In this document: positions 1 through 64,000 of the stretch, piece after piece
Layout: each line of letters starts with the position of its first letter
Position numbering within the stretch: the first letter of the stretch is position 1
DNA from: Candidatus Babeliales bacterium
GTDB lineage: Bacteria > Babelota > Babeliae > Babelales > JANWKD01
Assembly: GCA_963722255.1 (NCBI GenBank)
Contig: CAVRJO010000001.1
Span: 128,001 to 192,000, forward strand
Direction of reading: 5' to 3'
Length of the DNA: 64,000 bases
Notes under the pieces: generated by a model
The model's database searches: none
The model's input: only the letters and a program-made list of their open reading frames with translations
What the model was told of the DNA's origin: nothing
Made by a program: the position numbers and the translations under genes

Positions 1-458
1 TCTGCATGGCGTAACTGAGTAGTAGTGATATCAAAGCCTCTTGATTTAAAGTCTGAGAACATAGGCTCAATAGACCATCGCATGCCATAATCAAGAACTT
101 TATATTCGGTAGGAACACAATCCATAGCAATGATCCAAGGTTCATCTTTGCCTTCATCTTGTAGTGCACCAATGTTAGTTGTAACGCCAGAATTATTCAA
201 CTGAACATTGCACAACGATGTTTGTTTTAATCTGATAAGCTCGCCAGAACTCAATTCCCCACCATGATGAAAAAGAATAAGATTACCTTTCAAGCGAATG
301 CGGTATCGCCATTTGAAACTTTGACATAATTGGATAAGCGCAGGATTCCCATAGAATCTATCCGCCATTAAAATAATTTTTGCATAGCTTGGTATGTTAG
401 CAAACACCGCCTCAAGCAGTTGTTTTTGAATGGTAAAGCCAATTTCTCCTTGAGTTTA
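1..458 (-). mobile_element. IS4-superfamily DDE transposase internal fragment (runs off window start)
   Basis: Manual minus-strand translation GEIGFTIQKQLLEAV..IILMADRFYG..YRIRLKGN..EPWII..YGMRWSIEPMFSDFKSRGF (ADR and Y-x2-RW-x-IE motifs). Joins ORF 412..636 abruptly with no N-terminus or terminal IR. Confidence 0.8.
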
Positions 459-636
459 GTCTCCATTTTTCTCTTTGTATTGAGTCACCCTTCCTTTGCA
501 CAAGAGCTCTGTATTTGTCTTTGGGTGAAGCAATAACCTGCCCCGATTGATTTATTTCTTTAACTTCTGATTTTTGCATTGTACACATTAAAAAAGTACA
601 GGATATACTACAAAAAAATATAATTTTATTATTCAT
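412..636 (-). pseudogene. Secreted hypothetical protein, C-terminally interrupted by the transposase fragment
   Basis: Signal-peptide-like N-terminus; last ~15 codons read out of frame through transposase sequence. Confidence 0.6.
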
Positions 637-735
637 AAAACCCTCTTTTACTAATCGCTAAGATCGGTAAAAATAGTTTAAAACAATTAGAGCGAGTTTT
701 GCAAGAAAGAAGGAAAGATATGCATTAATTTAAGA

Positions 736-772
736 AACTGGCCTGTCAGGCATTTCTGAAGGAAATGACTGG
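736..772 (-). repeat. tRNA 3'-trailer hairpin repeat (TGGCCTG family)
   Basis: aactggcctgtcaggcatttc-tgaag-gaaatgactgg; near-identical to the tRNA-Val trailer at 57902-57937. Confidence 0.8.
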
Positions 773-844
773 TGCCGAGGAGTGGAATTGAACCACCGAC
801 ACTGTGCTCTTCAGGCACATGCTCTACCACTGAGCTACCTCGGC
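770..844 (-). tRNA. tRNA-Phe (GAA)
   Basis: Reverse complement GCCGAGGTAGCTCAGTGGTAGAGC..CTGAAGA..GGTTCAATTCC..CTCGGCACCA; cloverleaf with encoded CCA. Confidence 0.97.
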
Positions 845-1067
845 TAGACACTGCTTATGGTACAGATATGAGATTTTTTGTCAATAAAATTAACTAAAAA
901 AATAGATTTTCTATAATGAATTTTTCTTATAATGGTGCTACAATGCCTGAAATAATAAAACGTATTCACAATTAACCCAACAAATAGTCTTTTTTAGGTT
1001 TGCTAATCCTATCTGTCTTTGCTACATTTAAGATAAATAATTTAGGTCCCTAAACAAAAATGATACA

Positions 1068-2096
1068 ATGCTTAAAGATAAAATTGAACAGTTGCTTCAA
1101 GAATTTAATCATGCTTTATCGACTATTACTAATTTAGTTGATTTGGAAGAGGCTAGAATTAAATTCCTTTCACGCAATGGAAAAATTGCTGAACTAATGT
1201 CCGAATTAAAAAAACTTTCACTCCAGGACAAACAGCTCTTTGGTCCCCTCATGAACAACCTAAAACAGTTTACCTTAGAAGCTTATGAAGCTAAAAAAAA
1301 GAGTATTGAAAATTCACTCTTACAGGAGCATTTGGCAAAAGATTTACATTTTGATGTCACAGCATACCTACCAAAACCTGTTTACGGAAGTTTACATCCG
1401 CTAACTCACATCTATGAAAAAATATATTCGATTTTCAGCTCCATGAGTTATGAGATTTTAGAGGGCCCGGAAATTGAAACAGAGTATTATAACTTTGAAG
1501 CATTAAATATCCCTAAAAATCATCCTGCTCGAGATATTATGGACACCTTATGGTTAACTAAACCCGGTTATTTACTAAGAACTCATACCTCTACAGTTCA
1601 GGTTCATGGCATGGAATCTAGAAAACCCCCACTTGCAGTTATTGCTCCAGGAAGAGTGTATCGACATGAAGCAACTGACGCAACTCACGATTTTCTTTTT
1701 AATCAGATTGAAGGGCTTGTTGTCGCTGAAAATATCTCCTTATCTCATTTGCTGGCTACACTAAAAGTTTTTTTCAGAACACTCTTTAATAAAGAAGATT
1801 TAGAGCTTAAAATTCGTCCTGACTATTTCCCTTTTGTTGAACCAGGTATAGAAATTAATATTTCTTGTCCCTTTTGTAAGTCTGGTTGCTCCGTTTGTAA
1901 AAAATCACGCTACATTGAAATGGGCGGCGCTGGACTTGTTCACCCAAATGTTCTACAATGCAGTAACATTGACCCAAAAAAATACAACGGATTTGCCTTT
2001 GGACTAGGGGTAGATCGAATCGCAATGATCATGTATACTATTAATGACATTAGACTTTTTGCGAGCGGCAAAATAGATTTTTTAAAGCAATTTTAA
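1068..2096 (+). CDS. pheS: Phenylalanyl-tRNA synthetase alpha subunit
   Basis: NFEALN, LLRTHTS, YFPFVEP and GFAFGLGVDRIAM motifs. Confidence 0.97.
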   Translation: MLKDKIEQLLQEFNHALSTITNLVDLEEARIKFLSRNGKIAELMSELKKLSLQDKQLFGPLMNNLKQFTLEAYEAKKKSIENSLLQEHLAKDLHFDVTAYLPKPVYGSLHPLTHIYEKIYSIFSSMSYEILEGPEIETEYYNFEALNIPKNHPARDIMDTLWLTKPGYLLRTHTSTVQVHGMESRKPPLAVIAPGRVYRHEATDATHDFLFNQIEGLVVAENISLSHLLATLKVFFRTLFNKEDLELKIRPDYFPFVEPGIEINISCPFCKSGCSVCKKSRYIEMGGAGLVHPNVLQCSNIDPKKYNGFAFGLGVDRIAMIMYTINDIRLFASGKIDFLKQF

Positions 2097-2143
2097 TGAC
2101 TTTTAATAAAATTTCAATTGCATAATGATACTAAAGGAGTAAT

Positions 2144-3061
2144 ATGGATATCCTTAAAACAGTAATCCCCGCTGCTGGATTGGGAACACGCTTTCTTCCT
2201 TTTACAAAAGCGGTACCTAAAGAGATGTTGCCTTTGCTCAATAAACCCGCGATTCAATATCATGTTGAAGAAGCTCTTTATTCTGGCATCAAGAATATTT
2301 TAATGATTATTAGTAAAAATAAACAAGCGATAGCCGATCATTTTGATGCTGACCTTGAATTAGAACTTACTCTAAAAGAACGTGGCAATCTTGAATTACT
2401 TGGAAATCTTAAAAAAATTCATAATGATAGCTATTTTTCTTATATTAGGCAAACTGAGCCGCTTGGCCTTGGGCATGCAATTTGGCTTGCCCGGCATGGC
2501 ATTAACAAAGAATATTTTGGTGTCCAGCTCCCTGATGAGATACTAATCTCTAAAACGCCGGGCCTTGCTCAATTAATAAAAGTTGCTCGACAAGAAAAAG
2601 CAACCGTTGTTGGAGTGCAAGAAGTTCCTTCTGATCTTGTTTCAAACTATGGAATAGTTGCAATAAAAAAACAGATAACGCCGAACCTCTTTCAAGTTTC
2701 ACATTTAGTTGAAAAACCGGATCAAAAAGACGCCCCTTCAAATCTTGCATTGGTTGGAAGATATGTTTTATCTCATAAAATCTTTCCAGCTCTTGAAACC
2801 ATTGAAACTGATATTAAAGGTGAACTTCAACTGACTGATGCTATTAGCCAAATGATGTTTAATAATGAAAAAGTTTTTGCCTATAAAATTCAAGGCACGC
2901 GGTATGATATCGGTAATCCTATTGGATGGCTTAAAGCTCTTATAGGTTGTGCTCTTCAGGATCCTTATTATCAGCCGCATATAAGCAAATTTTTAGCTGA
3001 TAAAGAACTTATGGAATCATTTATTTATAATCCTGTTTCTATTACTGAACATACGCTCTAA
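2144..3061 (+). CDS. galU: UTP--glucose-1-phosphate uridylyltransferase
   Basis: VIPAAGLGTRFLPFTKAVPKEMLP, GLGHAI, LVEKP and GELQLTDAI motifs. Confidence 0.92.
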   Translation: MDILKTVIPAAGLGTRFLPFTKAVPKEMLPLLNKPAIQYHVEEALYSGIKNILMIISKNKQAIADHFDADLELELTLKERGNLELLGNLKKIHNDSYFSYIRQTEPLGLGHAIWLARHGINKEYFGVQLPDEILISKTPGLAQLIKVARQEKATVVGVQEVPSDLVSNYGIVAIKKQITPNLFQVSHLVEKPDQKDAPSNLALVGRYVLSHKIFPALETIETDIKGELQLTDAISQMMFNNEKVFAYKIQGTRYDIGNPIGWLKALIGCALQDPYYQPHISKFLADKELMESFIYNPVSITEHTL

Positions 3062-3099
3062 AAAAAATCTCCTCAATGCATAGACATTAAGGAGATTTT
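3062..3099. terminator. Bidirectional intrinsic terminator
   Basis: aaaaatctcct..aggagatttt stem between convergent genes. Confidence 0.7.
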
Positions 3100-3123
3100 A
3101 AAATTAAGTACAACTAATTTTGA

Positions 3124-3750
3124 TCAAACCAATTCTTCAAAAGTTATTTCAAGCATTGGGCAAACTTTCCATCCTGCTAGTTCAAAATGCCACCAGGGAT
3201 CTTGACTGTTTTGTACAAACCCATGCTTTACCATGATTATTTTTAAAAGATCACGATTTTTACACGCTCTTTCTGAAATATCACACGCATCGCATGAAGC
3301 CTTACAAGTGATACAATCAAATGATGTTGGCATATCAATTTCTAACCCTGTTTTTAAATCAAATAAGGTTACATCAACTGCCATTCCTCGGGTATGAGAA
3401 TCACCATGAGATGGATTTGTAATATAGTTTTCATCAGGAAGTAGTTTCCATATTTTTTCTAACTCTTGTTTTGGTTGAAAGGCATCCCAAATTACAATGC
3501 CAAATCCATAGTGTTCAAATTCTTGAACTGCACCTTTCAAAGCATGTGCAACATCTTTATGAACATAACAACAGGTGCATGAATCATAAATCTTTTGTTG
3601 AGTAATATTCTGTTCCGTTGCATAACGTAGATTCATTACAATCGCAGGATTGTGTAGGGTATCAAGTGATACCAAATCATGTGCATCTGCCCTCCTTAAT
3701 GAAAAGCTGAATACAACGGCTGTTATTATTGCTATTTTTGAAATGTTCAT
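3124..3750 (-). CDS. D-Ala-D-Ala dipeptidase family (VanX/DdpX, peptidase M15D) with signal peptide
   Basis: LRYAT, SHTRGMAVDVTL, DMPTSFD, WWHF. Confidence 0.85.
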   Translation of the reverse strand: MNISKIAIITAVVFSFSLRRADAHDLVSLDTLHNPAIVMNLRYATEQNITQQKIYDSCTCCYVHKDVAHALKGAVQEFEHYGFGIVIWDAFQPKQELEKIWKLLPDENYITNPSHGDSHTRGMAVDVTLFDLKTGLEIDMPTSFDCITCKASCDACDISERACKNRDLLKIIMVKHGFVQNSQDPWWHFELAGWKVCPMLEITFEELV

Positions 3751-3998
3751 GAAATTCTCCTTTTTTTAGCGTTTATTAGTATACCGCAGTATAAACTAAC
3801 AATGTATGAAAATACAAGATCGTTGTATCTGTACTAAAGTCATATCACTAAAAATCAAAAAATCATTTCATATCATTAACAATTATTGCAAATTGAAAAT
3901 AAAATAAGTTATGCTTAACATGAATATGTTTAAGCAATTTAGATTGTGGAAATCTGCGTAATTCACCAAATTCACGTTATATAAAAAAGGAACTAACA

Positions 3999-4181
3999 AT
4001 GAATTTTTCGACTCTCACTTATCTCCTTATTTTTTTTAGTAGCAGCGCACTCAGTGCAGCATGCCCAACTTGTGTAGCAAAAGTTCAACAGAACTCACCA
4101 CCCTTTTTTGCAGATGAATTTTATACATCAAATAATGATGATCTTGATATCGATTTAGTAACAACCGGAACGGGTTCTTAA
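3999..4181 (+). CDS. Small secreted CxxC protein
   Basis: RBS aaagga, signal peptide, ACPTC. Confidence 0.55.
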   Translation: MNFSTLTYLLIFFSSSALSAACPTCVAKVQQNSPPFFADEFYTSNNDDLDIDLVTTGTGS

Positions 4182-5398
4182 CAATTACTTTGCTTCAAAA
4201 GGCGAATAATAGCTTTATAATCTTTCTGTTGTCCAAGATGAAAGAATACTTTATAAAATGTCGTTTCTTTATTTTCGGTTTCAGCAAGCATCATAATTGC
4301 AATTTCTTCCGCTGTCCCCCCGCCATAGCCTCTTATCGTTCGATCGGCCCCATGCTTTAATAACGTTGAAACAATCGTTAAATTACCATACTTTGCAGCA
4401 TACATAAGGGCGGTCATTCCTTGATGGTCTCGCACATTAATTAGAGCTTTGCATGCTAGTAGTTCATTTGAGGCAAAATAGTTATTATAGATCGCACTAA
4501 ATATTAATGGTGTCGCACCTGAATTATCTACGTTATTAACATCCGCACCATTTGCAAGCAATAAAGCTGTTGTTTTATGCGTATGATTAAATATCGATAA
4601 TGCTAGCGACGTTACTCCTAAACTATTTCTATTATTAACATACGCCCCCCTTTGAATTAGCTCTTTAACTATTTCAAAAGGAAGTTGTTTATACATAAGG
4701 GGTGTTTTCCCCTGATTATCAATTTCATTAACATCAATCTTTCGGCTCAAAAAAACCTTAAGCACATTTATATTATTATTTTTTGCCAACGCATAACTGA
4801 ATAATGGCGTCTCATATCTTACCATAACTTTTTGATGTACATTTGCGCCATGATCAAGTAAAAAATCAACCATTTCTGGATATCCGCTTTGTACAGCAAT
4901 TACAATAGGTGTAAAACCTTTCTTGTTCTTTTGATCAACCAGCGCACCTGCAGAAAGCAGTAACTGTGCATATACTAAAGATCTGCTTTTAATAGCACAT
5001 CCCAAAGGAACATCATCACGCACATTACTATTATTAAGATCTATTCCTGTTGTTAAACAATCACGGACATCATCGTAACTATATTTACCCCGATTTTTCA
5101 TTGCTAAGCATAAAGCCTCTACAAAATTAAAGTTTACATCAATCAATAACTGTACAAAACTACAAAGCTCATCCGGACATTGTTTATGATCATCTAACTT
5201 AATTTTTTTTTGCTTTATTTCTTGGGCAACAACAATTGCCGCTCTCATTCTCAATGATGGCATTGGTTTAAAAAGCATCTTAGATTCTCTATCGCCTTCC
5301 TCCATGCCATAGACATTATTTTTTCCAACTGATAGAACGAAACTTATAATAACAAAATACAATGAGCAGCTCTTACGTCGTTTATTTATTATTTTCAT
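4178..5398 (-). CDS. Secreted ankyrin-repeat protein
   Basis: Multiple G-x-T-P/A-L...LL..GADVN repeats after a signal peptide ending VYG-ME. Confidence 0.92.
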   Translation of the reverse strand: MKIINKRRKSCSLYFVIISFVLSVGKNNVYGMEEGDRESKMLFKPMPSLRMRAAIVVAQEIKQKKIKLDDHKQCPDELCSFVQLLIDVNFNFVEALCLAMKNRGKYSYDDVRDCLTTGIDLNNSNVRDDVPLGCAIKSRSLVYAQLLLSAGALVDQKNKKGFTPIVIAVQSGYPEMVDFLLDHGANVHQKVMVRYETPLFSYALAKNNNINVLKVFLSRKIDVNEIDNQGKTPLMYKQLPFEIVKELIQRGAYVNNRNSLGVTSLALSIFNHTHKTTALLLANGADVNNVDNSGATPLIFSAIYNNYFASNELLACKALINVRDHQGMTALMYAAKYGNLTIVSTLLKHGADRTIRGYGGGTAEEIAIMMLAETENKETTFYKVFFHLGQQKDYKAIIRLLKQSNC

Positions 5399-5451
5399 TA
5401 GGCATTTGCTTTCTCGTCAATAACTGGGCTGTTATTTATATACAAATTTTT

Positions 5452-7849
5452 TTATGAATATCTCTTCAAAAACGGAATAACCGAATCAGGATTTAATGAT
5501 AACGATGTTATACCTAAATCAACTAAGAACTGGGCAAATTCAGGATAATCTGATGGCGCTTGACCACAAATACCTATTGGTTTTTTATGACGCAATGCAC
5601 CTTCAATAACCATTGCACACATTTTTTTCACTGCCTGATCTCGTTCGTCAAAAAGAGGTGCAAGAAGCGCCGAATCTCTATCAACGGCAAGAGTAGTTTG
5701 TGTCAAATCATTTGATCCAATCGAAAATCCATCAAAAAGCTTACAAAATTCATCAATGAGGAGAACATTTGATGGTATTTCAACCATCATATAAATTTTC
5801 AAACCATTATGACCTTGAACAAGCCCATACTTCTTCATAACCGTTATCACTCGCCAAGCTTCATCAACGGTTCTAACGAAAGGAATCATAACAATAATAT
5901 TGGTAAGGCCCATAGTATCTCGAGCTTTTTTTAATGCAGCACATTCAAGTGCAAAAGCAGGCTCATACAATGGATTATAATAACGAGATGCGCCGCGTAA
6001 TCCTAACATCGGGTTACTTTCTACGGGTTCAAAAAACGAACCACCAAGTAAATCTCGATATTCATTCGTTTTAAAATCAGAAAAACGTACTATAACAGGA
6101 TGAGGATAAAATGCCGCGGCAATAGATCCGACACCTTGGGCTAAAGAATCAATAAAAAAATCTTCACGTGTAGCGTAAGCGCTTGTTAAAAGATCCAGCT
6201 CATGAATAATTTTTACGTCCTTAATAACAGCGTTTTGAGTAAATGCCATTGGATGAGCTTTTATTGTGTGCGCTATTATAAATTCTACGCGCGCCAGACC
6301 AACTCCAGATACAAAAGGCAATTGACACACCACAAAAGCATTATTTGGATCAGCAATATTAACCAGTATTTCTTTTGGTGGCTTTACAAGTTTTGTTGTA
6401 TCAATTTCTGAAATGGTAAAAGGTATCTGACCATTATAAACAAATCCTTGTGCGCCCTGGCTACAATCTAAGGTAATTATGTGCCCATCTTTTATTAAGG
6501 TAAGCGAATTGGCTGCGCCTACAACAGCAGGAATACCCAATTCTCTGACTTACAATTGCTGCATGGCATGTTCTCCCACCTTCTTCGGTTACAATACCGG
6601 CCGCTTTTTGCATCAAAGGAACCCAATCGGGATCTGTCATTTGAGTAACTAAAATGTCTCCCTCATTGAAAATGGCTGCATCTTTTGCGCTTTTAATGAT
6701 ACGAGCTTTTCCTGATACTATTTTTGTACCAACACTTTGCCCTTCAACAAGAATCTGTTGCGCAGCATCTTTTTTATGAGCCTCTTGCAAAGAATAAAGT
6801 TGCATAAAAGCACTCTGCTTCTTTAAGGAATGTACCGTTTCCGGACGCGCTTGAACAATATAGAGAGAACCATCTAATCCATCTTTTGCCCATTCTATAT
6901 CCATAGGCGACCAAAAACCATTGAGTTGCGTATAATAGTCCTCAATGAGCACAATATTTTTTGACAGCTCTTGTATTTCGGAGTCAGTTAAACAAAATCT
7001 TTGAGCATCAGATTGTTCAACAGGCACCCATTCAACTTTTTTTTGCTCAGTTGCATAGATTAGTTTTTTTCTCTTAGAACCTATCACTTTTTTTATAATG
7101 GGATTAAATCCCTCTTTAAGCGTTGTTTTAAAAACACGATACTCATCAGGATTAACAATGCCTTGAACCACAGCTTCGCCAAGTCCATACGATGCATCAA
7201 TCATAATTAAATCTTTAAAACCTGTTTCAGTATCCAATGAAAATGCAACGCCGGAAACAGCTAAATCTGAACGCACCATTTTTTGTACAACAATTGAAAG
7301 CGCTATATCAAGATGATCAAAGCCTTTTGTTGAACGATACATAATTGCTCTATCGGTAAATAATGAGGCAAAACATTTTTTACATGCCTCTATCAACTGT
7401 TTTTGACCTTGAATATGCAAAAAACTTTCTTGCTGTCCTGCAAATGATGCTCCAGGAAGATCTTCCGCGGTTGCTGAAGAACGAACTGCAACATCAACTT
7501 CATCAGTATGATATTCTTTTGAAAGCTCTTGATATGATTGAGCTATTTCATCAAATAAATCTGAAGGCATCTCTGCTTTACAAATGAGTTCTCGAACTTC
7601 TTTCGCTTTTTTAGTAAGACTGGATAAATCATTAAGATCTATCGAGTTTACTATTTTTTTTATGAGCGGTGCCAGACTATTATAATCTAAATAATGCCGG
7701 TATGCTCGAGCAGTTATTGCAAAACCGTCAGGAATTTTAACTCCTTTCTGAGTCAAATATTGAATCATTTGACCAAGAGATGCAGTTTTACCACCAACTA
7801 ATGGACTATCATGTATACCCACTTGATGTAGCGATTTAATATATTCCAT
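5452..7849 (-). CDS. ppsA: Phosphoenolpyruvate synthase, split by one frameshift near 6545
   Basis: GGKTASLG, AVRSSATAEDLP, GGRTCHAAIVS in ORF 6461..7849; ESNPMLGLRGASRY, SIGSNDLTQ, GICGQAPSD in ORF 5452..6540. Confidence 0.93.
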
Positions 7850-7856
7850 TAATAGT

Positions 7857-8408
7857 TTATTTCCTTTCGTATGTTGCCATTAATTCTGCTTTTTCCAAGA
7901 TATGACCATCAATTGCTTTCATTATTTCATTTTTTGAAGCACCTTCAGGAAGATTAAGCATACTATCTAAAGCATAAAGAATAAAATAATACCTGTGCAT
8001 TTTATCAGGAGGGCAAGCTCCGTGGAATTCATTTTTCCCGCTATTGGTCAAACCCTGTTTTGCACCCTTTAGTGTACCAATATTACTATTTTCATCAATT
8101 TTGTTTATAAAGGGAGGAATATTAAAAACAATCCAGTGAACCCAAGGGTTAGGTTTTGTAGCAGGCGCATCAGGATCTTCCATGATGAGCATAAAACTTT
8201 TTGTACCTGCCGGTGCATTCTGCCATTCTAAAGGAGGATTTATATCTTTACCATCACACGTATAAGCTGTTGGTAGAACAGTACCATTTTTAAATGCCGG
8301 ACTCGTTAACTGCATAAAATTTCCTTCCGCTTCACTTTTTTTTAGATTTAACAATAGAAAGCATATAGTTACTACAATAATCAATACACAAACAATTCTT
8401 TTCATCAA
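7857..8408 (-). CDS. YbhB/YbcL (PEBP / Raf kinase inhibitor-like) protein
   Basis: YTCDG..NPPLEW, EDPDAP, WVHW, GACPP..HRYYF. Confidence 0.92.
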   Translation of the reverse strand: MMKRIVCVLIIVVTICFLLLNLKKSEAEGNFMQLTSPAFKNGTVLPTAYTCDGKDINPPLEWQNAPAGTKSFMLIMEDPDAPATKPNPWVHWIVFNIPPFINKIDENSNIGTLKGAKQGLTNSGKNEFHGACPPDKMHRYYFILYALDSMLNLPEGASKNEIMKAIDGHILEKAELMATYERK

Positions 8409-8832
8409 TTCCCCTTTTTTTATACTATTGATCCTTCAATTCTACTAATAAATAATTGCTAAAATCATTGTTTTAGCATTCTTTTTCTAACAAGCTATAC
8501 AAAAAAATGAAAAAAAAGCTATACTGTATAAAATAATAATTATTCATACATGATAGAAATAGAATTTATATCTATTCTTCAACGATAAGGAGCCTATGAT
8601 GAATCGTAGTTCATCTCATACCTTTCCTACTTCTCTTACTCCAAAACACAACAAGTCAAATAAAGTCATTTTCAATGATTATTAGAACTTCAATGTGTGG
8701 CTCCATTTCTTTATGTATTCCCGCCGTGGATATAACAATTTGCACATTATAGTGCTTTTTTAACCAAATTCGATCTTAATTTATTAATATACTCATAAGG
8801 GTTTATTCTATTAAACCTTAAGGATTTTTTAT

Positions 8833-9996
8833 ATGAAACGTTTTTTCCAATCCCAAACTATAGCTACTGGACTCGCTATTTTTTCTATGTTTTTTGGCGC
8901 AGGTAATTTAATTTACCCTCTTAATGTTGGATTTATTGCCGGTGCAAAAAATCTCTGCGCTATTTCAGGCTTTATGGTTACCGGTGTTCTTCTACCTTTA
9001 TTGGCACTCATAGCAATAATACTTTTTAATGGTGATTATCATGAGTTTTTCAATCGACTTGGTAAAATACCAGGCGCACTCTTTATTTTATTCTGTATGC
9101 TTATTATTGGGCCTCTTTTTGCAATTCCTCGGATTGTTACTGTTGCACATATCATGATTGCACCTTTCATAGGAAATATTTCATTGCCAATTTTTACTTT
9201 TCTTTTCCTTGCATTAACTTTTCTTGGGACGTATAAAGAAAGTCGCATTATTAATCTACTTGGTAATGTGATAAGTCCACTCTTGCTTGTTTCTCTTATA
9301 ATTATTATTGTAAAAGGTCTTCTTTTCCGTGGAGAAATGACACAAGAAATTACATCAAGTTGTCTGGCACTCTTTTGGGAAAGTATTAAGATCGGTTACA
9401 AAACACTCGATATGCTTGGAGCCATTTTCTTCTCTTCTATTGTGATCACTATCTTAAGAGAAAAGCTTAAAGACCAATCAGAAAAATCGCTAAAAAAATT
9501 AGCGATTATGGGTTTAAAAGCAGGTCTTCTAGGGGTAGCCTTACTCGCAATTGTTTACCTTGGAATGAGCTATTTGGGTGTATTTCATGGTGCTGGACTT
9601 GGCCATCTCAATGAAGGAGAGCTTTTTAGTGCACTTTCATTTAGAATTCTTGGCTCACATGGTGCAATTATTATTGCTCTTGCTGTTTTAATGGCGTGTT
9701 ATTCGACAATTGTTGCACTGACTGCTGTAGTATCAGAATATGTTCAGAAAACCATTTTTATCAATAAAATAAACTATATACAAGCATTACTCATAGTGTT
9801 GGGTATAGCAGCAGTTGTTTCTAATTTTGGATTAAGCAAAATTTTAAAATTTTCTGGCCCTTATATTGACGTTTGCTATCCCGCACTTATAGTACTTGTG
9901 TTCGTTAATATTGCTTATAAATTATTTGGTTTCAAACCAGTAAAAATACCAGTGTTAGTAACCCTATTAGTCTCTTCATTATTTTATTTATGGTAA
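8833..9996 (+). CDS. brnQ: Branched-chain amino acid:cation symporter (LIVCS)
   Basis: GLAIFSMFFGAGNLIYP, IGPLFAIPR, GYKTLDMLGAIFF. Confidence 0.92.
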   Translation: MKRFFQSQTIATGLAIFSMFFGAGNLIYPLNVGFIAGAKNLCAISGFMVTGVLLPLLALIAIILFNGDYHEFFNRLGKIPGALFILFCMLIIGPLFAIPRIVTVAHIMIAPFIGNISLPIFTFLFLALTFLGTYKESRIINLLGNVISPLLLVSLIIIIVKGLLFRGEMTQEITSSCLALFWESIKIGYKTLDMLGAIFFSSIVITILREKLKDQSEKSLKKLAIMGLKAGLLGVALLAIVYLGMSYLGVFHGAGLGHLNEGELFSALSFRILGSHGAIIIALAVLMACYSTIVALTAVVSEYVQKTIFINKINYIQALLIVLGIAAVVSNFGLSKILKFSGPYIDVCYPALIVLVFVNIAYKLFGFKPVKIPVLVTLLVSSLFYLW

Positions 9997-10067
9997 AGAA
10001 GGTTGTAAAAAATTAGATTTTTCTTACACTAAATGCAGAATAACTTTATTACATCGAAAGTCTACCT

Positions 10068-10232
10068 ATGATTACAAAGAATTTTTTATTGGTTGTTGTT
10101 TGTTTTGGAATTGCAATGACTTTAACAAGCTGCAAAAAATCAAGACAAGAAATTGTTGAAGTTCAAGAAAAAAGAATTTCAGGACCTTTATCAGATAGCT
10201 CTATTGAATGGTCAGAGTCTGATTATAAATAA
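10068..10232 (+). CDS. Small lipoprotein (54 aa, below ORF-track cutoff)
   Basis: MITKNFLLVVVCFGIAMTLTS-CKKSRQE..; lipobox LTSC; followed by a terminator. Confidence 0.7.
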   Translation: MITKNFLLVVVCFGIAMTLTSCKKSRQEIVEVQEKRISGPLSDSSIEWSESDYK

Positions 10233-10235
10233 CTA

Positions 10236-10278
10236 AAAAAAAAGAGGATGAATTATAATAATAACTCATCCTCTTTTT
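10236..10278. terminator. Intrinsic terminator hairpin
   Basis: aaaaagaggatga..tcatcctcttttt. Confidence 0.75.
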
Positions 10279-10295
10279 CATGAAAATTTTTTTTG

Positions 10296-10315
10296 AAAAA
10301 AAACGCTTTCGCGTT
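10296..10315 (-). terminator. Terminator directly after the tmRNA-like RNA
   Basis: Minus strand AACGC-GAAA-GCGTT followed by a T run. Confidence 0.75.
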
Positions 10316-10614
10316 GGAGGTAATAACATGGTTTTCACCACGCCCCTTTTACGCTCAAGTCTCTACATGCTTAGTCTTTATACCTACATATACCTCCTAA
10401 AGACCGGTAACAGTATAAGTCACATGGTTTGTTCCTTTGTTCATGATACTAATCATGTAAACCTCTCATGAACATCTTACTTTTATTTACCCCTATTAGT
10501 CTAAATTAGTAAGAGAATCTATTAACTAATCGGTGAAGTTTCTTTTACGGAAAACTTCTAAAATCCGGCATGCTGCCCCAAACGTAATGGGAAAGCTTTC
10601 GCTTTTACCTCCAA
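10314..10614 (-). ncRNA. tmRNA-like structured RNA with non-canonical tRNA-like domain and no recognisable tag ORF
   Basis: 10-bp closing stem TTGGAGGTAA/TTACCTCCAA. Helix 2: CCC-ATTACGTTTGGGG-CA-GCATGC with GCATGT-AGAGA-CTTGAGCGTAA-AA-GGG. pk1: CGGA/TCCG plus GAAGTTT/AAACTTC with the CG-TAAAA linker. pk4-like GGTCTTTA/TAAAGACT followed by the tmRNA signature GACTAAGCATGTAG. Confidence 0.75.
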
Positions 10615-10615
10615 A

Positions 10616-10724
10616 TTTTCAAAGAACTTTTTTGAGAAAAAGTGCAGTAATTAGAATTTCTTCTAGCTTCTCTACTCCCGTTCCTCTTATTTACAACTTT
10701 AGCATAAATATTTCTATTTGTCAA
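10616..10724 (-). promoter_or_regulatory. sigma70 promoter and boxA-like leader of the tmRNA-like RNA
   Basis: TTGACA (10719-10724), 17 nt, TAAAGT (10696-10701) with extended -10 TG; GTTCTTTGAAAA at 10616-10627. Confidence 0.75.
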
Positions 10725-10829
10725 GCAAAATTTGAAAATTGCATATTTTTCTCTGTAAACTCTAGAATTTTTGTCTAAAATCATGCTAGGTTAAAAAAAG
10801 CTAAGATAAAACTGCTTTATGGAGCTTAT

Positions 10830-11141
10830 ATGATAAAAAAGTGTATACTATTTTTATTGATTTGCATGAAAATACATGATTGTAGTTCAATGGGTAATAA
10901 CCGTAAAGATTCATCGGATGAAGATACATCTCAGCACGTCTACAATACTCGAGAGCTCTTCTCTTCAACTGAAATAAGTTTTTATGTTTCTCCTCCAACA
11001 AGTCCCCGAGACATAGTACCTACTAAACCTCACAAAAAACCAAACTGTTTTTTACAGTGCTTAAAAAAACTTTGTTGCTGTTTATGTTGTTGTAAAAAAA
11101 ATGACAAACGTCTCATTGTCAGTTATGACACTATTCAATAA
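10830..11141 (+). CDS. Secreted hypothetical protein with Cys cluster
   Basis: RBS ggag, signal peptide, CFLQCLKKLCCCLCCCKK. Confidence 0.7.
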   Translation: MIKKCILFLLICMKIHDCSSMGNNRKDSSDEDTSQHVYNTRELFSSTEISFYVSPPTSPRDIVPTKPHKKPNCFLQCLKKLCCCLCCCKKNDKRLIVSYDTIQ

Positions 11142-11215
11142 AGCAAAATTTATAATTCACTTTCACCATAAACATCAGTATACTGCTCATCGTTACTAAA
11201 TTATTATAGTATGAA

Positions 11216-12289
11216 TTGGATATAATGAAGCTGCCGATTGTATTCGTCTTGTACGATAGCATAACTAACTCTATTTTTGATTCTCAAATAGCACAACCTT
11301 TACTTCAGCAACAAACTGATCTTGGCACAGTAATCACCATTGTTAGCTTCGAAAAGAGAATGGTGACTCAAGAATTAAACACGATTGCACAGCAATATCC
11401 AACGCTCAATTTTATTTTTTTAAAAAATAGAATCTTCGTGCACAAAGCTTTACTCTCTACATTAGCAAACAAATTACATGCATTATTAAGTAAGCTTGCC
11501 TCATATAAACTCATAGCGCGAGGACCTATAGCAGGATATCTTTGCATGCAAGCTTTGCAAAAAACAAACTGTTTTGAATTCATTATTCAAGCGCGAGGAA
11601 TTTTGGCTGAAGAATATCGTTTTACCCATGCAAGAACAAACAATAATTACCTAAGAGCTCTTCATTACTTTCGTTCATATCAATTTGAAAAAGTCGAAAA
11701 ATCGGTCTATAGCAAACAAACTGCTTATGTTGTTCCAACAACAATAGAAGCAGTCAGTCCTGCATTAAAAGAATATCTCATACAACATTATCAGGCTGAT
11801 CCAAATATGATTCATATTGCGCAGATAGATATTCCTTTACCATTTTCGACCGACGTAATACAGAAATGGAGAAAAATCACTCGTTCTGAATTAGGTGTTT
11901 CTGAAAAAACCTCTATCTATTGCTATAATGGCTCATTAAAACCGTGGCAATGCCCTCAAGAAACCATCTCCTTTTTTAAAGAACAACTCATTAAAAATAC
12001 CGATGTGTATTTATTAGTTCTTACACAAGATAAACATGATTTTGAAAAAATCATTCAAAACTATTTGATTGATCCTACAAAATACAAAGTAATTACTGTT
12101 CCTCATAAAGAAATCTACCGTTATTTAGCCGGTTGCGATTCGGGAATCATATTCAGAGAGAAAAATAGTATAAACTGGACATCGCGACCTACAAAAATTT
12201 TAGAGTACCAAGCAGTAGGTCTTCCTATCATTCACAATAATACGATTGCAATGCTTCAGAATTCTTCTTCAATACAAGAAGTTCAGTAA
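11216..12289 (+). CDS. GT-B (family 4-like) glycosyltransferase
   Basis: YNGSLKPWQ, RYLAGCDSGI, SRPTKILEYQAVGLPII. Confidence 0.8.
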   Translation: MDIMKLPIVFVLYDSITNSIFDSQIAQPLLQQQTDLGTVITIVSFEKRMVTQELNTIAQQYPTLNFIFLKNRIFVHKALLSTLANKLHALLSKLASYKLIARGPIAGYLCMQALQKTNCFEFIIQARGILAEEYRFTHARTNNNYLRALHYFRSYQFEKVEKSVYSKQTAYVVPTTIEAVSPALKEYLIQHYQADPNMIHIAQIDIPLPFSTDVIQKWRKITRSELGVSEKTSIYCYNGSLKPWQCPQETISFFKEQLIKNTDVYLLVLTQDKHDFEKIIQNYLIDPTKYKVITVPHKEIYRYLAGCDSGIIFREKNSINWTSRPTKILEYQAVGLPIIHNNTIAMLQNSSSIQEVQ

Positions 12290-12825
12290 CATTTTGACAA
12301 AATTGGAGAAAGAACTCCTACAAATAAACAAATGGTAAAAACCAGTTCAGTCACAAGCACACCAACTCCTAAACGACTTACTAGGCTATTGGTTGACCTT
12401 ATTTTATCGCAATCTTCAATGTATCCATTGAGAGAGTTAATAAGAATTTTACTTCCTATTTTTTGAACGCTAGAATTTAGTTTAGCTATTTTATCATCTT
12501 TTTTACTATCTAAAAAATTATTTTTTTGATAGCGCATTAATTTTTTTAATAATCGATATTTTTTTGGTTTGTGCTCCTGTAATTCTGCAATATTTTTCTC
12601 CAAAAATGGCCTTATTGAAACAATGCCAATCAAAAAAGATCGTGATAAAAAATCGCAGATCTCTTTGTGCTCATTGAGGCAAGAAACAATGTGCGTATCT
12701 TTTGAACTATTTTCAATATCAACGTTTTCCTTCATTTCCATACCCATAAGAAAAGAAAAGTTCAAAACATATACAAGGGTTACCGTAAAAAAATATTTCA
12801 TCCTGGCTCCTTTATAGTTATGCAT
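12283..12825 (-). CDS. Secreted/membrane hypothetical protein with C-terminal TM helix
   Basis: Signal peptide ending LMG-ME; hydrophobic C-terminus; similar to the neighbouring split gene (ELQEHKPKKY vs ELKNKSPQEY). Confidence 0.65.
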   Translation of the reverse strand: MHNYKGARMKYFFTVTLVYVLNFSFLMGMEMKENVDIENSSKDTHIVSCLNEHKEICDFLSRSFLIGIVSIRPFLEKNIAELQEHKPKKYRLLKKLMRYQKNNFLDSKKDDKIAKLNSSVQKIGSKILINSLNGYIEDCDKIRSTNSLVSRLGVGVLVTELVFTICLFVGVLSPILSKCY

Positions 12826-13944
12826 AACAATTTAAAAAAAGAGGAAGAAACGTTGAAAGGATTCCAACACTACAGGTAATAAAACATACGGTGCATGCAC
12901 CACATATACTGTTGCGCCAACATCGTGAACTTTTAATTTTTAATTTTTTTTCATTTTCAATTTCTAACCATGCACCCATAAGCAGCTGAGCGAAACTTAT
13001 CTTCATCTGATTATCGGGATAGAAAAAATTCTTCTGAAATAACAGTTTTTTTTGAGAATCATTCTTATTGTTTTCAATAAGCTGTGCAATGCGATAATAT
13101 TCTTGGGGAGATTTATTTTTTAATTCTTCAACTTTCTCTTGCTCGAGAGGATCGATGTATTACAAGCCTAAACCTCAAAAAAATAATGATGCAATTATTA
13201 TGAATGAGCTACGTGAAATTTATCAAGAAACGCCTTCCTATGGCTATCGGCGCATGACAGTAGCTTTAAGAGAAAATGGTTTTTTGGTTAATCATAAAAA
13301 AGTTTTTATGTTGCTTAAGATAGCGGGCATCCAGGCCATTTACCCTCGCAAAAAAACAACCATACGAAATCAGGGGCACAAAGTATTTCCTTATTTATTG
13401 CGTGGGTTGCTTATTAATCGACCAAATCAGGTTTGGCAAGTAGATATAACCTATATAAAAATACGGGGTGGTTTTGTATATTTGGTTTGCTTAATTGATG
13501 TTTTTAGTCGAAAAATCATGGGATGGAAATTGTCAATTTCTCTTGATACAGCGTTATGCATAGAGGCGTTCAATAGTGCTTTGCAACATGGTATTCCAGA
13601 AATTGTTAATAGCGACCAAGGATGTCAATTTACCAGTGCTCTGTGAGGTTTTTAATATAGCGTTCTTTTCCAGTATGCTTTATACCAAAAAATTGTTCTG
13701 CCAAAGCGATTATATCGATTTCAACATTATCTTCAACATCATGTGAATTCATTGAAGTCGAACCGGATGAATATAATTCCTCATCCAGATCTTTGATCAT
13801 GCTGATCTCTTTTTTCTTCACTGATCTTCTTAAGGTATCTTTCCATGATCCTTCTTCAGATGAATAACCAGGTTTTTCCAATTCCATGCTCATTAATCTT
13901 AATGAAATGAACAGGGAAATTATGAGTAGATTACTTATTTTCAT
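12818..13944 (-). pseudogene. Secreted hypothetical gene split by an IS3 internal fragment
   Basis: ORF 13630..13944 (..ERYIKNL) joins in frame to QEKVEELKNKSPQEYY..MKISFAQ (12818..13142) when 500 bp are removed. Confidence 0.8.
13143..13645 (+). mobile_element. IS3-family transposase OrfB internal fragment
   Basis: SRGSMYYKP..YGYRRM..PNQVWQVDITY..YLVCLIDVFSRKIMGW..NSDQGCQFTS; both ends and IRs absent. Confidence 0.9.
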
Positions 13945-14070
13945 ACAAAACTCTTCTTATAGACTTTCTATGACTATAAGAGTTTTTACAAAGTTGATGC
14001 AATGGTTTTCTATTTAAAAAAAGGAAATAGTGTAATCAAATATTGTAACTACTCATAAAATAAAAAAATT

Positions 14071-15342
14071 TTAGATAAGCAATCCGACGATCATTGCAGA
14101 AAGCAAATTGGATAATGATCCACCAAGCACAGCTAATACGCCTAATTCGGTAAGCCATTCTCTTTTTTCGGGAACTAATGAACCAATGCCACCAATTTGG
14201 ATACCAATGCAAGAAAAATTGGAAAACCCGCACAATGCATACGTCAATAATGCAACTGACCGTTCAGAGAAGTTTTGTGACAACAAATGCCCATAGGCAA
14301 TAAGCTCATTAATGGTCACTTTTATCCCCAGCAAATTCCCGGCTTTCAATGCTTCTTGGCCTGTAAAACCAAGCAAGTAACCAAACGGAGAAAACAGCCA
14401 TGAAAAGATATATGACAAATTTATTATTGGAAATTGCACCGATAATCCTAGATACTGCAAAAGCTCCTGTACCTGTAATGAGGAAAACTCAAGAACTTTA
14501 TTAAATAATGCAATAAGTGAAATAAACGAAACCAACATTGCGCCAACATTGAGCGCAAGATATAATCCATCAGTTGTTCCTGTTGAAATAGCATCAAGTG
14601 CATTTTTTGATGAACTGGTAACTGCATGAGCACCTGCTGCTGTTTCTGGTTTTTCAGTTTCAGGATACAATATTTTAGCTATCATTAGGGTACCGGGAAT
14701 CGCCATGATACTTGCTGTTAATAAATGCACGGCAGGAATTCCCATAGCAGCAAAAACCATAAGAATTGCACCACTAATGGTACCCATACCACTCACCATG
14801 ACAACAACAATTTCGGATTTGGTCATATTTTTTAAATAAGTACGCACTAATAACGGCGCTTCTGTTTGGCCTAAAAAACTATTTGCAATAGCACATAACG
14901 TTTCAGCTCCTGAAGTGCCTAAAAGAGGTCGCATTATAAAACTCATCGCAGAAACAATCTTTTGCACAATTCCAAGATAAAAAAGCAATGACATAAGTGC
15001 ACCAAAAAAAATGATAAGAGGCAAAACCTTAAAGGCAAAAATAAATGCCCATGCCCCCGATGCATCAATTAAATTCCCAAATAAAAAACGAGAACCTTCA
15101 TCAGCACAACAATAAATTTTATTAATACCATCTGCCAAAGCATGTACAATGCTCACTCCAATTGAAGTTTTTAGCATACAAAATGCTAAAACAATTTCTA
15201 AAAGCAATGCCTTAACAATTAAAAGATAATTTATTGAACTTCGCTTGCGGGACGCCAGAATCGCAATGCCAAGAATTATAAAAATGCCCAAAAGATTACA
15301 ATAACGATTATACTGTAGCAAATATGATATCATAAATCTCAT
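14071..15342 (-). CDS. nupC: Concentrative nucleoside transporter (NupC/CNT)
   Basis: FAFKVLPLIIFFGAL, GTSGAETL, FLGQTEAP, YALCGFSNFSCIGIQIGG. Confidence 0.93.
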   Translation of the reverse strand: MRFMISYLLQYNRYCNLLGIFIILGIAILASRKRSSINYLLIVKALLLEIVLAFCMLKTSIGVSIVHALADGINKIYCCADEGSRFLFGNLIDASGAWAFIFAFKVLPLIIFFGALMSLLFYLGIVQKIVSAMSFIMRPLLGTSGAETLCAIANSFLGQTEAPLLVRTYLKNMTKSEIVVVMVSGMGTISGAILMVFAAMGIPAVHLLTASIMAIPGTLMIAKILYPETEKPETAAGAHAVTSSSKNALDAISTGTTDGLYLALNVGAMLVSFISLIALFNKVLEFSSLQVQELLQYLGLSVQFPIINLSYIFSWLFSPFGYLLGFTGQEALKAGNLLGIKVTINELIAYGHLLSQNFSERSVALLTYALCGFSNFSCIGIQIGGIGSLVPEKREWLTELGVLAVLGGSLSNLLSAMIVGLLI

Positions 15343-15376
15343 CCCGAATGTCTAGAGTGTCTATAAAAAATCTATT

Positions 15377-16474
15377 TTATTTTTTTACTGTTAATGCCGC
15401 AAGTGCTTGTTGTTTTTTACGCTCTTGTCGGCCATAAATGATGAGTGCATCTATAATTTCATCAAGATCACCTTCCATCACCATATCAAGTCTTTTTAGA
15501 GTAAGATCAATTTGATGATCAGTAATTCGATTTTGAGGATAATTATAAGTACGTACTTTTTCAGAGCGTAACGCTCCTCCAACCATCTCTTTTCTTTTTT
15601 GGCTTTGTTCAGCTTCATGCTTTTCTTTTTGCGATGCAAGAAGACGAGCTTGAATAATTTTCATCGCTTTAGCTCTATTTTTATGCTGCGACCGCTCATC
15701 CTGGCAGGCAACAACAATGCCTGACGGAATATGCGTAATGCGCACTGCTGAGTCCGTTTTATTGACATGCTGCCCACCGGCACCACTTGCTCGGTAGGTA
15801 TCAATACGTAAATCAGAAGGGTTTATTGCAATATCAACTTCTTGCCCTTCAGGCAATACAGCAACAGTTGCCGTTGACGTATGTATTCTTCCTGCTGTTT
15901 CTGTTTGCGGAACCCGTTGCACGCGATGAACGCCAGACTCATATTTTAAATGAGCGAACACTTTTTTTCCTTGAATATGCAAAATAGCTTCACGTATTCC
16001 ACCCAAATCAGTTGAACTTGAATCAACCAAAGAAACTTCCCACCCTTTTGAAAGAGCATAGTTGGAATACATCTTAAGAAGATCTCCCGCAAAAAGAGCA
16101 GCTTCTTGTCCACCGGTTCCCGCTCGAGTTTCAAGAAAAACGGAAGTATCATCAAGAGGATCCGGAGGATATAATACCTCATCAAGTTCATTCTGATGCA
16201 CTTTAAGCTTTTGCTCAACAGCAAGAACCTCTTCGGCAAAAAGCTCAATTAATGCAGGATCTGTGGCATTTGCTTGTTGTTCTTTAAGCTCATTAAGTTC
16301 GCGCTGTGTTGCTTCAATCGCTTCATGAATCCCAAGAAGATTCTTAAGATATGAATGCTCCCTCTGAATTTCTTGACGTTGCATGACTTCAAGTGAGGGT
16401 TGAAGCAATTTTTGCTCTAGCTGGCTATACCGCTCTTGTAACTGTTCCCATTGAATATCCATAGGTTGTTGCAA
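15377..16474 (-). CDS. prfA: Peptide chain release factor 1
   Basis: RAGTGGQEA, ESGVHRVQRVPQTE (PxT), ASGAGGQHVNKTDSA; follows rpmE. Confidence 0.96.
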   Translation of the reverse strand: MQQPMDIQWEQLQERYSQLEQKLLQPSLEVMQRQEIQREHSYLKNLLGIHEAIEATQRELNELKEQQANATDPALIELFAEEVLAVEQKLKVHQNELDEVLYPPDPLDDTSVFLETRAGTGGQEAALFAGDLLKMYSNYALSKGWEVSLVDSSSTDLGGIREAILHIQGKKVFAHLKYESGVHRVQRVPQTETAGRIHTSTATVAVLPEGQEVDIAINPSDLRIDTYRASGAGGQHVNKTDSAVRITHIPSGIVVACQDERSQHKNRAKAMKIIQARLLASQKEKHEAEQSQKRKEMVGGALRSEKVRTYNYPQNRITDHQIDLTLKRLDMVMEGDLDEIIDALIIYGRQERKKQQALAALTVKK

Positions 16475-16497
16475 TTTCGTTTAAAAAAGACCTATTA

Positions 16498-16710
16498 TTA
16501 GGCTCTTTTAATACCTTTTTTAAAGCGTTTTTCAAACTTTTCAATTCTTCCAGCAGTATCAAGGAACTTTTGTTCGCCGGTATAATAAGGATGACATGCA
16601 GAACAGATTGTTGCTCTGATATCAGTCAATGTTGATTGTGTAGTAAATGAATTGCCGCATGCACAATGTGCAACAACTTCATGCATTTCGGGATGAATAG
16701 CTTGTTTCAT
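16498..16710 (-). CDS. rpmE: 50S ribosomal protein L31 (Zn-binding type)
   Basis: [27 protein letters not shown]. Confidence 0.97.
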
Positions 16711-16941
16711 AAGAAAAACTCCTAATAATCATATAATGAATCTAAGTACCAATTAGTATCTCTAAAATCCAATATCTTGTAAAGTTACTAGTATAAAAAC
16801 TCCTATTCCAATTTTTTATGTTTTTTACCTGTCTAACTTATTTTTTTTAAAAATTATTTACAAATATAAATATTTATTGATCTAATGTCAAGCTTTATGG
16901 TACCTTTATAATAGAAATTATGTAAAATAGAGGCATTTATT

Positions 16942-17898
16942 ATGAAAAAACAGTTAAAATTGATAAAAATTATCATAATTCCAGTAATATGCATACTTTG
17001 CATGCCTTTTACTAAGGCTACGGCTCCTTTTGGTAGATGCCAACAACCTATTCTTAAAAAAGCACCCGCTAAAGCTCCTGTAAAAAAGATTGGCGATTGG
17101 TCGCTTATCGAAGAACCTCAAGAAGTTCCGCTTTCTGAAGATACGCTTCTTGCAACGATTAAAGAAACGGCTTTTTTTGCTATAGATTCTGAAAATTTCG
17201 AATCATTTAATAGATGGGTAAATTTACTGAGCTGTATATATAATTGGATGGAACAATCGAAATCTTCCGCTAAAAAGCAGTATCTTAAAGATTTAGAGCA
17301 ATTGTATTTGATATCTGATTTTGCAAATCTTCTAGCGAGAGAATTTTCAGATGCAAAATCTCATACTGATGTTCAAAAAAATGCATGGAAAGAAACAGCT
17401 CAAACCATGATACATAAATTGGTAGCCATAACTGCTTCTACCTTATCCATTTTTGAAAAAACATCCGACAACTCATCAGCATGGAAAAAAACGGTTCCTA
17501 AACCATCAGAATTAGAATCGTTACATAGAAAATATGGTAACATTTTAGATAATAAACCAACAAAAGAATCTTATGACATTTATTTTAAAAATTATATTGC
17601 AAATAATGTTTTTTCTGGAAAAACATTAAAATCGATTGTTGATGACCTTGAAAAAATTATCTATCGCTATAATCATAGCTACTTTCATAAATCAAGCGAA
17701 GTAGCACTTGCTCAATTCTGCCAAAAATTTCTTGCATATATACAAAACCATTTTGGTAATGGTTTATTTTTTAGCTCAGATTCATACCTGGATAGATTTA
17801 AAAACAGCAAAGATATTGCCTCAAAAACGATACTAACAATTTCAAAGGAACTATTCGATTTCTTTCATAAATTTATAACCAAAATAAGTAGAAACTAG
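16942..17898 (+). CDS. Secreted hypothetical protein
   Basis: 318-aa ORF with signal peptide. Confidence 0.7.
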   Translation: MKKQLKLIKIIIIPVICILCMPFTKATAPFGRCQQPILKKAPAKAPVKKIGDWSLIEEPQEVPLSEDTLLATIKETAFFAIDSENFESFNRWVNLLSCIYNWMEQSKSSAKKQYLKDLEQLYLISDFANLLAREFSDAKSHTDVQKNAWKETAQTMIHKLVAITASTLSIFEKTSDNSSAWKKTVPKPSELESLHRKYGNILDNKPTKESYDIYFKNYIANNVFSGKTLKSIVDDLEKIIYRYNHSYFHKSSEVALAQFCQKFLAYIQNHFGNGLFFSSDSYLDRFKNSKDIASKTILTISKELFDFFHKFITKISRN

Positions 17899-17899
17899 T

Positions 17900-18525
17900 T
17901 ATATCGCCCCAGTCAAGCTGGGGGCTTGACGGCTGTGAGCAGTCCCAAGGACTGCCAGAGTTTAAGTTTTAATTAAAAATTCCTGTCTTCATCAAAGCCT
18001 AGACCATCTAGTCTATCTTGATTTGCTACATATTGCTTTGATCGTATTCACTTCAAAACCAACAGTTGAAACGGCATAACCTCGAGCCCACAACGCCTCG
18101 CCGTTAAAGTTTTTTTGCCTATCCGCTAAATTGCCTAGCAACCGCAATAGCGCTTTTGCCTTTAATATAACCTATTATTTCCGAAACTGAATATTTCGGC
18201 GGTATGCTTATAAACATATGCACATGATCTTGAACCATATTCCCAGAAATAATTTTACACTCTTTTTGTGCAGCTAACTCATGAAATTTAGTTCGCTAAA
18301 AATTTCTTAATTTCTCCATACAATATCTTCCTCCTAATTTTGGAACAAATACGATATGGTATTTGCAGTCCCATTTAGAATGATTTAAACTTTCATATGA
18401 TGTTTCCATGATATATTTACTTTCGAGCCGTCAAGCCCTTAAGTAATTTATCATGGGGAACATTTTTTTACACTAAATCCAAGGGCCAAACCTTGATAGT
18501 CACACTAGTCAAACTAGTGGTTTAC
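17900..18525 (-). mobile_element. tnpA: IS200/IS605-family element with frameshifted tnpA
   Basis: Minus strand from 18409: METSYESLNHSKWDCKYHIVFVPK..DHVHMFISIPPK..LWARGYAVSTVG in broken frames; terminal hairpins at 17906-17925 and 18503-18519. Confidence 0.85.
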
Positions 18526-18558
18526 CTATCTTTCAATTATTAAAAAAAGGAGAAAATC

Positions 18559-18786
18559 ATGAAGAAACTTTTATTATTACTCAGCATTACAGCATGTGCA
18601 CTTACAAGCAACCTTCAAGCAAGTGCCGATTTAGGGGAACTTACCGAACCATTAGGCTCAAAAGAAGATTGTGGAAGTTTGCAAACAGATATTAAGTCAT
18701 TAGAAAAAAAGCCTAAAAAAACCAAAGATGATATTGTAAAATTAAATACACAAAAGTTTTATTCTAATAAATATAAGTGTAAATAA
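18559..18786 (+). CDS. Small secreted hypothetical protein
   Basis: Strong RBS aaggag, signal peptide. Confidence 0.7.
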   Translation: MKKLLLLLSITACALTSNLQASADLGELTEPLGSKEDCGSLQTDIKSLEKKPKKTKDDIVKLNTQKFYSNKYKCK

Positions 18787-18813
18787 AAGCTTAAAGCAAA
18801 ATTTAAAAAATAA

Positions 18814-19893
18814 TTGTTTGAGGGGACGAAAATGTTAAAAAAATTCACAATAACTTTCTTAGTTATAACGCTCTGCATTGCAAATACTATGCACGCCAAT
18901 GGTGTTTGCACAGGCGATACCTATGAATATCTGAAAGGGTTAACGGGGAAAAAACTCGTGGACTATATCGAGCATCTGGGTGAACAGGCTTTTCTCATTA
19001 CTGATTTATATAAACCGTTAGATCTTAAGAACAAATCGGCTGTTGATGAGGGCTTTAAAAAATGGGAAAATTTTACAACATGTTTTAAGTCATGGTTTAA
19101 GAATACAAACCCAAAATATTATGAACAATTTTATCAACTCGGTGCATGGTCTTCATATAAATACTTGTTGATTGATTCAGATGATGCATTTGATACTATA
19201 AAAACCAATTATTTAATGCTAAATGACAAAAACAAACTAGGTCAAATAAAAAACAATTTAAATACAAGCATCAAAAAACTTGCTGAAACTCTTGAACATA
19301 CCTATGATTCATTAACAGAGCTTTCAAGTAAAAACATGCAAGAAAAATTGCCTGAAGCAGTTGCAGATGAGTATAAAATAGCAACAGGAATCACTTTTGA
19401 TCCAATTACATTTTTAACAGAATATAAAAAATCAAAGTTGTATATAGAAAAAGTAAAAAATAAAAATAAAAAATCATCGGAAATATCACCTGAAGAGGTT
19501 TTTGGAATTTTGAAAAATGTTATGCACGTTATAGATTATAAAATATCAACACAAATTCCAGAGCTTGAAGCAAACAGACAACAGGCAATAACAACCTTTA
19601 TCAATATGATCGAAGAGCTTATATATCAATCTAACCGTATAAATAAAGCAAGAAGATTTTGGCACACAAAGCCTAAGCCTAAATATTTGCTCAGCAGCTC
19701 ACAAATACGAGATATGGAAGAAATTGTTGCAAAACTCTATGCCCTTTATCCAGCTATTATCACTGAGTCATTAGAACAAAGACTTAACAGCTCTGATAAG
19801 TATGATATCTTATTTTTTGCTCAAGCACGAATGATGATGATTGTCTTGCGATCATATTTGCGAACAGTTAATGCGTTATTACAAAATAAATAA
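18814..19893 (+). CDS. Secreted hypothetical protein
   Basis: 359-aa ORF with signal peptide. Confidence 0.7.
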   Translation: MFEGTKMLKKFTITFLVITLCIANTMHANGVCTGDTYEYLKGLTGKKLVDYIEHLGEQAFLITDLYKPLDLKNKSAVDEGFKKWENFTTCFKSWFKNTNPKYYEQFYQLGAWSSYKYLLIDSDDAFDTIKTNYLMLNDKNKLGQIKNNLNTSIKKLAETLEHTYDSLTELSSKNMQEKLPEAVADEYKIATGITFDPITFLTEYKKSKLYIEKVKNKNKKSSEISPEEVFGILKNVMHVIDYKISTQIPELEANRQQAITTFINMIEELIYQSNRINKARRFWHTKPKPKYLLSSSQIRDMEEIVAKLYALYPAIITESLEQRLNSSDKYDILFFAQARMMMIVLRSYLRTVNALLQNK

Positions 19894-19905
19894 AAGACCT
19901 AAATT

Positions 19906-19943
19906 ATTTGAGCCCATATTTTAACTTATATATGGGCTCAAAA
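19906..19943. terminator. Bidirectional terminator
   Basis: tttgagcccatat..atatgggctcaaa. Confidence 0.75.
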
Positions 19944-19944
19944 T

Positions 19945-20532
19945 CTAAAGATAAAACTTTGCAATCTCTTTATATTCTGATCGATCTGATGAAAAGAGAA
20001 TAAGTATGTCAGTTCCTACACAAAAGGCTTCTTGAAATTCTTGTTCGATTTCATCCAAGATCTCTGTGGCCCTTCTAGTGAAATCATTATACTTTTGCGG
20101 CTCAATTTTTTTTATTCGAGCAACAGTAACATGAGGCAAGAAAGACCTTGTCTCCTTCTGATTGATATCAAATGAACGGGCAAAAAGAGCATGGAGATTG
20201 GATAAGAGCTCAGAGGGCTCTAAAATAATGGCTATAACACCATGCCCAATAATTTTTATTGAAATTCTTGAGGTATATTCTAGAAGTGAACCTAATCCAT
20301 ATTTCTTTATATGCAAATCAATATCCAAACCGCATCTATTTTGTAGTGCGAGATTATCAGCTTGTGGTTTTTCGCCCAAAAAAAATAGGGTCATATGAAT
20401 GTGATTTTGCGGTTTAAGAGTACCATTATATTCTGTAACAAGAGGCTGTAATTGTTCCATAATCTTTTGTTGCAAAAATCTAAAAAATTGATGACCATCA
20501 TAAGAAATTGCAATGAATAAACGATTATGCAT
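19945..20532 (-). CDS. 2H phosphoesterase (RNA 2',3'-cyclic phosphodiesterase / LigT-like)
   Basis: RLFIAI, HIHMTLFFLG and FLPHVTVAR (two HxT motifs). Confidence 0.88.
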   Translation of the reverse strand: MHNRLFIAISYDGHQFFRFLQQKIMEQLQPLVTEYNGTLKPQNHIHMTLFFLGEKPQADNLALQNRCGLDIDLHIKKYGLGSLLEYTSRISIKIIGHGVIAIILEPSELLSNLHALFARSFDINQKETRSFLPHVTVARIKKIEPQKYNDFTRRATEILDEIEQEFQEAFCVGTDILILFSSDRSEYKEIAKFYL

Positions 20533-20560
20533 CAGCCTCTCGTATATATTGATCAGCTTA

Positions 20561-20764
20561 TTACTTAATTTTTGCAGCCCACATAAGTAAGCCTACAGAA
20601 ACTGCTCCATTAAATAAGGCAGCTAAAAGAGTAAGCTGTGGCGTTAGGGTGATAAAAAAAATGTGTAAAGGAAGAAGTCCTGAAAAATAGAATAAGAGAT
20701 GGCTCCATGCATGGAAAGCTTCTACTCCCGCAAAAAAAATTAATAGATCTCTTTTTGAAAACAT
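20561..20764 (-). CDS. Small membrane protein
   Basis: RBS aaggag; two hydrophobic segments. Confidence 0.7.
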   Translation of the reverse strand: MFSKRDLLIFFAGVEAFHAWSHLLFYFSGLLPLHIFFITLTPQLTLLAALFNGAVSVGLLMWAAKIK

Positions 20765-20825
20765 AGAAACTCCTTTTTTTATAACAAGATTTTATATTTT
20801 TATAAGAAGATATAAAGCTTGCGCA

Positions 20826-20981
20826 TCAAAATGCAAGACTATTGAAAATCAGAGATACGAAAAAAAGGGAAAAAGAGGTACAAGAAAGGAAAAGAATTAA
20901 GGACTGTTGACTTATTTGTTGAGAAAAATATTTTGATTGATGATCATGCACATAACAATGAGCTGAACTCATACTGGTCAT
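20826..20981 (-). CDS. Small unannotated membrane peptide (51 aa)
   Basis: RBS ggag; MTSMSSAHCYVHDHQSKYFSQQISQQSLILFLSCTSFSLFFVSLIFNSLAF. Confidence 0.45.
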   Translation of the reverse strand: MTSMSSAHCYVHDHQSKYFSQQISQQSLILFLSCTSFSLFFVSLIFNSLAF

Positions 20982-21085
20982 GGCAAACTCCTATTTAAAA
21001 AGATTAAAAAAATTAATAATTCTAAAAACAAATAATCTCATTTTTTTGATATTTGTCAAATCTCTTTTTTTTTAAAAAATAATCT

Positions 21086-21799
21086 TCAAATAAACGCTGA
21101 AATTAACGGGCAACTCTTTAACATTTGTAGGCCATCGCAATATTCAACTATTGTGCCATCTTGCATATAATAAACTCTATCAAAAAGCTTACGAGCAAAG
21201 CTCATATCTTGGCTAGAAAGACCAATGGTGAGACCTTGCGCTGCTAGTTTTTTTAAGATAGCCACCAAAATATCAGTATTCAAAGGATCAAGAGAGGCCG
21301 TTGGTTCATCTAGCAGCAAAATACGAGGATTTAAACAAAGCGCACGTGCAATAGCAACACGCTGCTGTTGCCCTCCTGAAAGCTCCGCAGGGTATGAATC
21401 TATAAATTTATTCAGTTCAAGCAACTCTAAAACTTCACGTGCTCGTTGCTCAGCTTGCTTGTATGACATCCCATGAACAACTAACGGATCTATACAATTT
21501 TTCATTACTGATAGATGAGGAAAAAGATTGAAATCTTGAAAGACATAACCAATTGTTTCAGATCGTTGCTTGCATGATAAATCTGCAAGTTTTTTTTCAT
21601 CAATCGTTATCGTGCCTTTTGAAAAAGGGATAAGACCAATTAAAGATCTAAGAAGAGTGGTTTTACCGGCGCCACTTTTACCAATAAAAAGCGTTATTCT
21701 TCCTGCAGGTAGCAAACACGAAACAGAATGTAAAAGATTTTTGGTTTGTAATGTTACATCGAGATCTTTAACGATAATCATCATAAACTCCTTTTTCAA
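21086..21799 (-). CDS. Polar amino acid ABC transporter ATPase
   Basis: GKSGAGKT, VFQDFNLFPH, LSGGQQQRVAIARAL, DEPTASLDP. Confidence 0.93.
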   Translation of the reverse strand: MKKEFMMIIVKDLDVTLQTKNLLHSVSCLLPAGRITLFIGKSGAGKTTLLRSLIGLIPFSKGTITIDEKKLADLSCKQRSETIGYVFQDFNLFPHLSVMKNCIDPLVVHGMSYKQAEQRAREVLELLELNKFIDSYPAELSGGQQQRVAIARALCLNPRILLLDEPTASLDPLNTDILVAILKKLAAQGLTIGLSSQDMSFARKLFDRVYYMQDGTIVEYCDGLQMLKSCPLISAFI

Positions 21800-22436
21800 T
21801 GGTAGTAGTTAGCAGATGTAGCAAAGCAGAAAAAAGCAAATATATACACGCAATGGTAAGATAGATTGGCATGGGATTTAGTTCTCTTGAAATAATATTC
21901 ATGCCTGTTCTTGTTAACTCACTAATGCCAATCGTTGCAAGTAATGAAGTTGTTTTAAGAAGTTGTTCAAGCTCGCCAAGCAAGGTTGGCATAGCATTCT
22001 TAAAAGCCTGTGGTAGTATAATACGAAACAACGTATCTTTAACAGAGTATCCTAAAGCAAAGCAAGCATCCCATTGCCCACGTGAAATTGTGTTAATTGA
22101 TGATCGCACAATCTCAGTAACATAACCACTTGAACAAAAAGCCAAAGCAGCAAGAGCAGCAGGAAATGCTGATACTGTAATCCCGAGGAGCGATGGAATA
22201 ACAAAATATGCAATTAAGAGTTGCACGTAAGCAGGAACCCCTTTTGCAATAAAAGTATACCATCCAATTATGCGTCTCAATCGTACTGTTGTTAAAGAGC
22301 GACAACTTACTATTCCTAAAACCGTGCCAATGAAAAGACTCATGCTGCCGGAAATAATCCATGCACAAAGCGTAACAACTGTTCCTTTAAAAAATAATGG
22401 GAGATACTGTATAAAACTCATTCTGCAATTCCCCAT
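21768..22436 (-). CDS. Polar amino acid ABC transporter permease
   Basis: GVPAYVQL, EIVRSSI..GQWDA..ALG, ILPQA. Confidence 0.92.
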   Translation of the reverse strand: MGNCRMSFIQYLPLFFKGTVVTLCAWIISGSMSLFIGTVLGIVSCRSLTTVRLRRIIGWYTFIAKGVPAYVQLLIAYFVIPSLLGITVSAFPAALAALAFCSSGYVTEIVRSSINTISRGQWDACFALGYSVKDTLFRIILPQAFKNAMPTLLGELEQLLKTTSLLATIGISELTRTGMNIISRELNPMPIYLTIACIYLLFSALLHLLTTTIEKGVYDDYR

Positions 22437-23215
22437 TTTTTTTCTAGCAATTCAATAACTCCTTCTTCTTTAAGTTTTGTAATTGCTTCCTGCACTTGCT
22501 GTATCGTGGTAGCATTATCTTTTTTTATAACAATACCAACTCCTTGAACTTGATCTTCAGATGCTAAGGGAACATCTAATAATTGAATTTCTGAGTATTT
22601 ATTTTTAAATTTTTTTGCAATCGCCGGTTCAACAAACGCAGCATCAGTTTTTCCATATTGAAGATTTAAGAGTGCATCATCAACTTTTTCTATTGGCAAC
22701 AGAATAATTTGATCATAGTTACGCAAAACAGCTTCCTGCGATGAACCCGGCTCAACACAAACTACCCTGCCCTTCATATCTTCAATTGATCGAATTTCAT
22801 TTGGAATATTTTTCCAAAAAATAAGTGGATATGATTTTGTGCTCTTGCCTTGATAGTGTATCATGGCAACTTTTTTCAATCGATCCTGCGTAATTGATAA
22901 ACCCCAGAGAATAACGTCAATACTACCTTGATCAAGTGCCATAAAAAGAGACGTCATAGAGCCTAAATCTTTCACTACTAATTTTTTTCCCATCTTTTTG
23001 GCCAGCTCATTGGCTACATCAATATCAAATCCTTCATATTCTCCTTGAGGATTGATGCTTGCAAAAGGTGCATAGCCTGCTGCTGTGCCAACAATAAGTT
23101 GATTAGAATCTGACAATGCAACGGATTCTTTTAAACATAGATAGAGCGCACTACTGCAAATAACTAATGCGCATGCAATAACTATTTTTTGATATTTCAT
23201 AAAAAAACTTTCCAC
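22418..23215 (-). CDS. Polar amino acid ABC transporter substrate-binding protein
   Basis: LIVGTAAGYAPF, GFDIDVA, SITQDR. Confidence 0.92.
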   Translation of the reverse strand: MESFFMKYQKIVIACALVICSSALYLCLKESVALSDSNQLIVGTAAGYAPFASINPQGEYEGFDIDVANELAKKMGKKLVVKDLGSMTSLFMALDQGSIDVILWGLSITQDRLKKVAMIHYQGKSTKSYPLIFWKNIPNEIRSIEDMKGRVVCVEPGSSQEAVLRNYDQIILLPIEKVDDALLNLQYGKTDAAFVEPAIAKKFKNKYSEIQLLDVPLASEDQVQGVGIVIKKDNATTIQQVQEAITKLKEEGVIELLEKKWGIAE

Positions 23216-23224
23216 TAAAAATTT

Positions 23225-23545
23225 TTATTCTTTCGATTTTTTTTCAATCATTCTTTTCAAAATAAGTTGATAACCGTGATGAGGTTCAGTATTAAGAAAC
23301 CGTGCTACTCTACCAATTGTTGCCAGACTTGCGCCTGTTACACTACTAATTTCCCGATATGACAAGGTTCCCTGAGCAAGCAATTTGCAAACACGCCAAC
23401 GCTCAGCCAATGCCTTGATCTCTTGTGGAGTACAAAGGTCTTTAAAAAACCGATTCATTTCTTCATTTGTTTTCAGAAGCAACAAAGCCTCATACAGTTC
23501 CTGAATCACCGTATCTTCTTGTAGAGTGTTATGATGATATTCCAT
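23225..23545 (-). CDS. TrpR-like (YerC/YecD) transcriptional repressor
   Basis: FFKDLCTPQEIKALAERW..SYREI..TGASLATIGRVAR. Confidence 0.9.
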   Translation of the reverse strand: MEYHHNTLQEDTVIQELYEALLLLKTNEEMNRFFKDLCTPQEIKALAERWRVCKLLAQGTLSYREISSVTGASLATIGRVARFLNTEPHHGYQLILKRMIEKKSKE

Positions 23546-23580
23546 GTTATTCCTTTTATTTTTTAAGGCCTTCTTGCATT

Positions 23581-23621
23581 ATTGTACTATCATGCTAGCA
23601 CAATAATACAAGAAATGTCAA
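23581..23621 (-). promoter_or_regulatory. Promoter with overlapping Trp-box-like palindromic operator
   Basis: attgtactatcatgctagcacaat (23581-23604) overlaps the -10; TTGACA at 23616-23621. Confidence 0.7.
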
Positions 23622-23769
23622 CATATTTGCTTTAAAGAAATCATATGTTCTCTTGACCTCAATAAGCAAAAAAAGTTATCTTAAAAGCTGAAGGTAAGAA
23701 AAAGTCTTACCTTCAGCTCATATAATGAAATTCATACAAGGAATTAGATGCAAAAAAATTTTTTAAAAG

Positions 23770-24373
23770 AGTTAATAAATTTCACCCGCAGCAAGCAGCG
23801 GGGTATTGAATTTTTTTAAGGATTTCTATCTACATGAAGAACATCTGACCCAGATCTCTTGGCGTACGAGTAGGGTCTTTTTTGTGCAACATCATGTAAT
23901 CCCTTCCCTGGTTTTTTACGTATTCTGCCACTCGTTTTTCGCTTCCATGCTTACTTACCGTGTTTACGAAATATCCATCAGACCAAAATTCTCCACCCCA
24001 TAGCTGCCTCTTTACTTCGGGAACTCGTTTGAAAATTTCCCGCGCCGTTATACTTTTTATTTTTCTAATGATATTCGTAGGACTATACGTCGGTACGGAC
24101 TGCACAAGAAAATGAACGTGATCCCCATCTGTTCCTATTTCTAGAAACTCTATCTGATAACGTTTTTCTATCTCAAGACACACCAACCTCAATACTTTGT
24201 CTACTTCCTCTGTAAAAACCGCTCGCCTATATTTTGCTGGACAAACTATATGATACAGATTATAAACCTACTTAATTTACTCATTCTCCCAATTTATCAG
24301 GACTTTTTATTTATTCCATTTTTTTATCTGACTACGCGGCAAGCCGCGGGGAATTGTACCCGTAGAGATTAAA
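23770..24373 (-). mobile_element. tnpA: IS200-family element, tnpA 5'-truncated
   Basis: DHVHFLV, FWSDGYF, EYVKNQ; end hairpins cccgcagcaagcagcggg and cgcggcaagccgcggggaatt..gagattaaa. Confidence 0.88.
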
Positions 24374-24433
24374 ATCACCAGAAACGGTATTTTCTTTTAA
24401 AGAGCTCTTGCTTAAAAATAGATAAACAGCGCT

Positions 24434-24976
24434 TTATTTTTTTGTTGACGATAATGTCATCATAAAACCAAAAAAACCAACAAGAGCCAACCCCACAAAA
24501 AGCCCAAATAACGTCGAATAAATCGTTATTTCATGACCATCAAAAAAGTACGCTGCATACACGCTTGGTACAACAAAACAGGTAAATAATCCAATAAAGG
24601 TATGACACGCATCGGGAGCTGGATGGTTATCATAAGTACGAAGAAATTTATAAGTTCTTCCAAATGTCTCTTGATAATCGAGCATTGCATCGTCTGATGC
24701 CCCAAAAAAGTAAGGAACCCACCATGCCATTATATGTCCATATAACCAGAGCGACCAAAAAACAAGGCCAACAATCATTAACCAATTGATGTGATATGCA
24801 AATCCAATGATCAAAACAATTTGAATACAATGCATAAATGCATTAAGTTGCCTTTCATACTTAAATGAAACATGTTGCAAATCATTCCAAGGATACAAAG
24901 AAATCCAATGGGTAATCATAAAATATATTGTAAGTGCACATTGTGATACAACAGCAAAAAGCGTAAAACTATTCAT
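24434..24976 (-). CDS. Membrane protein, unknown function
   Basis: Multiple TM segments; WISLYPWND, WWVPYFFG. Confidence 0.75.
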   Translation of the reverse strand: MNSFTLFAVVSQCALTIYFMITHWISLYPWNDLQHVSFKYERQLNAFMHCIQIVLIIGFAYHINWLMIVGLVFWSLWLYGHIMAWWVPYFFGASDDAMLDYQETFGRTYKFLRTYDNHPAPDACHTFIGLFTCFVVPSVYAAYFFDGHEITIYSTLFGLFVGLALVGFFGFMMTLSSTKK

Positions 24977-25041
24977 TAAATTAATTCCGTTAATAATTTC
25001 TGATAATTCATATCAACTATAACAAAACTGATGCTTGAAAG

Positions 25042-25563
25042 CTACTTGCTCAACGTACATGCAGCTTTATACACCGTTTTAAGATCATGAATTCTAACCG
25101 ATGCCAATCCGTGGAGTGGATAATGCATTACATATATCTTAGAAGATCCAATTGATGGTTGCCAACCAAACTGAAAATCTGATGATCCACTAAATAAAGT
25201 GTAAGTAATTTTACCAATAAAACAAACAACAAGAGGCTTATACAAATAGATAGCATCGGTAATAAGTTCAGTGCCGGCAAGAGCATCATTTTTTGTAAGC
25301 TTTGAAACATTTATTGATGGGAAAGCTATCAAATCAATATAGCCATACCGGTATTTTTGGGAAAACTTGTTTTCATAGTGATGTAAAAGCATAGCATCAT
25401 TTTTTAAATCCTGCCTCGATTCTTTTAACAAGCCTGCATCAGAAAGAAGATACCAGAACATTTTGTTATTTGAATGCGGAACTCCCCTTCTATAAGATCC
25501 CGGATGAGGATTAATTCCAACAAATAAAATTTTCATACCATAAAAAAGGTGATATTTAATCAT
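25042..25563 (-). CDS. G/U mismatch-specific uracil-DNA glycosylase family
   Basis: ILFVGINP..NKMFW..L..AGL, VCFIGK. Confidence 0.85.
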   Translation of the reverse strand: MIKYHLFYGMKILFVGINPHPGSYRRGVPHSNNKMFWYLLSDAGLLKESRQDLKNDAMLLHHYENKFSQKYRYGYIDLIAFPSINVSKLTKNDALAGTELITDAIYLYKPLVVCFIGKITYTLFSGSSDFQFGWQPSIGSSKIYVMHYPLHGLASVRIHDLKTVYKAACTLSK

Positions 25564-25601
25564 AGAGTATACTATCTTATTAGTATCTTATTTTAGATCA
25601 G

Positions 25602-26817
25602 TTATTTTTTAATAGTTAATGCTACTTTAATCCAGCCATCATCCCGTTTATCAAAATGTTTATATCCATTAACAATATCAGTTAATGGTAATGTATGTGA
25701 AACAAAATCTCGAGAATCAAATATCCGATTTTGAACCCATGTAACTAATTTTGGAATATATTTTCGATGATTACAATCGCCCATTCGTATAGTCAAGTTT
25801 TTCCCCATCGCTTCACCAATAGGAAATGTTTTTAATCGTTCAGTATAAACCCCTATTATTGAAATAGTGCCATTTTTGGCAACAGCTTTAACAGCCCATT
25901 GTAATACTTGAGAAGGCCCATTTCCCGGAATCCAATTTCCACCATGAGGATTTGTTTTGGGCGCAATTTTTTTTAGTTCTTTTTTGAATTCTTTCTGAAT
26001 AGAAAGATTTTTAAGCGCATCTGCAGGTGAATAATTTGGTTGATCAGCATCAATACCAACTGCATCTATTATTTTTGTTGGTCCTTTATTATTGGTCATT
26101 TTCTTGAGCTCTTCAACTGGATCTTTTTCATCAAAATTGATGACCGAAGCACCTTGCTGTTTTGCTTTTTCCAAACGAGATTTAATGCGATCGATTGCAA
26201 TAATACTGAACTCCTAACTGCTTTAAACAAAAAATAGCTAATTGCCCCACTGGACCACAACCAAAAACAGCAACGGTATCTGTCGGCTTAGCATCTGCCA
26301 TTTCAACAGCCATATAGGAAGTTGGCAAAATATCTGATAATAAAATTACTTGATCATCACTCACATCATCTGGAATAGCTATAAGTGAAGTATCTGCAAA
26401 AGGAACGCGGACCTTTTCGGCTTGCATACCATTAAAGGGGCCCGATTCTTTTGGTCCACCGTAAAATGCCGCACCTGCATAAGGGCCATTAGGATTTGCC
26501 CTATCACATTGAGAATATATTCCTTGCAAACAATATTCGCACTCTCCGCATGCAATAGTCGAAGGAACGATAACACGATCACCAACGCGAAAATTATTTA
26601 CTGATTTTCCTATTTTTTCAACGACACCAACACCTTCATGTCCCAAAATTGTATTTTTTTTCATGCCCGGTATCGTGCCACGAATCATATGCAGATCTGT
26701 ACCACAAATTGCACTTTTTGTTATTGCTATTATTGCATCAGTTGGTTCTTTTATACGAGGATCCTTAACTTCTTCTAAGGCAATTGAGCCGATTCCTTTA
26801 AAAACTAATGCTTTCAT
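25602..26817 (-). CDS. Zn-dependent alcohol/formaldehyde dehydrogenase, frameshifted near 26200
   Basis: ICGTDLH, GHEGVG, CGECEYC, SDILPTSY, VFGCGPVG; C-terminal half in 25602..26174. Confidence 0.9.
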
Positions 26818-26989
26818 AGTAGTGCCCTTATTATAAAATAATAGTTAACTGTAATCTACGAAAGCATTGTAGCCCATTTTCTTTGATAAAAAGAAGAAAA
26901 AAAAATCTGTTGAGAGCAATCACTATTTTTTCACAGTAATTAATCACAACAGATCGTATTATTTGTTAATTATAGTACAAAGCTTCTGA

Positions 26990-27559
26990 TTAATGTTTTA
27001 AAGCATTATGTATATCATTTTTCCAGAGGGATTTAAAGATATATTCATGATAACGAATAGCAGCTACCTCTTTTTGATCCATCAACTTAATCTCATTTCC
27101 CGACATTAAAGCTGTCTCAACTAAAGTATCTTTATCACTTTGCTTTTTTTTCTTCGTATCAGTTAAAGTTTTAACTAATTTAACCATTCTCGTGAGATGA
27201 AAATATAACTGGTTTAATTTGTTTGTATCATTCTTACACTCTTCATAATAACAATACATTTCGGACATTAGTCTATTATTTATTTTATAAAGCGGATTCA
27301 GAACATCACTAAATCTTTGCTCATATTCAGAATTTATCATTGATAAATTAGCTGCTTTGAATGTTACTTTCTTTTGTAACTCCACCAATGGAGCTTCCAT
27401 ACAGAGTAGATGCAATGGCATTGACCCTAAAAGGAGCGCTGCGTATAATTTTGTTGATTTCATAAAATCCCTTATTAAATATGTTTTATATACATTATAG
27501 ACTATTTTTAATATACCAGTTTTTAATAAGATTAAAAATACGTTTGTTTTCATAAACAT
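26990..27559 (-). CDS. Secreted hypothetical protein
   Basis: Probable start at MKSTK; signal peptide ending LLC-ME. Confidence 0.6.
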   Translation of the reverse strand: MFMKTNVFLILLKTGILKIVYNVYKTYLIRDFMKSTKLYAALLLGSMPLHLLCMEAPLVELQKKVTFKAANLSMINSEYEQRFSDVLNPLYKINNRLMSEMYCYYEECKNDTNKLNQLYFHLTRMVKLVKTLTDTKKKKQSDKDTLVETALMSGNEIKLMDQKEVAAIRYHEYIFKSLWKNDIHNALKH

Positions 27560-27642
27560 TATTATTTTGTAATAATTTAGATGCCTGTAGATCGTACATT
27601 TTTTATCATAAATCTAATAAATAATTTCAATTTACTAGATTT

Positions 27643-28997
27643 ATGATAAACTTTTATTTAAAAATAGATAATCTTACATCACGGAGAATCACTATGCGCC
27701 TATCAAAAATAATCTTTTTATTCTTACTAAACTTTATTGTGTATCATAAAATCCAATCGATGGAGCAAGAATCCTATGAAGAAGAAACAGATAATTATAT
27801 TGCTATTCCTAATATAATTCCTGATGAGCTCTTGTCAGAACTACACACATTTGCAAGTGGCTCAAATACACCGCTTATCTTTGATTCGCAAAAAACATTC
27901 TGTATTCAATTTGGAAAACGTAACGTTCCTTTTACCAAAACCCATAAGGTACGGTTAGCACGAAGTTCGGCCTGGGTTGCTCCAATCAATTTAAATACTG
28001 TAGAATTTTATAGGCACTTTGATATTCCCGGATTTTATTTTCCTATACGATGTGACAAGAAAGCTCGATGTAGTGGTTATATGTTTAATAGAAGGATCTA
28101 TTGTATTGAAATAGAAAATGATACTATTAATCTAAGGCACAATTACTCTACGATAACACGTATAGAAAATAGAGACCTATATTTTGATGGTCCTAATGAT
28201 AATGGCATATTTATTATAGCTGCCAATTCAAAAAAAAAGAAACAATAAAAGAAGAATACTACAAAAAATATACGCCAAAGCTCCTAGGAGCACCTCTCAT
28301 TACATTTAAAAAAAGAATACCTGCGGTTAGCGATTTTGTTTATACGACCAAGATAGGAAATTATTCAACTATGGATACAACTAACTCACCATTAGCACAT
28401 CTAAATAATTACATTAACACTACTTGTGCTCCTCTAGAACGAGGTTCGGCCGTAGCAGTTGCCCTCTGCAAAACTAAAAATCGCTATGTTATAGCAAACA
28501 ATAAGGACCAATTAACACTCCACTCAATACCAAGGACTCGATCAGCAGAAATAAAACAAATCGGTTTTGGACAATTTAAAACCTCTATCAAAAAAATAAG
28601 TTTTTTAACGCCAACTCTGTTGTTAGGCCTTATAGGAAATGGCAAACTCTTCAGCTTTAGTTTGGATGAAAAATCAAAAAAAATTCATGCAGCCAGACAA
28701 AAGATTGTAACCATGGATAAAGAACCGATTTTTTTACATACCTTTGCCGTTGATCCCTGTAATACCCATAAGATCATTTTCTGCACAAAAGATAACCGGA
28801 TTATGTATATAAATCTTACTAATTGCCATGATTCCACGCTATGGAAAAAAGGAATATTTTTGATGGAGGTAAGAGCCAAACCAAAATATCTTTGGTTCTA
28901 CGACTCTAAGGTATGCTTAGGGTATATCAATGCAGATAAAGAGGTTACAACAACCAATTACTCGCTTTATGATTTTAATTGTCATCTGAATAATTAA
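27643..28997 (+). CDS. Secreted hypothetical protein(s); ORFs 27643..28248 and 28371..28997 probably one gene broken at an A-run near 28230
   Basis: Signal peptide ending IQS-ME; A9 run just before the first stop; beta-rich C-terminal part. Confidence 0.55.
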
Positions 28998-29150
28998 TTC
29001 GAACTAAGAAAGATATGCTTGAAATAACAATAAATCTGGTTTTGTCATTCTGAGCGGTGTTGAATGGGAAAAATGCTATACACTACCTTGAATTAATTTA
29101 TTATACTAAAAGTAAGCAACATTCAATGATCAAAAACAATAGTTTTTTGG

Positions 29151-30515
29151 TTGAAATATATTCATCATTCAAATTCAGCAGGAATAATCATGCAACTAAT
29201 TAAATCAGCATTGTGCATCATAACAGTATTTTTATATACCGGTTCTTTTGCTCAGCATCTAGTTCGTAAAATCGATGGTGAAAAATTTTCATTTATTACA
29301 AAGATACGCATTGTACCAATCTTAAAAGAATTATGCTTACCTGCAGTAGCCCTCAATGTTTCAAATCGTATTAAACATGACCCAACCTATGATGTAACAA
29401 AATTTAAAGAATTTTTGGAAGCCCTTACAACAGCATATTCTCTAGATTCTAATAAACTAGTTTCATTGATGCATGAAGAGATCGAAGTTGAATGGAAAAA
29501 ATACTGCTCTGATACTCGAGGATATTCAATAGACCAACTTCATTTTTCGGGTAACAAATTTATCTGGACTAATAAAGTCCTTCAAAAATGGGATATTTAT
29601 GCAAAATTTAAAAATATAGAAAATAATGAACAACCAGAACCTATCGGCACTAATAATTTACGATGCTTTACTATTTCATCTCGGTTTTGCTGCACCTCTC
29701 CTATTAATAGCAGAGCTCTATTGATTAAAGATTTAGAAACAAATAAGAATGGAGAGTTTTTCATAAACAAAAATAGATTCCCAATTGGAGCTCTTGCGCT
29801 TGATCAACAAATAGTGCGGTGTGCTGTGGGTAATGATTATGGTGAAATTTTTATAGGAAAACAATATGGCGCAAATTTTAAGTTCTCCACAACCAAACCA
29901 ACGCACACTGCTTCAATTACCGCTCTTTATTTTACACCTAACTCAACGCTATTTTCATGCGATACCAAAGGTAACATTTTTGTATGGGACAATAAAAATG
30001 TTCGACACCTGCCCTTAAAACAAAAAGTTGCTTCGGTTATAAGCTCAGCAGATAGTATGCTTGTAGCATTTGCTCATGCAGGGGATGAAAACAGATCATC
30101 AATTCTCAATTGGAATGCACTAACAATTACAGAATACAATGTAGGAAAAATAGTAGCTTTCACTTCAACTAATACTATTGTAGTGCAAAATGGTGAATCA
30201 CTTTTAACCTATAATCTGAATGGCGACTTATTACAAAGTACCCAATTACGAAAAGCAGCTCGTTTATTTGGCAATGAAGTTCCTTCATCACGTGCTCCTT
30301 TATATCTAATGACAACTGAGAAAATAAAAAAAAGATTTGATAATTATGGATATGATTACACCGACTATCCTCCGAACTATCATGGACAGATGGATAGAAT
30401 AAAAATTGGCACTGAGGTAGAAATGGTTAAAACAACATTCTGGTTACCAAAACAACTTTCACCTGAAGAGCTTTATGTAAAAATTGCATCTAAAAAATCT
30501 GACATTCTAAAATAG
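29151..30515 (+). CDS. Secreted WD40/beta-propeller-like protein
   Basis: HTASITALYF..LFSCDTKGNIFVWD. Confidence 0.7.
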   Translation: MKYIHHSNSAGIIMQLIKSALCIITVFLYTGSFAQHLVRKIDGEKFSFITKIRIVPILKELCLPAVALNVSNRIKHDPTYDVTKFKEFLEALTTAYSLDSNKLVSLMHEEIEVEWKKYCSDTRGYSIDQLHFSGNKFIWTNKVLQKWDIYAKFKNIENNEQPEPIGTNNLRCFTISSRFCCTSPINSRALLIKDLETNKNGEFFINKNRFPIGALALDQQIVRCAVGNDYGEIFIGKQYGANFKFSTTKPTHTASITALYFTPNSTLFSCDTKGNIFVWDNKNVRHLPLKQKVASVISSADSMLVAFAHAGDENRSSILNWNALTITEYNVGKIVAFTSTNTIVVQNGESLLTYNLNGDLLQSTQLRKAARLFGNEVPSSRAPLYLMTTEKIKKRFDNYGYDYTDYPPNYHGQMDRIKIGTEVEMVKTTFWLPKQLSPEELYVKIASKKSDILK

Positions 30516-30526
30516 TTTTACAAAGG

Positions 30527-31267
30527 ATGAAATTCAAAATTCAGATACTTACAACAACAATTTATTTAATGTTAATTTTTTCATCTATAAAAACAAACGA
30601 AACTATTGTGCATATCATTGAAAACGAATTTAATCTAATTTCAATCCAACAACCTATTCATACTATCGCTGATAAGATAATAAATAACGATTATAAAATT
30701 ATTGGAATATTTGGACCAAGCGGAGGTGGAAAAACTACAACTGCACATACCCTATTAAACATTCTTGGTCACCATAAGGCTGTTTTAATAAGTGTTGATG
30801 ACTATTGGTGCTATACCAGAGCTGAAATGAAAGAAAAAAATTTAACCGGGTATGATTGGCAAGCACGCGATAAAAATCGATTCTTAAACGATTTAGCGTC
30901 TTTAAAACAAGGCATATCAATCGATAAACCTGTCCAAGATTATGTCTATGAACGGCCTGCACAACATACTGAACGAGTTGATGCCAAAGAAATAATTATT
31001 CTCGAAGCAACTTTGGATTTTTCAGAAATAGCAGATTTGCTTATTTTTGTTTACGCCCCTGATGAAATAATTTTTCAAAGAAGGCTAGAAAGAGATCGCT
31101 CTAAAAGTTCGTTTCATTCAATAGATGAGCTTGCAACATATCTGCGAGAAAAAAGTATCCCGGCCTATAAAAAAAATCTTCTACCATTGGCAACAACAGC
31201 AGACTTTATCTATGATACGCATGAAAATAAATTATATAAAAAACAAGAATGGAAACAACTGAAATAA
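30527..31267 (+). CDS. Uridine kinase/phosphoribulokinase-family P-loop kinase with N-terminal signal-like segment
   Basis: IIGIFGPSGGGKTT, ISVDDY, IIILE, RRLERD. Confidence 0.8.
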   Translation: MKFKIQILTTTIYLMLIFSSIKTNETIVHIIENEFNLISIQQPIHTIADKIINNDYKIIGIFGPSGGGKTTTAHTLLNILGHHKAVLISVDDYWCYTRAEMKEKNLTGYDWQARDKNRFLNDLASLKQGISIDKPVQDYVYERPAQHTERVDAKEIIILEATLDFSEIADLLIFVYAPDEIIFQRRLERDRSKSSFHSIDELATYLREKSIPAYKKNLLPLATTADFIYDTHENKLYKKQEWKQLK

Positions 31268-31493
31268 GAGCCGCCGCTCATACGAGCGGCGGCATACGGG
31301 CTACTATCCGAGAACAGCGCCCAAATTTATTCATGTTAATGTTACTCTAACACATTTAAAAATAAGTTAAAGGGGCAGCAAATAAAAAAACATAACTTTG
31401 GAACCCATTAATTCCTTAATTTTGCTTTCAGCCATTACCATTCACCATAAAGAAGAGAACAATAGTTACTAATATCTTGGGTAGTAATGGTAA

Positions 31494-31907
31494 TCATAAC
31501 AATGCGTCCTCATGATTTTCTATATATTCTTCTATCTTTGTACTATCAGTATGATTTATAACAGTCGTAACATAATATCCTGTTGCCCAAAGACTGCCGC
31601 TTAAAAAGATTTTTTGAAATCTCACGCTTTCTCTGAGTAGAACATTCGCTGTTTTGCCTTTTAACATCTGCATAAGCTTTGAAATACTTAATGAGGGCGG
31701 CACAGAAACATATAACTCAACATAATCCCTTTTAATACTACTTCCTTTTAAAATTTCAACCTTTAAAGTATGACATAATATCCTAATAATCTCCTGAATC
31801 CTGAGTGCTTCAGGACCATACAAGACTGGTTTTCGATATTTTGTTATCCATACTATACGAAAATTTAAGTTATATACACAATGTGATGCTTTTCTCAAGT
31901 GCTGCAT
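31494..31907 (-). CDS. IS200-like TnpA homolog lacking the HUH motif
   Basis: FRIVWITKYRKPVL, VSVPPSLSISKLMQMLKG, LWATGYY, EEYIENH; DYVEL replaces DHVH. Confidence 0.8.
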   Translation of the reverse strand: MQHLRKASHCVYNLNFRIVWITKYRKPVLYGPEALRIQEIIRILCHTLKVEILKGSSIKRDYVELYVSVPPSLSISKLMQMLKGKTANVLLRESVRFQKIFLSGSLWATGYYVTTVINHTDSTKIEEYIENHEDALL

Positions 31908-31922
31908 AATATCCCTAAAACA

Positions 31923-32549
31923 TTAAATGACCTCAGTCTCTACACTCTGCTTTGCATCCAACTGACTTTCAGGCAAATCAAGCTCATGTTTCTTTCTAAC
32001 TTCTTCAAAGATCTTCTTAAACTTACACTCTTCTTTGCAATCATCCTCGACAAACAGAATTGTAGTTAGTGCAAAAGCAATCATCATATGCCAATGCCTT
32101 TCTACATCTTGAAATCCAAAAAACTCATCCTCAATTTCATCTTTCTTATTTGACATTGACTCAATAAATTCTTTAAAACTTTCTACATATTCAACCGAAG
32201 CTTTAGAAAGTAGCGCTGTAGAATCAACCACATCACGCAAAATATACCCCATGTCGCTACCTATTCTATAGAGATCATTTATTGAGCCAGTGTTATCCTT
32301 CTTTATAAGATCCATAATCTTCTTTTTCATTTGTAGCTGTTTTATAGTAAGCTTTCCTACTAACTTCACCCTATCACCTTTTGAAATATCTGGTATTAGA
32401 GCAAGCAATTTAATAATTAAATTCAAATTATCATCAAACTCAGCCAACATTTCTGGGTGAATAAGTAGATGAGCCCACTCAATACCTAGTTCCCCATCTT
32501 GAGCAAATTCATTTAACACAGGAAAAACAGATTGATGCAATTTTGACAT
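31923..32549 (-). CDS. Hypothetical protein, co-oriented upstream of the TnpA-like gene
   Basis: 208-aa ORF, 15-bp gap to the next gene. Confidence 0.65.
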   Translation of the reverse strand: MSKLHQSVFPVLNEFAQDGELGIEWAHLLIHPEMLAEFDDNLNLIIKLLALIPDISKGDRVKLVGKLTIKQLQMKKKIMDLIKKDNTGSINDLYRIGSDMGYILRDVVDSTALLSKASVEYVESFKEFIESMSNKKDEIEDEFFGFQDVERHWHMMIAFALTTILFVEDDCKEECKFKKIFEEVRKKHELDLPESQLDAKQSVETEVI

Positions 32550-32776
32550 AATAATCTTTCTTTAAAATAATTTTAAAAAGTCTTGTTTTAATAATTTAAT
32601 AGTTTAAAGAATTTTTCATATAAGTTAAGAGCCCAATAATTAACAATAATATTCGATCTGTATTTTTTATTGCAGGTATTTTCAAATATAAAAAAATATT
32701 AAAACATGTTATAAAAATAAATTATTCATACTAATTTTATTTGTCATAAAAAATTTTATAGATAAACTAAGATAGT

Positions 32777-33871
32777 ATGAAACAAAAACAACTATCAATT
32801 TTTCACTCGAAAGCACAAAATACCATGTTAAACCATGATGAAGTTTCTGAAATTAATTCAAAAAATACCAAAAATGAGATTTTAGAAGCATACCAAGCTC
32901 TTCTTCAAAAAATAACCCTGACTAAAGAAACAACAGTACAAGAGACTAAAAAAAAGAAAAATGAAGAAGAAGTAGTACATAAAGCCTCTCAGCTAACTAT
33001 TGAATCAATTGTTAATAATCTTGCTGATGCAAAATTATCAGTTTCAAAGGGGCTTGATATTCTTGAACAAAAATTAACAGAAGAATATCGTAAGCTCAAC
33101 GACTTACAAACGGCGATAGCATTGGAAAATAGTTCCTTAGAAGAACTCTATGAAATCAAAAAAAATGCTAATAGTCTTGCTGCACTCCTGCTTGCTCAAA
33201 AAGAATATAAAGCTCATTTTGAACAAGAGATGAATGAAAAAAAGAATGAGTTTGAGTATCGCATGGAAGAAACAAAAGCGGCTTGGAAAAAAGAACAAGA
33301 TGACTTTGAACAAACAATGAAAGAAAAACAAACTCATACCAAAAAAGAACGCATACGCGAAGAAGAAGAATATAACTATACTTTACAGCTTGAACGCAAA
33401 AAAGATCGCGATTTGTATCAAGAAAGCAAAGAGTTATTAGAAAAAGAACTTTTTGAAAAAAAATTGACCCTTCAAAAAGAATTCAGTGAACGCGAAGCTG
33501 CAATTCTTTCTCATGAACAAGAATTACAAAATCTACGATTACGCGTACAACAATTTTCGCAAGAACTTGAAACAGCAATACACACTACAGAGAAAAATAC
33601 TAAAGAAGCAATAGAACGTACCTATCAGTATAAAATTGAACTAACAGCAAAAGAAGTCGAAGGTGAAAAGAAACTTAACCAGCAAACTATCAGCTCATTA
33701 CAACAAAAAATAAAAGAACAAGAAGAGTTTATTGAGCAATTAACTAAAAAGACTGCTGATGCCGATAATAAAGTGCAAACTATTGCCTTGAAAGCAATCG
33801 AGGGTGCTTCAACTATTCGTTATTATGGCGCTTTTGAAGACACCAAAAAGTATCAACAATCAAATACGTAA
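32777..33871 (+). CDS. Coiled-coil protein
   Basis: E/K/Q-rich heptads; WKKEQ..RIREEEEYNY. Confidence 0.8.
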   Translation: MKQKQLSIFHSKAQNTMLNHDEVSEINSKNTKNEILEAYQALLQKITLTKETTVQETKKKKNEEEVVHKASQLTIESIVNNLADAKLSVSKGLDILEQKLTEEYRKLNDLQTAIALENSSLEELYEIKKNANSLAALLLAQKEYKAHFEQEMNEKKNEFEYRMEETKAAWKKEQDDFEQTMKEKQTHTKKERIREEEEYNYTLQLERKKDRDLYQESKELLEKELFEKKLTLQKEFSEREAAILSHEQELQNLRLRVQQFSQELETAIHTTEKNTKEAIERTYQYKIELTAKEVEGEKKLNQQTISSLQQKIKEQEEFIEQLTKKTADADNKVQTIALKAIEGASTIRYYGAFEDTKKYQQSNT

Positions 33872-34027
33872 TAAAAATAGCTTTAAATGTTGTCTGGTAA
33901 ATCAAGAGCTACACTACATGATTTACCGGACATTCAAAAGATAAAATTTCTACAAAATAGTTTTGAAAACCGAAAAATTGGTATATAGTTACCATAAATT
34001 TAAAATACGCATAATAAAAGGAAAAGT

Positions 34028-34468
34028 ATGGAAATTAAAACTCAAACAAATGTTGAATTTAATAACTTCACATCTGACGACATATTAATTCCTTATAAAA
34101 AAATTATTCAAGCTTCAGTATGTCCCGAATTTGGTAACACGCTTGCTTTATTATCTGGAGCAAATGCCATACAAGCTTATAAAAAAACAACTAACTGCAA
34201 AGAAGGCACTTTAGAGTTAATGATGTATTTTGTAGAATGTGGTAATAAATTTACCATACTGTATGGCGATATTGATGAAGACTTTTACGGCAATCTAGAA
34301 ACAATGTTTCAAGATGTTGTCGATATAGTAAAACAAAGCAATAAAGAAATCATTGATCACTATTTACCGCGTCTTAAAAGAGTAGTAAAAGATGCTGATG
34401 GGATAGGTTGGGGATATTATGATACCATTGAAGAATATTTGAGTGATGCTTTTCCTAACAGTAAATAA
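34028..34468 (+). CDS. Hypothetical protein (DUF6155-like)
   Basis: ELMMYFVECGNKFT..YGDIDEDFY..GIGWGYYD. Confidence 0.65.
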   Translation: MEIKTQTNVEFNNFTSDDILIPYKKIIQASVCPEFGNTLALLSGANAIQAYKKTTNCKEGTLELMMYFVECGNKFTILYGDIDEDFYGNLETMFQDVVDIVKQSNKEIIDHYLPRLKRVVKDADGIGWGYYDTIEEYLSDAFPNSK

Positions 34469-34547
34469 AAATCCCCACAGCAAGCTGCTGAGTATTTTTC
34501 TATGAAACAAATCAAGCTTCGGGGAATTGAACCCGCAAGAGATTAAA
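34466..34547. mobile_element. Miniature non-autonomous derivative of the IS200 element at 23770-24373
   Basis: ccccacagcaagctgctgagtatt and caagcttcggggaattgaacccgcaagagattaaa match both ends of that element. Confidence 0.75.
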
Positions 34548-34765
34548 AATTTATTTATATTTTTGGCGATGCCAAACAAGTAAATCTCATTAAGCTTCCG
34601 TAACTATGCGTCACAAAAAGCAAAGATTGTTAGTTACGGTTATAACAAAATTGTCTATCTTGATACATAAGAATCAAAGACATTTTTGTAAAATTATTTT
34701 TTGTATTACTCCTTCAAGCACACTATCATTCTAGACGATAACAACGCCTAACAAATCCAAAAAAA

Positions 34766-34805
34766 GTTGCCCTTTTTATAACAACGTTGTTATAAAAAGG
34801 GCAAC
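34766..34805 (-). terminator. Perfect 40-bp palindrome, probable terminator
   Basis: gttgccctttttataacaac|gttgttataaaaagggcaac followed by a T run on the minus strand. Confidence 0.7.
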
Positions 34806-34831
34806 CCCAGCTGATAGATAAAAAAAGCCAA

Positions 34832-35368
34832 TTATACAAGGCCTGTAGCATCATCTGATACTGTTGTTCCACTTGCAACTATGTTGCTAGCAATTTCTAC
34901 AAGAGCAGCAAACGTTAATTGTAGTGAACAATATACAACAGGTGCAGCTGGAGGATATACAAGCGCAGCAGCTCCTGCAACTAATGCATATGCAGTTTGT
35001 GCGGCAGCATGAACTGCAAATTTACTGAGCCAGAATCCTGCAACCTTTCCTCTAAGGCCGTTTCCATGAACATTCGCTTTATGCATCAACCTATATTCAC
35101 CATTTGATAGATGAGATGGTTGAGCTGGGTCATATTCCTCAAAGTTTTTAATGGTATTATCATGATTCAATACATGTAAAACTGAATGCACATCAAAATC
35201 ATAAATTTTTGAATATTCATGATCCCTCAATGGTTCAAATCCTTCATTGTTTTTAGATAGTTGAGCAGAATCAAGCTTTTGAGAAACAAAGATTCCTTCT
35301 TTCTTGGTAATCTCAGCTGCTTGTCCTAAAAAAAATAAAGACAATGAATATAATAATAGCTTATTCAT
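34832..35368 (-). CDS. Secreted/membrane hypothetical protein
   Basis: Signal peptide; Ala-rich hydrophobic C-terminal helices. Confidence 0.65.
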   Translation of the reverse strand: MNKLLLYSLSLFFLGQAAEITKKEGIFVSQKLDSAQLSKNNEGFEPLRDHEYSKIYDFDVHSVLHVLNHDNTIKNFEEYDPAQPSHLSNGEYRLMHKANVHGNGLRGKVAGFWLSKFAVHAAAQTAYALVAGAAALVYPPAAPVVYCSLQLTFAALVEIASNIVASGTTVSDDATGLV

Positions 35369-35894
35369 ACTATATCCTTTGAATAACTAACTATTATAAA
35401 AAATAAAGATACAAAAATATGTAAGAAAAGAATTATATGATACTCATGAAAGGGGCTCCTTTAGTTTGGTACTGTTGAACACTGCTTTTGCTTATTACTA
35501 ACTGAATCCCTTAATGTCCAATGTATTATAACATTCATATTGCAAAAGGCAACAAAAAATTATCGAATCATGCTTGAATATGATTAACTAGCGCGTATTC
35601 TAAAGGGTTTTTTAAATTTTTTATAATATAAAAAAATGAAAATATTTTATATTTTTTAAAAGATCAAATAAATAAAAAAAAACCAAATCATGACTTTTAG
35701 ACAGGACTTAAAAGCATATCCTTTGCATTATTAGATTTGCAAAGCAAAGCATCTTTCTCTCATAAACCATTAAATTTGTAAAAACATTCGGTTGTTAACG
35801 CATCTTTTTTTGATTATAAAGATTAAATTTTTCAAGCAAATGCAAAACAGTCAATTTGCGTTTCTTATGGACGACAAATGTTAGCAAACCACTA

Positions 35895-37106
35895 TTAACG
35901 CTCATCTGAACTGGCTTGAGCGTTAGACACTTCTAATCCCAGTGCATAAAAAATCTCTTTCCATGCTTCTGGATCTCCCTTCCAGCTATAAGGCTGGAGC
36001 TGCCTCAGATAATAATTGTACACCCCTTCTAGTTTCCAATCAGATTCAATTTCTTGTGCACCATCTAATACTACCAGCAAAAATGGCCTACCTTCGCGCA
36101 ACGCAAACAACAAATTTTTAAGTTCTGCTGCCTGTTCTTGTGTAATCTTCTTGCGAATGAAAAGCGGATATTCGCTTGTAATTATCAAATCTATCAATCG
36201 ATCTATACGACGCAAATACTTTTCAGCAATTTCTTCATAATCTTTTAAAAAATCTTCTTGCAACTTAAAATCATGAAGCAATCTTGTCCCATATTTTTTA
36301 TCTAAAATATACTTCTCATCCCTCTCATTCACAACAAGCTCAAAATTATCCGGCCTCATAAAGCTTTCAAAATTATTTTTCAACATTTCTCGAAGGGCAT
36401 CATAGGGCGTAACCAATGTATCAAACGGCAATGCATATTTGCGCAAACCATGTATATACAGCTGATAAGCAGCTTGACAATCGCCACCTAAATTAATAAT
36501 TGCATCAAATGCTTGAGCTACAAAAGCAAACCGTAACATACGTTCTTTGCAAAGTTTCAAATATTCTTGAAGAGGTTCAAGCCCCACTGAAGCGCGCAAC
36601 TCATCTATACACTCAGGATTTTCAAGGGGAAGAACTTCACCTTTCTCATTAATCTGAGTACCATATCTTTGAAGCAGGTTGCTATTTATTTGTATACGAT
36701 CATAAAGATAGGCGATCAATTTAGAATCTACTTCAGTTTTATCTAAAGCCTCCATTTTTGTTAAACAATCTTTTTGAAATTCAGTATCATTGCAATGTTG
36801 CACGAGAATCCAAGCATGTTGGCAGGCTTCTTGACCAAATTCCGATATTTTTGGCCACCCATAATGATTGATAACTTCTTTTAAATACTCACTATGACGA
36901 GCATTGATTTGATCAATTCCGAGTTCTTTAAAAATTTCAGCTCTTGATGATGTTGCTTGTAGCCGTAATGCTTTTTTTCTTAGTTCCTGGTCTTCAATAC
37001 AATAGTCATTCAGTGTTTTTTTAATTGATTCTGCAGTTAACATTCCATGGCATTTCATTGTGCCGAGCATAAAAATACAAAGAAATAAGTGCAAAGTTCT
37101 TCTCAT
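35895..37106 (-). CDS. Secreted fusion: DUF6624-like domain plus papain-like (DUF1796-type) domain
   Basis: DQELR..YGWP..AWILVQH..AYLYDR..QRYGTQ, then IINLGGDCQAA..LPFD..LLHDF..RRIDR. Confidence 0.7.
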   Translation of the reverse strand: MRRTLHLFLCIFMLGTMKCHGMLTAESIKKTLNDYCIEDQELRKKALRLQATSSRAEIFKELGIDQINARHSEYLKEVINHYGWPKISEFGQEACQHAWILVQHCNDTEFQKDCLTKMEALDKTEVDSKLIAYLYDRIQINSNLLQRYGTQINEKGEVLPLENPECIDELRASVGLEPLQEYLKLCKERMLRFAFVAQAFDAIINLGGDCQAAYQLYIHGLRKYALPFDTLVTPYDALREMLKNNFESFMRPDNFELVVNERDEKYILDKKYGTRLLHDFKLQEDFLKDYEEIAEKYLRRIDRLIDLIITSEYPLFIRKKITQEQAAELKNLLFALREGRPFLLVVLDGAQEIESDWKLEGVYNYYLRQLQPYSWKGDPEAWKEIFYALGLEVSNAQASSDER

Positions 37107-37233
37107 GATTGTTTCCTTTTAAAATTCAAATAATCGATATACTTTATCTAATCATAAAATGCTCCAATAGTAATGATCTTCCTAACTCATGCAAGATCTC
37201 ATTAAACATTTTTTTGAAGAATTTCATTTATTA

Positions 37234-37503
37234 TTATGTGAAATTAATTACTCTAATTTTGGTTTTTTGTCCTACAATAAGCGAATAATAACCTTGCATC
37301 AGATAAAAATCAGAGGTATAACTTGTATAAACATCCAAAATTATATCATCAACCCTATTAGTAATCTTTTCAAAAATATTCTCGTTGAATTGCTGCTACC
37401 AAAATTTGGGGGTAGCCGTATAACACACCCCATTCACAAAAGTAGTACGTAATTCTTTATCCATAACAGCCATAGAAGGCATAGAAATTATTTCAAAATT
37501 CAT
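37234..37503 (-). pseudogene. GyrI-like effector-binding domain remnant
   Basis: MNFEII..ELRTT..PKFW*QQF..VYTSY..GYYSLIVG with in-frame TAG and truncation. Confidence 0.6.
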
Positions 37504-37547
37504 TGAATCCCCAGAAAAATTATTTAACAAAAATCACTCTTTTTATA

Positions 37548-37823
37548 TTAATCCTTCCAATTCCACCATTTCAGTAACTCTGCTTTTGGATTTTCTTCAG
37601 TTACAAAATAAACTGCGCAGCGAAAAACATAGAGCATGCATCGATCAACACGTGTATTTTGGAATGTACATAAAGATTCATATAATTCTTCAGCATTCGC
37701 ATTTTTTAGATCTTTTAAAGATCGAATACCAATGTTCCAAAAATCTTCTGCAATAACTTTACCTACACCTGGAATTTGTTGGAACTCAAGCAAAGCTTTT
37801 TGCTTTTTATTATCTTTTTTCAT
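37548..37823 (-). CDS. Helix-hairpin-helix (Cdd1-like) protein
   Basis: QQIPGVGKVIAED..EELYESLC..DRCMLYVFRCAV..KWWNWKD. Confidence 0.85.
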   Translation of the reverse strand: MKKDNKKQKALLEFQQIPGVGKVIAEDFWNIGIRSLKDLKNANAEELYESLCTFQNTRVDRCMLYVFRCAVYFVTEENPKAELLKWWNWKD

Positions 37824-38257
37824 GACATCGGGCTTGCAATTTCAACAAGTAAACCATTAGGATCACGAATATATGCTACAGTCTGTCCCCATGCTTTTAT
37901 TTCAGGTGAAACGACAGATATTCCTCCAACAGCAATAGCTCTCTTATAAGACTTCTGAACATCTGATACTGTAAAACAAATCTCACTAGCTAATGGTAAT
38001 TTTGTAATGTCATGGGGAATATAACCTTCTGGAAGATTACTACTACCCAATGTTTCAGATGCAAATGCGATAGTGGTGGCTCCTGTATTAAGCTCTGCAT
38101 ATTGATTACTTTCATGAATATATTTGAGTTGAATATCAAATGCATCCTTGTAAAATGAAATAGCTCTTGAGATATCTTTAATATAAAAAATAACATGCGA
38201 AAAATTAGCCATTTTATGCCTTTTCTTACTTGATTGCCCAATGTAACTCATTAACAA
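37820..38257 (-). CDS. VOC/glyoxalase family protein
   Basis: AISFYKDAF, AWGQTVAYIRDPNGLLVEI. Confidence 0.9.
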   Translation of the reverse strand: MLMSYIGQSSKKRHKMANFSHVIFYIKDISRAISFYKDAFDIQLKYIHESNQYAELNTGATTIAFASETLGSSNLPEGYIPHDITKLPLASEICFTVSDVQKSYKRAIAVGGISVVSPEIKAWGQTVAYIRDPNGLLVEIASPMS

Positions 38258-38470
38258 ATTAGATGTTCTTTATTGACTAAAAATAGTATACTTCTATGGA
38301 AAGAATTGAGCAATAATCCTTACCTGCACAACTCTCTAGGCCTGATTAAGCTACAAAGGGCATACTACTTCGCATCTAATCTAACAATAAATATCTTTTT
38401 ATTGATAATAGTTTCTTTAAAAAGGCTGGCCATATCGAATTGAAACTAATAAACAAAATGTTAAGACATT

Positions 38471-38545
38471 ATTGGCAAAGCCTGGCGTCAGCCAGGCGTA
38501 GTTTGCCGAGCCAGAAGGCGTTGATAAGCGAAGCCGGACTGGCAA
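38471..38545. repeat. Orphan copy of the tRNA-trailer repeat family
   Basis: cgtagtttgccgagccagaaggcgttgataagcgaag matches cgaagtttgccaagccggaaggcctggataaacgtag at 57735-57771. Confidence 0.7.
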
Positions 38546-38742
38546 AATAAAAGACAATTAGTTTAAGCTGGTGATTTTGTCAATGCTAAAACTATCTCCT
38601 TGTGCAAACTGCTCTATCAACTCTTTATCATGGCAAATAATCAATATCGTTACTTTAAGATTATTACAAGAATGATCTTATTAGGATAACCAATACACGG
38701 ATACTAAAATAGTTGGAAAATATTTTTTCAAGATATATATTC

Positions 38743-38939
38743 CTAATGTGCAAAAGTTAAACATGCAAGAATATCTTCTTTAGTTAACTTAGGATATTCT
38801 TTTAATACCTCCTCTATAGAGATTCCTTGAGCACCAAAAGGCCCAAAATGAATTGAACGCTTAAGCGCGTTCCTTTAATGATCGGCTTTCCAACCATAAT
38901 TTGAGGATCAATCACAATTCTATTTATCAATTTATTCAT
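38743..38939 (-). pseudogene. DUF433 antitoxin paralog, frameshifted
   Basis: High DNA similarity to 53934..54170, with a 2-nt insertion and early TAG. Confidence 0.8.
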
Positions 38940-39287
38940 TTATAATTTTAATAATTTTTTTAATGCTATAGCATTATTATGTTCTTCATCATGTGCAGCA
39001 AACAATAATGTTACGTGCTTTTTTTCACGAATAAGATGTTTTAGTAAAAGAACAGCATCTTTGTGTTCTTTAAGCTCATTATTGTATTTTTTTTGAAAAT
39101 CTTTCCACTTTTTTGGATCATGATTAAACCATTTTCGTAATTCAGTGCTCGGAGCAATATCTTTGAGCCATAGATCGATTTTTGCTTTAGCTTTAGAAAG
39201 ACCTCGAGGCCAAAGGCGATCTACTAAAATTCTGAATCCATCTCCTGATTCCGGATGATCATAAACCCTTTTTAACTGGATCTTCAT
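38940..39287 (-). CDS. DUF488 family protein
   Basis: [33 protein letters not shown]. Confidence 0.92.
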
Positions 39288-39333
39288 ACATATCCTTCAC
39301 AATACGGTTTGATAATTCATTTATTAAAAAAAT

Positions 39334-40698
39334 TTAATCTAAATCAAAAGATTCTAAATACTTTGGAATCACTACAGACCAACCAAAGCGCTCCTCTATT
39401 TTCTTTTTTAATGACTCAGCGGCTTCTATTTCGCCATGCGTAAGAAATACTTTTTTAGGGGGATTTTCAAAATATCCTAACCATTCAATAATTTCATTAT
39501 AATCAGCATGTGCTGAAAGCTCTATTATCATTTTTATTTCTGCACGAACAGTATATGACATTGCCATATATTTTTATTTCTTTTGCACCATCAACTAAAA
39601 GCCGTCCATGGAGTGCCCTTTGCTTGAAAGCCCACAAAAAGTATCGTATTTTTAGCATCAGAAATAAAATGTTCAAAATGATACATCACTCGTCCGCCAT
39701 CTGCCATGCCACTTCCTGCAATAATTATTGCAGGACCTGTAATACTGATCAAGCTGCTTTGATTCTTCCACCGTACGTGTATATACTGAGCAATATTAAA
39801 TATATCCTTACATAACGATGCTGATAACTTAAGTTCATCTTTAAACTTACAAAACAAATCAGTAACATTTATAGCCATGGGACTATCTAAAAAAATAGGA
39901 ATATCCGGAATAATTTTCTTTTGTTTTAATTGATAAAGACAATAAAGAATTGTTTGTGTCCGCTCTACAGCAAAAGCAGGTATTATAAGAACTCCTCCTT
40001 TTTGCACGGTTTCATTTACTACCTCACCTAAGGCTTTTATAGGATCACCTTTTTCATGAAGCCTATTACCATAAGTTGATTCAAGAACTAAAAAATCGGT
40101 TTCTTTTAAATGTGGAGGAGATTTCATGATAAGTTGATGAGGACGCCCAAGATCTCCAGAAAAAGTTAATTTTTGCTTTCCATCAGATACAATAACAAAT
40201 GAGGAGCCAAGAATATGGCCCGACTGTATCAGCGTAACCTTTAAAGATTTGATACTCAAAACGGTATCATAATCAACTGCTTGAAAAAATTTTAATGAAT
40301 TCTCAGCATCAAGTTTCAGTATATAAGGGTATACTGCAGGATGATGAGGATCTCATCTCTTATTACTATGCTTTGCTTCTTCTTCCTGTAAAGATCCACT
40401 ATCAATTAATAAAATAGCGCATAACTCATAGGTTGCTTTTGAACAATATATTTTTCCCTTAAAGCCATTTTTAACTAATAAAGGTATATACCCGGTATGA
40501 TCTATATGAGCATGCGTTAATACAACGGCATCAATGCTACTTAGGCTGCTATGGGAAATGGATCCCAATTACGCTGAGTGAGTTCGCTTCTCTCCTTGAA
40601 ACAGCCCACAATCAACTAAAATTTTTGTATCGTTCATGTTCAATAAGATATTTTGATCCTGTTACTTCTTCTACTGCACCCAAAAAAGTTATTTTCAT
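39334..40698 (-). CDS. MBL-fold beta-CASP RNase, several frameshifts
   Basis: MKITFLGAVEEVTGSKYL, LTHAHIDHTG, GHILGS, ESTYG, AGSGMADGGR, SAHAD, THGE spread over 3-4 frames. Confidence 0.88.
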
Positions 40699-40735
40699 AG
40701 CTTCACCTACTACTATTTCTCATAAGTATTACTAT

Positions 40736-41128
40736 TCAACGTTCTAATAATTTTGCAATAATTGGCATATCGGGATTAGGTACATCATAAAGAAGCAGTT
40801 CATTTTTTTCAACCCATTTAATTTGTTTATGCTCATAAAGAATAAGTTCATTAGAAAATGAAGTAACATAATATGCATGCATTTCCATTGGAATGCCTTT
40901 ATATTCAAAATAGCTTGAACACAAATATTCACCAATCTCGGCTTCAATGCCCAATTCTTCAAACAGTTCTCTTTTTAAACATTCTTGTTCTGTTTCCCCG
41001 AGTTCCATCTTTCCTCCGGGAAATTCCCATTTATCATAAAATTCGTCTTTTTTAGAACGTTGCGCAATAAGAAACTTATTATCTTTTATTATGATTCCAG
41101 CAATAACTTTTTTGATTGGTTTAAGCAT
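40736..41128 (-). CDS. NUDIX (MutT/NudG-like) hydrolase
   Basis: WEFPGGKMELGETEQECLKRELFEELG. Confidence 0.93.
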   Translation of the reverse strand: MLKPIKKVIAGIIIKDNKFLIAQRSKKDEFYDKWEFPGGKMELGETEQECLKRELFEELGIEAEIGEYLCSSYFEYKGIPMEMHAYYVTSFSNELILYEHKQIKWVEKNELLLYDVPNPDMPIIAKLLER

Positions 41129-41298
41129 TTTTATAAATCCATCTCTTGAGACTTAAATCAATTTTTCAAAGTATCTCTTCACAATTTATTCCCAACAAAA
41201 AAATTTATATACCATTTTTTTAACTAAAAGCTTTAAGCCTTATAAAAATAACTATACATTAGTATAATGTTTTAAACTTACATTTTAAGGATAAAAAT

Positions 41299-41754
41299 AT
41301 GAAAGTATATGTTTCTGCAAAATTTAATGATAAAGAACGAGTTAATAAGGTATATGCCTTATTAAAACAAGATGAACACACCATTACGCATGAATGGATA
41401 CATAATAAAGAGTCATACCCTTTTGATGTAGATCCAGTATTTACTGCACACTGCGCTGTGCAAGATTTTAATGGCGTTTTAAATGCAGACGTTTTTATTT
41501 TATTATCAAACACTGAACCAAGTTTAGGAGCCTCAGGCGAGCTCGGTGCTGCCATTGGATCATTTATCACCTTTAAAAAACCATATATCTTTGTCATCGG
41601 GCCGCATTTTAATACAAACTTTTGCTTCTATCACCCCGCTGTTATGCAAAGAAATTCAGTTGAGGAAGTATTACAAGAAATGAAGAGGCTTGCATTTGAA
41701 AACAATGAAAACAAAGCAGTGGCACCAAAAGAATTTGCAAAGATTACTTTCTAA
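41299..41754 (+). CDS. Nucleoside 2-deoxyribosyltransferase-like protein
   Basis: KVYVSA..QDFNGVLNADVFILL..GASGELGAA. Confidence 0.7.
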   Translation: MKVYVSAKFNDKERVNKVYALLKQDEHTITHEWIHNKESYPFDVDPVFTAHCAVQDFNGVLNADVFILLSNTEPSLGASGELGAAIGSFITFKKPYIFVIGPHFNTNFCFYHPAVMQRNSVEEVLQEMKRLAFENNENKAVAPKEFAKITF

Positions 41755-41952
41755 TCAATCAATCGAGCAAGCCCTTTTTGTTTACTATGATTAAAGCAAT
41801 AAATAAACAATATAATTGCAGAGATTGCATAAAGAATACTTAACACATATCCCTTAATCAGGTAAAGTAGCAACTTCATAGTTATAGAGCTATATCATCT
41901 GTGCCTGAAGTAAATATTTTGGTAAGGTTTTCTACTTTGAACACTGGCATAG

Positions 41953-42354
41953 TTATCCTACAACTTCCGGATATTTTTCAGGATCAGCCAAACAATACTT
42001 TTCACCAAAACTATCTACAGCATGTTCTGCAATCGTAACAAATTTGCGCCCATGAAATCCGCCTCGTTCATCATATTTCTTATGCTGCACGTTCACAATA
42101 TCTTCAAAAGTAAAAGAGTGAACATCGCCAAGTGAAGAAATAACTTCAAGAATATCGGCTAGCTCTTCTAGTAATGCTTCTTTTGTTTGAGCAGTACAAA
42201 CTTCATGAGCTTCTTCCATAAATTTTATTTTTAATTGCTCAGCAAATTCACGATCATCAAGCCGTGTCCAATAAATTTTTGAGCCCATCTGCTCCAAGCA
42301 CTCAACTGCTTTATCTCGCCATAATTTATTTTGTTTAAATTTTCTCATTTTCAT
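41953..42354 (-). CDS. MazG/HisE-like NTP pyrophosphohydrolase
   Basis: KLWRD..KFMEEAHE..EELADILEVI..RGGF. Confidence 0.85.
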   Translation of the reverse strand: MKMRKFKQNKLWRDKAVECLEQMGSKIYWTRLDDREFAEQLKIKFMEEAHEVCTAQTKEALLEELADILEVISSLGDVHSFTFEDIVNVQHKKYDERGGFHGRKFVTIAEHAVDSFGEKYCLADPEKYPEVVG

Positions 42355-42447
42355 TATTTTTATCCTTACATATTTATTTTTGATGATTTCTATATTAAAA
42401 AAATTGTTAGGGAGCTAACAAATCAAGCCCCCCTAACAATTATAAGT

Positions 42448-43662
42448 TTATTTCGTTCTTTCTAAAATCCATTTCGTAATCACATCTAACACCACTGGTG
42501 AAATGGTTTGCACAAGAGCTCCATATTCTGCCATAGATCCCGTTTGGCATTCTTGAAACCAATGGTTCATCTTGGGTAATTCAAGAATAGTAAAATCTCT
42601 ATTACCATTTTCCTTCAGAGCATGCACAATAACTTGCAAATTCTTTTGCGACGATGTGATAAAATCACAATCGCCATTAAGCGCTAGCACTGGAATGGTA
42701 ATTTGCTTGAGTGTGTCAACGGGAATATAGTTCAAGAAAAACCGATACCAAGGCGAGTTAAACATGCCGATAAGTTGATCCGCTTTTGAAGATGTAAGTG
42801 CAAAAGGAAGCTTCTCAGCTTCGCTTCGCAATGATTCAGGTAAATTGGACCAATAGTCTGCAAGAAGTTTATGCATATGCTTGGCAGCAACCTCACAATC
42901 AATTTCTCGCTTTACTGTTTCAAGCAACTGTTTTCTGATTTTATTATCTTCAGCTATCATAAGATCTGATGCTCCATCAGCATGCAGCTGGCACGCAGTT
43001 TGATCAACGATACTTTCAATATCCATAACTAAACCTGCTGCCGCTAGCAATACTATAAAAGCAACATCTTTTGATTGTGCTGCTACCATTTGGGCAATCA
43101 TGCCCCCTTCACTATGGCCAAGCAACCCAATTTTTTGCGGATCTATATCAGCTCGCGTTTTTAAATAATCTATCGCAGCTTTAACGTCATCTGCAAAATC
43201 TTGGCTCGTTAGTGAGGCACTGTAGTTTCCGGTAGATTTTCCAACTCCACGTTTATCATAACGCAAAACCGCAATTCCTCGCTGAGTTAAATAATCCGCT
43301 ACAACTAAAAATAATTTATGGCCAAGCATTCCATAATCACGATCATTTGGCCCCATACCTGAGATCAAAACAACCGCTGGAAATGGTCCTTTGTTTTGTG
43401 GCAACGTCAAGGTGCCAGCAAGCGTTACCTGAACTGCATTATTTTCAAAGCAAACATCTTCTTGTTTATAAGTAAATGGTCCTTGTGGCGTTTGTGGTCG
43501 ATTTGGTTGTTGAGCCGGTGTTTGCTGCATTTCTTCATTCTTCATTTCGTTTTTTCTTTCATTAATTTCAGATTTAAGCGCAGTTGCATAGGTCTGTAAC
43601 AATAACAAACTTATACAAAAGGATACGATACCTGTTCTGCATTGCGCATACAACATGTGCAT
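42448..43662 (-). CDS. Secreted alpha/beta hydrolase
   Basis: LAGTLTLP, RYDKRGVG, GLLGHSEGG, NHWFQ. Confidence 0.9.
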   Translation of the reverse strand: MHMLYAQCRTGIVSFCISLLLLQTYATALKSEINERKNEMKNEEMQQTPAQQPNRPQTPQGPFTYKQEDVCFENNAVQVTLAGTLTLPQNKGPFPAVVLISGMGPNDRDYGMLGHKLFLVVADYLTQRGIAVLRYDKRGVGKSTGNYSASLTSQDFADDVKAAIDYLKTRADIDPQKIGLLGHSEGGMIAQMVAAQSKDVAFIVLLAAAGLVMDIESIVDQTACQLHADGASDLMIAEDNKIRKQLLETVKREIDCEVAAKHMHKLLADYWSNLPESLRSEAEKLPFALTSSKADQLIGMFNSPWYRFFLNYIPVDTLKQITIPVLALNGDCDFITSSQKNLQVIVHALKENGNRDFTILELPKMNHWFQECQTGSMAEYGALVQTISPVVLDVITKWILERTK

Positions 43663-43900
43663 TTTTCCTTTTCAGGAGTTTTGGGCATTATTCTACCCAT
43701 TGGGAATATAATTTAGAAATAAGAAATATCAGTAAAAGTAAAAGTATTACCCTGATATTTTAGTTGAAATGAAGAGAAACTTTCATAGCGCACCATCGGC
43801 TTTCTGAAAAAAATATTACTATATTTTTATGATAGCACATACAAAAAAATAATTCAAAAAAAATTGTAATTCTAAAAATCTTCAAAATTTACATTTAAAG

Positions 43901-44293
43901 TTATTCTATAGCAAAATTAAAGTAACTTGAATCTAGGTTAGCAGTAAAAGGCTCATTCTTTAAGGTAAAATGCCACCATTCTTGAGCAGAACCTTTAAAT
44001 CCATGCTTTTCCATAACTGTTTTCAAATAGATTCTTAATTTTTTAAACTTTTCTTATATAAGATTATTTTTCGAATATGAAGGGGTATCAAATAAATCAA
44101 ACGATGAACCCATATCAACAGCCCCATCATCAAGAATTTTAATCGTATAGCCATCTAATAATGTACGATCTTTTTCTTGAATTGCATGTAGATTTTCGCC
44201 ATCTTTGATAAGAGTCAAATCAACCGTACTGCCTCTGCTATGCCCTGAACGTTCTGCAACATATCCCAACTCAAAGACATCTGCTTTATTCAC
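43901..44293 (-). pseudogene. D-Ala-D-Ala dipeptidase C-terminal remnant
   Basis: [28 protein letters not shown], in-frame stop at 44054, then QEWWHFTL; N-terminus absent. Confidence 0.85.
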
Positions 44294-45609
44294 ACTTTGA
44301 AATGCATTAAGCGATTGGATTGTGGCATTAATTTTTCTGCGATATTTAATGCAGAGGCTATAGCACTTTCATGCGAATCAAGATTATCCATATAACATCC
44401 TGCAAGCCAAAGGTTATTTTCCCCTTGAACATTTTTTAAATACGTTTGTGTTTTAAAATATTCCGGCATTACTTTTTGATGATTAAAATGTTCAAGTGCA
44501 TATAATGGCTCAGGCATTAAAGGATTTTTGCCGGGTAACCAACTTCGGAAAATAGGCGATGCTTCATTCAAATGCCAAGGCTTATAAACCGTTAATGCGC
44601 TGTGCTGACCATCATATTTTACATTAGCAACTGACCAATCCGGTTTTTTGGGCATAAATCGCTGATCTCCATGCACAGCAACGAGAACGGGAAATGATTC
44701 AAATGATAACAGTTGTTTGTATACTTTTTCTGCTAACACAATCTCTTTTAAAAGTAGCGCTGCTTGTTGTGGGTCTGTTGCAATAATGAGATGATCAACG
44801 TTCGTCTTGCGGCCATTTTTTTCTATAATTAGATAGTTACTTTGTTCATACATGTGCGCTTCTATGGTAGCTTCTTTCCTAATAGTGGTTTTTTCTAATT
44901 GTGCAACAAGAGCATTAATATAAACTGAAATACCACCAACAACTTCATACCATTCTTGTGGTTTTAAGGTTACCGCTTTTTGCGTGATCCATGAAAGTAT
45001 ATCATACGCTGAAAATTGTTTAAACGCATCAATACTACAACCCCAACCTGCTGTTAAAAATGGATACAAAAAATTATTTTTAAACTTTTCCGATAAAAAT
45101 AGAGTATCAGCAAACTGCTCAATGGTTACTGTATAATCTGCATCTCTTGCAAATCTTCTACCTTGTTGTAAGAGATACATAAATTGCAATAACGTTGATA
45201 ATCGTGAAGGATGAAAAAGCTGTTTAAGCATTCTATGGGCATGCTGAGAAGATAAGGTTAATACACCTTCTTGTGTATAAAAACAGTAGGTTAAGGGAAA
45301 AGAAGCAATAGGTACGTGTAAGACATTAAGCAACCGATTAAATTTTGGGAAAAGCCAAGCATTAAAAAATTCAAAGCCAATTTCTATAGGAATATTCTCA
45401 TTATCATGTTGAACAACAATAGTATGTGCATGACCACCCAAACGATTTTGTTGCTCAAAGAGAACTACTTCACATTCTTGATCAAGCAACCACGCAGTTG
45501 TTAATCCTGCAGAACCAGCCCCTATTATGCCAACCTTCATGATCGTTTTTTTAACATAATCATGGCCCCCTTTTACAAAAATTACCACCTTTACTGCAGA
45601 GGCTAACAC
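44290..45609 (-). CDS. FAD-dependent oxidoreductase (amine oxidase-like)
   Basis: [31 protein letters not shown]. Confidence 0.85.
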
Positions 45610-45791
45610 AAGATAAAAGGCATAGGGAACAATTTAAAAAATCAATGCTATGAAATTTAGAGCATCAACAAGAATAACTATTTAGTTCTTATACATACTA
45701 CAAAGATAATCAAAGAAACAGCCTACGCTCCTTTATCTGGAGGTAGGCTGGATAAATTACCATAATTGACAGTGCTGTTTTAAACAATAAA

Positions 45792-47153
45792 TTATGCTTG
45801 TAATAAGGCAATAAGTGATCTATTATTTTGGAATTGTGCTTTATACAAAGGAGTTTCTCCCTTATTATTACGAGCATTTTTATTACAATCTTCTTTCAGT
45901 AATAATTTTGCTGCTTTAAGACATCCATAATAAGCAGCTTCATGCAAAGGATTATTGCCATCTCGATCTCTTTTATTAACTGCTTTGCTTTTTTCATCAA
46001 GCAAAATTTTTACGAGTCCGGTTAGATCGGGATTTCCTGCTGCAATATGTAACTCAGATTTACCTTCGATTAAAAACTGATACTCAAGATTCTGGTTGTT
46101 TTTCTCATTCATCACAAGAATTTGTGTAATAATAGTGCGGATTTCTCGTGAATCTTCTTTTCTTACATTCGTGTTCCAGGTGAGTAATAACGCTTTTAGA
46201 GCGTTAAATATCATAGGACGTTGTTCATTTGGATAGGCACGAATAAAACCGAGTATGAAACTTGTCAAAGTAATTTTATACCAACGATTAAAATCTAAAC
46301 CTTTTATAAAACCCGGTTTACCCCATTCAATAACGAATGGCGAAGTAACAAAGAGAAAGCTCAAATCACTGCTAATATCTGATGGATGCTCAATTGTATT
46401 GGTTATACGCTCGTTATCAATAAGAGTAACAAGACGGCTTTTTGCGTCATAAAAAATATTTCCATGGTGCAAATCATTGTGAATGATCGTGTGATTCAAA
46501 GTACCATGGTTCTGGTAAAATTTTGCCATTGCCTTACCAAGATCATAATATGCCTTACATGCAAGCGAAATGACGCTTTGATCATAAGGATCATGTTTAA
46601 ACTTCTCCATAATCGATTGCATACATATGCCCTTCGCTTTTGGCATTATGACTAAAATGTGCTCTTTATTATGATGCACATAACGCACATAATCAGTTGG
46701 AAATATAGCTTGCAAACTACCCTTGCTTTTTGGGTAAATGTAACGTTGTAGACACGCTGCTTTACGAGCACGTTCTAAACGTTCGATTTCACCTCTTGGA
46801 TCTTTATCTTGTTTAATTTCTTTGACAATATAGGAACCACCATTTGCACATTTGACTAAAAACAACTGCTCATTTGCCCAACTTGCAGCAGACTCTTTAG
46901 TCAGTGTTCGTGCTTCTTGTATCTCTTTAAAACTAGCAGAAATTTTACCTTCTTGAGCAGCCCGTTTTAAAAATCTTGTTACGTCATTATGATGTAAAAA
47001 ATGGCCTTTATTGCTGAAACGCACACCGTCTAAATTTTGAACAATTGCTATTTTTTTTGTATTAGAAGGATCTTTTTGAGTAGATTGCCCAACTGCACAA
47101 ATAGGTAAAATACTAAAAAAAGTAGCCAATAATAGGTGAGTATATAAATTCAT
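45792..47153 (-). CDS. Secreted protein-kinase-like domain plus ankyrin repeats
   Basis: YIVKE, HNDLHHGNIF, LIDNE; C-terminal GKSELHIAA, GNNPLHEAA, GETPL. Confidence 0.8.
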   Translation of the reverse strand: MNLYTHLLLATFFSILPICAVGQSTQKDPSNTKKIAIVQNLDGVRFSNKGHFLHHNDVTRFLKRAAQEGKISASFKEIQEARTLTKESAASWANEQLFLVKCANGGSYIVKEIKQDKDPRGEIERLERARKAACLQRYIYPKSKGSLQAIFPTDYVRYVHHNKEHILVIMPKAKGICMQSIMEKFKHDPYDQSVISLACKAYYDLGKAMAKFYQNHGTLNHTIIHNDLHHGNIFYDAKSRLVTLIDNERITNTIEHPSDISSDLSFLFVTSPFVIEWGKPGFIKGLDFNRWYKITLTSFILGFIRAYPNEQRPMIFNALKALLLTWNTNVRKEDSREIRTIITQILVMNEKNNQNLEYQFLIEGKSELHIAAGNPDLTGLVKILLDEKSKAVNKRDRDGNNPLHEAAYYGCLKAAKLLLKEDCNKNARNNKGETPLYKAQFQNNRSLIALLQA

Positions 47154-47631
47154 AACATAACCTCCAAAATAGTTAAAAACAACTAAATAATCCTAAAAAT
47201 CGCTCTTTTAACGATTAAATTAAGCAATATTTCATATTAGAAATATATAATATAGTATAGCAATACTATAGAAAATGGCAACCGGAAAGGTAAGGATATA
47301 AGGTTGGGTTAGCTATTTCTTTCTGAAAGTTGCGGTACCAGGGTAGTATTCAGAAGTCTTTCCGATTTCAAGATACTTGCAAAAATCATCAATTTCGAGC
47401 ATTTGTTCCTTTAATTGTTCATGCGGTGATAACGTAAGAACAACAGGGCTGATCTTAATGTAAGGAATACGCAACACCTTCAAACTTTTCTTATCCATGA
47501 AAACATCCTCGATCATGGGAGTTTAGACAATATCTTGCAAAATAGTCATATATGATTAAAATTTGAATATACTTTGTATTAAAAAATATTTACAAACAAT
47601 ATTACATTAAATTAATTCCCTAGGAGCTTAA

Positions 47632-48432
47632 ATGAAAAGAAGATTATTTTTTTTATTTACTGTAATTTTTTTGATTTCTGAGCAGTTGGATGCTATGCAT
47701 AAGTCAAGAGGTGTCACTAAGTCAGCTCTTAGAAGTAACTTTCAATTTGCAATGCTTCGCCACAATTTACCATTATCTTCACTACACTCAAGCGAGCAGT
47801 TAACAAAAAAAGAAATTTTTACGACAAATCAAAGAAGTAAATTATTGAGCCAAATTCCAATTACTTCAACTAAGGTAACTGCAGAATCAAATCAAATTAA
47901 TTCAATTGGTAAGTGTAATTTGGGGACAGCACTTACTGCATTTGTAATTTGGAGATCAGTGAAACATCTTATTGATATTTATGATGATAATGATGTATAT
48001 TCTTTTAACGTCGACCCAAATGATCCATGGTGTCAAGTCAACCAAGGAATAGTGCATTCTCAAAAAGGTGATACAGAAAAAGCAAAGCATTATTATTCGC
48101 TTGCTGCTAATCAAGGTTATTCTATTGGGCAATATAATTTAGGGGTGCTTAATTTTAAAGAGGGAAATATAGAGGAAGCACTACGTAATTACTCACTTGC
48201 AGCTAATCAAGGTGAAACTTCAGCTTTAATTGCTCTTTGGGAGTATTATCAAAATACTGGCAATATAGAAAAAGCGAAACATTATTATTCACTTGCGGCT
48301 GCAAAAAATTGTCTTTGGGCACAAAAGAGATTAGATACTATTTATCAAGATGGAAAAGATAACAAAACAACGACTATTTGCAACGCGATTACTGATAATC
48401 AAAGCTTTAAAGAAATTGATTCGAATAATTAA
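47632..48432 (+). CDS. Secreted Sel1/TPR-repeat protein
   Basis: Repeated KAKHYYSLAANQG..QYNLG. Confidence 0.88.
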   Translation: MKRRLFFLFTVIFLISEQLDAMHKSRGVTKSALRSNFQFAMLRHNLPLSSLHSSEQLTKKEIFTTNQRSKLLSQIPITSTKVTAESNQINSIGKCNLGTALTAFVIWRSVKHLIDIYDDNDVYSFNVDPNDPWCQVNQGIVHSQKGDTEKAKHYYSLAANQGYSIGQYNLGVLNFKEGNIEEALRNYSLAANQGETSALIALWEYYQNTGNIEKAKHYYSLAAAKNCLWAQKRLDTIYQDGKDNKTTTICNAITDNQSFKEIDSNN

Positions 48433-48536
48433 CTAAAGACTAGCTCTATTATAAGGACTCTGGTAGAAAATTATTGCTCAAATGCCTAGTAAAATGGTAA
48501 TATGGTAATTAAATTACAAGGCAAAAAGAGAAAACA

Positions 48537-49775
48537 ATGAATTATAAAAAAAGAATTTACGAATCCCTTATTACAGAGTTATCAAAAATATACAAAATTA
48601 TATTCTTAGTGGGAGCTCGGCAGGTAGGTAAAAGTTCGTTACTTTCCCATCTTTTCCCTTCAACCAAGATGTTTGTATTTGATCCCATTCAAGATCTTTA
48701 CAATGTCCGCAAAAATCCAGACCTCTTCTTAAAGGATTTTGGCACTCCCTTGATATTGGATGAGATTCAGTTTGTTCCTGAGTTGTTACCCTCCTTAAAG
48801 CGCTTTGCTGATCTTTCTGATAAACCGGGTCAATATTATCTAACGGGGTCTCAGCAGCTATCAATTCTTAAGAATGTATCCGAAAGTCTTGCCGGCAGAG
48901 TGGTAATCATACCTATAAACCCAATGACTCCCCATGAGATGTACGATGAATTTGATAAGGATAAAAATTGGTTTTTGAACTATTTAAAAAATCCAGACAA
49001 TTTCTTTAAAAATTCTCTGGAGAAGCTCAAAAACATGCCATCACGCTTAGAAGCTATTTGGCGCGGTGGCATGCCAGGAATCATTGATATCCCAAACAGC
49101 GCATTGCCCTTTTATTTTTCATCCTACGTACAAACCTATGTTGAACGGGACATAAGAACATTAGAAAACATCGAAGATCTTGCGACATTTGGACAGTTTT
49201 TAGGGCTGCTATCAGCATTGTCATCCCAAGAAGTAAATTATTCTCAGTTGGGAAGAGAGCTGGGCATTACCCCAAAAACTGCTCAACGATGGCTCAAGTT
49301 ACTCACCTACACCTATCAATGGACGGAATTACAACCTTTTCACATGAATAGTATCAAACGCCTTTCAGCAAAACCAAAAGGCATAATTTCCGATACTGGT
49401 CTTGCATGCTATCAACAACGAATCTCATCGCCAGAAGCTCTGGCTGCAAATCCCATGCAAGGAGCGTTTTTTGAATCCTACTGTTTTAACATGATTAAAG
49501 CTTTTTGCTCTTCACTACCCATGGCCCCCAACTTTTACCATTGGCGGACCTTAGCAGGTGCTGAAGTCGATATTCTTGTAGAAATTGATGGAACCTTCTA
49601 TCCAATTGAAATAAAATCAGCAACCAATGTCAGTAAAAATGATGTGCGCGGCATTCTCGCATTCAAAGAAACCTATCCTCATTTAAAGATTGCATCAGGA
49701 ATAGTTATCTATGCAGGCGATGAATGTTATCGAATTACAGAAAATATCATAGCGGTACCATGGGATTTAAAGTAG
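48537..49775 (+). CDS. AAA+ ATPase with DUF4143 C-terminal domain
   Basis: GARQVGKS, ILDEIQ, LTGS, ESLAGR, TYVERD, EVD..PIEIKS. Confidence 0.92.
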   Translation: MNYKKRIYESLITELSKIYKIIFLVGARQVGKSSLLSHLFPSTKMFVFDPIQDLYNVRKNPDLFLKDFGTPLILDEIQFVPELLPSLKRFADLSDKPGQYYLTGSQQLSILKNVSESLAGRVVIIPINPMTPHEMYDEFDKDKNWFLNYLKNPDNFFKNSLEKLKNMPSRLEAIWRGGMPGIIDIPNSALPFYFSSYVQTYVERDIRTLENIEDLATFGQFLGLLSALSSQEVNYSQLGRELGITPKTAQRWLKLLTYTYQWTELQPFHMNSIKRLSAKPKGIISDTGLACYQQRISSPEALAANPMQGAFFESYCFNMIKAFCSSLPMAPNFYHWRTLAGAEVDILVEIDGTFYPIEIKSATNVSKNDVRGILAFKETYPHLKIASGIVIYAGDECYRITENIIAVPWDLK

Positions 49776-49793
49776 CGGCGCTAAGTTGTTAAT

Positions 49794-50130
49794 TTATGAG
49801 ACAAGTTTAACAAATTCTGTCTTTAAATCGTTCAATGAGCATTCGCTTTCAATTTTTCGAACGGCATAAAATTCTTGAGCTTCTTTTAAAATTGGCTCAA
49901 TATTCAAATGAAAATGCGCCAGCCGCTTCTTTATAATCGGTTCTGTATCAGTTTTTCGTATTGATAATTCAGCTCCACATTCACATTTACCTTTTTCTTT
50001 AGATGGTGCCGAAATAATATTATAAACCTTAGAACAATTCATACATACTTGTCGGTTTAAAACACGTTTTATACACACATCGTCATCCACTACAAATTGC
50101 AAAAAGATAACATCATCATTAGAACCTTTA
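49794..50130 (-). pseudogene. Adenylate kinase-like C-terminal fragment (LID domain)
   Basis: RVLNRQVCMNCSKVYN..CECGAELSIRKTD..IKKRL; no P-loop. Confidence 0.7.
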
Positions 50131-50254
50131 GGGGCCAAAGATGAACCATCATCAAATAGAAACAATAGATGAAAGTCGAATAGTTGCTTACTATCCCACA
50201 TTGTGACACAGTTAATTGATGGTTGCCATCTTTTAAAAACTAATAATATTACAT

Positions 50255-51168
50255 TAGACCTCTTCTGAAACTCATTTAACCAACTCAAAATTATAGATAC
50301 CCGCAATAAGATTGAAACGGAGCCCAAATCTTTTTCGTCGATTGCGATATTTGTCAGCAACTATTTTAAAACGTTTTATCATACCAATTACATGCTCATT
50401 TAAAACACGCTGGCTTGATAATTCTCTATTTCGTTGTTTATCTGTTAATGTTAAAGGATTTTTTTTACTTTTTTTCTTTGGCATAGAAGTATTATTATGA
50501 ATTTTTTTTAGACCTAAATAACCTGTATCTGTAAGAACTTCAGTAGATTTTGCGAAGTGAATTTTTGAAGTTTTGAAGAGTTTAAAATCATGTCGTTTAC
50601 CATCTGAAAAATTTGTACAAACAATTTCTTTTGTTTTTTTGTTTACAACTACCTGAGTTTTTATAGTATGACGTTTTTTCTTACCGGAATAAAATTTCCG
50701 CTGTTTTTTTTAGGACGTTCAATAGGACTTTCAGTTGCATCTATTAAAATAACTTCAAATTCATTATCGCTTTTCAGTAGCGCTTTTCTGCCAGGCAATC
50801 TAAATTCTTTGCTTTGAATAAGAGTATTTTCAACCCATCGTATTGCTTCAAATGCATTGCTTTCAGCAATGCCATAACTTGTCGCAATATGAAGATATGT
50901 TCGATATTCCCGTATATATTCAAGAGTCATCAAAAGCATTTCTTCAATACTGAGCTTATTTGGACGTCCTCCCTTTGCCTTTTTTATTTTTTGCGCTTCT
51001 TTTAAAATAGAAACCAATACTTCAAATGTTTTTCGTTTTACTCCAGTTACTCTTCTAAAGTTTTTTTCTGATGAAATTTTTAATTTTTCATACTTCATAA
51101 TCGCTTACCCTTTTTTTATAAATCGATTATGATTATGCCATAAAATTTATAGTTTCAGAAGAGGTCTA
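50255..51168 (-). mobile_element. IS5-family element; two-ORF transposase (50661..51098 plus downstream frame)
   Basis: 18-bp terminal IR tagacctcttctgaaact / agtttcagaagaggtcta; IDATESPIERPKK with an A-run frameshift site; RVLNEHVIGMIKRF. Confidence 0.92.
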
Positions 51169-51421
51169 TTAACTTTCTAGAAATAAAATGCAAAAGACGA
51201 AGCAGTGCGCTCAATTTCAAACTATTCTCATTAACATCAATATTTACATCTTCAGGACGGGCTTCTGCGATATTTTTTAAAGCTTCATGAAGCAATTTAT
51301 CAGCTTCATTTTTATCAAGGCTTTTACATTTTTCCAATACGGATGAAAAATATAAATCTGCCTCCTTAGGATCTTTTAATTTCTTGATTAAATCTGCATG
51401 AGTTCCTTGAGCATTTACCAT
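51155..51421 (-). CDS. Antitoxin-like DNA-binding protein, 3' end overlapping the IS5 IR
   Basis: LKDPKEADLYF..ALKNIAEAR resembles addiction-module antidotes. Confidence 0.5.
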   Translation of the reverse strand: MVNAQGTHADLIKKLKDPKEADLYFSSVLEKCKSLDKNEADKLLHEALKNIAEARPEDVNIDVNENSLKLSALLRLLHFISRKLIDLF

Positions 51422-51462
51422 TTTTTACCTCGTTATTTTTATGCGTTTATAGTTGTACTTCT

Positions 51463-52122
51463 TTAGAAAACCACTTTACTAAGAATTCTTTTATCAACAA
51501 TTTTTGTGCTTTTTAACATGAACTGAAAGGATCCTGGCGGCGCTTTCAATAATTGCTCAATGAATTGAGGGAACACTCGTGCCCTACGACTTAAATCTTC
51601 TTGTGACCAAGGATAAATTCCCATATCAGTAAGAAATTGAACACCGGCAAGAACAAATTCTGCGCATTCCAACGGATTATTTGTCTGAAAAATCCCTTCA
51701 TCGCAACCTTGCTGAATAACTTTGGCATATAAAGAAGCTTGTTTCATTAAAGCAGTCGCTAGAAGACGGGTGTGCATAGAACTATTACCACTCCGATGTA
51801 GGGGATCTACAATGAAATTATTAGATGCAGTCATATTACCAACTTTGATCAACGATTTAATTTTTTCTAAAGCAGTTCCCGTTGGGCTTTCAACAATAGA
51901 TTGCATCTGCTCAAAATTCTCATGCACAATATCTTCTATAACTGCTTCAAGAATAGCTTCTTTAGATTCGAAGTAATGATAAATAGTTCCTTTGGCGATA
52001 CCGAGGTAGTCCATCACATCTTGCATGGTTGTTTTGTCATATTCCTTGGATTGAAACAGGTAACGGGCAGCATTCACAATATCTGATCTCCGTTCTGTGG
52101 GTTTCTTTATAATTCTAGCCAT
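51463..52122 (-). CDS. TetR/AcrR family regulator
   Basis: LGIAKGTIYHYFESKEAIL. Confidence 0.93.
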   Translation of the reverse strand: MARIIKKPTERRSDIVNAARYLFQSKEYDKTTMQDVMDYLGIAKGTIYHYFESKEAILEAVIEDIVHENFEQMQSIVESPTGTALEKIKSLIKVGNMTASNNFIVDPLHRSGNSSMHTRLLATALMKQASLYAKVIQQGCDEGIFQTNNPLECAEFVLAGVQFLTDMGIYPWSQEDLSRRARVFPQFIEQLLKAPPGSFQFMLKSTKIVDKRILSKVVF

Positions 52123-52155
52123 GTTTAATCTCCGATCTTTTGATTGAATATAAAC

Positions 52156-52184
52156 AGCTTAGCATTAAACCGACCGTCGGTCAA
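52156..52184 (-). promoter_or_regulatory. tetR promoter with palindromic operator
   Basis: TTGACC-17-TAAGCT enclosing accgac-c-gtcggt (52169-52181). Confidence 0.7.
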
Positions 52185-52224
52185 TAGCCTTTTGATTATG
52201 GGTTATTTTATTTATATGACCAGA

Positions 52225-52771
52225 ATACCCCAGGCTTTTCAAGCCCGGGGATGAATGGTCATCCGATCAGAGGAAGTTGAGCAAGGCAGGCCTTTGCGAA
52301 GCTCCGAACAAATGGCATACTTATCTAAATGAGTAAATATTGGAAAAGTGCACATACAAAGCATAAAGTTATGTATCATATTGTTTGGATTCCCAAATAT
52401 AGAAAGAGAGTATTAAAAGGTGAAATAGCTGATCGAATCAAAGAGTTGCTTATCGAATGCGCTGAAGTGAATAGATGGCGTATAGATGAGTTAAATATAC
52501 AGATTGATCATGTACATCTTCTTATACAAATTAAACCAGATATTAGTGTCAGCAAAGCAGTTCAATTACTTAAAGGCAGAAGCAGTAGAATAATAAGAAA
52601 AGAATTTCCAAAATTGGAAGAATTCTACTGGGGTAATAATTTTTGGTGCGAGGGTTTCTTTGTAGAATCGGTTGGAAGTCTAAATGAAGAATCGATTAAG
52701 AATTACATCAAAAATCAATAAAATCTATCCTAATATGCGAAGCCACGGCTTTTAAGCCGTGTGAGCTTCAC
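52225..52771 (+). mobile_element. tnpA: IS200/IS605-family element with intact tnpA (52329..52721), no tnpB
   Basis: YHIVWIPKYRK, DHVHLL, KNYIKNQ; end hairpins cccaggcttttcaagcccggg and gccacggcttttaagccgtg. Confidence 0.93.
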
Positions 52772-52853
52772 TGAAGGCAACCGGTAAAAACCATTTAAAA
52801 GACCCAGGAGCTCTCCCAAGAAACCATATTTATTGTCATAATCACTTTAATGG

Positions 52854-52990
52854 CTAGCTCTATTATAAGCCCCCTAATAGAAAATTATTGCTCAATTGCC
52901 TAGTAAAATGGTAATAGGATAACTAAAATACAAGGTAAAAAAGAGAAACAAGGAGCGTTTTTTGAATCCAACTGTTTTAATATGATTAAA
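52854..52990 (+). pseudogene. Internally deleted duplicate of the AAA/DUF4143 locus
   Basis: Matches 48440-48537 fused to 49458-49499. Confidence 0.8.
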
Positions 52991-53042
52991 AAAATACAGT
53001 CTTTCTAATAAATAAATCATCCATTAAACTCTAAAGTGCCTT

Positions 53043-53870
53043 CTATCTACATGCAAGAAGTGGAAAACTCTTCAATGACGTATGCTTGTGGCCCCAAAAC
53101 TGAAATGCTGAGACAATTATTTGTTTAAGATCATTGGGTAATGATAAAGTTGGAAATAGTTCATCGCGAATTCTATTTTTGATTCTTTGACAAAGTTCCG
53201 GATCATTGACCCCTGATTCTTGAGCAAATTTCTCTATAGTTCTGCAAGGAACTCGACTAAATGTAACATGTGGCATAAATGGGTATTTATCCCCGTGAGC
53301 AAGAGGAAATAAATCAGTTTTAGTTGTGGGATTTTTTCGATAATATTGATTGAGTGAAAAGAGATTTTCTTTAATATCCTGCCGTAATTTTTTTAATGAA
53401 TCAGATGGATCACTGATTTTTACCACAATTTCATTATCAGTTCCAAAAAAATCAAAATCATTTGTTATAGTCAGCGGTCCAATAGGCCCTAAGCCCATTC
53501 CTAAACTTTGCATAAGATCAAGAGAATTAACAAATGCTGCTTCATGAACAGGTTCGATTTTACCAATATAGTATACCGATAATACGAGTTTATCCCTGAC
53601 TCCGGATTCGGGATATTTACAAGCAATTTTTTTATGCCCAATTACCTTATCCAACTCTTCAATAATAATTCGATCGATTTCTTTTTTTATTTTTTCTCCC
53701 AAAATTCGCATGCCTTTATGATTTCCAAGCTCAATAAGTACAAATGAAGCAAGATGAGGCTGCGTTTGCTTTTCTTCGCTTTTTTTAATGGGTAGCTCAG
53801 CTGACAAGTTACAATGCGTAAGCAAGAGAACACTCATAAAACTAATAAGAACAGAAAACTTACTTTTCAT
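53043..53870 (-). CDS. Secreted 2H-phosphoesterase-like protein
   Basis: Signal peptide; KLVLSVYYIG (degenerate first motif), FMPHVTFSR. Confidence 0.6.
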   Translation of the reverse strand: MKSKFSVLISFMSVLLLTHCNLSAELPIKKSEEKQTQPHLASFVLIELGNHKGMRILGEKIKKEIDRIIIEELDKVIGHKKIACKYPESGVRDKLVLSVYYIGKIEPVHEAAFVNSLDLMQSLGMGLGPIGPLTITNDFDFFGTDNEIVVKISDPSDSLKKLRQDIKENLFSLNQYYRKNPTTKTDLFPLAHGDKYPFMPHVTFSRVPCRTIEKFAQESGVNDPELCQRIKNRIRDELFPTLSLPNDLKQIIVSAFQFWGHKHTSLKSFPLLACR

Positions 53871-53933
53871 AATTCTCTCCTGTAACGCTAGTGAATCAAA
53901 ATCATTTTAAAAATCTTTTTTCTGGTGCATATC

Positions 53934-54170
53934 TCACCTTATTGATAAAGGTGCAAATGTTGTATTCTCTAATGTATTATGTGCAAAAATTAAACATGCA
54001 AGAATATCTTCTTTCGTTAACTTAGGGTATTCCTGTACTATTTCTTCATTGGTCATTCCTTGAGCCAAAAGACCCAAAATAAATTGAACACTTAAGCGCG
54101 TTCCTTTAATGATCGGCTTACCAACCATAACCTGAGGATCAATCACGATTCGATTTATCAATTTATTCAT
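53934..54170 (-). CDS. DUF433 protein
   Basis: DPQVMVGKPIIKGTRLSV..EYPKLTKEDILACL. Confidence 0.92.
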   Translation of the reverse strand: MNKLINRIVIDPQVMVGKPIIKGTRLSVQFILGLLAQGMTNEEIVQEYPKLTKEDILACLIFAHNTLENTTFAPLSIR

Positions 54171-54532
54171 TTTTCCCTCATATATAATCGAATAGAATTT
54201 TATTCATAATTTTACTATATTCAAAAAATTAACATAGGTATATATTTAATTTTCTGAACTTACACAAGAGGCGTTATTTAACTTTTTTTAGTTACCTGAT
54301 CTTGCAAATCAGTCTTTAAATATCTCAATAGAGTTAAGAAGTTAGGCCAATCCCCCATATCACTCATTTTAAACTCATGTTTGTCCAAATTAGTGGCATC
54401 TAAAGTAATGCCTATCCCTTCAACAACAAACTTCTCTTTATACCCTGGATTCTGAACATTCCAAAGTATTTTAATCATTCCATAAGGTATATATCGTCCT
54501 GAAATTTATCGAAAAAAATAACAATAAAAATT

Positions 54533-55141
54533 TCATTTATGAACAACCAAAAAGTTTTTTGCATTTTCATACCATTGAGGAAAATCTACATATAATTCTG
54601 ATGTTAAACCAAAATTTTCAGCTCCCTTGATATTATAAATATCATCATCCCAAAAAATAATATCTTCTTTCTTTTGCCCTACTATATCCAAAATGCTTTG
54701 AAAAAATGATGGTTCAGGTTTTTTTGACCCTAAATATGCAGAAGAAAAGGATCTATCGAATAATGTCTTTATTCTTTCTTCAAAAAGATTTTTTGTTCTA
54801 TATTTTTCATTATTTGTTGCCAAATAAACGTTAATGCCTTGCTTTCTTAGTTGCTGAATGATAGGCATAAATCTTTGGTCTATTATGTTATATTTCTTAT
54901 CAAACCAAAAAGCCAACAAGTCATCAACATTGCTTTTCCAACCCCATTGTTCAATATATTTGGCAATTTCTTCTTTTAAATCAGCTTTTCCTACAAGACA
55001 TAATTGAAATTCATTTTGAAAAAACGGCCTAGTCATCTCTAATGAAATATTAAACATTCTGGCTAAACGCAAATCAAATCGTTCACCATAAATCAACATT
55101 CCATCCGCATCAAAAATAACTGATTTTATATTCTCTTTCAA
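54533..55141 (-). CDS. HAD-family hydrolase
   Basis: VIFDADG, ATNN, KKPEP, FWDD. Confidence 0.9.
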   Translation of the reverse strand: MKENIKSVIFDADGMLIYGERFDLRLARMFNISLEMTRPFFQNEFQLCLVGKADLKEEIAKYIEQWGWKSNVDDLLAFWFDKKYNIIDQRFMPIIQQLRKQGINVYLATNNEKYRTKNLFEERIKTLFDRSFSSAYLGSKKPEPSFFQSILDIVGQKKEDIIFWDDDIYNIKGAENFGLTSELYVDFPQWYENAKNFLVVHK

Positions 55142-55175
55142 AATATATACCTTATAATTAGGTTGAGTGAATAAC

Positions 55176-55634
55176 TCAACAAATTCTAGACACTTTTTTA
55201 ATCAAAATCCATTCAAACGATTCAAGCGTACGTTCAATTGTTTCAATCCTACCAATTATTGAATCGAGTAAACAATCTGAATGAAAAAAATCTGGGGACA
55301 ACAGCGTATTGGGTATTTCATCGTACCAATTTTTGTCTTGATTTAAAGAATAAACAGTAGCTTCACAAAATTCAATTCGTTGAAAAATATAAAAATAACC
55401 ATCATTTTCTACAATAGCAAATTTAATTTTAGAATCATGCGAAATAAAAATTATTTGGGCTATTGTACTTGTTGTTAAACCCTTTTGCACTAAATCATTT
55501 TTCATTAAGGATGAACAACCAAAAAGCTCTTCAAGTACCTCAATAAGTTCATCTTTAATCTCTAATGCGTAAATTTGATTTATAGACCCTAGCCCGAACA
55601 TGAAGAAAAAAAATAGGAACAATTTTTTTAACAT
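55176..55634 (-). CDS. Secreted hypothetical protein
   Basis: Signal peptide, 152 aa. Confidence 0.6.
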   Translation of the reverse strand: MLKKLFLFFFFMFGLGSINQIYALEIKDELIEVLEELFGCSSLMKNDLVQKGLTTSTIAQIIFISHDSKIKFAIVENDGYFYIFQRIEFCEATVYSLNQDKNWYDEIPNTLLSPDFFHSDCLLDSIIGRIETIERTLESFEWILIKKVSRIC

Positions 55635-55724
55635 AGCAACCCCAAATAAACAGAAATCATTATTTTTCTAATATTTTTTAATTCATTTAAAGAACTGGCC
55701 CGCCAGGCATTTCAAATATATTAC

Positions 55725-57167
55725 TGTTAGCGCAAAGTGATAAGTTCCTATTATAGCGCAAAGTAAAAAGTTCCGGTTTTTAGGGTAAACTTAATCTTGT
55801 AAACAAAAAGAAAAACTCTAAAAATGCAACGGAACTTATATGGAATATATTACCATGAATCGCAAAGAACGAGAACAGGCAAAAGTGTTTGTTCAGGTTA
55901 AAGAAGGAAAAATGACACAGGCAGAGGCTGCAGCCCGTCTGAGATTTACAGAGCGGTGGGTCAGAGAAAAATATGGAAGATATTGTGAATCTGACGACTT
56001 TGGCCTTGTACATGGCAATAGGGGAAAAGAAAGCCCAAATAGATGGGATCAAGGAGAAGAACGATTGTTAATCTCATTGTTAGAAAGCGATTGGCAAGGC
56101 TTTGGGCCAACCTTTGCGGCTGAAAAACTTAAAGAGTTGCATGGAATAAAGATAAGTCGAGAAGCTGTTAGAAAGGTCATGATTAAGGCAGGAATATGGC
56201 AACCTAAAAAACAGCGCAGCAAGCATCGCAAGCGACGAGAAAGAAGGCGTATGTTTGGCATAATGATTCAGCTTGATGGCTCTCCACATGACTGGTTTGA
56301 AGGGCGTGCTGGGGTATGTACCTTACTTGTTTTTATTGACGATGCTACTGGCCAAATCCTTTGGCTTGAGTTTGCCCCTTCTGAATCGATGCATGCTTTA
56401 ATGACCGCAACTAAAAATTACGTTGAAAAATATGGGATTCCTCAAACTTTTTATACTGACCACGGTTCTGTTTTCCATGTTAATTTGAATAATCAAGAAA
56501 ATATTAAAAAGACCCAATGGGAGCGCGCTTGTAAAGATTTGGGAATTGATGTTATACATGCCAATAGTCCTCAGGCAAAGGGCCGCGTTGAACGTTGCAA
56601 TCAAACCCTTCAAGATCGCCTTATTAAGGAAATGAGACTTGCTGGGATATCATCAATAGATCAAGCAAATAATTATCTGCGAACAAGCAATTATATTGCA
56701 AAGCATAATGCTGCATTTCAAGTTCCTGCTGCCCAAGAAGGCGATGCCCATGCTAGCGCTCAATCATTTGATTTAAACGATATATTTAGCACTCAAGAGA
56801 CTCGTATTCTTACGAATGATTTTACTATTACCTACCAAAAACAGATTTTTCAATTAAGCGATCAGCAAAAAACAATCATTTTTCCAAAAAATACCATTGT
56901 TGTTAAAGTACATTTAAATGGAACCATAAAACTGTGGATTCGAAAAACAGAACTTTCTTTTAGCGAAATCTACCAACCCCCCAAATTCAGGAGAAAAAAA
57001 TATCTGACTGTATACCAAGAAAGCCTTCAAAAAATAGCCAACGTTTGGCAGGCTGGTTGCCCCCTAGTGAGAGTAGGTTGAAGCCGGTCGCGCCGGCCGT
57101 GGAGGCGCTTTAATGTTAGGAACTTTTTACTTTGCTAAATACCGGAACTTTTCACGTTGCGTTGACA
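55725..57167 (+). mobile_element. IS1202-like (ISNCY/IS481-related) element, transposase 55840..57081
   Basis: TGT..ACA ends with repeated sub-terminal boxes; 17-bp direct repeat catttcaaatatattac at 55708-55724 and 57168-57184; QLDGSPHDW, IDDAT, YTDHG, PQAKGRVER. Confidence 0.92.
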
Positions 57168-57180
57168 CATTTCAAATATA

Positions 57181-57423
57181 TTACCATAATCTTCTTTTTG
57201 CAAATGCATACCCAGACCCAGATTTAATATATTTTTCAAACTCTAATGCCTTAGCTTCCTCATCAAATCCAATAGATGATATCAATTTCCATGGCTTATA
57301 ATCGGAAGTATAAACAGAACCACCTTCATTATGCTTTTGTAACCGCTCTCTTACATTGGTAGTAAAACCAACATAGGTTTTATTGGGATCTTTTAACGAT
57401 TTTAATAAATAGACATAGAACAT
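57181..57423 (-). CDS. Small GIY-YIG nuclease (UPF0213/YhbQ-like)
   Basis: YVYLL..TYVGFT..RLQKHN..YT..KPW..FEKYIKSGSG. Confidence 0.92.
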   Translation of the reverse strand: MFYVYLLKSLKDPNKTYVGFTTNVRERLQKHNEGGSVYTSDYKPWKLISSIGFDEEAKALEFEKYIKSGSGYAFAKRRLW

Positions 57424-57454
57424 AAGAAAACAGATTTAAAGTTATAATAAGACT

Positions 57455-57578
57455 GCCCTACTACGCTAAAGCTACGAAGGACATACTTCGCTTTTTAGTC
57501 ACAATAACCATCTTTTTAATAAAATTTTACTTCCTTTAAAAGGATGGCCTGCCATACGAAGCTTTACGCGAAGTATGG
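57455..57578. repeat. Inverted pair of structured repeats between GIY-YIG and tRNA-Asp
   Basis: ctactacgctaaagctacgaagg .. tggcctgccatac-gaagctttacgcgaa-gtatggc. Confidence 0.75.
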
Positions 57579-57653
57579 CGGAGGCTGATGGGACTCGAAC
57601 CCACGACCTTCCGCGTGACAGGCGGACGCTCTAACCAACTGAGCTACAGCTCC
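57576..57653 (-). tRNA. tRNA-Asp (GTC)
   Basis: GGAGCTGTAGCTCAGTTGG..CTGTCAC..GTTCGAGTCCC..CCA; one extra base in the acceptor 3' strand. Confidence 0.93.
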
Positions 57654-57680
57654 AACTAAGATTATTCCACTATGGCGTCA

Positions 57681-57776
57681 GTTCTACTACGCTCTATGAG
57701 CTACGAAGAACAAGCAGAAAACTGGCCTGCCATTCGAAGTTTGCCAAGCCGGAAGGCCTGGATAAACGTAGAATGG
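57681..57776. repeat. Inverted pair of structured repeats behind tRNA-Asn
   Basis: gttctactacgctctatgagctacgaagaac .. actggcctgccattc..gaatgg. Confidence 0.75.
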
Positions 57777-57849
57777 CTCCTCGGGCTGGACTCGAACCAG
57801 CGACCTAACGATTAACAGTCGTTTGCTCTACCAACTGAGCTACCGAGGA
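57774..57849 (-). tRNA. tRNA-Asn (GTT)
   Basis: TCCTCGGTAGCTCAG..CTGTTAA..GGTTCGAGTCC..GAGGAGCCA, 76 nt. Confidence 0.97.
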
Positions 57850-57934
57850 ACAAATTTCAACTATTTCAAAAACTGGCCTACTTTATTATTGATATCGAAG
57901 AATGGCCTGCCAGTCATTTCTGAGGGAAATGTAC

Positions 57935-58010
57935 TGGTGGGCGGTACTGGACTCGAACCAGTGACCCCCAGTTTGTAAGACTGATGCTCTACCAACTGAG
58001 CTAACCGCCC
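57935..58010 (-). tRNA. tRNA-Val (TAC)
   Basis: GGGCGGTTAGCTCAG..CTTACAA..GGTTCGAGTCC..CCGCCCACCA, 76 nt. Confidence 0.97.
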
Positions 58011-58128
58011 ACTATCAAAGTGGACAGAACAAATTCTAAAGAAAAAGATTAAAAAAGTCAAAAAAGAATTCATAAATATTTATAAATCATCACATTTTAT
58101 TATAGACTACTATAAAACCTAACCACGT

Positions 58129-59073
58129 ATGAGACAATCACTAAAGGATTCTATGGCAAAAACCGCTGATTTTTTCAAAAACATCTTCATTCTACTGCTT
58201 GTACTTCAATTTGCTCCAATGCTCTTTGAAAGCATCAAAAAACAGTACAGCCGTTATTTTGAACCACATACTAAAGTCGGGTATCTAGCAATTAAAGGGA
58301 TTCTCCTTAATTCATCATATTATGTTCATCATCTTAAGAAGCTTTTTGAAGACAAAGAAGTTAAAGCTATTCTTGTATATATTGAATCACCCGGTGGCGC
58401 AGCAGGTACAGCGGAAGCAATTGCGCATGAAATCGAACAACTCAAAAAGGAACATCCTAAACCAATTATAACGATAGCGGAAAATATTGTTGCTTCAGGT
58501 GGTTACTATATTGCAGCTGCAACAGATTATATTATTGCATCTCCTTCAACGCTTGTTGGTAGCATTGGCGTCAGCATTCCGGGCCAATTTAAGTTGCATG
58601 ATTTTATTGAGCAGTACAAAATACATTATAACGTCATAAAAGCCGGAGAATATAAAGCAGTTACTGATCCTTTTGCTGAAGTAACACCAGGGCAAAATGC
58701 TCTTTTAACCAATGTTGCTGAAAGCAGTTATGAAAACTTTCTTGAACATGTTTCTTCACATCGTCCTAAATTGGAACTAGAACATGCTGCATCGTGGGCT
58801 GATGGTAAAATTTTCACAGGAAAACAGGCTCTTTCATTAGGCCTCATCGATCTCATTGGATCACAATCAAATGCTCTTCAAAAAATTAAAGAGATGACCA
58901 TTATTGAAGGCACCATTGAATGGATAAAACCTGAAAAGGTTTCCAACTTTTGGACACTGTTATTTGGTTCGCCTGATTACACTGATGGCAGTGATTCATT
59001 CATGACAAGAATGGTTAATTCACTATGCCTCACCCTTGAAGAACGATATGGATCGGTAAAAGGAATTATGTAG
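58129..59073 (+). CDS. sppA: Signal peptide peptidase SppA (S49)
   Basis: IESPGG, ASGGYYIA, GSIGV, GEYK, GKIFTGKQA. Confidence 0.93.
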   Translation: MRQSLKDSMAKTADFFKNIFILLLVLQFAPMLFESIKKQYSRYFEPHTKVGYLAIKGILLNSSYYVHHLKKLFEDKEVKAILVYIESPGGAAGTAEAIAHEIEQLKKEHPKPIITIAENIVASGGYYIAAATDYIIASPSTLVGSIGVSIPGQFKLHDFIEQYKIHYNVIKAGEYKAVTDPFAEVTPGQNALLTNVAESSYENFLEHVSSHRPKLELEHAASWADGKIFTGKQALSLGLIDLIGSQSNALQKIKEMTIIEGTIEWIKPEKVSNFWTLLFGSPDYTDGSDSFMTRMVNSLCLTLEERYGSVKGIM

Positions 59074-59896
59074 TTTCTTGCCCCTTTTTAATAAGGTAAC
59101 AATATTCGAGTTCTTCAAGTTTAAGCAATGGCTTTACAATAATTTTATAATAGAGACCATCATGCTCAAAAGAAGCTATACGGCCAATACCAAAACCTTG
59201 CGGAAATATAAGTCCTTCACCGCTTGATATGAGAATTTCATTTACGCTTAGCTGAGATAAATGGCTCACAAATTGTAAATTAGAATAGTGTTGATTAGAC
59301 CCTTCATGAATGCCTCGTGCTTTTGAAGAACGACAATATGCAGCAACCTTGCAGCAGCTATCGGTTATTAAACGTACTTTACTATAATAGGGATAAACAA
59401 ATTCAACACGACCAATTAAACAACTTTTATAGACAGCAACCATATCAACTTCAGCACCGTGCAAAGATCCACAATCAACAAGAAGCGAATGCTCATGAGG
59501 AGAAAATTCTTTTAAAATCACTTGTGCTAAAAGAGATTTTTGAACTTCATAACGCTTCTTAAAAGAAATAAGTTCTTGTATATTTTCTAAAAAATGGCCC
59601 GATGCATGCAATGAAACGTTTTCTGCCAAAAGAGAACTGTTCTCTTCTCGCAGACTAGCAATTTTTTCTTGCAAGCTGTGGTTTTTTTGCCACGATTTTT
59701 TATATCGAGAAACTTTTTTAACTATGCTCTGTTGCATTTGAAGAAACGGATATACCAAAGTCGAAGCTACTGATTCAGCAACGCCTGTTGTTTTATAAAC
59801 CATTTGATAACCAACAAAATAGAAAACAACGCTGATCAAAAGTAATAATGATACTGTTTTTGCTCTAAGAGCAATCATACTCAATCCCTCACACAT
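59066..59896 (-). CDS. mreC: Rod shape-determining protein MreC
   Basis: TM plus coiled coil (LREENSSL), AQVI, LIGRV..SKVRLITD, SSGEGLIFPQGFGIG. Confidence 0.88.
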   Translation of the reverse strand: MCEGLSMIALRAKTVSLLLLISVVFYFVGYQMVYKTTGVAESVASTLVYPFLQMQQSIVKKVSRYKKSWQKNHSLQEKIASLREENSSLLAENVSLHASGHFLENIQELISFKKRYEVQKSLLAQVILKEFSPHEHSLLVDCGSLHGAEVDMVAVYKSCLIGRVEFVYPYYSKVRLITDSCCKVAAYCRSSKARGIHEGSNQHYSNLQFVSHLSQLSVNEILISSGEGLIFPQGFGIGRIASFEHDGLYYKIIVKPLLKLEELEYCYLIKKGQETT

Positions 59897-60050
59897 TTTT
59901 TATATATATTTTCATGAGCCTCTTAAGCTTTTTATACATTTTATAGCTCAGTTGAATAAAGTATAATAATTCTTTTTATTGAATGCTAATCAGTGCCTAT
60001 GATAGGCTTACAAAAAAAATATTGGATCATTATAGTAGCAAGGAGAAATA

Positions 60051-60458
60051 ATGGAAGGTCACTACAACCAAGAACACAAAAAAAGCTTTACAAATTGTAT
60101 AGAGATTTGTCAAAGAACAATTGATACGTGTCAAAAAGTGATAGATATGTGCAGTGCTAATGATAATATCGATTGTGCTGAGCATGTTGGTCTTTCTGTA
60201 AAAGAGTGTGCCGAATGCATCGAAGCATGTAAAATCTGTATAAAATCTTGTCGTAAACATGTAGAAGAATGTCATGATGAGGCATGTATTAAAAAAGCAG
60301 AATGGTGCATTAAAAAATGCCAAGATGCGATCGACGCCTGTGAGCTTTGCATGCAAGAATGCAAAGGTGGCAATAAAGCATGCATTGACAAATGCTTAAT
60401 CTGTATCGAAACTTGCGGTAAATGTTCAGAAGCATGCCAAAAATTTATGCAACCTTAA
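60051..60458 (+). CDS. Cys-rich four-helix-bundle copper storage protein (Csp/DUF326-like)
   Basis: 23 Cys in CxxC/CxxxC helical spacing; strong RBS aaggag. Confidence 0.75.
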   Translation: MEGHYNQEHKKSFTNCIEICQRTIDTCQKVIDMCSANDNIDCAEHVGLSVKECAECIEACKICIKSCRKHVEECHDEACIKKAEWCIKKCQDAIDACELCMQECKGGNKACIDKCLICIETCGKCSEACQKFMQP

Positions 60459-61297
60459 AAACGATATGCAATTTTAAAGGCTGTACTATTATTAAACGAG
60501 GGCACACATTCAACAGACCACTGTGCTTCCAGTTTTTGATTAATTACTGCATTTGCTGCATAGGCAAATAGGAGTCCCAATCCGGCTCCTGCAATAAGCT
60601 GAGAGAGATAATGGCGGTTGCAATTGAGAAAATCCGCAAAAACAAATGATGCAAAAAGCCCTAAGGGAACTCCCCATGCAAAACCATGCCGCATACCAAA
60701 TAATGACGTCATATATACGACATTAGCCATATGCCCTGATGGAAACCCCCCCGATGAACGATGTTTTTTATCAAACTGTTCATGCCATGGGCGCAGACAC
60801 GATTTAAATCGTAATTTTTTAATAATATCTTTTCCTGAATGCACAAAGGGTAACCCAATGGCAAAAATCCGTGCAGTCGTGCGAAGATCTTCGTTCCATC
60901 CCCATACTGCCAAACTTGAAAGAAAAACCATTGGAATTCCAATGCCATAATGAGCAATATCATGACACTTTTGAGGTAACTGATAAATATTTTTATGAGA
61001 TTTTGAATCATAAAAATTATTTTGAATTCGTTCATCAGCCATACGCGAGGCAAGATAAAAGGGAGTAACCCCTGTAACAATATGAACCGATTGCATAGAA
61101 AGAAGTTTGACATGGAGCATCACCGCATCAACAATAATTTCACCAAAAAAACGTGCTGCCTTATGCATGCATCTTTGTTTTTTTATTTTTTTTGTACAAT
61201 AAATATTTCTTGGATAGATGTCAGAAGAAGATACAAGAATATGCGTAACCAGGAAATAACAGATAATGATCAAAAAAGAATTTTTACTACTGCACAT
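60455..61297 (-). CDS. PAP2-family phosphatase
   Basis: K..RP, FPSGH, RHYLSQLIAG. Confidence 0.85.
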   Translation of the reverse strand: MCSSKNSFLIIICYFLVTHILVSSSDIYPRNIYCTKKIKKQRCMHKAARFFGEIIVDAVMLHVKLLSMQSVHIVTGVTPFYLASRMADERIQNNFYDSKSHKNIYQLPQKCHDIAHYGIGIPMVFLSSLAVWGWNEDLRTTARIFAIGLPFVHSGKDIIKKLRFKSCLRPWHEQFDKKHRSSGGFPSGHMANVVYMTSLFGMRHGFAWGVPLGLFASFVFADFLNCNRHYLSQLIAGAGLGLLFAYAANAVINQKLEAQWSVECVPSFNNSTAFKIAYRF

Positions 61298-61372
61298 ACT
61301 ACTTAAACACTTTTTTTATTGCAAAACTAGTTCCTATTCTTTCAACGTAAACAATTGTTTAAAAAAAAACCA

Positions 61373-63260
61373 ATCGGGTAGGAGCGAGTGATTAACTCGC
61401 GTCCTCCCACACCACCGTACGTACCGTTCGGTATACGGCGGTTCATGTCGATACTTTCGCGAGCATCTCATAATATCTTTCAACAAGACTTACAAGCCCT
61501 TGCTCTCGCCAATAAGCGAGGCCGAGGGCTTTGTTTATTTGTGGAGTATTTGCCAGCCGCCAGTATTTCTTGTCTGAGAATGCTATGCGTCCTGCCCATT
61601 TTCCTTCGATTCCTAGGTCTTTTAACTTTGCAAGCTTGGTTTTCCCTAACTTCCATTGTTTCAATAAACACATTCTCAATCTTCTGCGTATCCATTCGTC
61701 AAGTTCCTGGAGCACACTCTTTGTTTCGATAATACCGAAATATCCAATCCATCCAATGAGATACTCATTGAGCTTCTTCAGTCGTTCTTTCATAGATATA
61801 CCCCAATTGCGCTTCGTTAACTCGCGAATCTTCTCCTTAAACTTTATTCTGGTTTTGGGAGCGATTCGCAGCTTTACTTGCCAGCCAAAGGTGAATGAGA
61901 ATCCTAGGAACTTTCTTCTCGATGGATAGTCTATTGCACTCTTTTGTACATTTATATTGAGCTTCAATCGTTCTTGTAGAAACTTCATTATACTTGCATA
62001 CACTCTTTGTCCCGCTCGCTTGCTTGCTACGTAGATGTTGCAGTCATCGGCGTATCGAACAAAAGAGTGTCCTCTTTGTGTAAGTTCTTTATCAAGATCA
62101 TTCAGTATGATATTTGATAGCAGGGGACTTATTGGGCCACCTTGCGGTGTCCCGTCCTCTGATCTCACATGACATCCATTGAGCATTACTCCCGATTGCA
62201 AGTATTTGCGGATAATTGCGTGTATGCGTTTATCTTCGACATGTTGTGCTATTTTCGACATCAGTATGTCGTGATTTACACGGTCAAAGAATTTCTCGAG
62301 ATCGATATCCACCACAATTTTCTTTCCGTGTTGGATATAGGTTTGGGCTTTATGCACAGCTTGCCGTGCACTTTTGCCTGGTCTAAATCCATAACTGAAT
62401 TCTGAAAATGTAGCTTCAAATATTGGTGTCAAGACTTGTTGGATTGCCTGTTGGATAAAGCGATCAAGTACCGTTGGAATTCCTAATTCACGCACTCCAC
62501 CGTCTTGTTTCGGAATTTCGACTCGACGTACGGGAGCTGGTTTATAGGTTCCGTCAAGAAGCTCTTGTTTGATGCGATTCCAATGCTCATTCAGATATGG
62601 AAGCAGTTCATTGACCTGCATATTATCCACACCCGCCGAGCCTTTGTTTCTTTCCACTCGTTTGAGTGCCTTCTTGAGATTATCGTACTCTACCACTTTC
62701 TCCATCAGTTGATTATTATGATTTGCCAAGATATGTTTGTTGATTTGTGTCATAAGTTTGCTCAGTACCTCATCAGGACCTGGTAGAATTCACTACCGCC
62801 TCTCAGTGATGGTTCGATTTTTTTTTTCGATTTTCTACTTTCATTGCATTCTCGATGTACGTATCAATCATATCTTTATCGCTCATGTTCAGGCCTTCCC
62901 GATTTTTTTTTCGGTACTATGCCATCTGCTGACTTCTGTCCCTCAACCTCTATTTTCACAGAGGGTTGCCAACTTAGTCGGCGTGGAAACAGATCTCCCC
63001 GGGTAATTGCGCGCCCTTTCACCTCATCTACCTGCTCTATTTACTCTCGATAGTTTTGGCAACCATGGCTTTTGTCTTACTTGGCAGACTCATCCGCTAT
63101 CGCTAGCCTCGCATAGAGTTCGTATACCTCAGGCCAAGGTTTTGCTGCCGGCTTCCTTCAGATTTCACCTCGCGATGAACACCCTTGCCTTAGGCTAATG
63201 ACTTCGTTGCCTTCGTCATTCCGGACTTTCACCGGTAGGTCGCGCCCATGCCGGGCGCAC
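61373..63260 (-). mobile_element. Group IIC intron
   Basis: 5' GTGCGCCCGGCATGGGCG; domain V GAACCGCCGTATACCGAACGGTACGTACGGTGGTGTG; 3' CCTACCCGAT; inserted right after a terminator hairpin. Confidence 0.95.
61443..62753 (-). CDS. ltrA: Group II intron reverse transcriptase/maturase (no endonuclease domain)
   Basis: RELGIPTVLDR, GTPQGGPISP, RYADD, GWIGYF, WIRRRLR. Confidence 0.96.
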   Translation of the reverse strand: MTQINKHILANHNNQLMEKVVEYDNLKKALKRVERNKGSAGVDNMQVNELLPYLNEHWNRIKQELLDGTYKPAPVRRVEIPKQDGGVRELGIPTVLDRFIQQAIQQVLTPIFEATFSEFSYGFRPGKSARQAVHKAQTYIQHGKKIVVDIDLEKFFDRVNHDILMSKIAQHVEDKRIHAIIRKYLQSGVMLNGCHVRSEDGTPQGGPISPLLSNIILNDLDKELTQRGHSFVRYADDCNIYVASKRAGQRVYASIMKFLQERLKLNINVQKSAIDYPSRRKFLGFSFTFGWQVKLRIAPKTRIKFKEKIRELTKRNWGISMKERLKKLNEYLIGWIGYFGIIETKSVLQELDEWIRRRLRMCLLKQWKLGKTKLAKLKDLGIEGKWAGRIAFSDKKYWRLANTPQINKALGLAYWREQGLVSLVERYYEMLAKVST

Positions 63261-63261
63261 C

Positions 63262-63288
63262 AAAAAAAGGCCCACCACTGTGAGCCTT
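63262..63288 (-). terminator. Intrinsic terminator used as the IIC intron target
   Basis: Minus strand aaggctcacagtggtgggcc-ttttttt-g|GTGCG. Confidence 0.8.
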
Positions 63289-63309
63289 CATATTTACTAT
63301 ACTGAGGTA

Positions 63310-63756
63310 TTACCAAAGACGACGATCTTTTATTCGCTGCAGTAAATCTTCAAAACGAGGTTTATAGTAGGTGTATGCACAGCAAATACCTACTAAAGCT
63401 GCCGGATACGCAACTAGTTTCGGAGTTTCTACAAAACTAGTTTTAATCCAAACGGCTGCTTTTAATGGAGCTTGGCGATCATAACGTGTACAATATAATG
63501 ACGTAGAGGCAAAAAATGTTAGGGTTGGTCCCCAGCCATTAAAGAATGACTGCGTATACTCTTGTATCGATCTGCTCAAGGTTCTTTTTGGAGCTGTTTC
63601 ATCATCATGCTGCATAGCACAAATGCTTGCACTCAGAGAAGATGCAATAAGAGCAATAACAACAAGCTTTTTAGATACTACAATAATCATGATTCTACTC
63701 CTTTTAATAAAAATAGTTATAATGCTCTTGTACGGTAACTCATTGTAACAAAACAA
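63310..63756 (-). CDS. Secreted/membrane hypothetical protein
   Basis: Signal peptide ending ICA-MQ (true start probably internal); C-terminal TM. Confidence 0.6.
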   Translation of the reverse strand: MFCYNELPYKSIITIFIKRSRIMIIVVSKKLVVIALIASSLSASICAMQHDDETAPKRTLSRSIQEYTQSFFNGWGPTLTFFASTSLYCTRYDRQAPLKAAVWIKTSFVETPKLVAYPAALVGICCAYTYYKPRFEDLLQRIKDRRLW

Positions 63757-64000
63757 TCAATCATCTCCCTTTTTTCGAGGCGATGATTTTTGATTTGGTG
63801 GAGATTTTCTCCCCTTTGAGTTCATTGCATCAGCACTATTTTTACGTTTAGTTTTCGATCGTTTTAATCCTTCTTCTTCATCTGATGAACTTGGCGATGA
63901 AACAGGCGAATGGGAAACTAATACAGGTGAAGTAGATTTTGGAAGAGGGCTTTGTCTTCTGGGTGAAGGCATTGCAATAGATCTCATTCGAAAAGAATCC
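63757..64000 (-). CDS. C-terminus of a Ser/Pro/Lys-rich protein (probably starts beyond the window)
   Basis: SP repeats, acidic patch and basic clusters KRSKTKRK, PRKK. Confidence 0.5.
   Translation of the reverse strand, partial: DSFRMRSIAMPSPRRQSPLPKSTSPVLVSHSPVSSPSSSDEEEGLKRSKTKRKNSADAMNSKGRKSPPNQKSSPRKKGDD

What the first reader, a model, noticed from the sequence alone, without database searches (positions are those of the whole stretch)
10296..10724. tmRNA-derived RNA with a rebuilt tRNA-like domain and no normal tag ORF
Seen: a ~300-nt minus-strand RNA closed by a 10-bp stem. It has tmRNA helix 2 (GCATGC/GCATGT plus a long GU-rich helix), a pk1 pseudoknot with the conserved CG-TAAAA linker, two further candidate pseudoknots and pk4 ending in GACTAAGCATGTAG. 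Established: tmRNA needs G3.U70 for alanylation, a T-loop, an SmpB-binding D-loop region, NCCA and a tag usually ending in Ala-Ala. Here the acceptor-like stem GGAGGTA/TACCTCC has A3-U70, the D region is an AAAGC-GAAA-GCTTT hairpin, the T arm is GCGTGGT-GAAA-ACCATGT, no CCA is encoded and a terminator abuts the stem. After pk1 the candidate frames give only NRFSY* or DSLTNLD**, and that region can fold directly into a pk2-like pseudoknot, so the mRNA-like domain may be deleted. Pairings look maintained rather than decayed. Inference: a neofunctionalised, non-aminoacylated tmRNA paralog (e.g. ribosome-binding/hibernation or decoy RNA), or a radically divergent ribosome-rescue RNA.
Basis: partly seen in the sequence, partly recalled or inferred. 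Interest (0 to 1): 0.92.

Follow-up and report, generated by a model that had tools for sequence, protein, structure and literature searches.

The report
tmRNA-derived RNA without tRNA end
An intracellular Babeliales bacterium carries, beside its normal ribosome-rescue RNA genes, a separately transcribed copy that keeps the folded pseudoknot body of that RNA but has lost its ability to carry alanine and to encode a tag, yet is still kept in shape by selection, so it probably has a new, still unknown job.

Summary
Window 10296-10724 (minus strand) is a stand-alone RNA gene: a sigma-70 promoter with an extended -10, a transcript of about 390 nt, and an intrinsic terminator. Its body is a tmRNA body. 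Rfam RF00023 matches model positions 23-340 at 31.2 bits, below the gathering score of 47, and ARAGORN makes no call.

The acceptor stem survives as GGAGGUA/UACCUCC with A3-U70. The T-loop is replaced by a GNRA tetraloop, and no CCA is encoded. The tag frame is still recognisable but has a stop at codon 3.

The genome also has two canonical tmRNAs and one smpB.

Homologues:
- Three other genomes of the same family; one of these is a short form.
- One genome of another Babeliales family.
- One metagenome contig.

On six sequences, 96.7% of cells pair and 19 of 58 pairs changed on both sides, against 0-6 in slid controls.

Contigs from two metatranscriptome runs lie wholly inside the transcript.

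Verdict: a selected, non-chargeable, non-coding descendant of tmRNA. Its function is unknown. My best guess is a mimic of the tmRNA body that binds the ribosome or a tmRNA-binding factor. The searches found no printed precedent for a cellular case.

The parts
10696..10724 (-). Sigma-70-type promoter: TTGACA, 17 nt, TG-n-TAAAGT (extended -10)
   Evidence: One search gives 10 of 12 matches with TG before the -10. A TTGAC(A/T) -35 with a TGn-extended -10 is also called upstream of the homologues in L011, L013 and L020. In L012 it is seen by eye only, as TTGACA / 18 nt / TG-n-TAACCT, and the scan does not call it.
10634..10686 (-). 5' leader hairpin capped by UAGAA-GAAA-UUCUA (GNRA tetraloop)
   Evidence: It appears in the minimum-free-energy and centroid folds. 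An equivalent leader hairpin with a GAGA loop folds in L016. By eye, L012 has GUAGA-GAAA-UCUAC.
10606..10612 (-). Closing stem P1, 5' strand GGAGGUA: relic of the acceptor stem with A at position 3
   Evidence: The resident canonical tmRNAs start GGGGGCG. GGAGG is also found in L016, L013 and G112.
10592..10605 (-). Hairpin A, AAAGC-GAAA-GCUUU, in place of the D-loop region
   Evidence: It is identical in L016. It is absent in L013 and G112.
10568..10591 (-). Helix 2, 5' strand (CCC, UUACGUUUGGG, GCAUGC)
   Evidence: Helices 1 and 2: 5 of 11 outer pairs changed on both sides, and the inner 6 pairs are nearly invariant.
10535..10567 (-). PK1: stem 1 CGGA/UCCG, stem 2 GAAGUUU/AAACUUC, with the linker UAAAAG between them
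   Evidence: One search aligns it to PK1 of RF00023. Stem 1, read by eye, varies while keeping its pairing: CGGA/UCCG (window), CGG/CUG (L016), CGAAG/CUUCG (L011, L012), ACGAG/CUCGU (G112). It was not counted with a tool because the alignment register differs.
10496..10534 (-). Fossil tag reading frame, TD*LIDSLTNLD*
   Evidence: The homologous frames are given.
10475..10531 (-). H5-like helix enclosing the fossil frame, plus PK2 (loop UCUUAC pairs with GUAAGA)
   Evidence: Helices 3 and 4: 4 of 8 and 2 of 6 pairs changed on both sides, with 92.5% and 100% of cells paired. Helix 4 was not part of the covariance model.
10422..10474 (-). PK3: hairpin UGUUCAUGA/UCAUGAACA, with loop ACAUG pairing with downstream CAUGU
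   Evidence: Helices 5 and 6: 5 of 9 and 2 of 5 pairs changed on both sides. The RNA-library contig X3 carries a paired change at 10468/10444.
10374..10417 (-). PK4: GUCUUUA/UAAAGAC and UAUACU/GGUAUA, with loop AGGAGG
   Evidence: Helices 7 and 8: 100% of cells paired and mostly invariant. The AGGAGG loop is kept in the five sequences of the window's own family (L016 is counted there by likeness only; the short L013 has UGGAGGG). G112 has CCUCAGG instead.
10344..10373 (-). UAA linker and helix 2, 3' strand (GCAUGU, CUUGAGCGUAA, GGG)
10326..10343 (-). Hairpin B, GCGUGGU-GAAA-ACCAUGU: relic of the T arm with the T-loop replaced by a GNRA tetraloop
   Evidence: L016 has GGC-GUAA-GCC, a change on both sides that keeps the pair. 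G112 has UGG-GAAA-CCA. The canonical T arm is CAUGGG-UUCGAUU-CCCAU.
10316..10322 (-). Closing stem P1, 3' strand UACCUCC, followed by AAC; no CCA is encoded
   Evidence: The canonical 3' end is CGCCUCC-ACCA. G112 has GCCUCC-ACC.
10295..10315 (-). Intrinsic terminator AACGC-GAAA-GCGUU followed by a T run
   Evidence: The same hairpin is present in L016.

Best explanation
This is an independently transcribed, structured non-coding RNA of about 390 nt. It descends from a full-length tmRNA (ssrA) gene by duplication within Babeliales (phylum Dependentiae).

What the sequence shows:
- The tRNA-like domain has been disabled and rebuilt. G3.U70 has become A3-U70, the T-loop is replaced by a GNRA tetraloop, the D-loop region is replaced by a GNRA hairpin, and there is no CCA.
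- The tag frame is dead, with a stop at codon 3.
- Helix 2 and the ring of four pseudoknots are kept, by substitutions that preserve the pairs.

What is inferred:
- The RNA cannot be alanylated or delivered by EF-Tu/SmpB, so it does not carry out trans-translation.

Most likely mechanism, inferred and not tested:
- It acts as a non-chargeable mimic of the tmRNA body. It would occupy or titrate something that normally recognises that body: the 30S subunit around which the pseudoknot ring wraps, ribosomal protein S1, or RNase R. In that way it would tune ribosome rescue or ribosome availability beside the two working tmRNAs of the genome.
For: Origin from tmRNA:
- RF00023 matches locally over model positions 23-340.
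- P1 matches the resident acceptor stem at positions 1-5 apart from G3 to A, and the 3' strand CCUCC is the same.
- The copy in G112 still ends GCCUCC-ACC.
- A fossil tag frame in the usual place after PK1 is still open in three relatives and begins A-N / A-Y in two of them.

Loss of the rescue function:
- ARAGORN makes no call for this RNA in any of the five homologues scanned: window, L011, L012, L013 and L020; L016 was not scanned.
- There is no T-loop, no CCA, and the 3:70 pair is A-U.

Selection on structure:
- On alignment A4 (6 sequences, 58 pairs, pseudoknots included), 96.7% of cells pair.
- 19 pairs changed on both sides, against 0-6 in the six slid controls. 0 of 500 shuffles reach the observed values.
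- Even within a genus there are changes on both sides that keep the pair: 4 between L011 and L012, and 2 between the window and L016.

A gene of its own:
- A promoter is called in 4 of 5 homologues with upstream sequence. A terminator is called in the window.

RNA evidence (weak):
- Two metatranscriptome runs from two studies each hold one contig that lies wholly inside the transcript: 10353-10563 and 10304-10586.
- The second contig, from a relative, carries paired changes at 10468/10444, 10528/10497 and 10532/10493.

The working system is still present:
- The genome has two canonical tmRNAs (155 and 148 bits) and one smpB.
Against: - No function was tested. The mimic mechanism rests only on what the tmRNA body is known to contact; that knowledge is recalled, not taken from a call.
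- No conserved neighbouring gene points to a partner. The genomic contexts differ between genera.
- Distribution is narrow. Strong matches occur only in G000, G003, G004 and G112, plus a short form in G001. These come from 151 genomes in one draw of the order and 151 in a second, overlapping draw.
- G001 has lost PK1-PK3, so either the ring is dispensable or that copy is decaying.
- The terminal domain is not conserved in genus g3. There is no P1 3' strand there, and no terminator is called in L011, L013 or L020.
- There are only six sequences from three lineages. The nested helices of A4 were fitted to a model built from four of them.
- The RNA-library contigs do not prove transcription, because DNA can be present in such libraries.
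- The fold z-score of the G112 copy is only -1.53.
Confidence: 0.55

Rival explanations
1. It is a regulatory RNA that uses the stable tmRNA scaffold only as a carrier. It would act by base pairing or sponging through exposed conserved stretches. One candidate is the Shine-Dalgarno-like GGAGG in the PK4 loop and in P1, which could bind the anti-Shine-Dalgarno end of 16S rRNA or mimic it.
For: - AGGAGG in the PK4 loop is invariant in the four long sequences of the window's family; the short L013 has UGGAGGG.
- P1 is literally GGAGG paired with CCUCC.
- The 16S rRNA of this genome ends GGAUCACCUCCUUUC.
- The short form in G001 keeps exactly P1, helix 2 and PK4 with GGAGG.
Against: - G112 has CCUCAGG instead of AGGAGG in PK4.
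- Two G of the motif are paired inside PK4 (helix 7).
- GGAGG/CCUCC in P1 is simply inherited from the acceptor stem GGGGG/CCUCC of the canonical tmRNA.
- No target was sought or found.
Confidence: 0.2
2. It is a tmRNA pseudogene that is decaying slowly and has no function. The promoter and pairings would be leftovers.
For: - tmRNA pseudogenes and fragments are known. Hudson et al. 2014 (PMC4131195) mention duplicate calls that miss one gene end and fragments left by island integration; I read passages only.
- G001 has a 200-nt internal deletion.
- Genus g3 lost the P1 3' strand.
- Distribution is narrow and patchy: 1 of 10 genomes in family f11.
Against: - 19 of 58 pairs changed on both sides with 96.7% pairing, including pseudoknot stems that were not in the search model.
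- Pair-keeping changes continue within genera, after the tRNA-like domain was already rebuilt.
- Substitutions are about half as frequent in paired as in unpaired columns: 15 of 116 against 35 of 140 for the window and L016.
- Newly gained GNRA caps are kept through change, for example GAAA to GUAA with GGU/ACC to GGC/GCC.
- The promoter is kept in all five homologues that have upstream sequence.
- Contigs from RNA libraries cover the transcript.
Confidence: 0.12
3. It is still a ribosome-rescue RNA of a very unusual kind. It would be charged or delivered by a non-standard route, or would work with a separately encoded acceptor piece as two-piece tmRNAs do.
For: - In genus g3 a frame that begins with GCA directly after PK1 is open: ANQLNDYSTNLSWFEEK* and AYQLNDSSTNLS*.
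- G112 keeps ACC after the acceptor-like stem.
- The four-way junction has the topology of a tRNA-like domain.
Against: - The window and L016 have stops at codons 3, or 2 and 3, of that frame.
- The differences between L011 and L012 in the frame fall on first and second codon positions, and one removes the stop.
- The frame is buried in a helix and a pseudoknot that show paired changes.
- Both strands of helix 2 lie in the standard order, so the gene is not permuted.
- No T-loop or G3.U70 is present in any copy.
- ARAGORN is silent on all five copies scanned.
Confidence: 0.05

Closest known systems
One-piece tmRNA (SsrA), Rfam RF00023
   Same: - A long helix 2 with the GCAUGC/GCAUGU core.
- PK1 with the CGUAAAA linker.
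- Three further pseudoknots in the same order.
- GACUAAGCAUGUAG before the 3' strand of helix 2.
- A relic of the acceptor stem and a relic of the tag frame in the canonical places.
   Different: - A3-U70 instead of G3.U70.
- The T-loop and the D-loop region are replaced by GNRA hairpins.
- No CCA is encoded.
- The tag frame is interrupted.
- It has a 77-nt 5' leader hairpin and an abutting terminator.
- It scores 31.2 bits against a gathering score of 47, and ARAGORN makes no call.
tmRNA pseudogenes and ssrA fragments left by genomic-island integration (Hudson, Lau and Williams 2014, PMC4131195; passages read)
   Same: An extra, non-functional-looking copy of ssrA beside a working gene.
   Different: Those cases lack one gene end or are 3' fragments. 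Here both ends are remodelled into new stable hairpins and the middle is intact. The gene has its own promoter and terminator. It is conserved across two genera of one family and a genome of a second family, with paired changes that keep the helices.
tRNA-like-domain-only mini-tmRNAs
   Same: A tmRNA reduced to one of its two functional halves.
   Different: They are the opposite reduction. They keep the alanine-accepting end and lose the pseudoknots and the tag. This RNA keeps the pseudoknot body and loses the accepting end.
Phage tmRNA-like RNAs with a tag-coding half but no tRNA-like domain
   Same: tmRNA-like RNAs without a recognisable tRNA-like domain and with a promoter of their own.
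   Different: Those are in marine T4-like phages and keep a tag-coding domain. This one is chromosomal in a cellular genome, has no usable tag, is not permuted, and gave no match in the phage collection.
Two-piece (circularly permuted) tmRNAs of alpha- and beta-proteobacteria and cyanobacteria (family names recalled)
   Same: Non-standard tmRNA gene architectures that standard detectors can miss.
   Different: Permuted genes place the acceptor piece before the coding piece and still give a chargeable tRNA-like domain. Here both strands of helix 2 are in the standard order, and no T-loop or CCA lies anywhere in the transcript.

Membership tests
tmRNA (RF00023, functional ribosome-rescue RNA) | Acceptor stem with the G3.U70 alanine identity pair | tested here: not met
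   P1 is GGAGGUA/UACCUCC, which gives A3-U70. GGAGG is likewise found in L016, L013 and G112. The canonical copies in the same genome have GGGGGCG/CGCCUCC.
tmRNA (RF00023, functional ribosome-rescue RNA) | T arm with a T-loop (GGUUCGAUUCC-type), and a D-loop region that forms the tRNA elbow | tested here: not met
   In place of the T arm there is GCGUGGU-GAAA-ACCAUGU. In place of the D-loop there is AAAGC-GAAA-GCUUU. The RF00023 match leaves out model positions 1-22 and 341-374.
tmRNA (RF00023, functional ribosome-rescue RNA) | 3' terminal CCA, encoded or able to be added | tested here: not met
   P1 is followed by AAC and then the terminator hairpin. Whether CCA is added after transcription cannot be tested with these tools.
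tmRNA (RF00023, functional ribosome-rescue RNA) | Open tag reading frame after PK1 that ends in a protease-recognition tail | tested here: not met
   The window's frame reads TD*LIDSLTNLD* and L016's reads T**LIDSLTNLD*. The frame is open in L011, L012 and G112, but without signs of selection at the protein level.
tmRNA (RF00023, functional ribosome-rescue RNA) | Long helix 2 joining the tRNA-like domain to the pseudoknot body | tested here: met
   Helices 1 and 2: 17 pairs, 5 of which changed on both sides.
tmRNA (RF00023, functional ribosome-rescue RNA) | PK1 upstream of the frame and PK2-PK4 downstream | tested here: met
   PK1 is aligned by Infernal, and its stem 1 varies while keeping its pairing, by eye. 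PK2-PK4 are helices 3-8, with 92.5-100% of cells paired and 14 of 41 pairs changed on both sides.
tmRNA (RF00023, functional ribosome-rescue RNA) | Reaches the Rfam gathering score, and is called by ARAGORN | tested here: not met
   31.2 bits against 47. ARAGORN makes no call.
tmRNA (RF00023, functional ribosome-rescue RNA) | Alanylation by AlaRS and binding by SmpB and EF-Tu | not testable with these tools
   This needs biochemistry. Only the absence of the identity elements is shown here.
Two-piece (permuted) tmRNA | The acceptor piece is encoded upstream of the coding piece, so the helix 2 strands are permuted | tested here: not met
   The 5' and 3' strands of helix 2 lie in the standard order around the pseudoknots. 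The leader has no T-loop or CCA.
Decayed tmRNA pseudogene | Substitutions indifferent to base pairing; no maintained expression signals | tested here: not met
   96.7% of cells pair and 19 of 58 pairs changed on both sides. Promoters are kept. The sample is small: six sequences.

The most novel reading that the evidence does not exclude
This would be the first cellular example of a tmRNA paralogue that has been converted into a different kind of RNA. It would be a non-chargeable ribosome- or factor-binding regulator built from the helix 2 and pseudoknot-ring scaffold. In these intracellular bacteria it would tune ribosome rescue or ribosome availability alongside two working tmRNAs.
Probability: 0.3. 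Interest if true: 0.85.

Novelty: new variant of a known kind. Interest (0 to 1): 0.72.

Why it matters
tmRNA is regarded as a single-purpose molecule whose two halves, the tRNA-like domain and the tag template, define it. The pseudoknot ring is usually treated as an accessory that helps folding.

Here a lineage has discarded both defining halves of a duplicate copy, yet keeps the 'accessory' body under selection, with its own promoter. If the body has a function of its own, such as binding the ribosome, S1 or RNase R, or acting as a scaffold, that would say something new about what the pseudoknot ring does in ordinary tmRNA. It would also add a rare documented case of a housekeeping RNA taking on a new function.

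It further shows that standard annotation (ARAGORN, Rfam gathering scores) is blind to such derivatives.

The caveat is a narrow distribution in uncultured Babeliales and no functional data.

Tried and rejected
- **Other Rfam families.** None matches beyond chance-level scores in 9900-11100. All other matches have E of 0.088 or more, and most lie on the neighbouring bidirectional terminator.
- **Recent copy of the resident ssrA.** Rejected. The element aligns poorly with both canonical genes, which have GAGCAUGUCG and ACUAAACAUGUAGC where the element has the consensus strings.
- **Phage or mobile origin.**
  - blastn in distant mode against the phage collection gave no match.
  - A probe for the fossil-frame region in viral contigs gave 27 loci. 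None matched the covariance model beyond the probe itself; the best was 14.7 bits over 26 nt.
- **Wider homologue hunt.**
  - One strict pattern scan of genome contigs found only the two genus-g3 genomes.
  - One scan of metagenome contigs found one contig.
- **Covariance-model search hits.**
  - Of the 27 further loci checked, 26 are canonical tmRNAs by ARAGORN or Rfam.
  - The 27th is L020, the G112 copy of the element, with no call by ARAGORN or Rfam.
  - A separately fetched hit in G106 (L047) lies in a coding region and is spurious.
- **Tree of the element and canonical cores.** FastTree on 228 columns of A5; columns with 30% or more gaps were dropped and all 34 rows kept. The five long elements cluster at 0.99, but with one long-branch canonical tmRNA (L028) inside the cluster. 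The alignment was fitted to the element's own model, so I draw no conclusion on donor or order of events.
- **Synteny.** The element's neighbours are shared only within genera. Pfam annotation of the neighbours gives no recurrent partner.
- **Small ORFs.** The SD-like AGGAGG-UAU-AUG in PK4 gives M*, MLYKD*, MSIKD*, MAIKD* or no AUG in the different copies (by eye). It is not a conserved peptide.
- **Sequencing runs.** One DNA run (X1) holds two 151-nt pieces identical to the window and may be the source sample. It is not independent support.
- **Earlier notes of this scan.** Nothing was found for this genome or this sequence.
Full report
**What is at the locus**

On the minus strand of window 10296-10724 lies a compact transcription unit.
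- The promoter scan finds TTGACA / 17 nt / TAAAGT with a TG extension at 10724-10696.
- It finds a terminator-like hairpin, AACGC-GAAA-GCGUU followed by a T run, at 10315-10302.
- No protein-coding gene is involved. The flanking genes are a convergent branched-chain amino-acid transporter (8833-9996, +) and unannotated ORFs upstream.
- Folding 10690-10296 as RNA gives -105.5 kcal/mol with a z-score of -3.91; 0 of 100 shuffles fold as well.
- The fold shows a leader hairpin, an 8-bp closing stem, a GAAA-capped hairpin, a long helix, a second GAAA-capped hairpin and the terminator.

**Is it tmRNA-like?**

- At gathering thresholds Rfam finds nothing here, and ARAGORN finds four tRNAs but no tmRNA in the window.
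- With permissive thresholds the only meaningful match in 9900-11100 is RF00023. It scores 31.2 bits (gathering score 47), E 1.5e-10, at 10342-10596(-), covering model positions 23-340 of 374. That is helix 2, PK1 and the downstream pseudoknots, without the two ends that make the tRNA-like domain.
- The signature strings GCAUGCCG, CGUAAAA and GACUAAGCAUGUAG are present.

**The ends are a remodelled tRNA-like domain, not foreign sequence**

The genome's own canonical tmRNAs begin GGGGGCG... and end ...CAUGGGUUCGAUUCCCAUCGCCUCCACCA.

| Feature | Canonical tmRNA | Element |
|---|---|---|
| Acceptor / closing stem | GGGGGCG / CGCCUCC, with G3.U70 | GGAGGUA / UACCUCC, with A3-U70 |
| T arm | CAUGGG-UUCGAUU-CCCAU | GCGUGGU-GAAA-ACCAUGU (window); UGG-GAAA-CCA (G112) |
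| After the stem | ACCA | AAC then terminator (window); ACC (G112) |

- Positions 1-5 of the closing stem equal the acceptor stem except G3 to A. This turns the alanine identity pair G3.U70 into A3-U70.
- The copy in genome G112 has GGAGGC/GCCUCC followed by ACC.
- Reading hairpin B as the relic of the T arm, with its loop swapped for a GNRA tetraloop, is inference from position and residual similarity.
- That G3.U70 is the main AlaRS determinant is established knowledge that I recall.

**The tag frame is fossilised, not deleted**

Directly after PK1 the homologous frame reads:

| Sequence | Frame |
|---|---|
| L012 (G004) | ANQLNDYSTNLSWFEEK* |
| L011 (G003) | AYQLNDSSTNLS* |
| G112 | SFQVTDYSTNLA* |
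| Window | TD*LIDSLTNLD* |
| L016 | T**LIDSLTNLD* |

- The A-N start and the -NLA end resemble the tags of canonical Babeliales tmRNAs listed by ARAGORN. The ancestor was therefore a real tmRNA.
- The differences between L011 and L012 fall on first and second codon positions, and one removes the stop.
- The whole stretch is now enclosed in a helix and pairs with downstream sequence as a pseudoknot.
- I read it as a structural remnant.

**The genome still has the working system**

- RF00023 finds two full-length tmRNAs 1.8 kb apart, at 155.4 and 147.8 bits. Their tags are ANFGLAAPALALS* and ANAVKGDSSLAHLGYVSANAFGTWSAAAAA**.
- There is one smpB.
- The other four genomes of the family have one canonical tmRNA each.

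**Homologues and distribution**

- BLAST of the element against 60 relatives hit G003 and G004 (same family, another genus; 69% identity over about 250 nt) and a 54-nt piece in G001 (same genus).
- Record titles name G003 and G004 as Candidatus Babeliales bacteria.
- A metagenome contig, L016, carries a close relative with the same leader, closing stem, both GNRA hairpins and the same terminator.
- A covariance model built from four sequences (R1) was run over 151 genomes of the order.
  - Scores were 272-276 bits in G000, G003 and G004, and 152.6 bits in G112 (another family).
  - G001 scored 25.8 bits; it is a short form that keeps the promoter, P1, helix 2 and PK4 but lacks PK1-PK3.
- The remaining matches scored 54 bits or less.
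  - 27 loci were checked: 25 are canonical tmRNAs by ARAGORN, L046 by Rfam, and one (L020) is the G112 element.
  - G112's own canonical gene (L048) and a spurious coding-region hit in G106 (L047) were fetched and checked separately.
- Within G112's family, 1 of 10 genomes has the element.
- A second draw of 151 genomes gave no new strong hit.
- Neighbouring genes are shared only within genera.

**Is the structure under selection?**

I wrote a structure with helix 2, the H5-like helix and three pseudoknots on alignment A4 (six sequences).
- 96.7% of 307 cells form standard pairs, and 19 of 58 pairs changed on both sides. The covariation score is 0.297.
- Slid controls give 28-47% pairing and 0-6 such pairs.
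- 0 of 500 shuffles reach any observed measure.
- The three pseudoknot stems (helices 4, 6 and 7) were not in the model that made the alignment. They pair in 100% of cells, with 4 of their 17 pairs changed on both sides.
- RNAalifold on four sequences independently found 16 of 60 pairs with changes on both sides that keep the pair.
- Pair-keeping double changes are also seen between members of one genus: 4 for L011 and L012, and 2 for the window and L016. Paired columns change about half as often as unpaired ones, 15 of 116 against 35 of 140.
- Hairpin B changes GGU-GAAA-ACC to GGC-GUAA-GCC between the window and L016.
- Stem 1 of PK1 varies while keeping its pairing, by eye. It could not be counted because the register differs.

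Limits: there are six sequences from three lineages, the nested helices were fitted to the model, and the shuffle count is not a probability.

**Expression**

- Two runs on record as metatranscriptomes, from different studies, each contain one contig that lies entirely within the predicted transcript.
  - X2: 210 nt at 10353-10563, with 7 differing letters and 2 gaps.
  - X3: 282 nt at 10304-10586, with 30 differing letters and 7 gaps.
- X3 comes from a relative. It carries paired changes at 10468/10444, 10528/10497 and 10532/10493, which keep helices 5 and 3.
- This is a weak hint of a discrete stable RNA, not proof, because such libraries can contain DNA.

**Interpretation**

*Shown.* This is a tmRNA-derived gene with its own promoter. 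It lacks every element needed for alanylation and tagging, while its helix 2 and pseudoknots are maintained by selection across at least three lineages.

*Inferred.* It does not perform trans-translation and has another role.
- I favour a mimic of the tmRNA body that occupies the 30S subunit or titrates a protein that binds the body (S1 or RNase R). Those are the known contacts of that part of tmRNA, as I recall them.
- I put about 0.85 on 'functional tmRNA-derived non-coding RNA' and about 0.3 on this particular mechanism.
- A scaffold for exposed GGAGG motifs is the main rival. The 16S rRNA ends in the canonical CCUCC, but G112 lacks the loop motif.
- Pure decay fits the G001 deletion and the degraded ends in genus g3, but not the covariation.

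**Literature**

- Four full-text searches found no description of a cellular tmRNA derivative lacking the tRNA-like domain.
- Passages of Hudson et al. 2014 (PMC4131195) mention only pseudogenes missing one end and fragments from island integration.
- Earlier notes of this scan describe phage RNAs with a tag half but no tRNA-like domain, and the reverse mini-tmRNAs. Those are unchecked AI notes.
- Supplements were not consulted.

Noticed in passing
Own genome outside the window: G000:C1:795232-795599(-) and G000:C1:797383-797822(-) (loci L001, L002): There are two complete canonical tmRNA genes 1.8 kb apart. Their tRNA-like domains are identical and their PK1 nearly so, but their tags differ: ANFGLAAPALALS* and ANAVKGDSSLAHLGYVSANAFGTWSAAAAA**. 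Two ORFs of about 200 aa with hydrophobic, signal-peptide-like N-termini lie between them. The four other genomes of the family have one tmRNA each.
   Followed up: partly
L013 1494-1604(-) (genome G001, same genus): This is a short form of the element. The promoter, the GGAGGUA/UACCUCC stem, helix 2 and a single pseudoknot (PK4, with GGAGG in its loop) are kept. About 200 nt, PK1 to PK3, are missing. It folds with a z-score of -2.93.
   Followed up: partly
window 62892-63179 (-): Rfam matches group II intron domains D1-D4: RF02001 at 127.4 bits and RF01998 at 60.9 bits.
   Followed up: no
window 13155-13646 (+): A 163-aa ORF has HTH_21 and integrase-core (rve) domains. It looks like a fragment of an IS3-type transposase about 2.5 kb from the element.
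   Followed up: no
window 5452-6540 (-) and 6461-7849 (-): These are two overlapping ORFs. The second carries only the N-terminal and mobile domains of pyruvate phosphate dikinase. This may be a split or frameshifted ppdK.
   Followed up: no
window 10238-10279: A 19-bp AT-rich hairpin flanked by A and T runs lies between the element and the convergent transporter gene. It looks like a bidirectional terminator, and it attracts several chance Rfam matches.
   Followed up: no
window 770-844 and 57580-58010 (-): tRNA-Phe, and a cluster of tRNA-Asp, tRNA-Asn and tRNA-Val.
   Followed up: no

Follow-up and report, generated by a model that had tools for sequence, protein, structure and literature searches.

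The structured trailers behind the tRNA genes of this window (the whole 64-kb stretch of DNA that was analysed, 64,000 nucleotides) are, in our judgement, probably the non-coding arm of selfish elements that form a family, combine hairpins with a nuclease gene and are anchored at the 3' ends of tRNA and tmRNA genes. The link between the GIY-YIG nuclease gene and the trailers is real and crosses phyla, and gene-less copies have spread to a large share of the tRNA genes in Dependentiae. The features on which this argument is built are collected in Table 1.

Table 1. Features of the tRNA trailers and of the nuclease locus, in window positions
Feature	Position	Strand	Basis
Phe trailer, plain-type H1 closing with TGA instead of TGG, plus tail	738..772	-	sequence; fold weak, z -1.1
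tRNA-Phe(GAA)	770..844	-	CCA encoded; ARAGORN and Rfam
Remnant of an older hairpin of the plain type (its 3' half and the tail), shifted to a place behind the nuclease gene	55693..55713	-	92% over 25 nt to the intact congener tRNA-Asp trailer
IS element, rve-type transposase of 413 aa, just past the nuclease stop codon	55725..57167	+	not part of the element
80-residue single-domain GIY-YIG nuclease gene	57181..57423	-	Pfam PF01541, E 2.8e-15
H3, a hairpin resembling H1 but inverted, close upstream of the nuclease gene	57453..57481	-	sequence; orientation bias
Region 4, 10 nt fully complementary to the two final tRNA bases together with the 5' strand of H1	57482..57491	-	11/12 complementary at the Asp locus
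Asp trailer, short-type H1 with 3x3 loop from CCA, then tail/H2	57545..57578	-	sequence; fold -13.5 kcal/mol, z -2.8
tRNA-Asp(GTC), including the discriminator and the encoded CCA	57576..57653	-	ARAGORN span 57580-57653; Rfam
Hairpin of H3 type past the Asn trailer, resembling H1 in inverted orientation, with an internal loop of purines	57683..57709	-	sequence; motif class as in the orientation-bias count
Asn trailer, H1 built of a 6-bp basal stem (CCA against TGG), a 3x3 internal loop of pyrimidines and a long apical stem; tail/H2 follows	57723..57776	-	sequence and fold
tRNA-Asn(GTT)	57774..57849	-	CCA encoded; ARAGORN and Rfam
Val trailer, plain (perfect-stem) H1 from CCA, then tail/H2 to a second CCA	57903..57937	-	sequence; fold pairs CCA
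tRNA-Val(TAC)	57935..58010	-	CCA encoded; ARAGORN; Rfam RF00005, 73.4 bits

ARAGORN calls four tRNA genes in the window (Phe, Asp, Asn and Val), all on the - strand and all encoding CCA. Directly 3' of each lies a hairpin (H1) that opens with the CCA of the tRNA itself and closes with TGG (TGA in the Phe copy), and past it the tail reads C, 2 to 5 bases and GCCA. An earlier, sequence-only reading had proposed a common trailer with the tRNA's own CCA end as one arm of a hairpin, TGGCCTG-[C/T]CA on the + strand; it is present at all four genes, with re-derived coordinates that differ from the first ones by one to three bases. The CGAAG internal loop named in that reading corresponds to a 3x3 internal loop with T-N-C opposite T-N-C on the RNA-sense strand, and the second, oppositely oriented hairpin is found behind both Asp (57453-57491, including region 4) and Asn (57683-57709). 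Compared with Rfam 15, the window at gathering score yielded only tRNA and group II intron matches, while the trailer and arm from 14 loci in several phyla yielded no match with E up to 1.

Folding pairs CCA in three of the four window trailers, with z-scores of -2.8, -2.9, -1.9 and -1.1; each copy alone is thus only modestly better than shuffles, and the weight comes from covariation across copies. This covariation bears out the initial impression that the stems differ and yet still pair: among 65 ends chosen by the tail alone, all three free positions of the basal stem pair in 51, in 15 triplet combinations, against 0 of 65 in a shifted control. A compensatory change was also seen in four of the five pairs of the apical helix in alignment A2, the only helix that counts there, since the rows were picked by complementarity and the basal-helix count is circular. 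Single non-Watson-Crick pairs in the basal stem are G.U rather than A.C by 7 to 1, which would also fit folding as RNA. The loop type is strongly biased by strand: among 187 ends, H1 carries the pyrimidine form in 73 and the purine form in 1, and H3 has the opposite preference, by 15 against 3 among 45 modules, a bias that fits strand-specific recognition. Conservation across phyla extends to the internal loop, whose fixed form in these hairpins is C-NNN-G, to the tail and to the inverted partner. Across loci, the complement of the H1 5' arm matches on average 10.0 of 12 positions, compared with 7.0-7.3 in controls, and two mutually exclusive pairing schemes are conserved: (i) the H1 5' arm pairs with the H1 3' arm, and (ii) the H1 5' arm pairs with the downstream complement and the H1 3' arm with a copy of CCAxyz. 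The minimum-energy fold adopts the long-range pairing in two of six copies from the source genome.

The nuclease gene behind the Asp trailer encodes little more than the catalytic domain, which spans residues 1-68 and matches PF01541 with 56.8 bits against a cut-off of 22.6; residues of the catalytic motif (Y3, Y5, Y17, G19, R27, H31, N32 and E63) are invariant in nine relatives. Its closest solved structures by sequence are SLX1 (E 2.5e-9) and BH0048, a UPF0213 protein (E 6.4e-9), and NCBIfam holds no family for the protein. The gene is multi-copy, with one to six matches per genome and stops in some copies, and at eight of the ten best gene loci a tRNA with its trailer lies 100-200 nt upstream. 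An association of the repeat with GIY-YIG genes across genomes, on which the case for a nuclease-associated repeat had been made to depend, was found among 61 genomes of the order (kin, and so not independent): a strong protein match (best E <=1e-15) is present in 31 of 37 genomes with at least two trailer matches and in 5 of 24 with none or one. It extends beyond the phylum: of 80 relatives of the gene, 56 follow closely on a tRNA or tmRNA that carries the same hairpins, and share the layout; in 43 of them the tRNA is 55-407 nt away, and the other 13 follow a complete tmRNA. Of the 37 loci where no upstream tRNA was called, the 13 tmRNA loci included, 35 pass a lenient test for an H1-like hairpin. 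The module occurs in Dependentiae, Alphaproteobacteria, Verrucomicrobiota, Deltaproteobacteria, Acidobacteriota, Lentisphaerota and others, and a relative 55-57% identical to the window protein is held by Nitratireductor rhodophyticola, Pseudaquidulcibacter saccharophilus and Aquisalinus luteolus, all of which are in culture and harmless. The idea that the trailers are peculiar to Dependentiae was rejected, as module and gene are present in many phyla. Literature searches returned no description of GIY-YIG genes tied to tRNA or tmRNA ends.

In the source genome, 19 of 36 tRNA genes carry a trailer when read by eye, tRNA-Tyr has an atypical one besides, 16-17 have none, and both tmRNA-like genes carry one; a strict script criterion places trailers at 18 of 38. 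An unbiased scan of the genome for the motif of a 6-bp stem with internal loop gave 23 matches, 15 of which start with CCA and end with TGG, and these 15 lie at tRNA or tmRNA 3' ends (13) or upstream of other GIY-YIG copies (2). Rather than being scattered, the hairpins keep to CCA ends. In the phylum, 201 of 261 Dependentiae genomes show the trailer pattern and 60 have no match; the matches number about 1,250 as opposed to about 10 in a reversed-pattern control; in the order, 45 of 61 genomes have matches, with up to 21 per genome compared with 0-1 in the control. Five genomes outside Dependentiae hold 0-3 true trailer matches each, and the multiplication of gene-less copies is special to Dependentiae. 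Trailer and gene can also part company. Three genomes (G019, G021 and G038) have a GIY-YIG gene and zero strict-pattern matches, and in G019 none of 17 tRNA ends read bears a trailer, though the gene is present. No trailer was seen at 17 tRNA ends read by eye in G005, where intergenic spacers are short. Conversely, G014 (99% complete) has at least 11 trailers, and its GIY-YIG match lies only in a 430-residue frame of UvrC size. We therefore discarded the idea that the nuclease is the enzyme that matures the trailers, as the trailers of G014 without a small nuclease indicate that it is not needed for tRNA maturation. The persistence of trailers in that genome fits relics and equally fits a host function.

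Comparison with a congener gives a picture of turnover. Among 19 loci assigned by eye between the two genomes, about 4 bear the same hairpin type, 9 bear different types and 6 have a trailer only in the congener, so that the presence/absence polymorphism expected of a spreading repeat is seen along with differences of type. At tRNA-Asp, the congener has a plain hairpin, and here the locus holds a new hairpin, the nuclease gene and the old half. The half copy noted earlier past the stop of the gene (55693-55713) is real, and it is the 3' half of the plain type, aligning with the tRNA-Asp trailer of the congener. Gene-less arms have been inserted likewise behind Ser(CGA), Met and Leu(GAG); nested copies occur, with the new hairpin by the tRNA and the remains of the old one pushed downstream; and remnants of an old hairpin lie directly past the stop codon in about 10 of 79 loci. 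The downstream junction varies from just past CCA to the hairpin loop, and the lack of a fixed junction base argues against a precise, transposase-like cut and paste. The plain-type hairpins at congener tRNA ends occur with the interior in either orientation, and partial tRNA 3' ends lie beside nuclease copies and hairpins in these genomes. The IS element that now separates gene and remnant is bounded by a 17-bp direct repeat (55708-55724 and 57168-57184). A nuclease-associated repeat family spreading at tRNA 3' ends, as first suggested, is thus supported by the association, by the polymorphism and by the failure of the trailers to behave as terminators (see below), the spreading itself being deduced from these comparisons.

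Read in the direction of the tRNA, the full element runs from H1 at the encoded CCA through a tail that can refold (H2, formed with the H1 3' arm) and an A/T-rich spacer to the complement of the H1 5' arm, the inverted H3 and the 80-residue GIY-YIG gene; gene-less copies comprise either H1 and H2 only or the whole arm from H1 to H3. The mechanism of cutting we infer by analogy with the Ssn nucleases: the enzyme may recognise the hairpin on one strand when it is single-stranded, as in heavily transcribed tRNA genes or during replication, and may cut close to CCA, whereupon repair from another copy would place a hairpin, alone or together with the gene, behind the tRNA. The tRNA gene would stay intact because the incoming hairpin abuts CCA.

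REP and BIME sequences are short palindromes that multiply in a genome, form inverted pairs and accompany a small nuclease gene flanked by palindromes; RAYTs are HUH/Y1 (IS200/IS605-like) enzymes, and REPs are scattered through intergenic regions. The likeness to REP/RAYT pairs drawn in the sequence-only reading holds in so far as multiplying short palindromes, inverted pairs and an associated small nuclease gene are all found here; it fails in that the gene is of the GIY-YIG type rather than a RAYT-type HUH/Y1 enzyme and that the hairpins occur only at CCA ends instead of being dispersed between genes. The same comparison is made in the Discussion of PMC11893778.

Ssn nucleases are described as single-domain GIY-YIG proteins whose gene is flanked by hairpin repeats (NTS/SRM), with gene-less repeats multiplied, and the Ssn enzyme as cutting only single-stranded DNA, on one strand only, a few bases 5' of the flanking hairpin repeat (Chenal et al. 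2025, Nat Commun, PMC11893778). The window protein, with 80 residues and a single GIY-YIG domain, resembles Ssn proteins of ~80-100 residues; in both systems, the gene is flanked by hairpins and gene-less copies are multiplied in the genome, and Ssn-style cutting at the sites described here would fall at or near CCA. On the other hand, the SRM search pattern fits none of 84 H1 hairpins and finds 0 sites in the source genome, compared with 1-5 in five shuffles, and SRM is reported in hundreds of dispersed copies, whereas the hairpins here lie only at tRNA and tmRNA CCA ends. The element would work like Ssn/SRM, by analogy, but fails the published SRM motif test. In the main text of that paper, neither 'tRNA' nor 'tmRNA' occurs, and its Supplementary Data 4 gives no ssnA/cd10448 homologue in P. 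saccharophilus (NO in all four columns) and, for N. rhodophyticola and A. luteolus, no more than a weak one (NO/NO/YES/NO; the gene behind YES is unstated, and the A. luteolus assembly may differ); all three listed species nonetheless hold the relative of the window protein noted above. SegB of phage T4, as portrayed in PMC2330249, offers a further parallel: a GIY-YIG gene lies among tRNA genes in a cluster, sites are filled or empty among relatives (here, tRNA-Asp is empty in the congener and filled in the source genome), and flanking sequence is apparently copied along with the gene. Seg proteins, however, carry a DNA-binding domain, whereas the window protein is a bare catalytic domain with no second domain in its 80 residues, and the present system differs further in its structured hairpin arms, its gene-less copies and its cellular hosts of many phyla. 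Slx1-like/UPF0213 genes share the minimal domain, the multi-copy state and an unassigned role (Dunin-Horkawicz 2006, PMC1564403; Caulobacter COG2827, PMC1839093), but the passages on them in these two papers draw no tie to tRNA ends or hairpins.

The observed trailers could also be accounted for by readings in which the RNA matters more than the DNA. One is that they are a host signal, the CCA-pairing hairpin directing 3' cutting of tRNA and tmRNA or transcription stop, with the GIY-YIG genes as homing hitchhikers in a conserved target; we regard this as unlikely. The exact start of the hairpin at CCA in every copy, its strand specificity (73 against 1), the tolerance of G.U over A.C, the T-rich stretches behind many tails and the trailers kept by G014 all agree with it, and so does the enzyme inventory of the source genome: neither an RNase Z over cut-off nor an RNB-family enzyme was detected, so that a stable 3' hairpin would need an endonuclease, and RNase E/G and RNase Y are present (the latter as matches in pieces with stops) besides RNase PH, a PNPase-like protein and an RNase III match below cut-off. 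RNase Z is uninformative as a test, as none of 61 relatives has it over cut-off, with trailers or without, and no contrast arises. A host signal sits poorly, moreover, with the 60 phylum genomes without a match, the bare ends of G005 and the tRNAs without a trailer in the source genome itself; with orthologous tRNAs of congeners that bear different hairpin types, and plain-type hairpins whose interior points either way; and with the few true matches outside Dependentiae, set against 80 cross-phylum loci that put the module directly upstream of the gene. The processing signal sequestering CCA that had been suggested may be a secondary role; as a general explanation it falls, because many relatives are without trailers and because module and nuclease gene move together from phylum to phylum.

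It is clearly improbable, in our view, that the arm (H1, H2, complement and H3) is mainly a leader RNA of the nuclease, whose two-state fold couples expression to read-through or processing of the upstream tRNA and whose gene-less trailers are relics. The two exclusive pairing schemes and the long-range fold would suit such a leader, as would the purine-rich 3' arm of H3, near the start codon in several loci, and a promoter scan of the - strand that called no promoter-like site from tRNA-Asp to the nuclease start codon; but H3 is an inverted H1-like copy, as a DNA palindrome pair gives without any RNA role, and most trailers of the source genome have no gene to regulate. No public sequencing run contained over 18% of the words sampled from the locus, and those present were mostly conserved tRNA parts. 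Ordinary intrinsic terminators or chance hairpins we consider hardly credible. A classical terminator at tRNA-Asp of G019 uses the tRNA's own 3' end in its stem, which demonstrates that an overlap of hairpin and CCA can arise in this way, yet a terminator scan of 57100-58150, for a G+C-rich stem with a T run directly behind it, called two sites, none covering H1 and only one, weak, touching a trailer (the Asn tail); the behaviour as ordinary terminators that would have told against the repeat family is not what we found. Terminators and chance are further opposed by the reversed-pattern control, by the covariation of the stem and by the conservation of internal loop, tail and inverted partner across phyla.

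Of the uncharacterised bacterial genes listed as 'hypothetical nuclease', small single-domain GIY-YIG genes are some of the most frequent. That the Ssn branch is a hairpin-specific nuclease of single-stranded DNA is a recent finding (PMC11893778), and the present module links a related branch to a single exact site, the base that follows CCA in tRNA and tmRNA genes. The selfish-element reading could explain (i) a large class of 'conserved tRNA trailers' otherwise taken for processing signals, (ii) why partial tRNA 3' ends accompany nuclease copies and hairpins, and (iii) one route by which essential stable-RNA genes are colonised without being broken. Hairpins with the C-NNN-G loop are ready substrates for probing the specificity of the enzyme; the cleavage motif of I-TevI is CNNNG (PMC12774661). 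It is conceivable, although we would call it rather unlikely, that a Dependentiae host took over the gene-less hairpins, so that the recognition hairpin of the nuclease is now the normal 3' trailer or end-forming signal of about half of the tRNAs and of tmRNA, with a two-state fold tying expression of the nuclease, or its cutting, to tRNA transcription; if so, a mobile element would be writing RNA-processing signals onto essential stable-RNA genes.

Two further interpretations of the tail were considered and set aside. The second CCA lies 7-10 nt past the stem and is CCG or CTA in two copies, which does not suit the RNase P minihelix idea, where this CCA would imitate the end of a tRNA. As for a palindrome that binds a dimer in double-stranded DNA, the spacer in the tail ranges from 2 to 6 nt and fits a hairpin loop better.

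The small GIY-YIG gene of the window and the hairpins behind its tRNA genes are best described as parts of a hairpin-plus-nuclease element anchored at tRNA and tmRNA ends. All four tRNA genes in the window lie on the - strand and encode CCA, and each is directly abutted, with no gap, by a hairpin (H1) that takes its opening triplet, CCA, from the tRNA itself and has TGG as its closing bases (TGA behind tRNA-Phe); a tail made up of C, 2-5 bases and a final GCCA completes the trailer. Re-reading of the sequence confirmed the observation of such CCA-end trailers in the sequence-only reading, together with their coordinates, the pairing stems quoted for them, the oppositely oriented second hairpin behind tRNA-Asp and tRNA-Asn, and the half copy past the nuclease gene. 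Single window copies folded only modestly better than shuffles (z of -1.1 to -2.9), so the case rests on comparison between copies.

Coordinates of features in the window and elsewhere in the host genome (contigs C1 and C2)
Feature	Position	Strand	Details
GIY-YIG gene	57181-57423	-	80-residue protein, nothing beyond the GIY-YIG domain
IS, rve-type transposase (413 aa)	55725-57167		17-bp direct repeat at 55708-55724 and 57168-57184; just past nuclease stop codon
Half copy	55693-55713		3' half of plain hairpin
Promoter-like site	58033-58061	-	10/12 matches; just upstream of tRNA-Val
Group II intron RNA domains	62892-63179	-	RF02001, 127 bits; RF01998, 61 bits
Two tmRNA-like genes	C1:795232-795599 and C1:797383-797822		ARAGORN; 2 kb apart, differing tag peptides; outside window
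Further repeat family, sites	C2:460800(-), C2:498264(+), C2:460729, C2:460916, C2:498338, C1:572184		

For the covariation test, 187 distinct tRNA and tmRNA 3' ends were reduced to those meeting the tail pattern, which leaves three bases after CCA and three before TGG unconstrained. Pairing was found at all three free positions in 51 of the 65 selected ends, versus 0 of 65 when the partner triplet was shifted by three bases, and 15 different triplet combinations occurred among them. Among 33 aligned short H1 copies, compensatory change was seen in four of the five apical-helix pairs, the basal helix being circular evidence because the rows had been chosen by complementarity. The tail, refolded with the 3' arm of H1 into a further hairpin (H2, with loops mostly CAGG or CACGG), formed at least five of six pairs in 46 of 82 copies versus 7 of 82 in the control. 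Single mismatches were G.U rather than A.C by 7 to 1, an excess that fits folding either as RNA or as a single DNA strand.

In the full element, read in the tRNA's direction, H1 and H2 are followed by an A/T-rich spacer, a segment complementary to the two final bases of the tRNA plus the 5' arm of H1, an H1-like hairpin in inverted orientation (H3) and the start codon of the nuclease gene; H1 to H3 together are referred to as the arm. The best complement averaged 10.0 of 12 bases, versus 7.0 in a tRNA-body control and 7.3 in shuffles, and reached at least 11 of 12 at 19 of 43 loci versus none of 43 in the control. The H1 loop was of the pyrimidine type in 73 of the 187 ends and of the purine type in one, a bias that is reversed (15 versus 3) in the hairpin in front of the gene among 45 modules. 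The internal loop with its closing pairs reads C-NNN-G, a form that the available text of PMC12774661 gives for the I-TevI cleavage motif; we regard this resemblance as a lead only. At one locus (L121, a Puniceicoccaceae MAG), a nearly complete second arm (H1 lacking its first bases, then spacer, complement and H3) lies behind the nuclease stop codon, which shows that tandem arms are possible on both sides of the gene.

In the host assembly (1.62 Mb, 2 contigs, 34% G+C), a trailer stands behind 19 of the 36 tRNA genes as judged by eye, with an additional, atypical one at tRNA-Tyr, and behind both tmRNA-like genes, where it is of the long type. Several H1 sub-types coexist: (a) a plain perfect stem, and (b) types built on a 6-bp base, in which a 3x3 internal loop (T-N-C facing T-N-C) is topped by an apical stem that varies. 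When the genome was scanned for the internal-loop motif flanked by a perfect 6-bp stem, with no requirement for CCA, 15 of the 23 matches began with CCA and ended with TGG; 13 of these lie at tRNA or tmRNA 3' ends and two just upstream of further GIY-YIG copies, so the hairpins are anchored at CCA ends and, unlike REPs, are not dispersed. Dense CGAAG/CTACG-type repeats occur between and after the two tmRNA-like genes, and a further repeat family, away from tRNA genes, shares the apical stem-loop module and the internal-loop motif and differs in its basal stems.

Across relatives, the trailer pattern (T-arm, CCA, 12-42 nt, TGGC, 2-6 nt, GCCA) was matched in 45 of 61 genomes of the order and in 201 of 261 genomes of a phylum sample, all 261 in the same order, with about 1,250 matches in total and up to 21 per genome; the control, the pattern read backwards, gave about 10. 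Copies are alike inside one genome and unlike between genomes. Trailers were found at 0 of 17 tRNA ends read in one genome (G005), while variants missed by the strict pattern stood at 5 of 17 ends read in another (G021), and some genomes of the order are truly without trailers.

GIY-YIG protein matches occurred in 42 of the 61 genomes (1-6 each, some with internal stops), and a strong match (best E at most 1e-15) was present in 31 of 37 genomes with at least two trailer matches versus 5 of 24 with none or one, which, the genomes being related and not independent, is an association rather than a statistical test. Eight of the ten best nuclease loci have a same-strand tRNA with a trailer 100-200 nt upstream; of the other two, one is cut by a contig end, and in the second the hairpin is joined to a tRNA 5' fragment. 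At locus L020 (G045:C1:38594-41833), CCA, hairpin and nuclease gene directly continue the initial 27 nt of a tRNA-Arg, and a complete tRNA-Arg lies further downstream, so that it is the tRNA's 5' part that is duplicated, a departure from the usual layout at 3' ends. A species-wide genome collection yielded 581 nuclease relatives, and only one in three or so of the best 80 is from Dependentiae; the remainder, with 50-60% amino-acid identity, belong to Alphaproteobacteria (three cultured isolates), Verrucomicrobiota, Deltaproteobacteria, Acidobacteriota, Lentisphaerota and Methylomirabilales. Among these best 80 of 581 loci, a tRNA on the same strand, 55-407 nt upstream and with the same arrangement of hairpins, is present at 43, and a complete tmRNA gene stands upstream at 13 more; a lenient H1-like test was passed by 35 of the 37 loci without an upstream tRNA call, the 13 tmRNA loci included. 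Outside Dependentiae there are 0-3 true trailer matches per genome; in Dependentiae, hairpins lacking the gene have multiplied and now stand behind roughly half of the tRNA genes. One relative (G014; 99% complete, 2 contigs) carries at least 11 trailers, and its sole GIY-YIG match lies in a 430-residue frame, the size of UvrC. Trailers thus do not need the nuclease; they may be relics or serve a purpose of their own.

The sequence-only reading had proposed a nuclease-associated repeat family spreading at tRNA 3' ends or, alternatively, a tRNA 3'-processing signal that sequesters CCA. The link with the nuclease supports the former, as does the congener G001, where the same Val-Asn-Asp cluster has a plain hairpin at tRNA-Asp and no nuclease gene nearby; the host tRNA-Asp is followed by a different hairpin, the arm, the gene and then the half copy, which aligns with the G001 trailer. 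The host's Ser(CGA), Met and Leu(GAG) carry a gene-less arm, with a plain hairpin's 3' half coming within 10-25 nt behind it, and Leu(GAG) in the congener is of the plain type. Over 19 loci assigned by eye, the hairpin type is shared at about 4, different at 9, and a trailer is present in the congener only at 6. An old hairpin minus its first bases directly follows the nuclease stop codon at about 10 of 79 loci, in several phyla; its breakpoint is variable, a pattern that, from the sequences, is more like repair or conversion than precise cut-and-paste. Points on the other side, besides the trailers of G014 and the G.U excess, include the RNase repertoire of the host genome: neither RNase Z over the cut-off nor an RNB enzyme was found, so that a stable 3' hairpin would require an endonuclease, and the enzymes present are RNase PH, a PNPase-like protein, RNase E/G and RNase Y. 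All 61 relatives, with trailers or without, likewise lack RNase Z over the cut-off and hence offer no contrast.

Plain hairpins of G001 contig C1 (e.g., 283772, 503046, 622235 and 972631) have interiors reverse-complemented between copies with CCA and TGG unchanged, and at 502798 the loop alone is flipped, so inversion of these palindromes takes place at the DNA level. About 10 kb away from the host's tRNA-Arg(CCT) (C1:63752-74060, outside the window) there is an orphan plain hairpin together with a partial tRNA 3' end, and the sequence behind this tRNA is common to the flanks of tRNA-Glu and tRNA-Arg(TCT); the orphan looks like the far end of an integrated island that displaced the tRNA's trailer.

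Rfam holds no family for trailer or arm, and we found no description in the literature searched linking GIY-YIG genes to tRNA or tmRNA ends; the nearest solved structures by sequence are SLX1 and UPF0213 proteins. The closest known system, from which a mechanism for the tRNA-end element may be drawn by analogy, is Ssn/SRM, in which, according to the available text of Chenal et al. 2025 (PMC11893778), single-domain GIY-YIG proteins (Ssn, cd10448) cut single-stranded DNA beside the hairpin repeats flanking their genes, repeats with which some genomes are filled. Membership in Ssn is not established, since (i) the SRM search pattern of that paper fitted 0 of 84 H1 hairpins and no site in the host genome, (ii) the tRNA-end hairpins are confined to CCA ends, and (iii) its table gives no homologue, or only a weak one, for three species that do hold close relatives of the window's GIY-YIG protein; the available main text makes no mention of tRNA or tmRNA (PMC11893778). 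By analogy, the element would work like Ssn/SRM and free-standing homing nuclease genes, and by the tests run it is a member of neither.

Between tRNA-Asp and the start of the nuclease gene, the - strand yielded no promoter-like site, which, with the site before tRNA-Val, suggests that the nuclease gene would be transcribed by read-through from the tRNA cluster. The IS has imperfect terminal inverted repeats, and its unusually long direct repeat overlaps the stop codon of the nuclease gene; long target duplications (15-17 bp) typify the IS1202 group. In the congener, a copy that is 81% identical is located elsewhere, in the opposite orientation.
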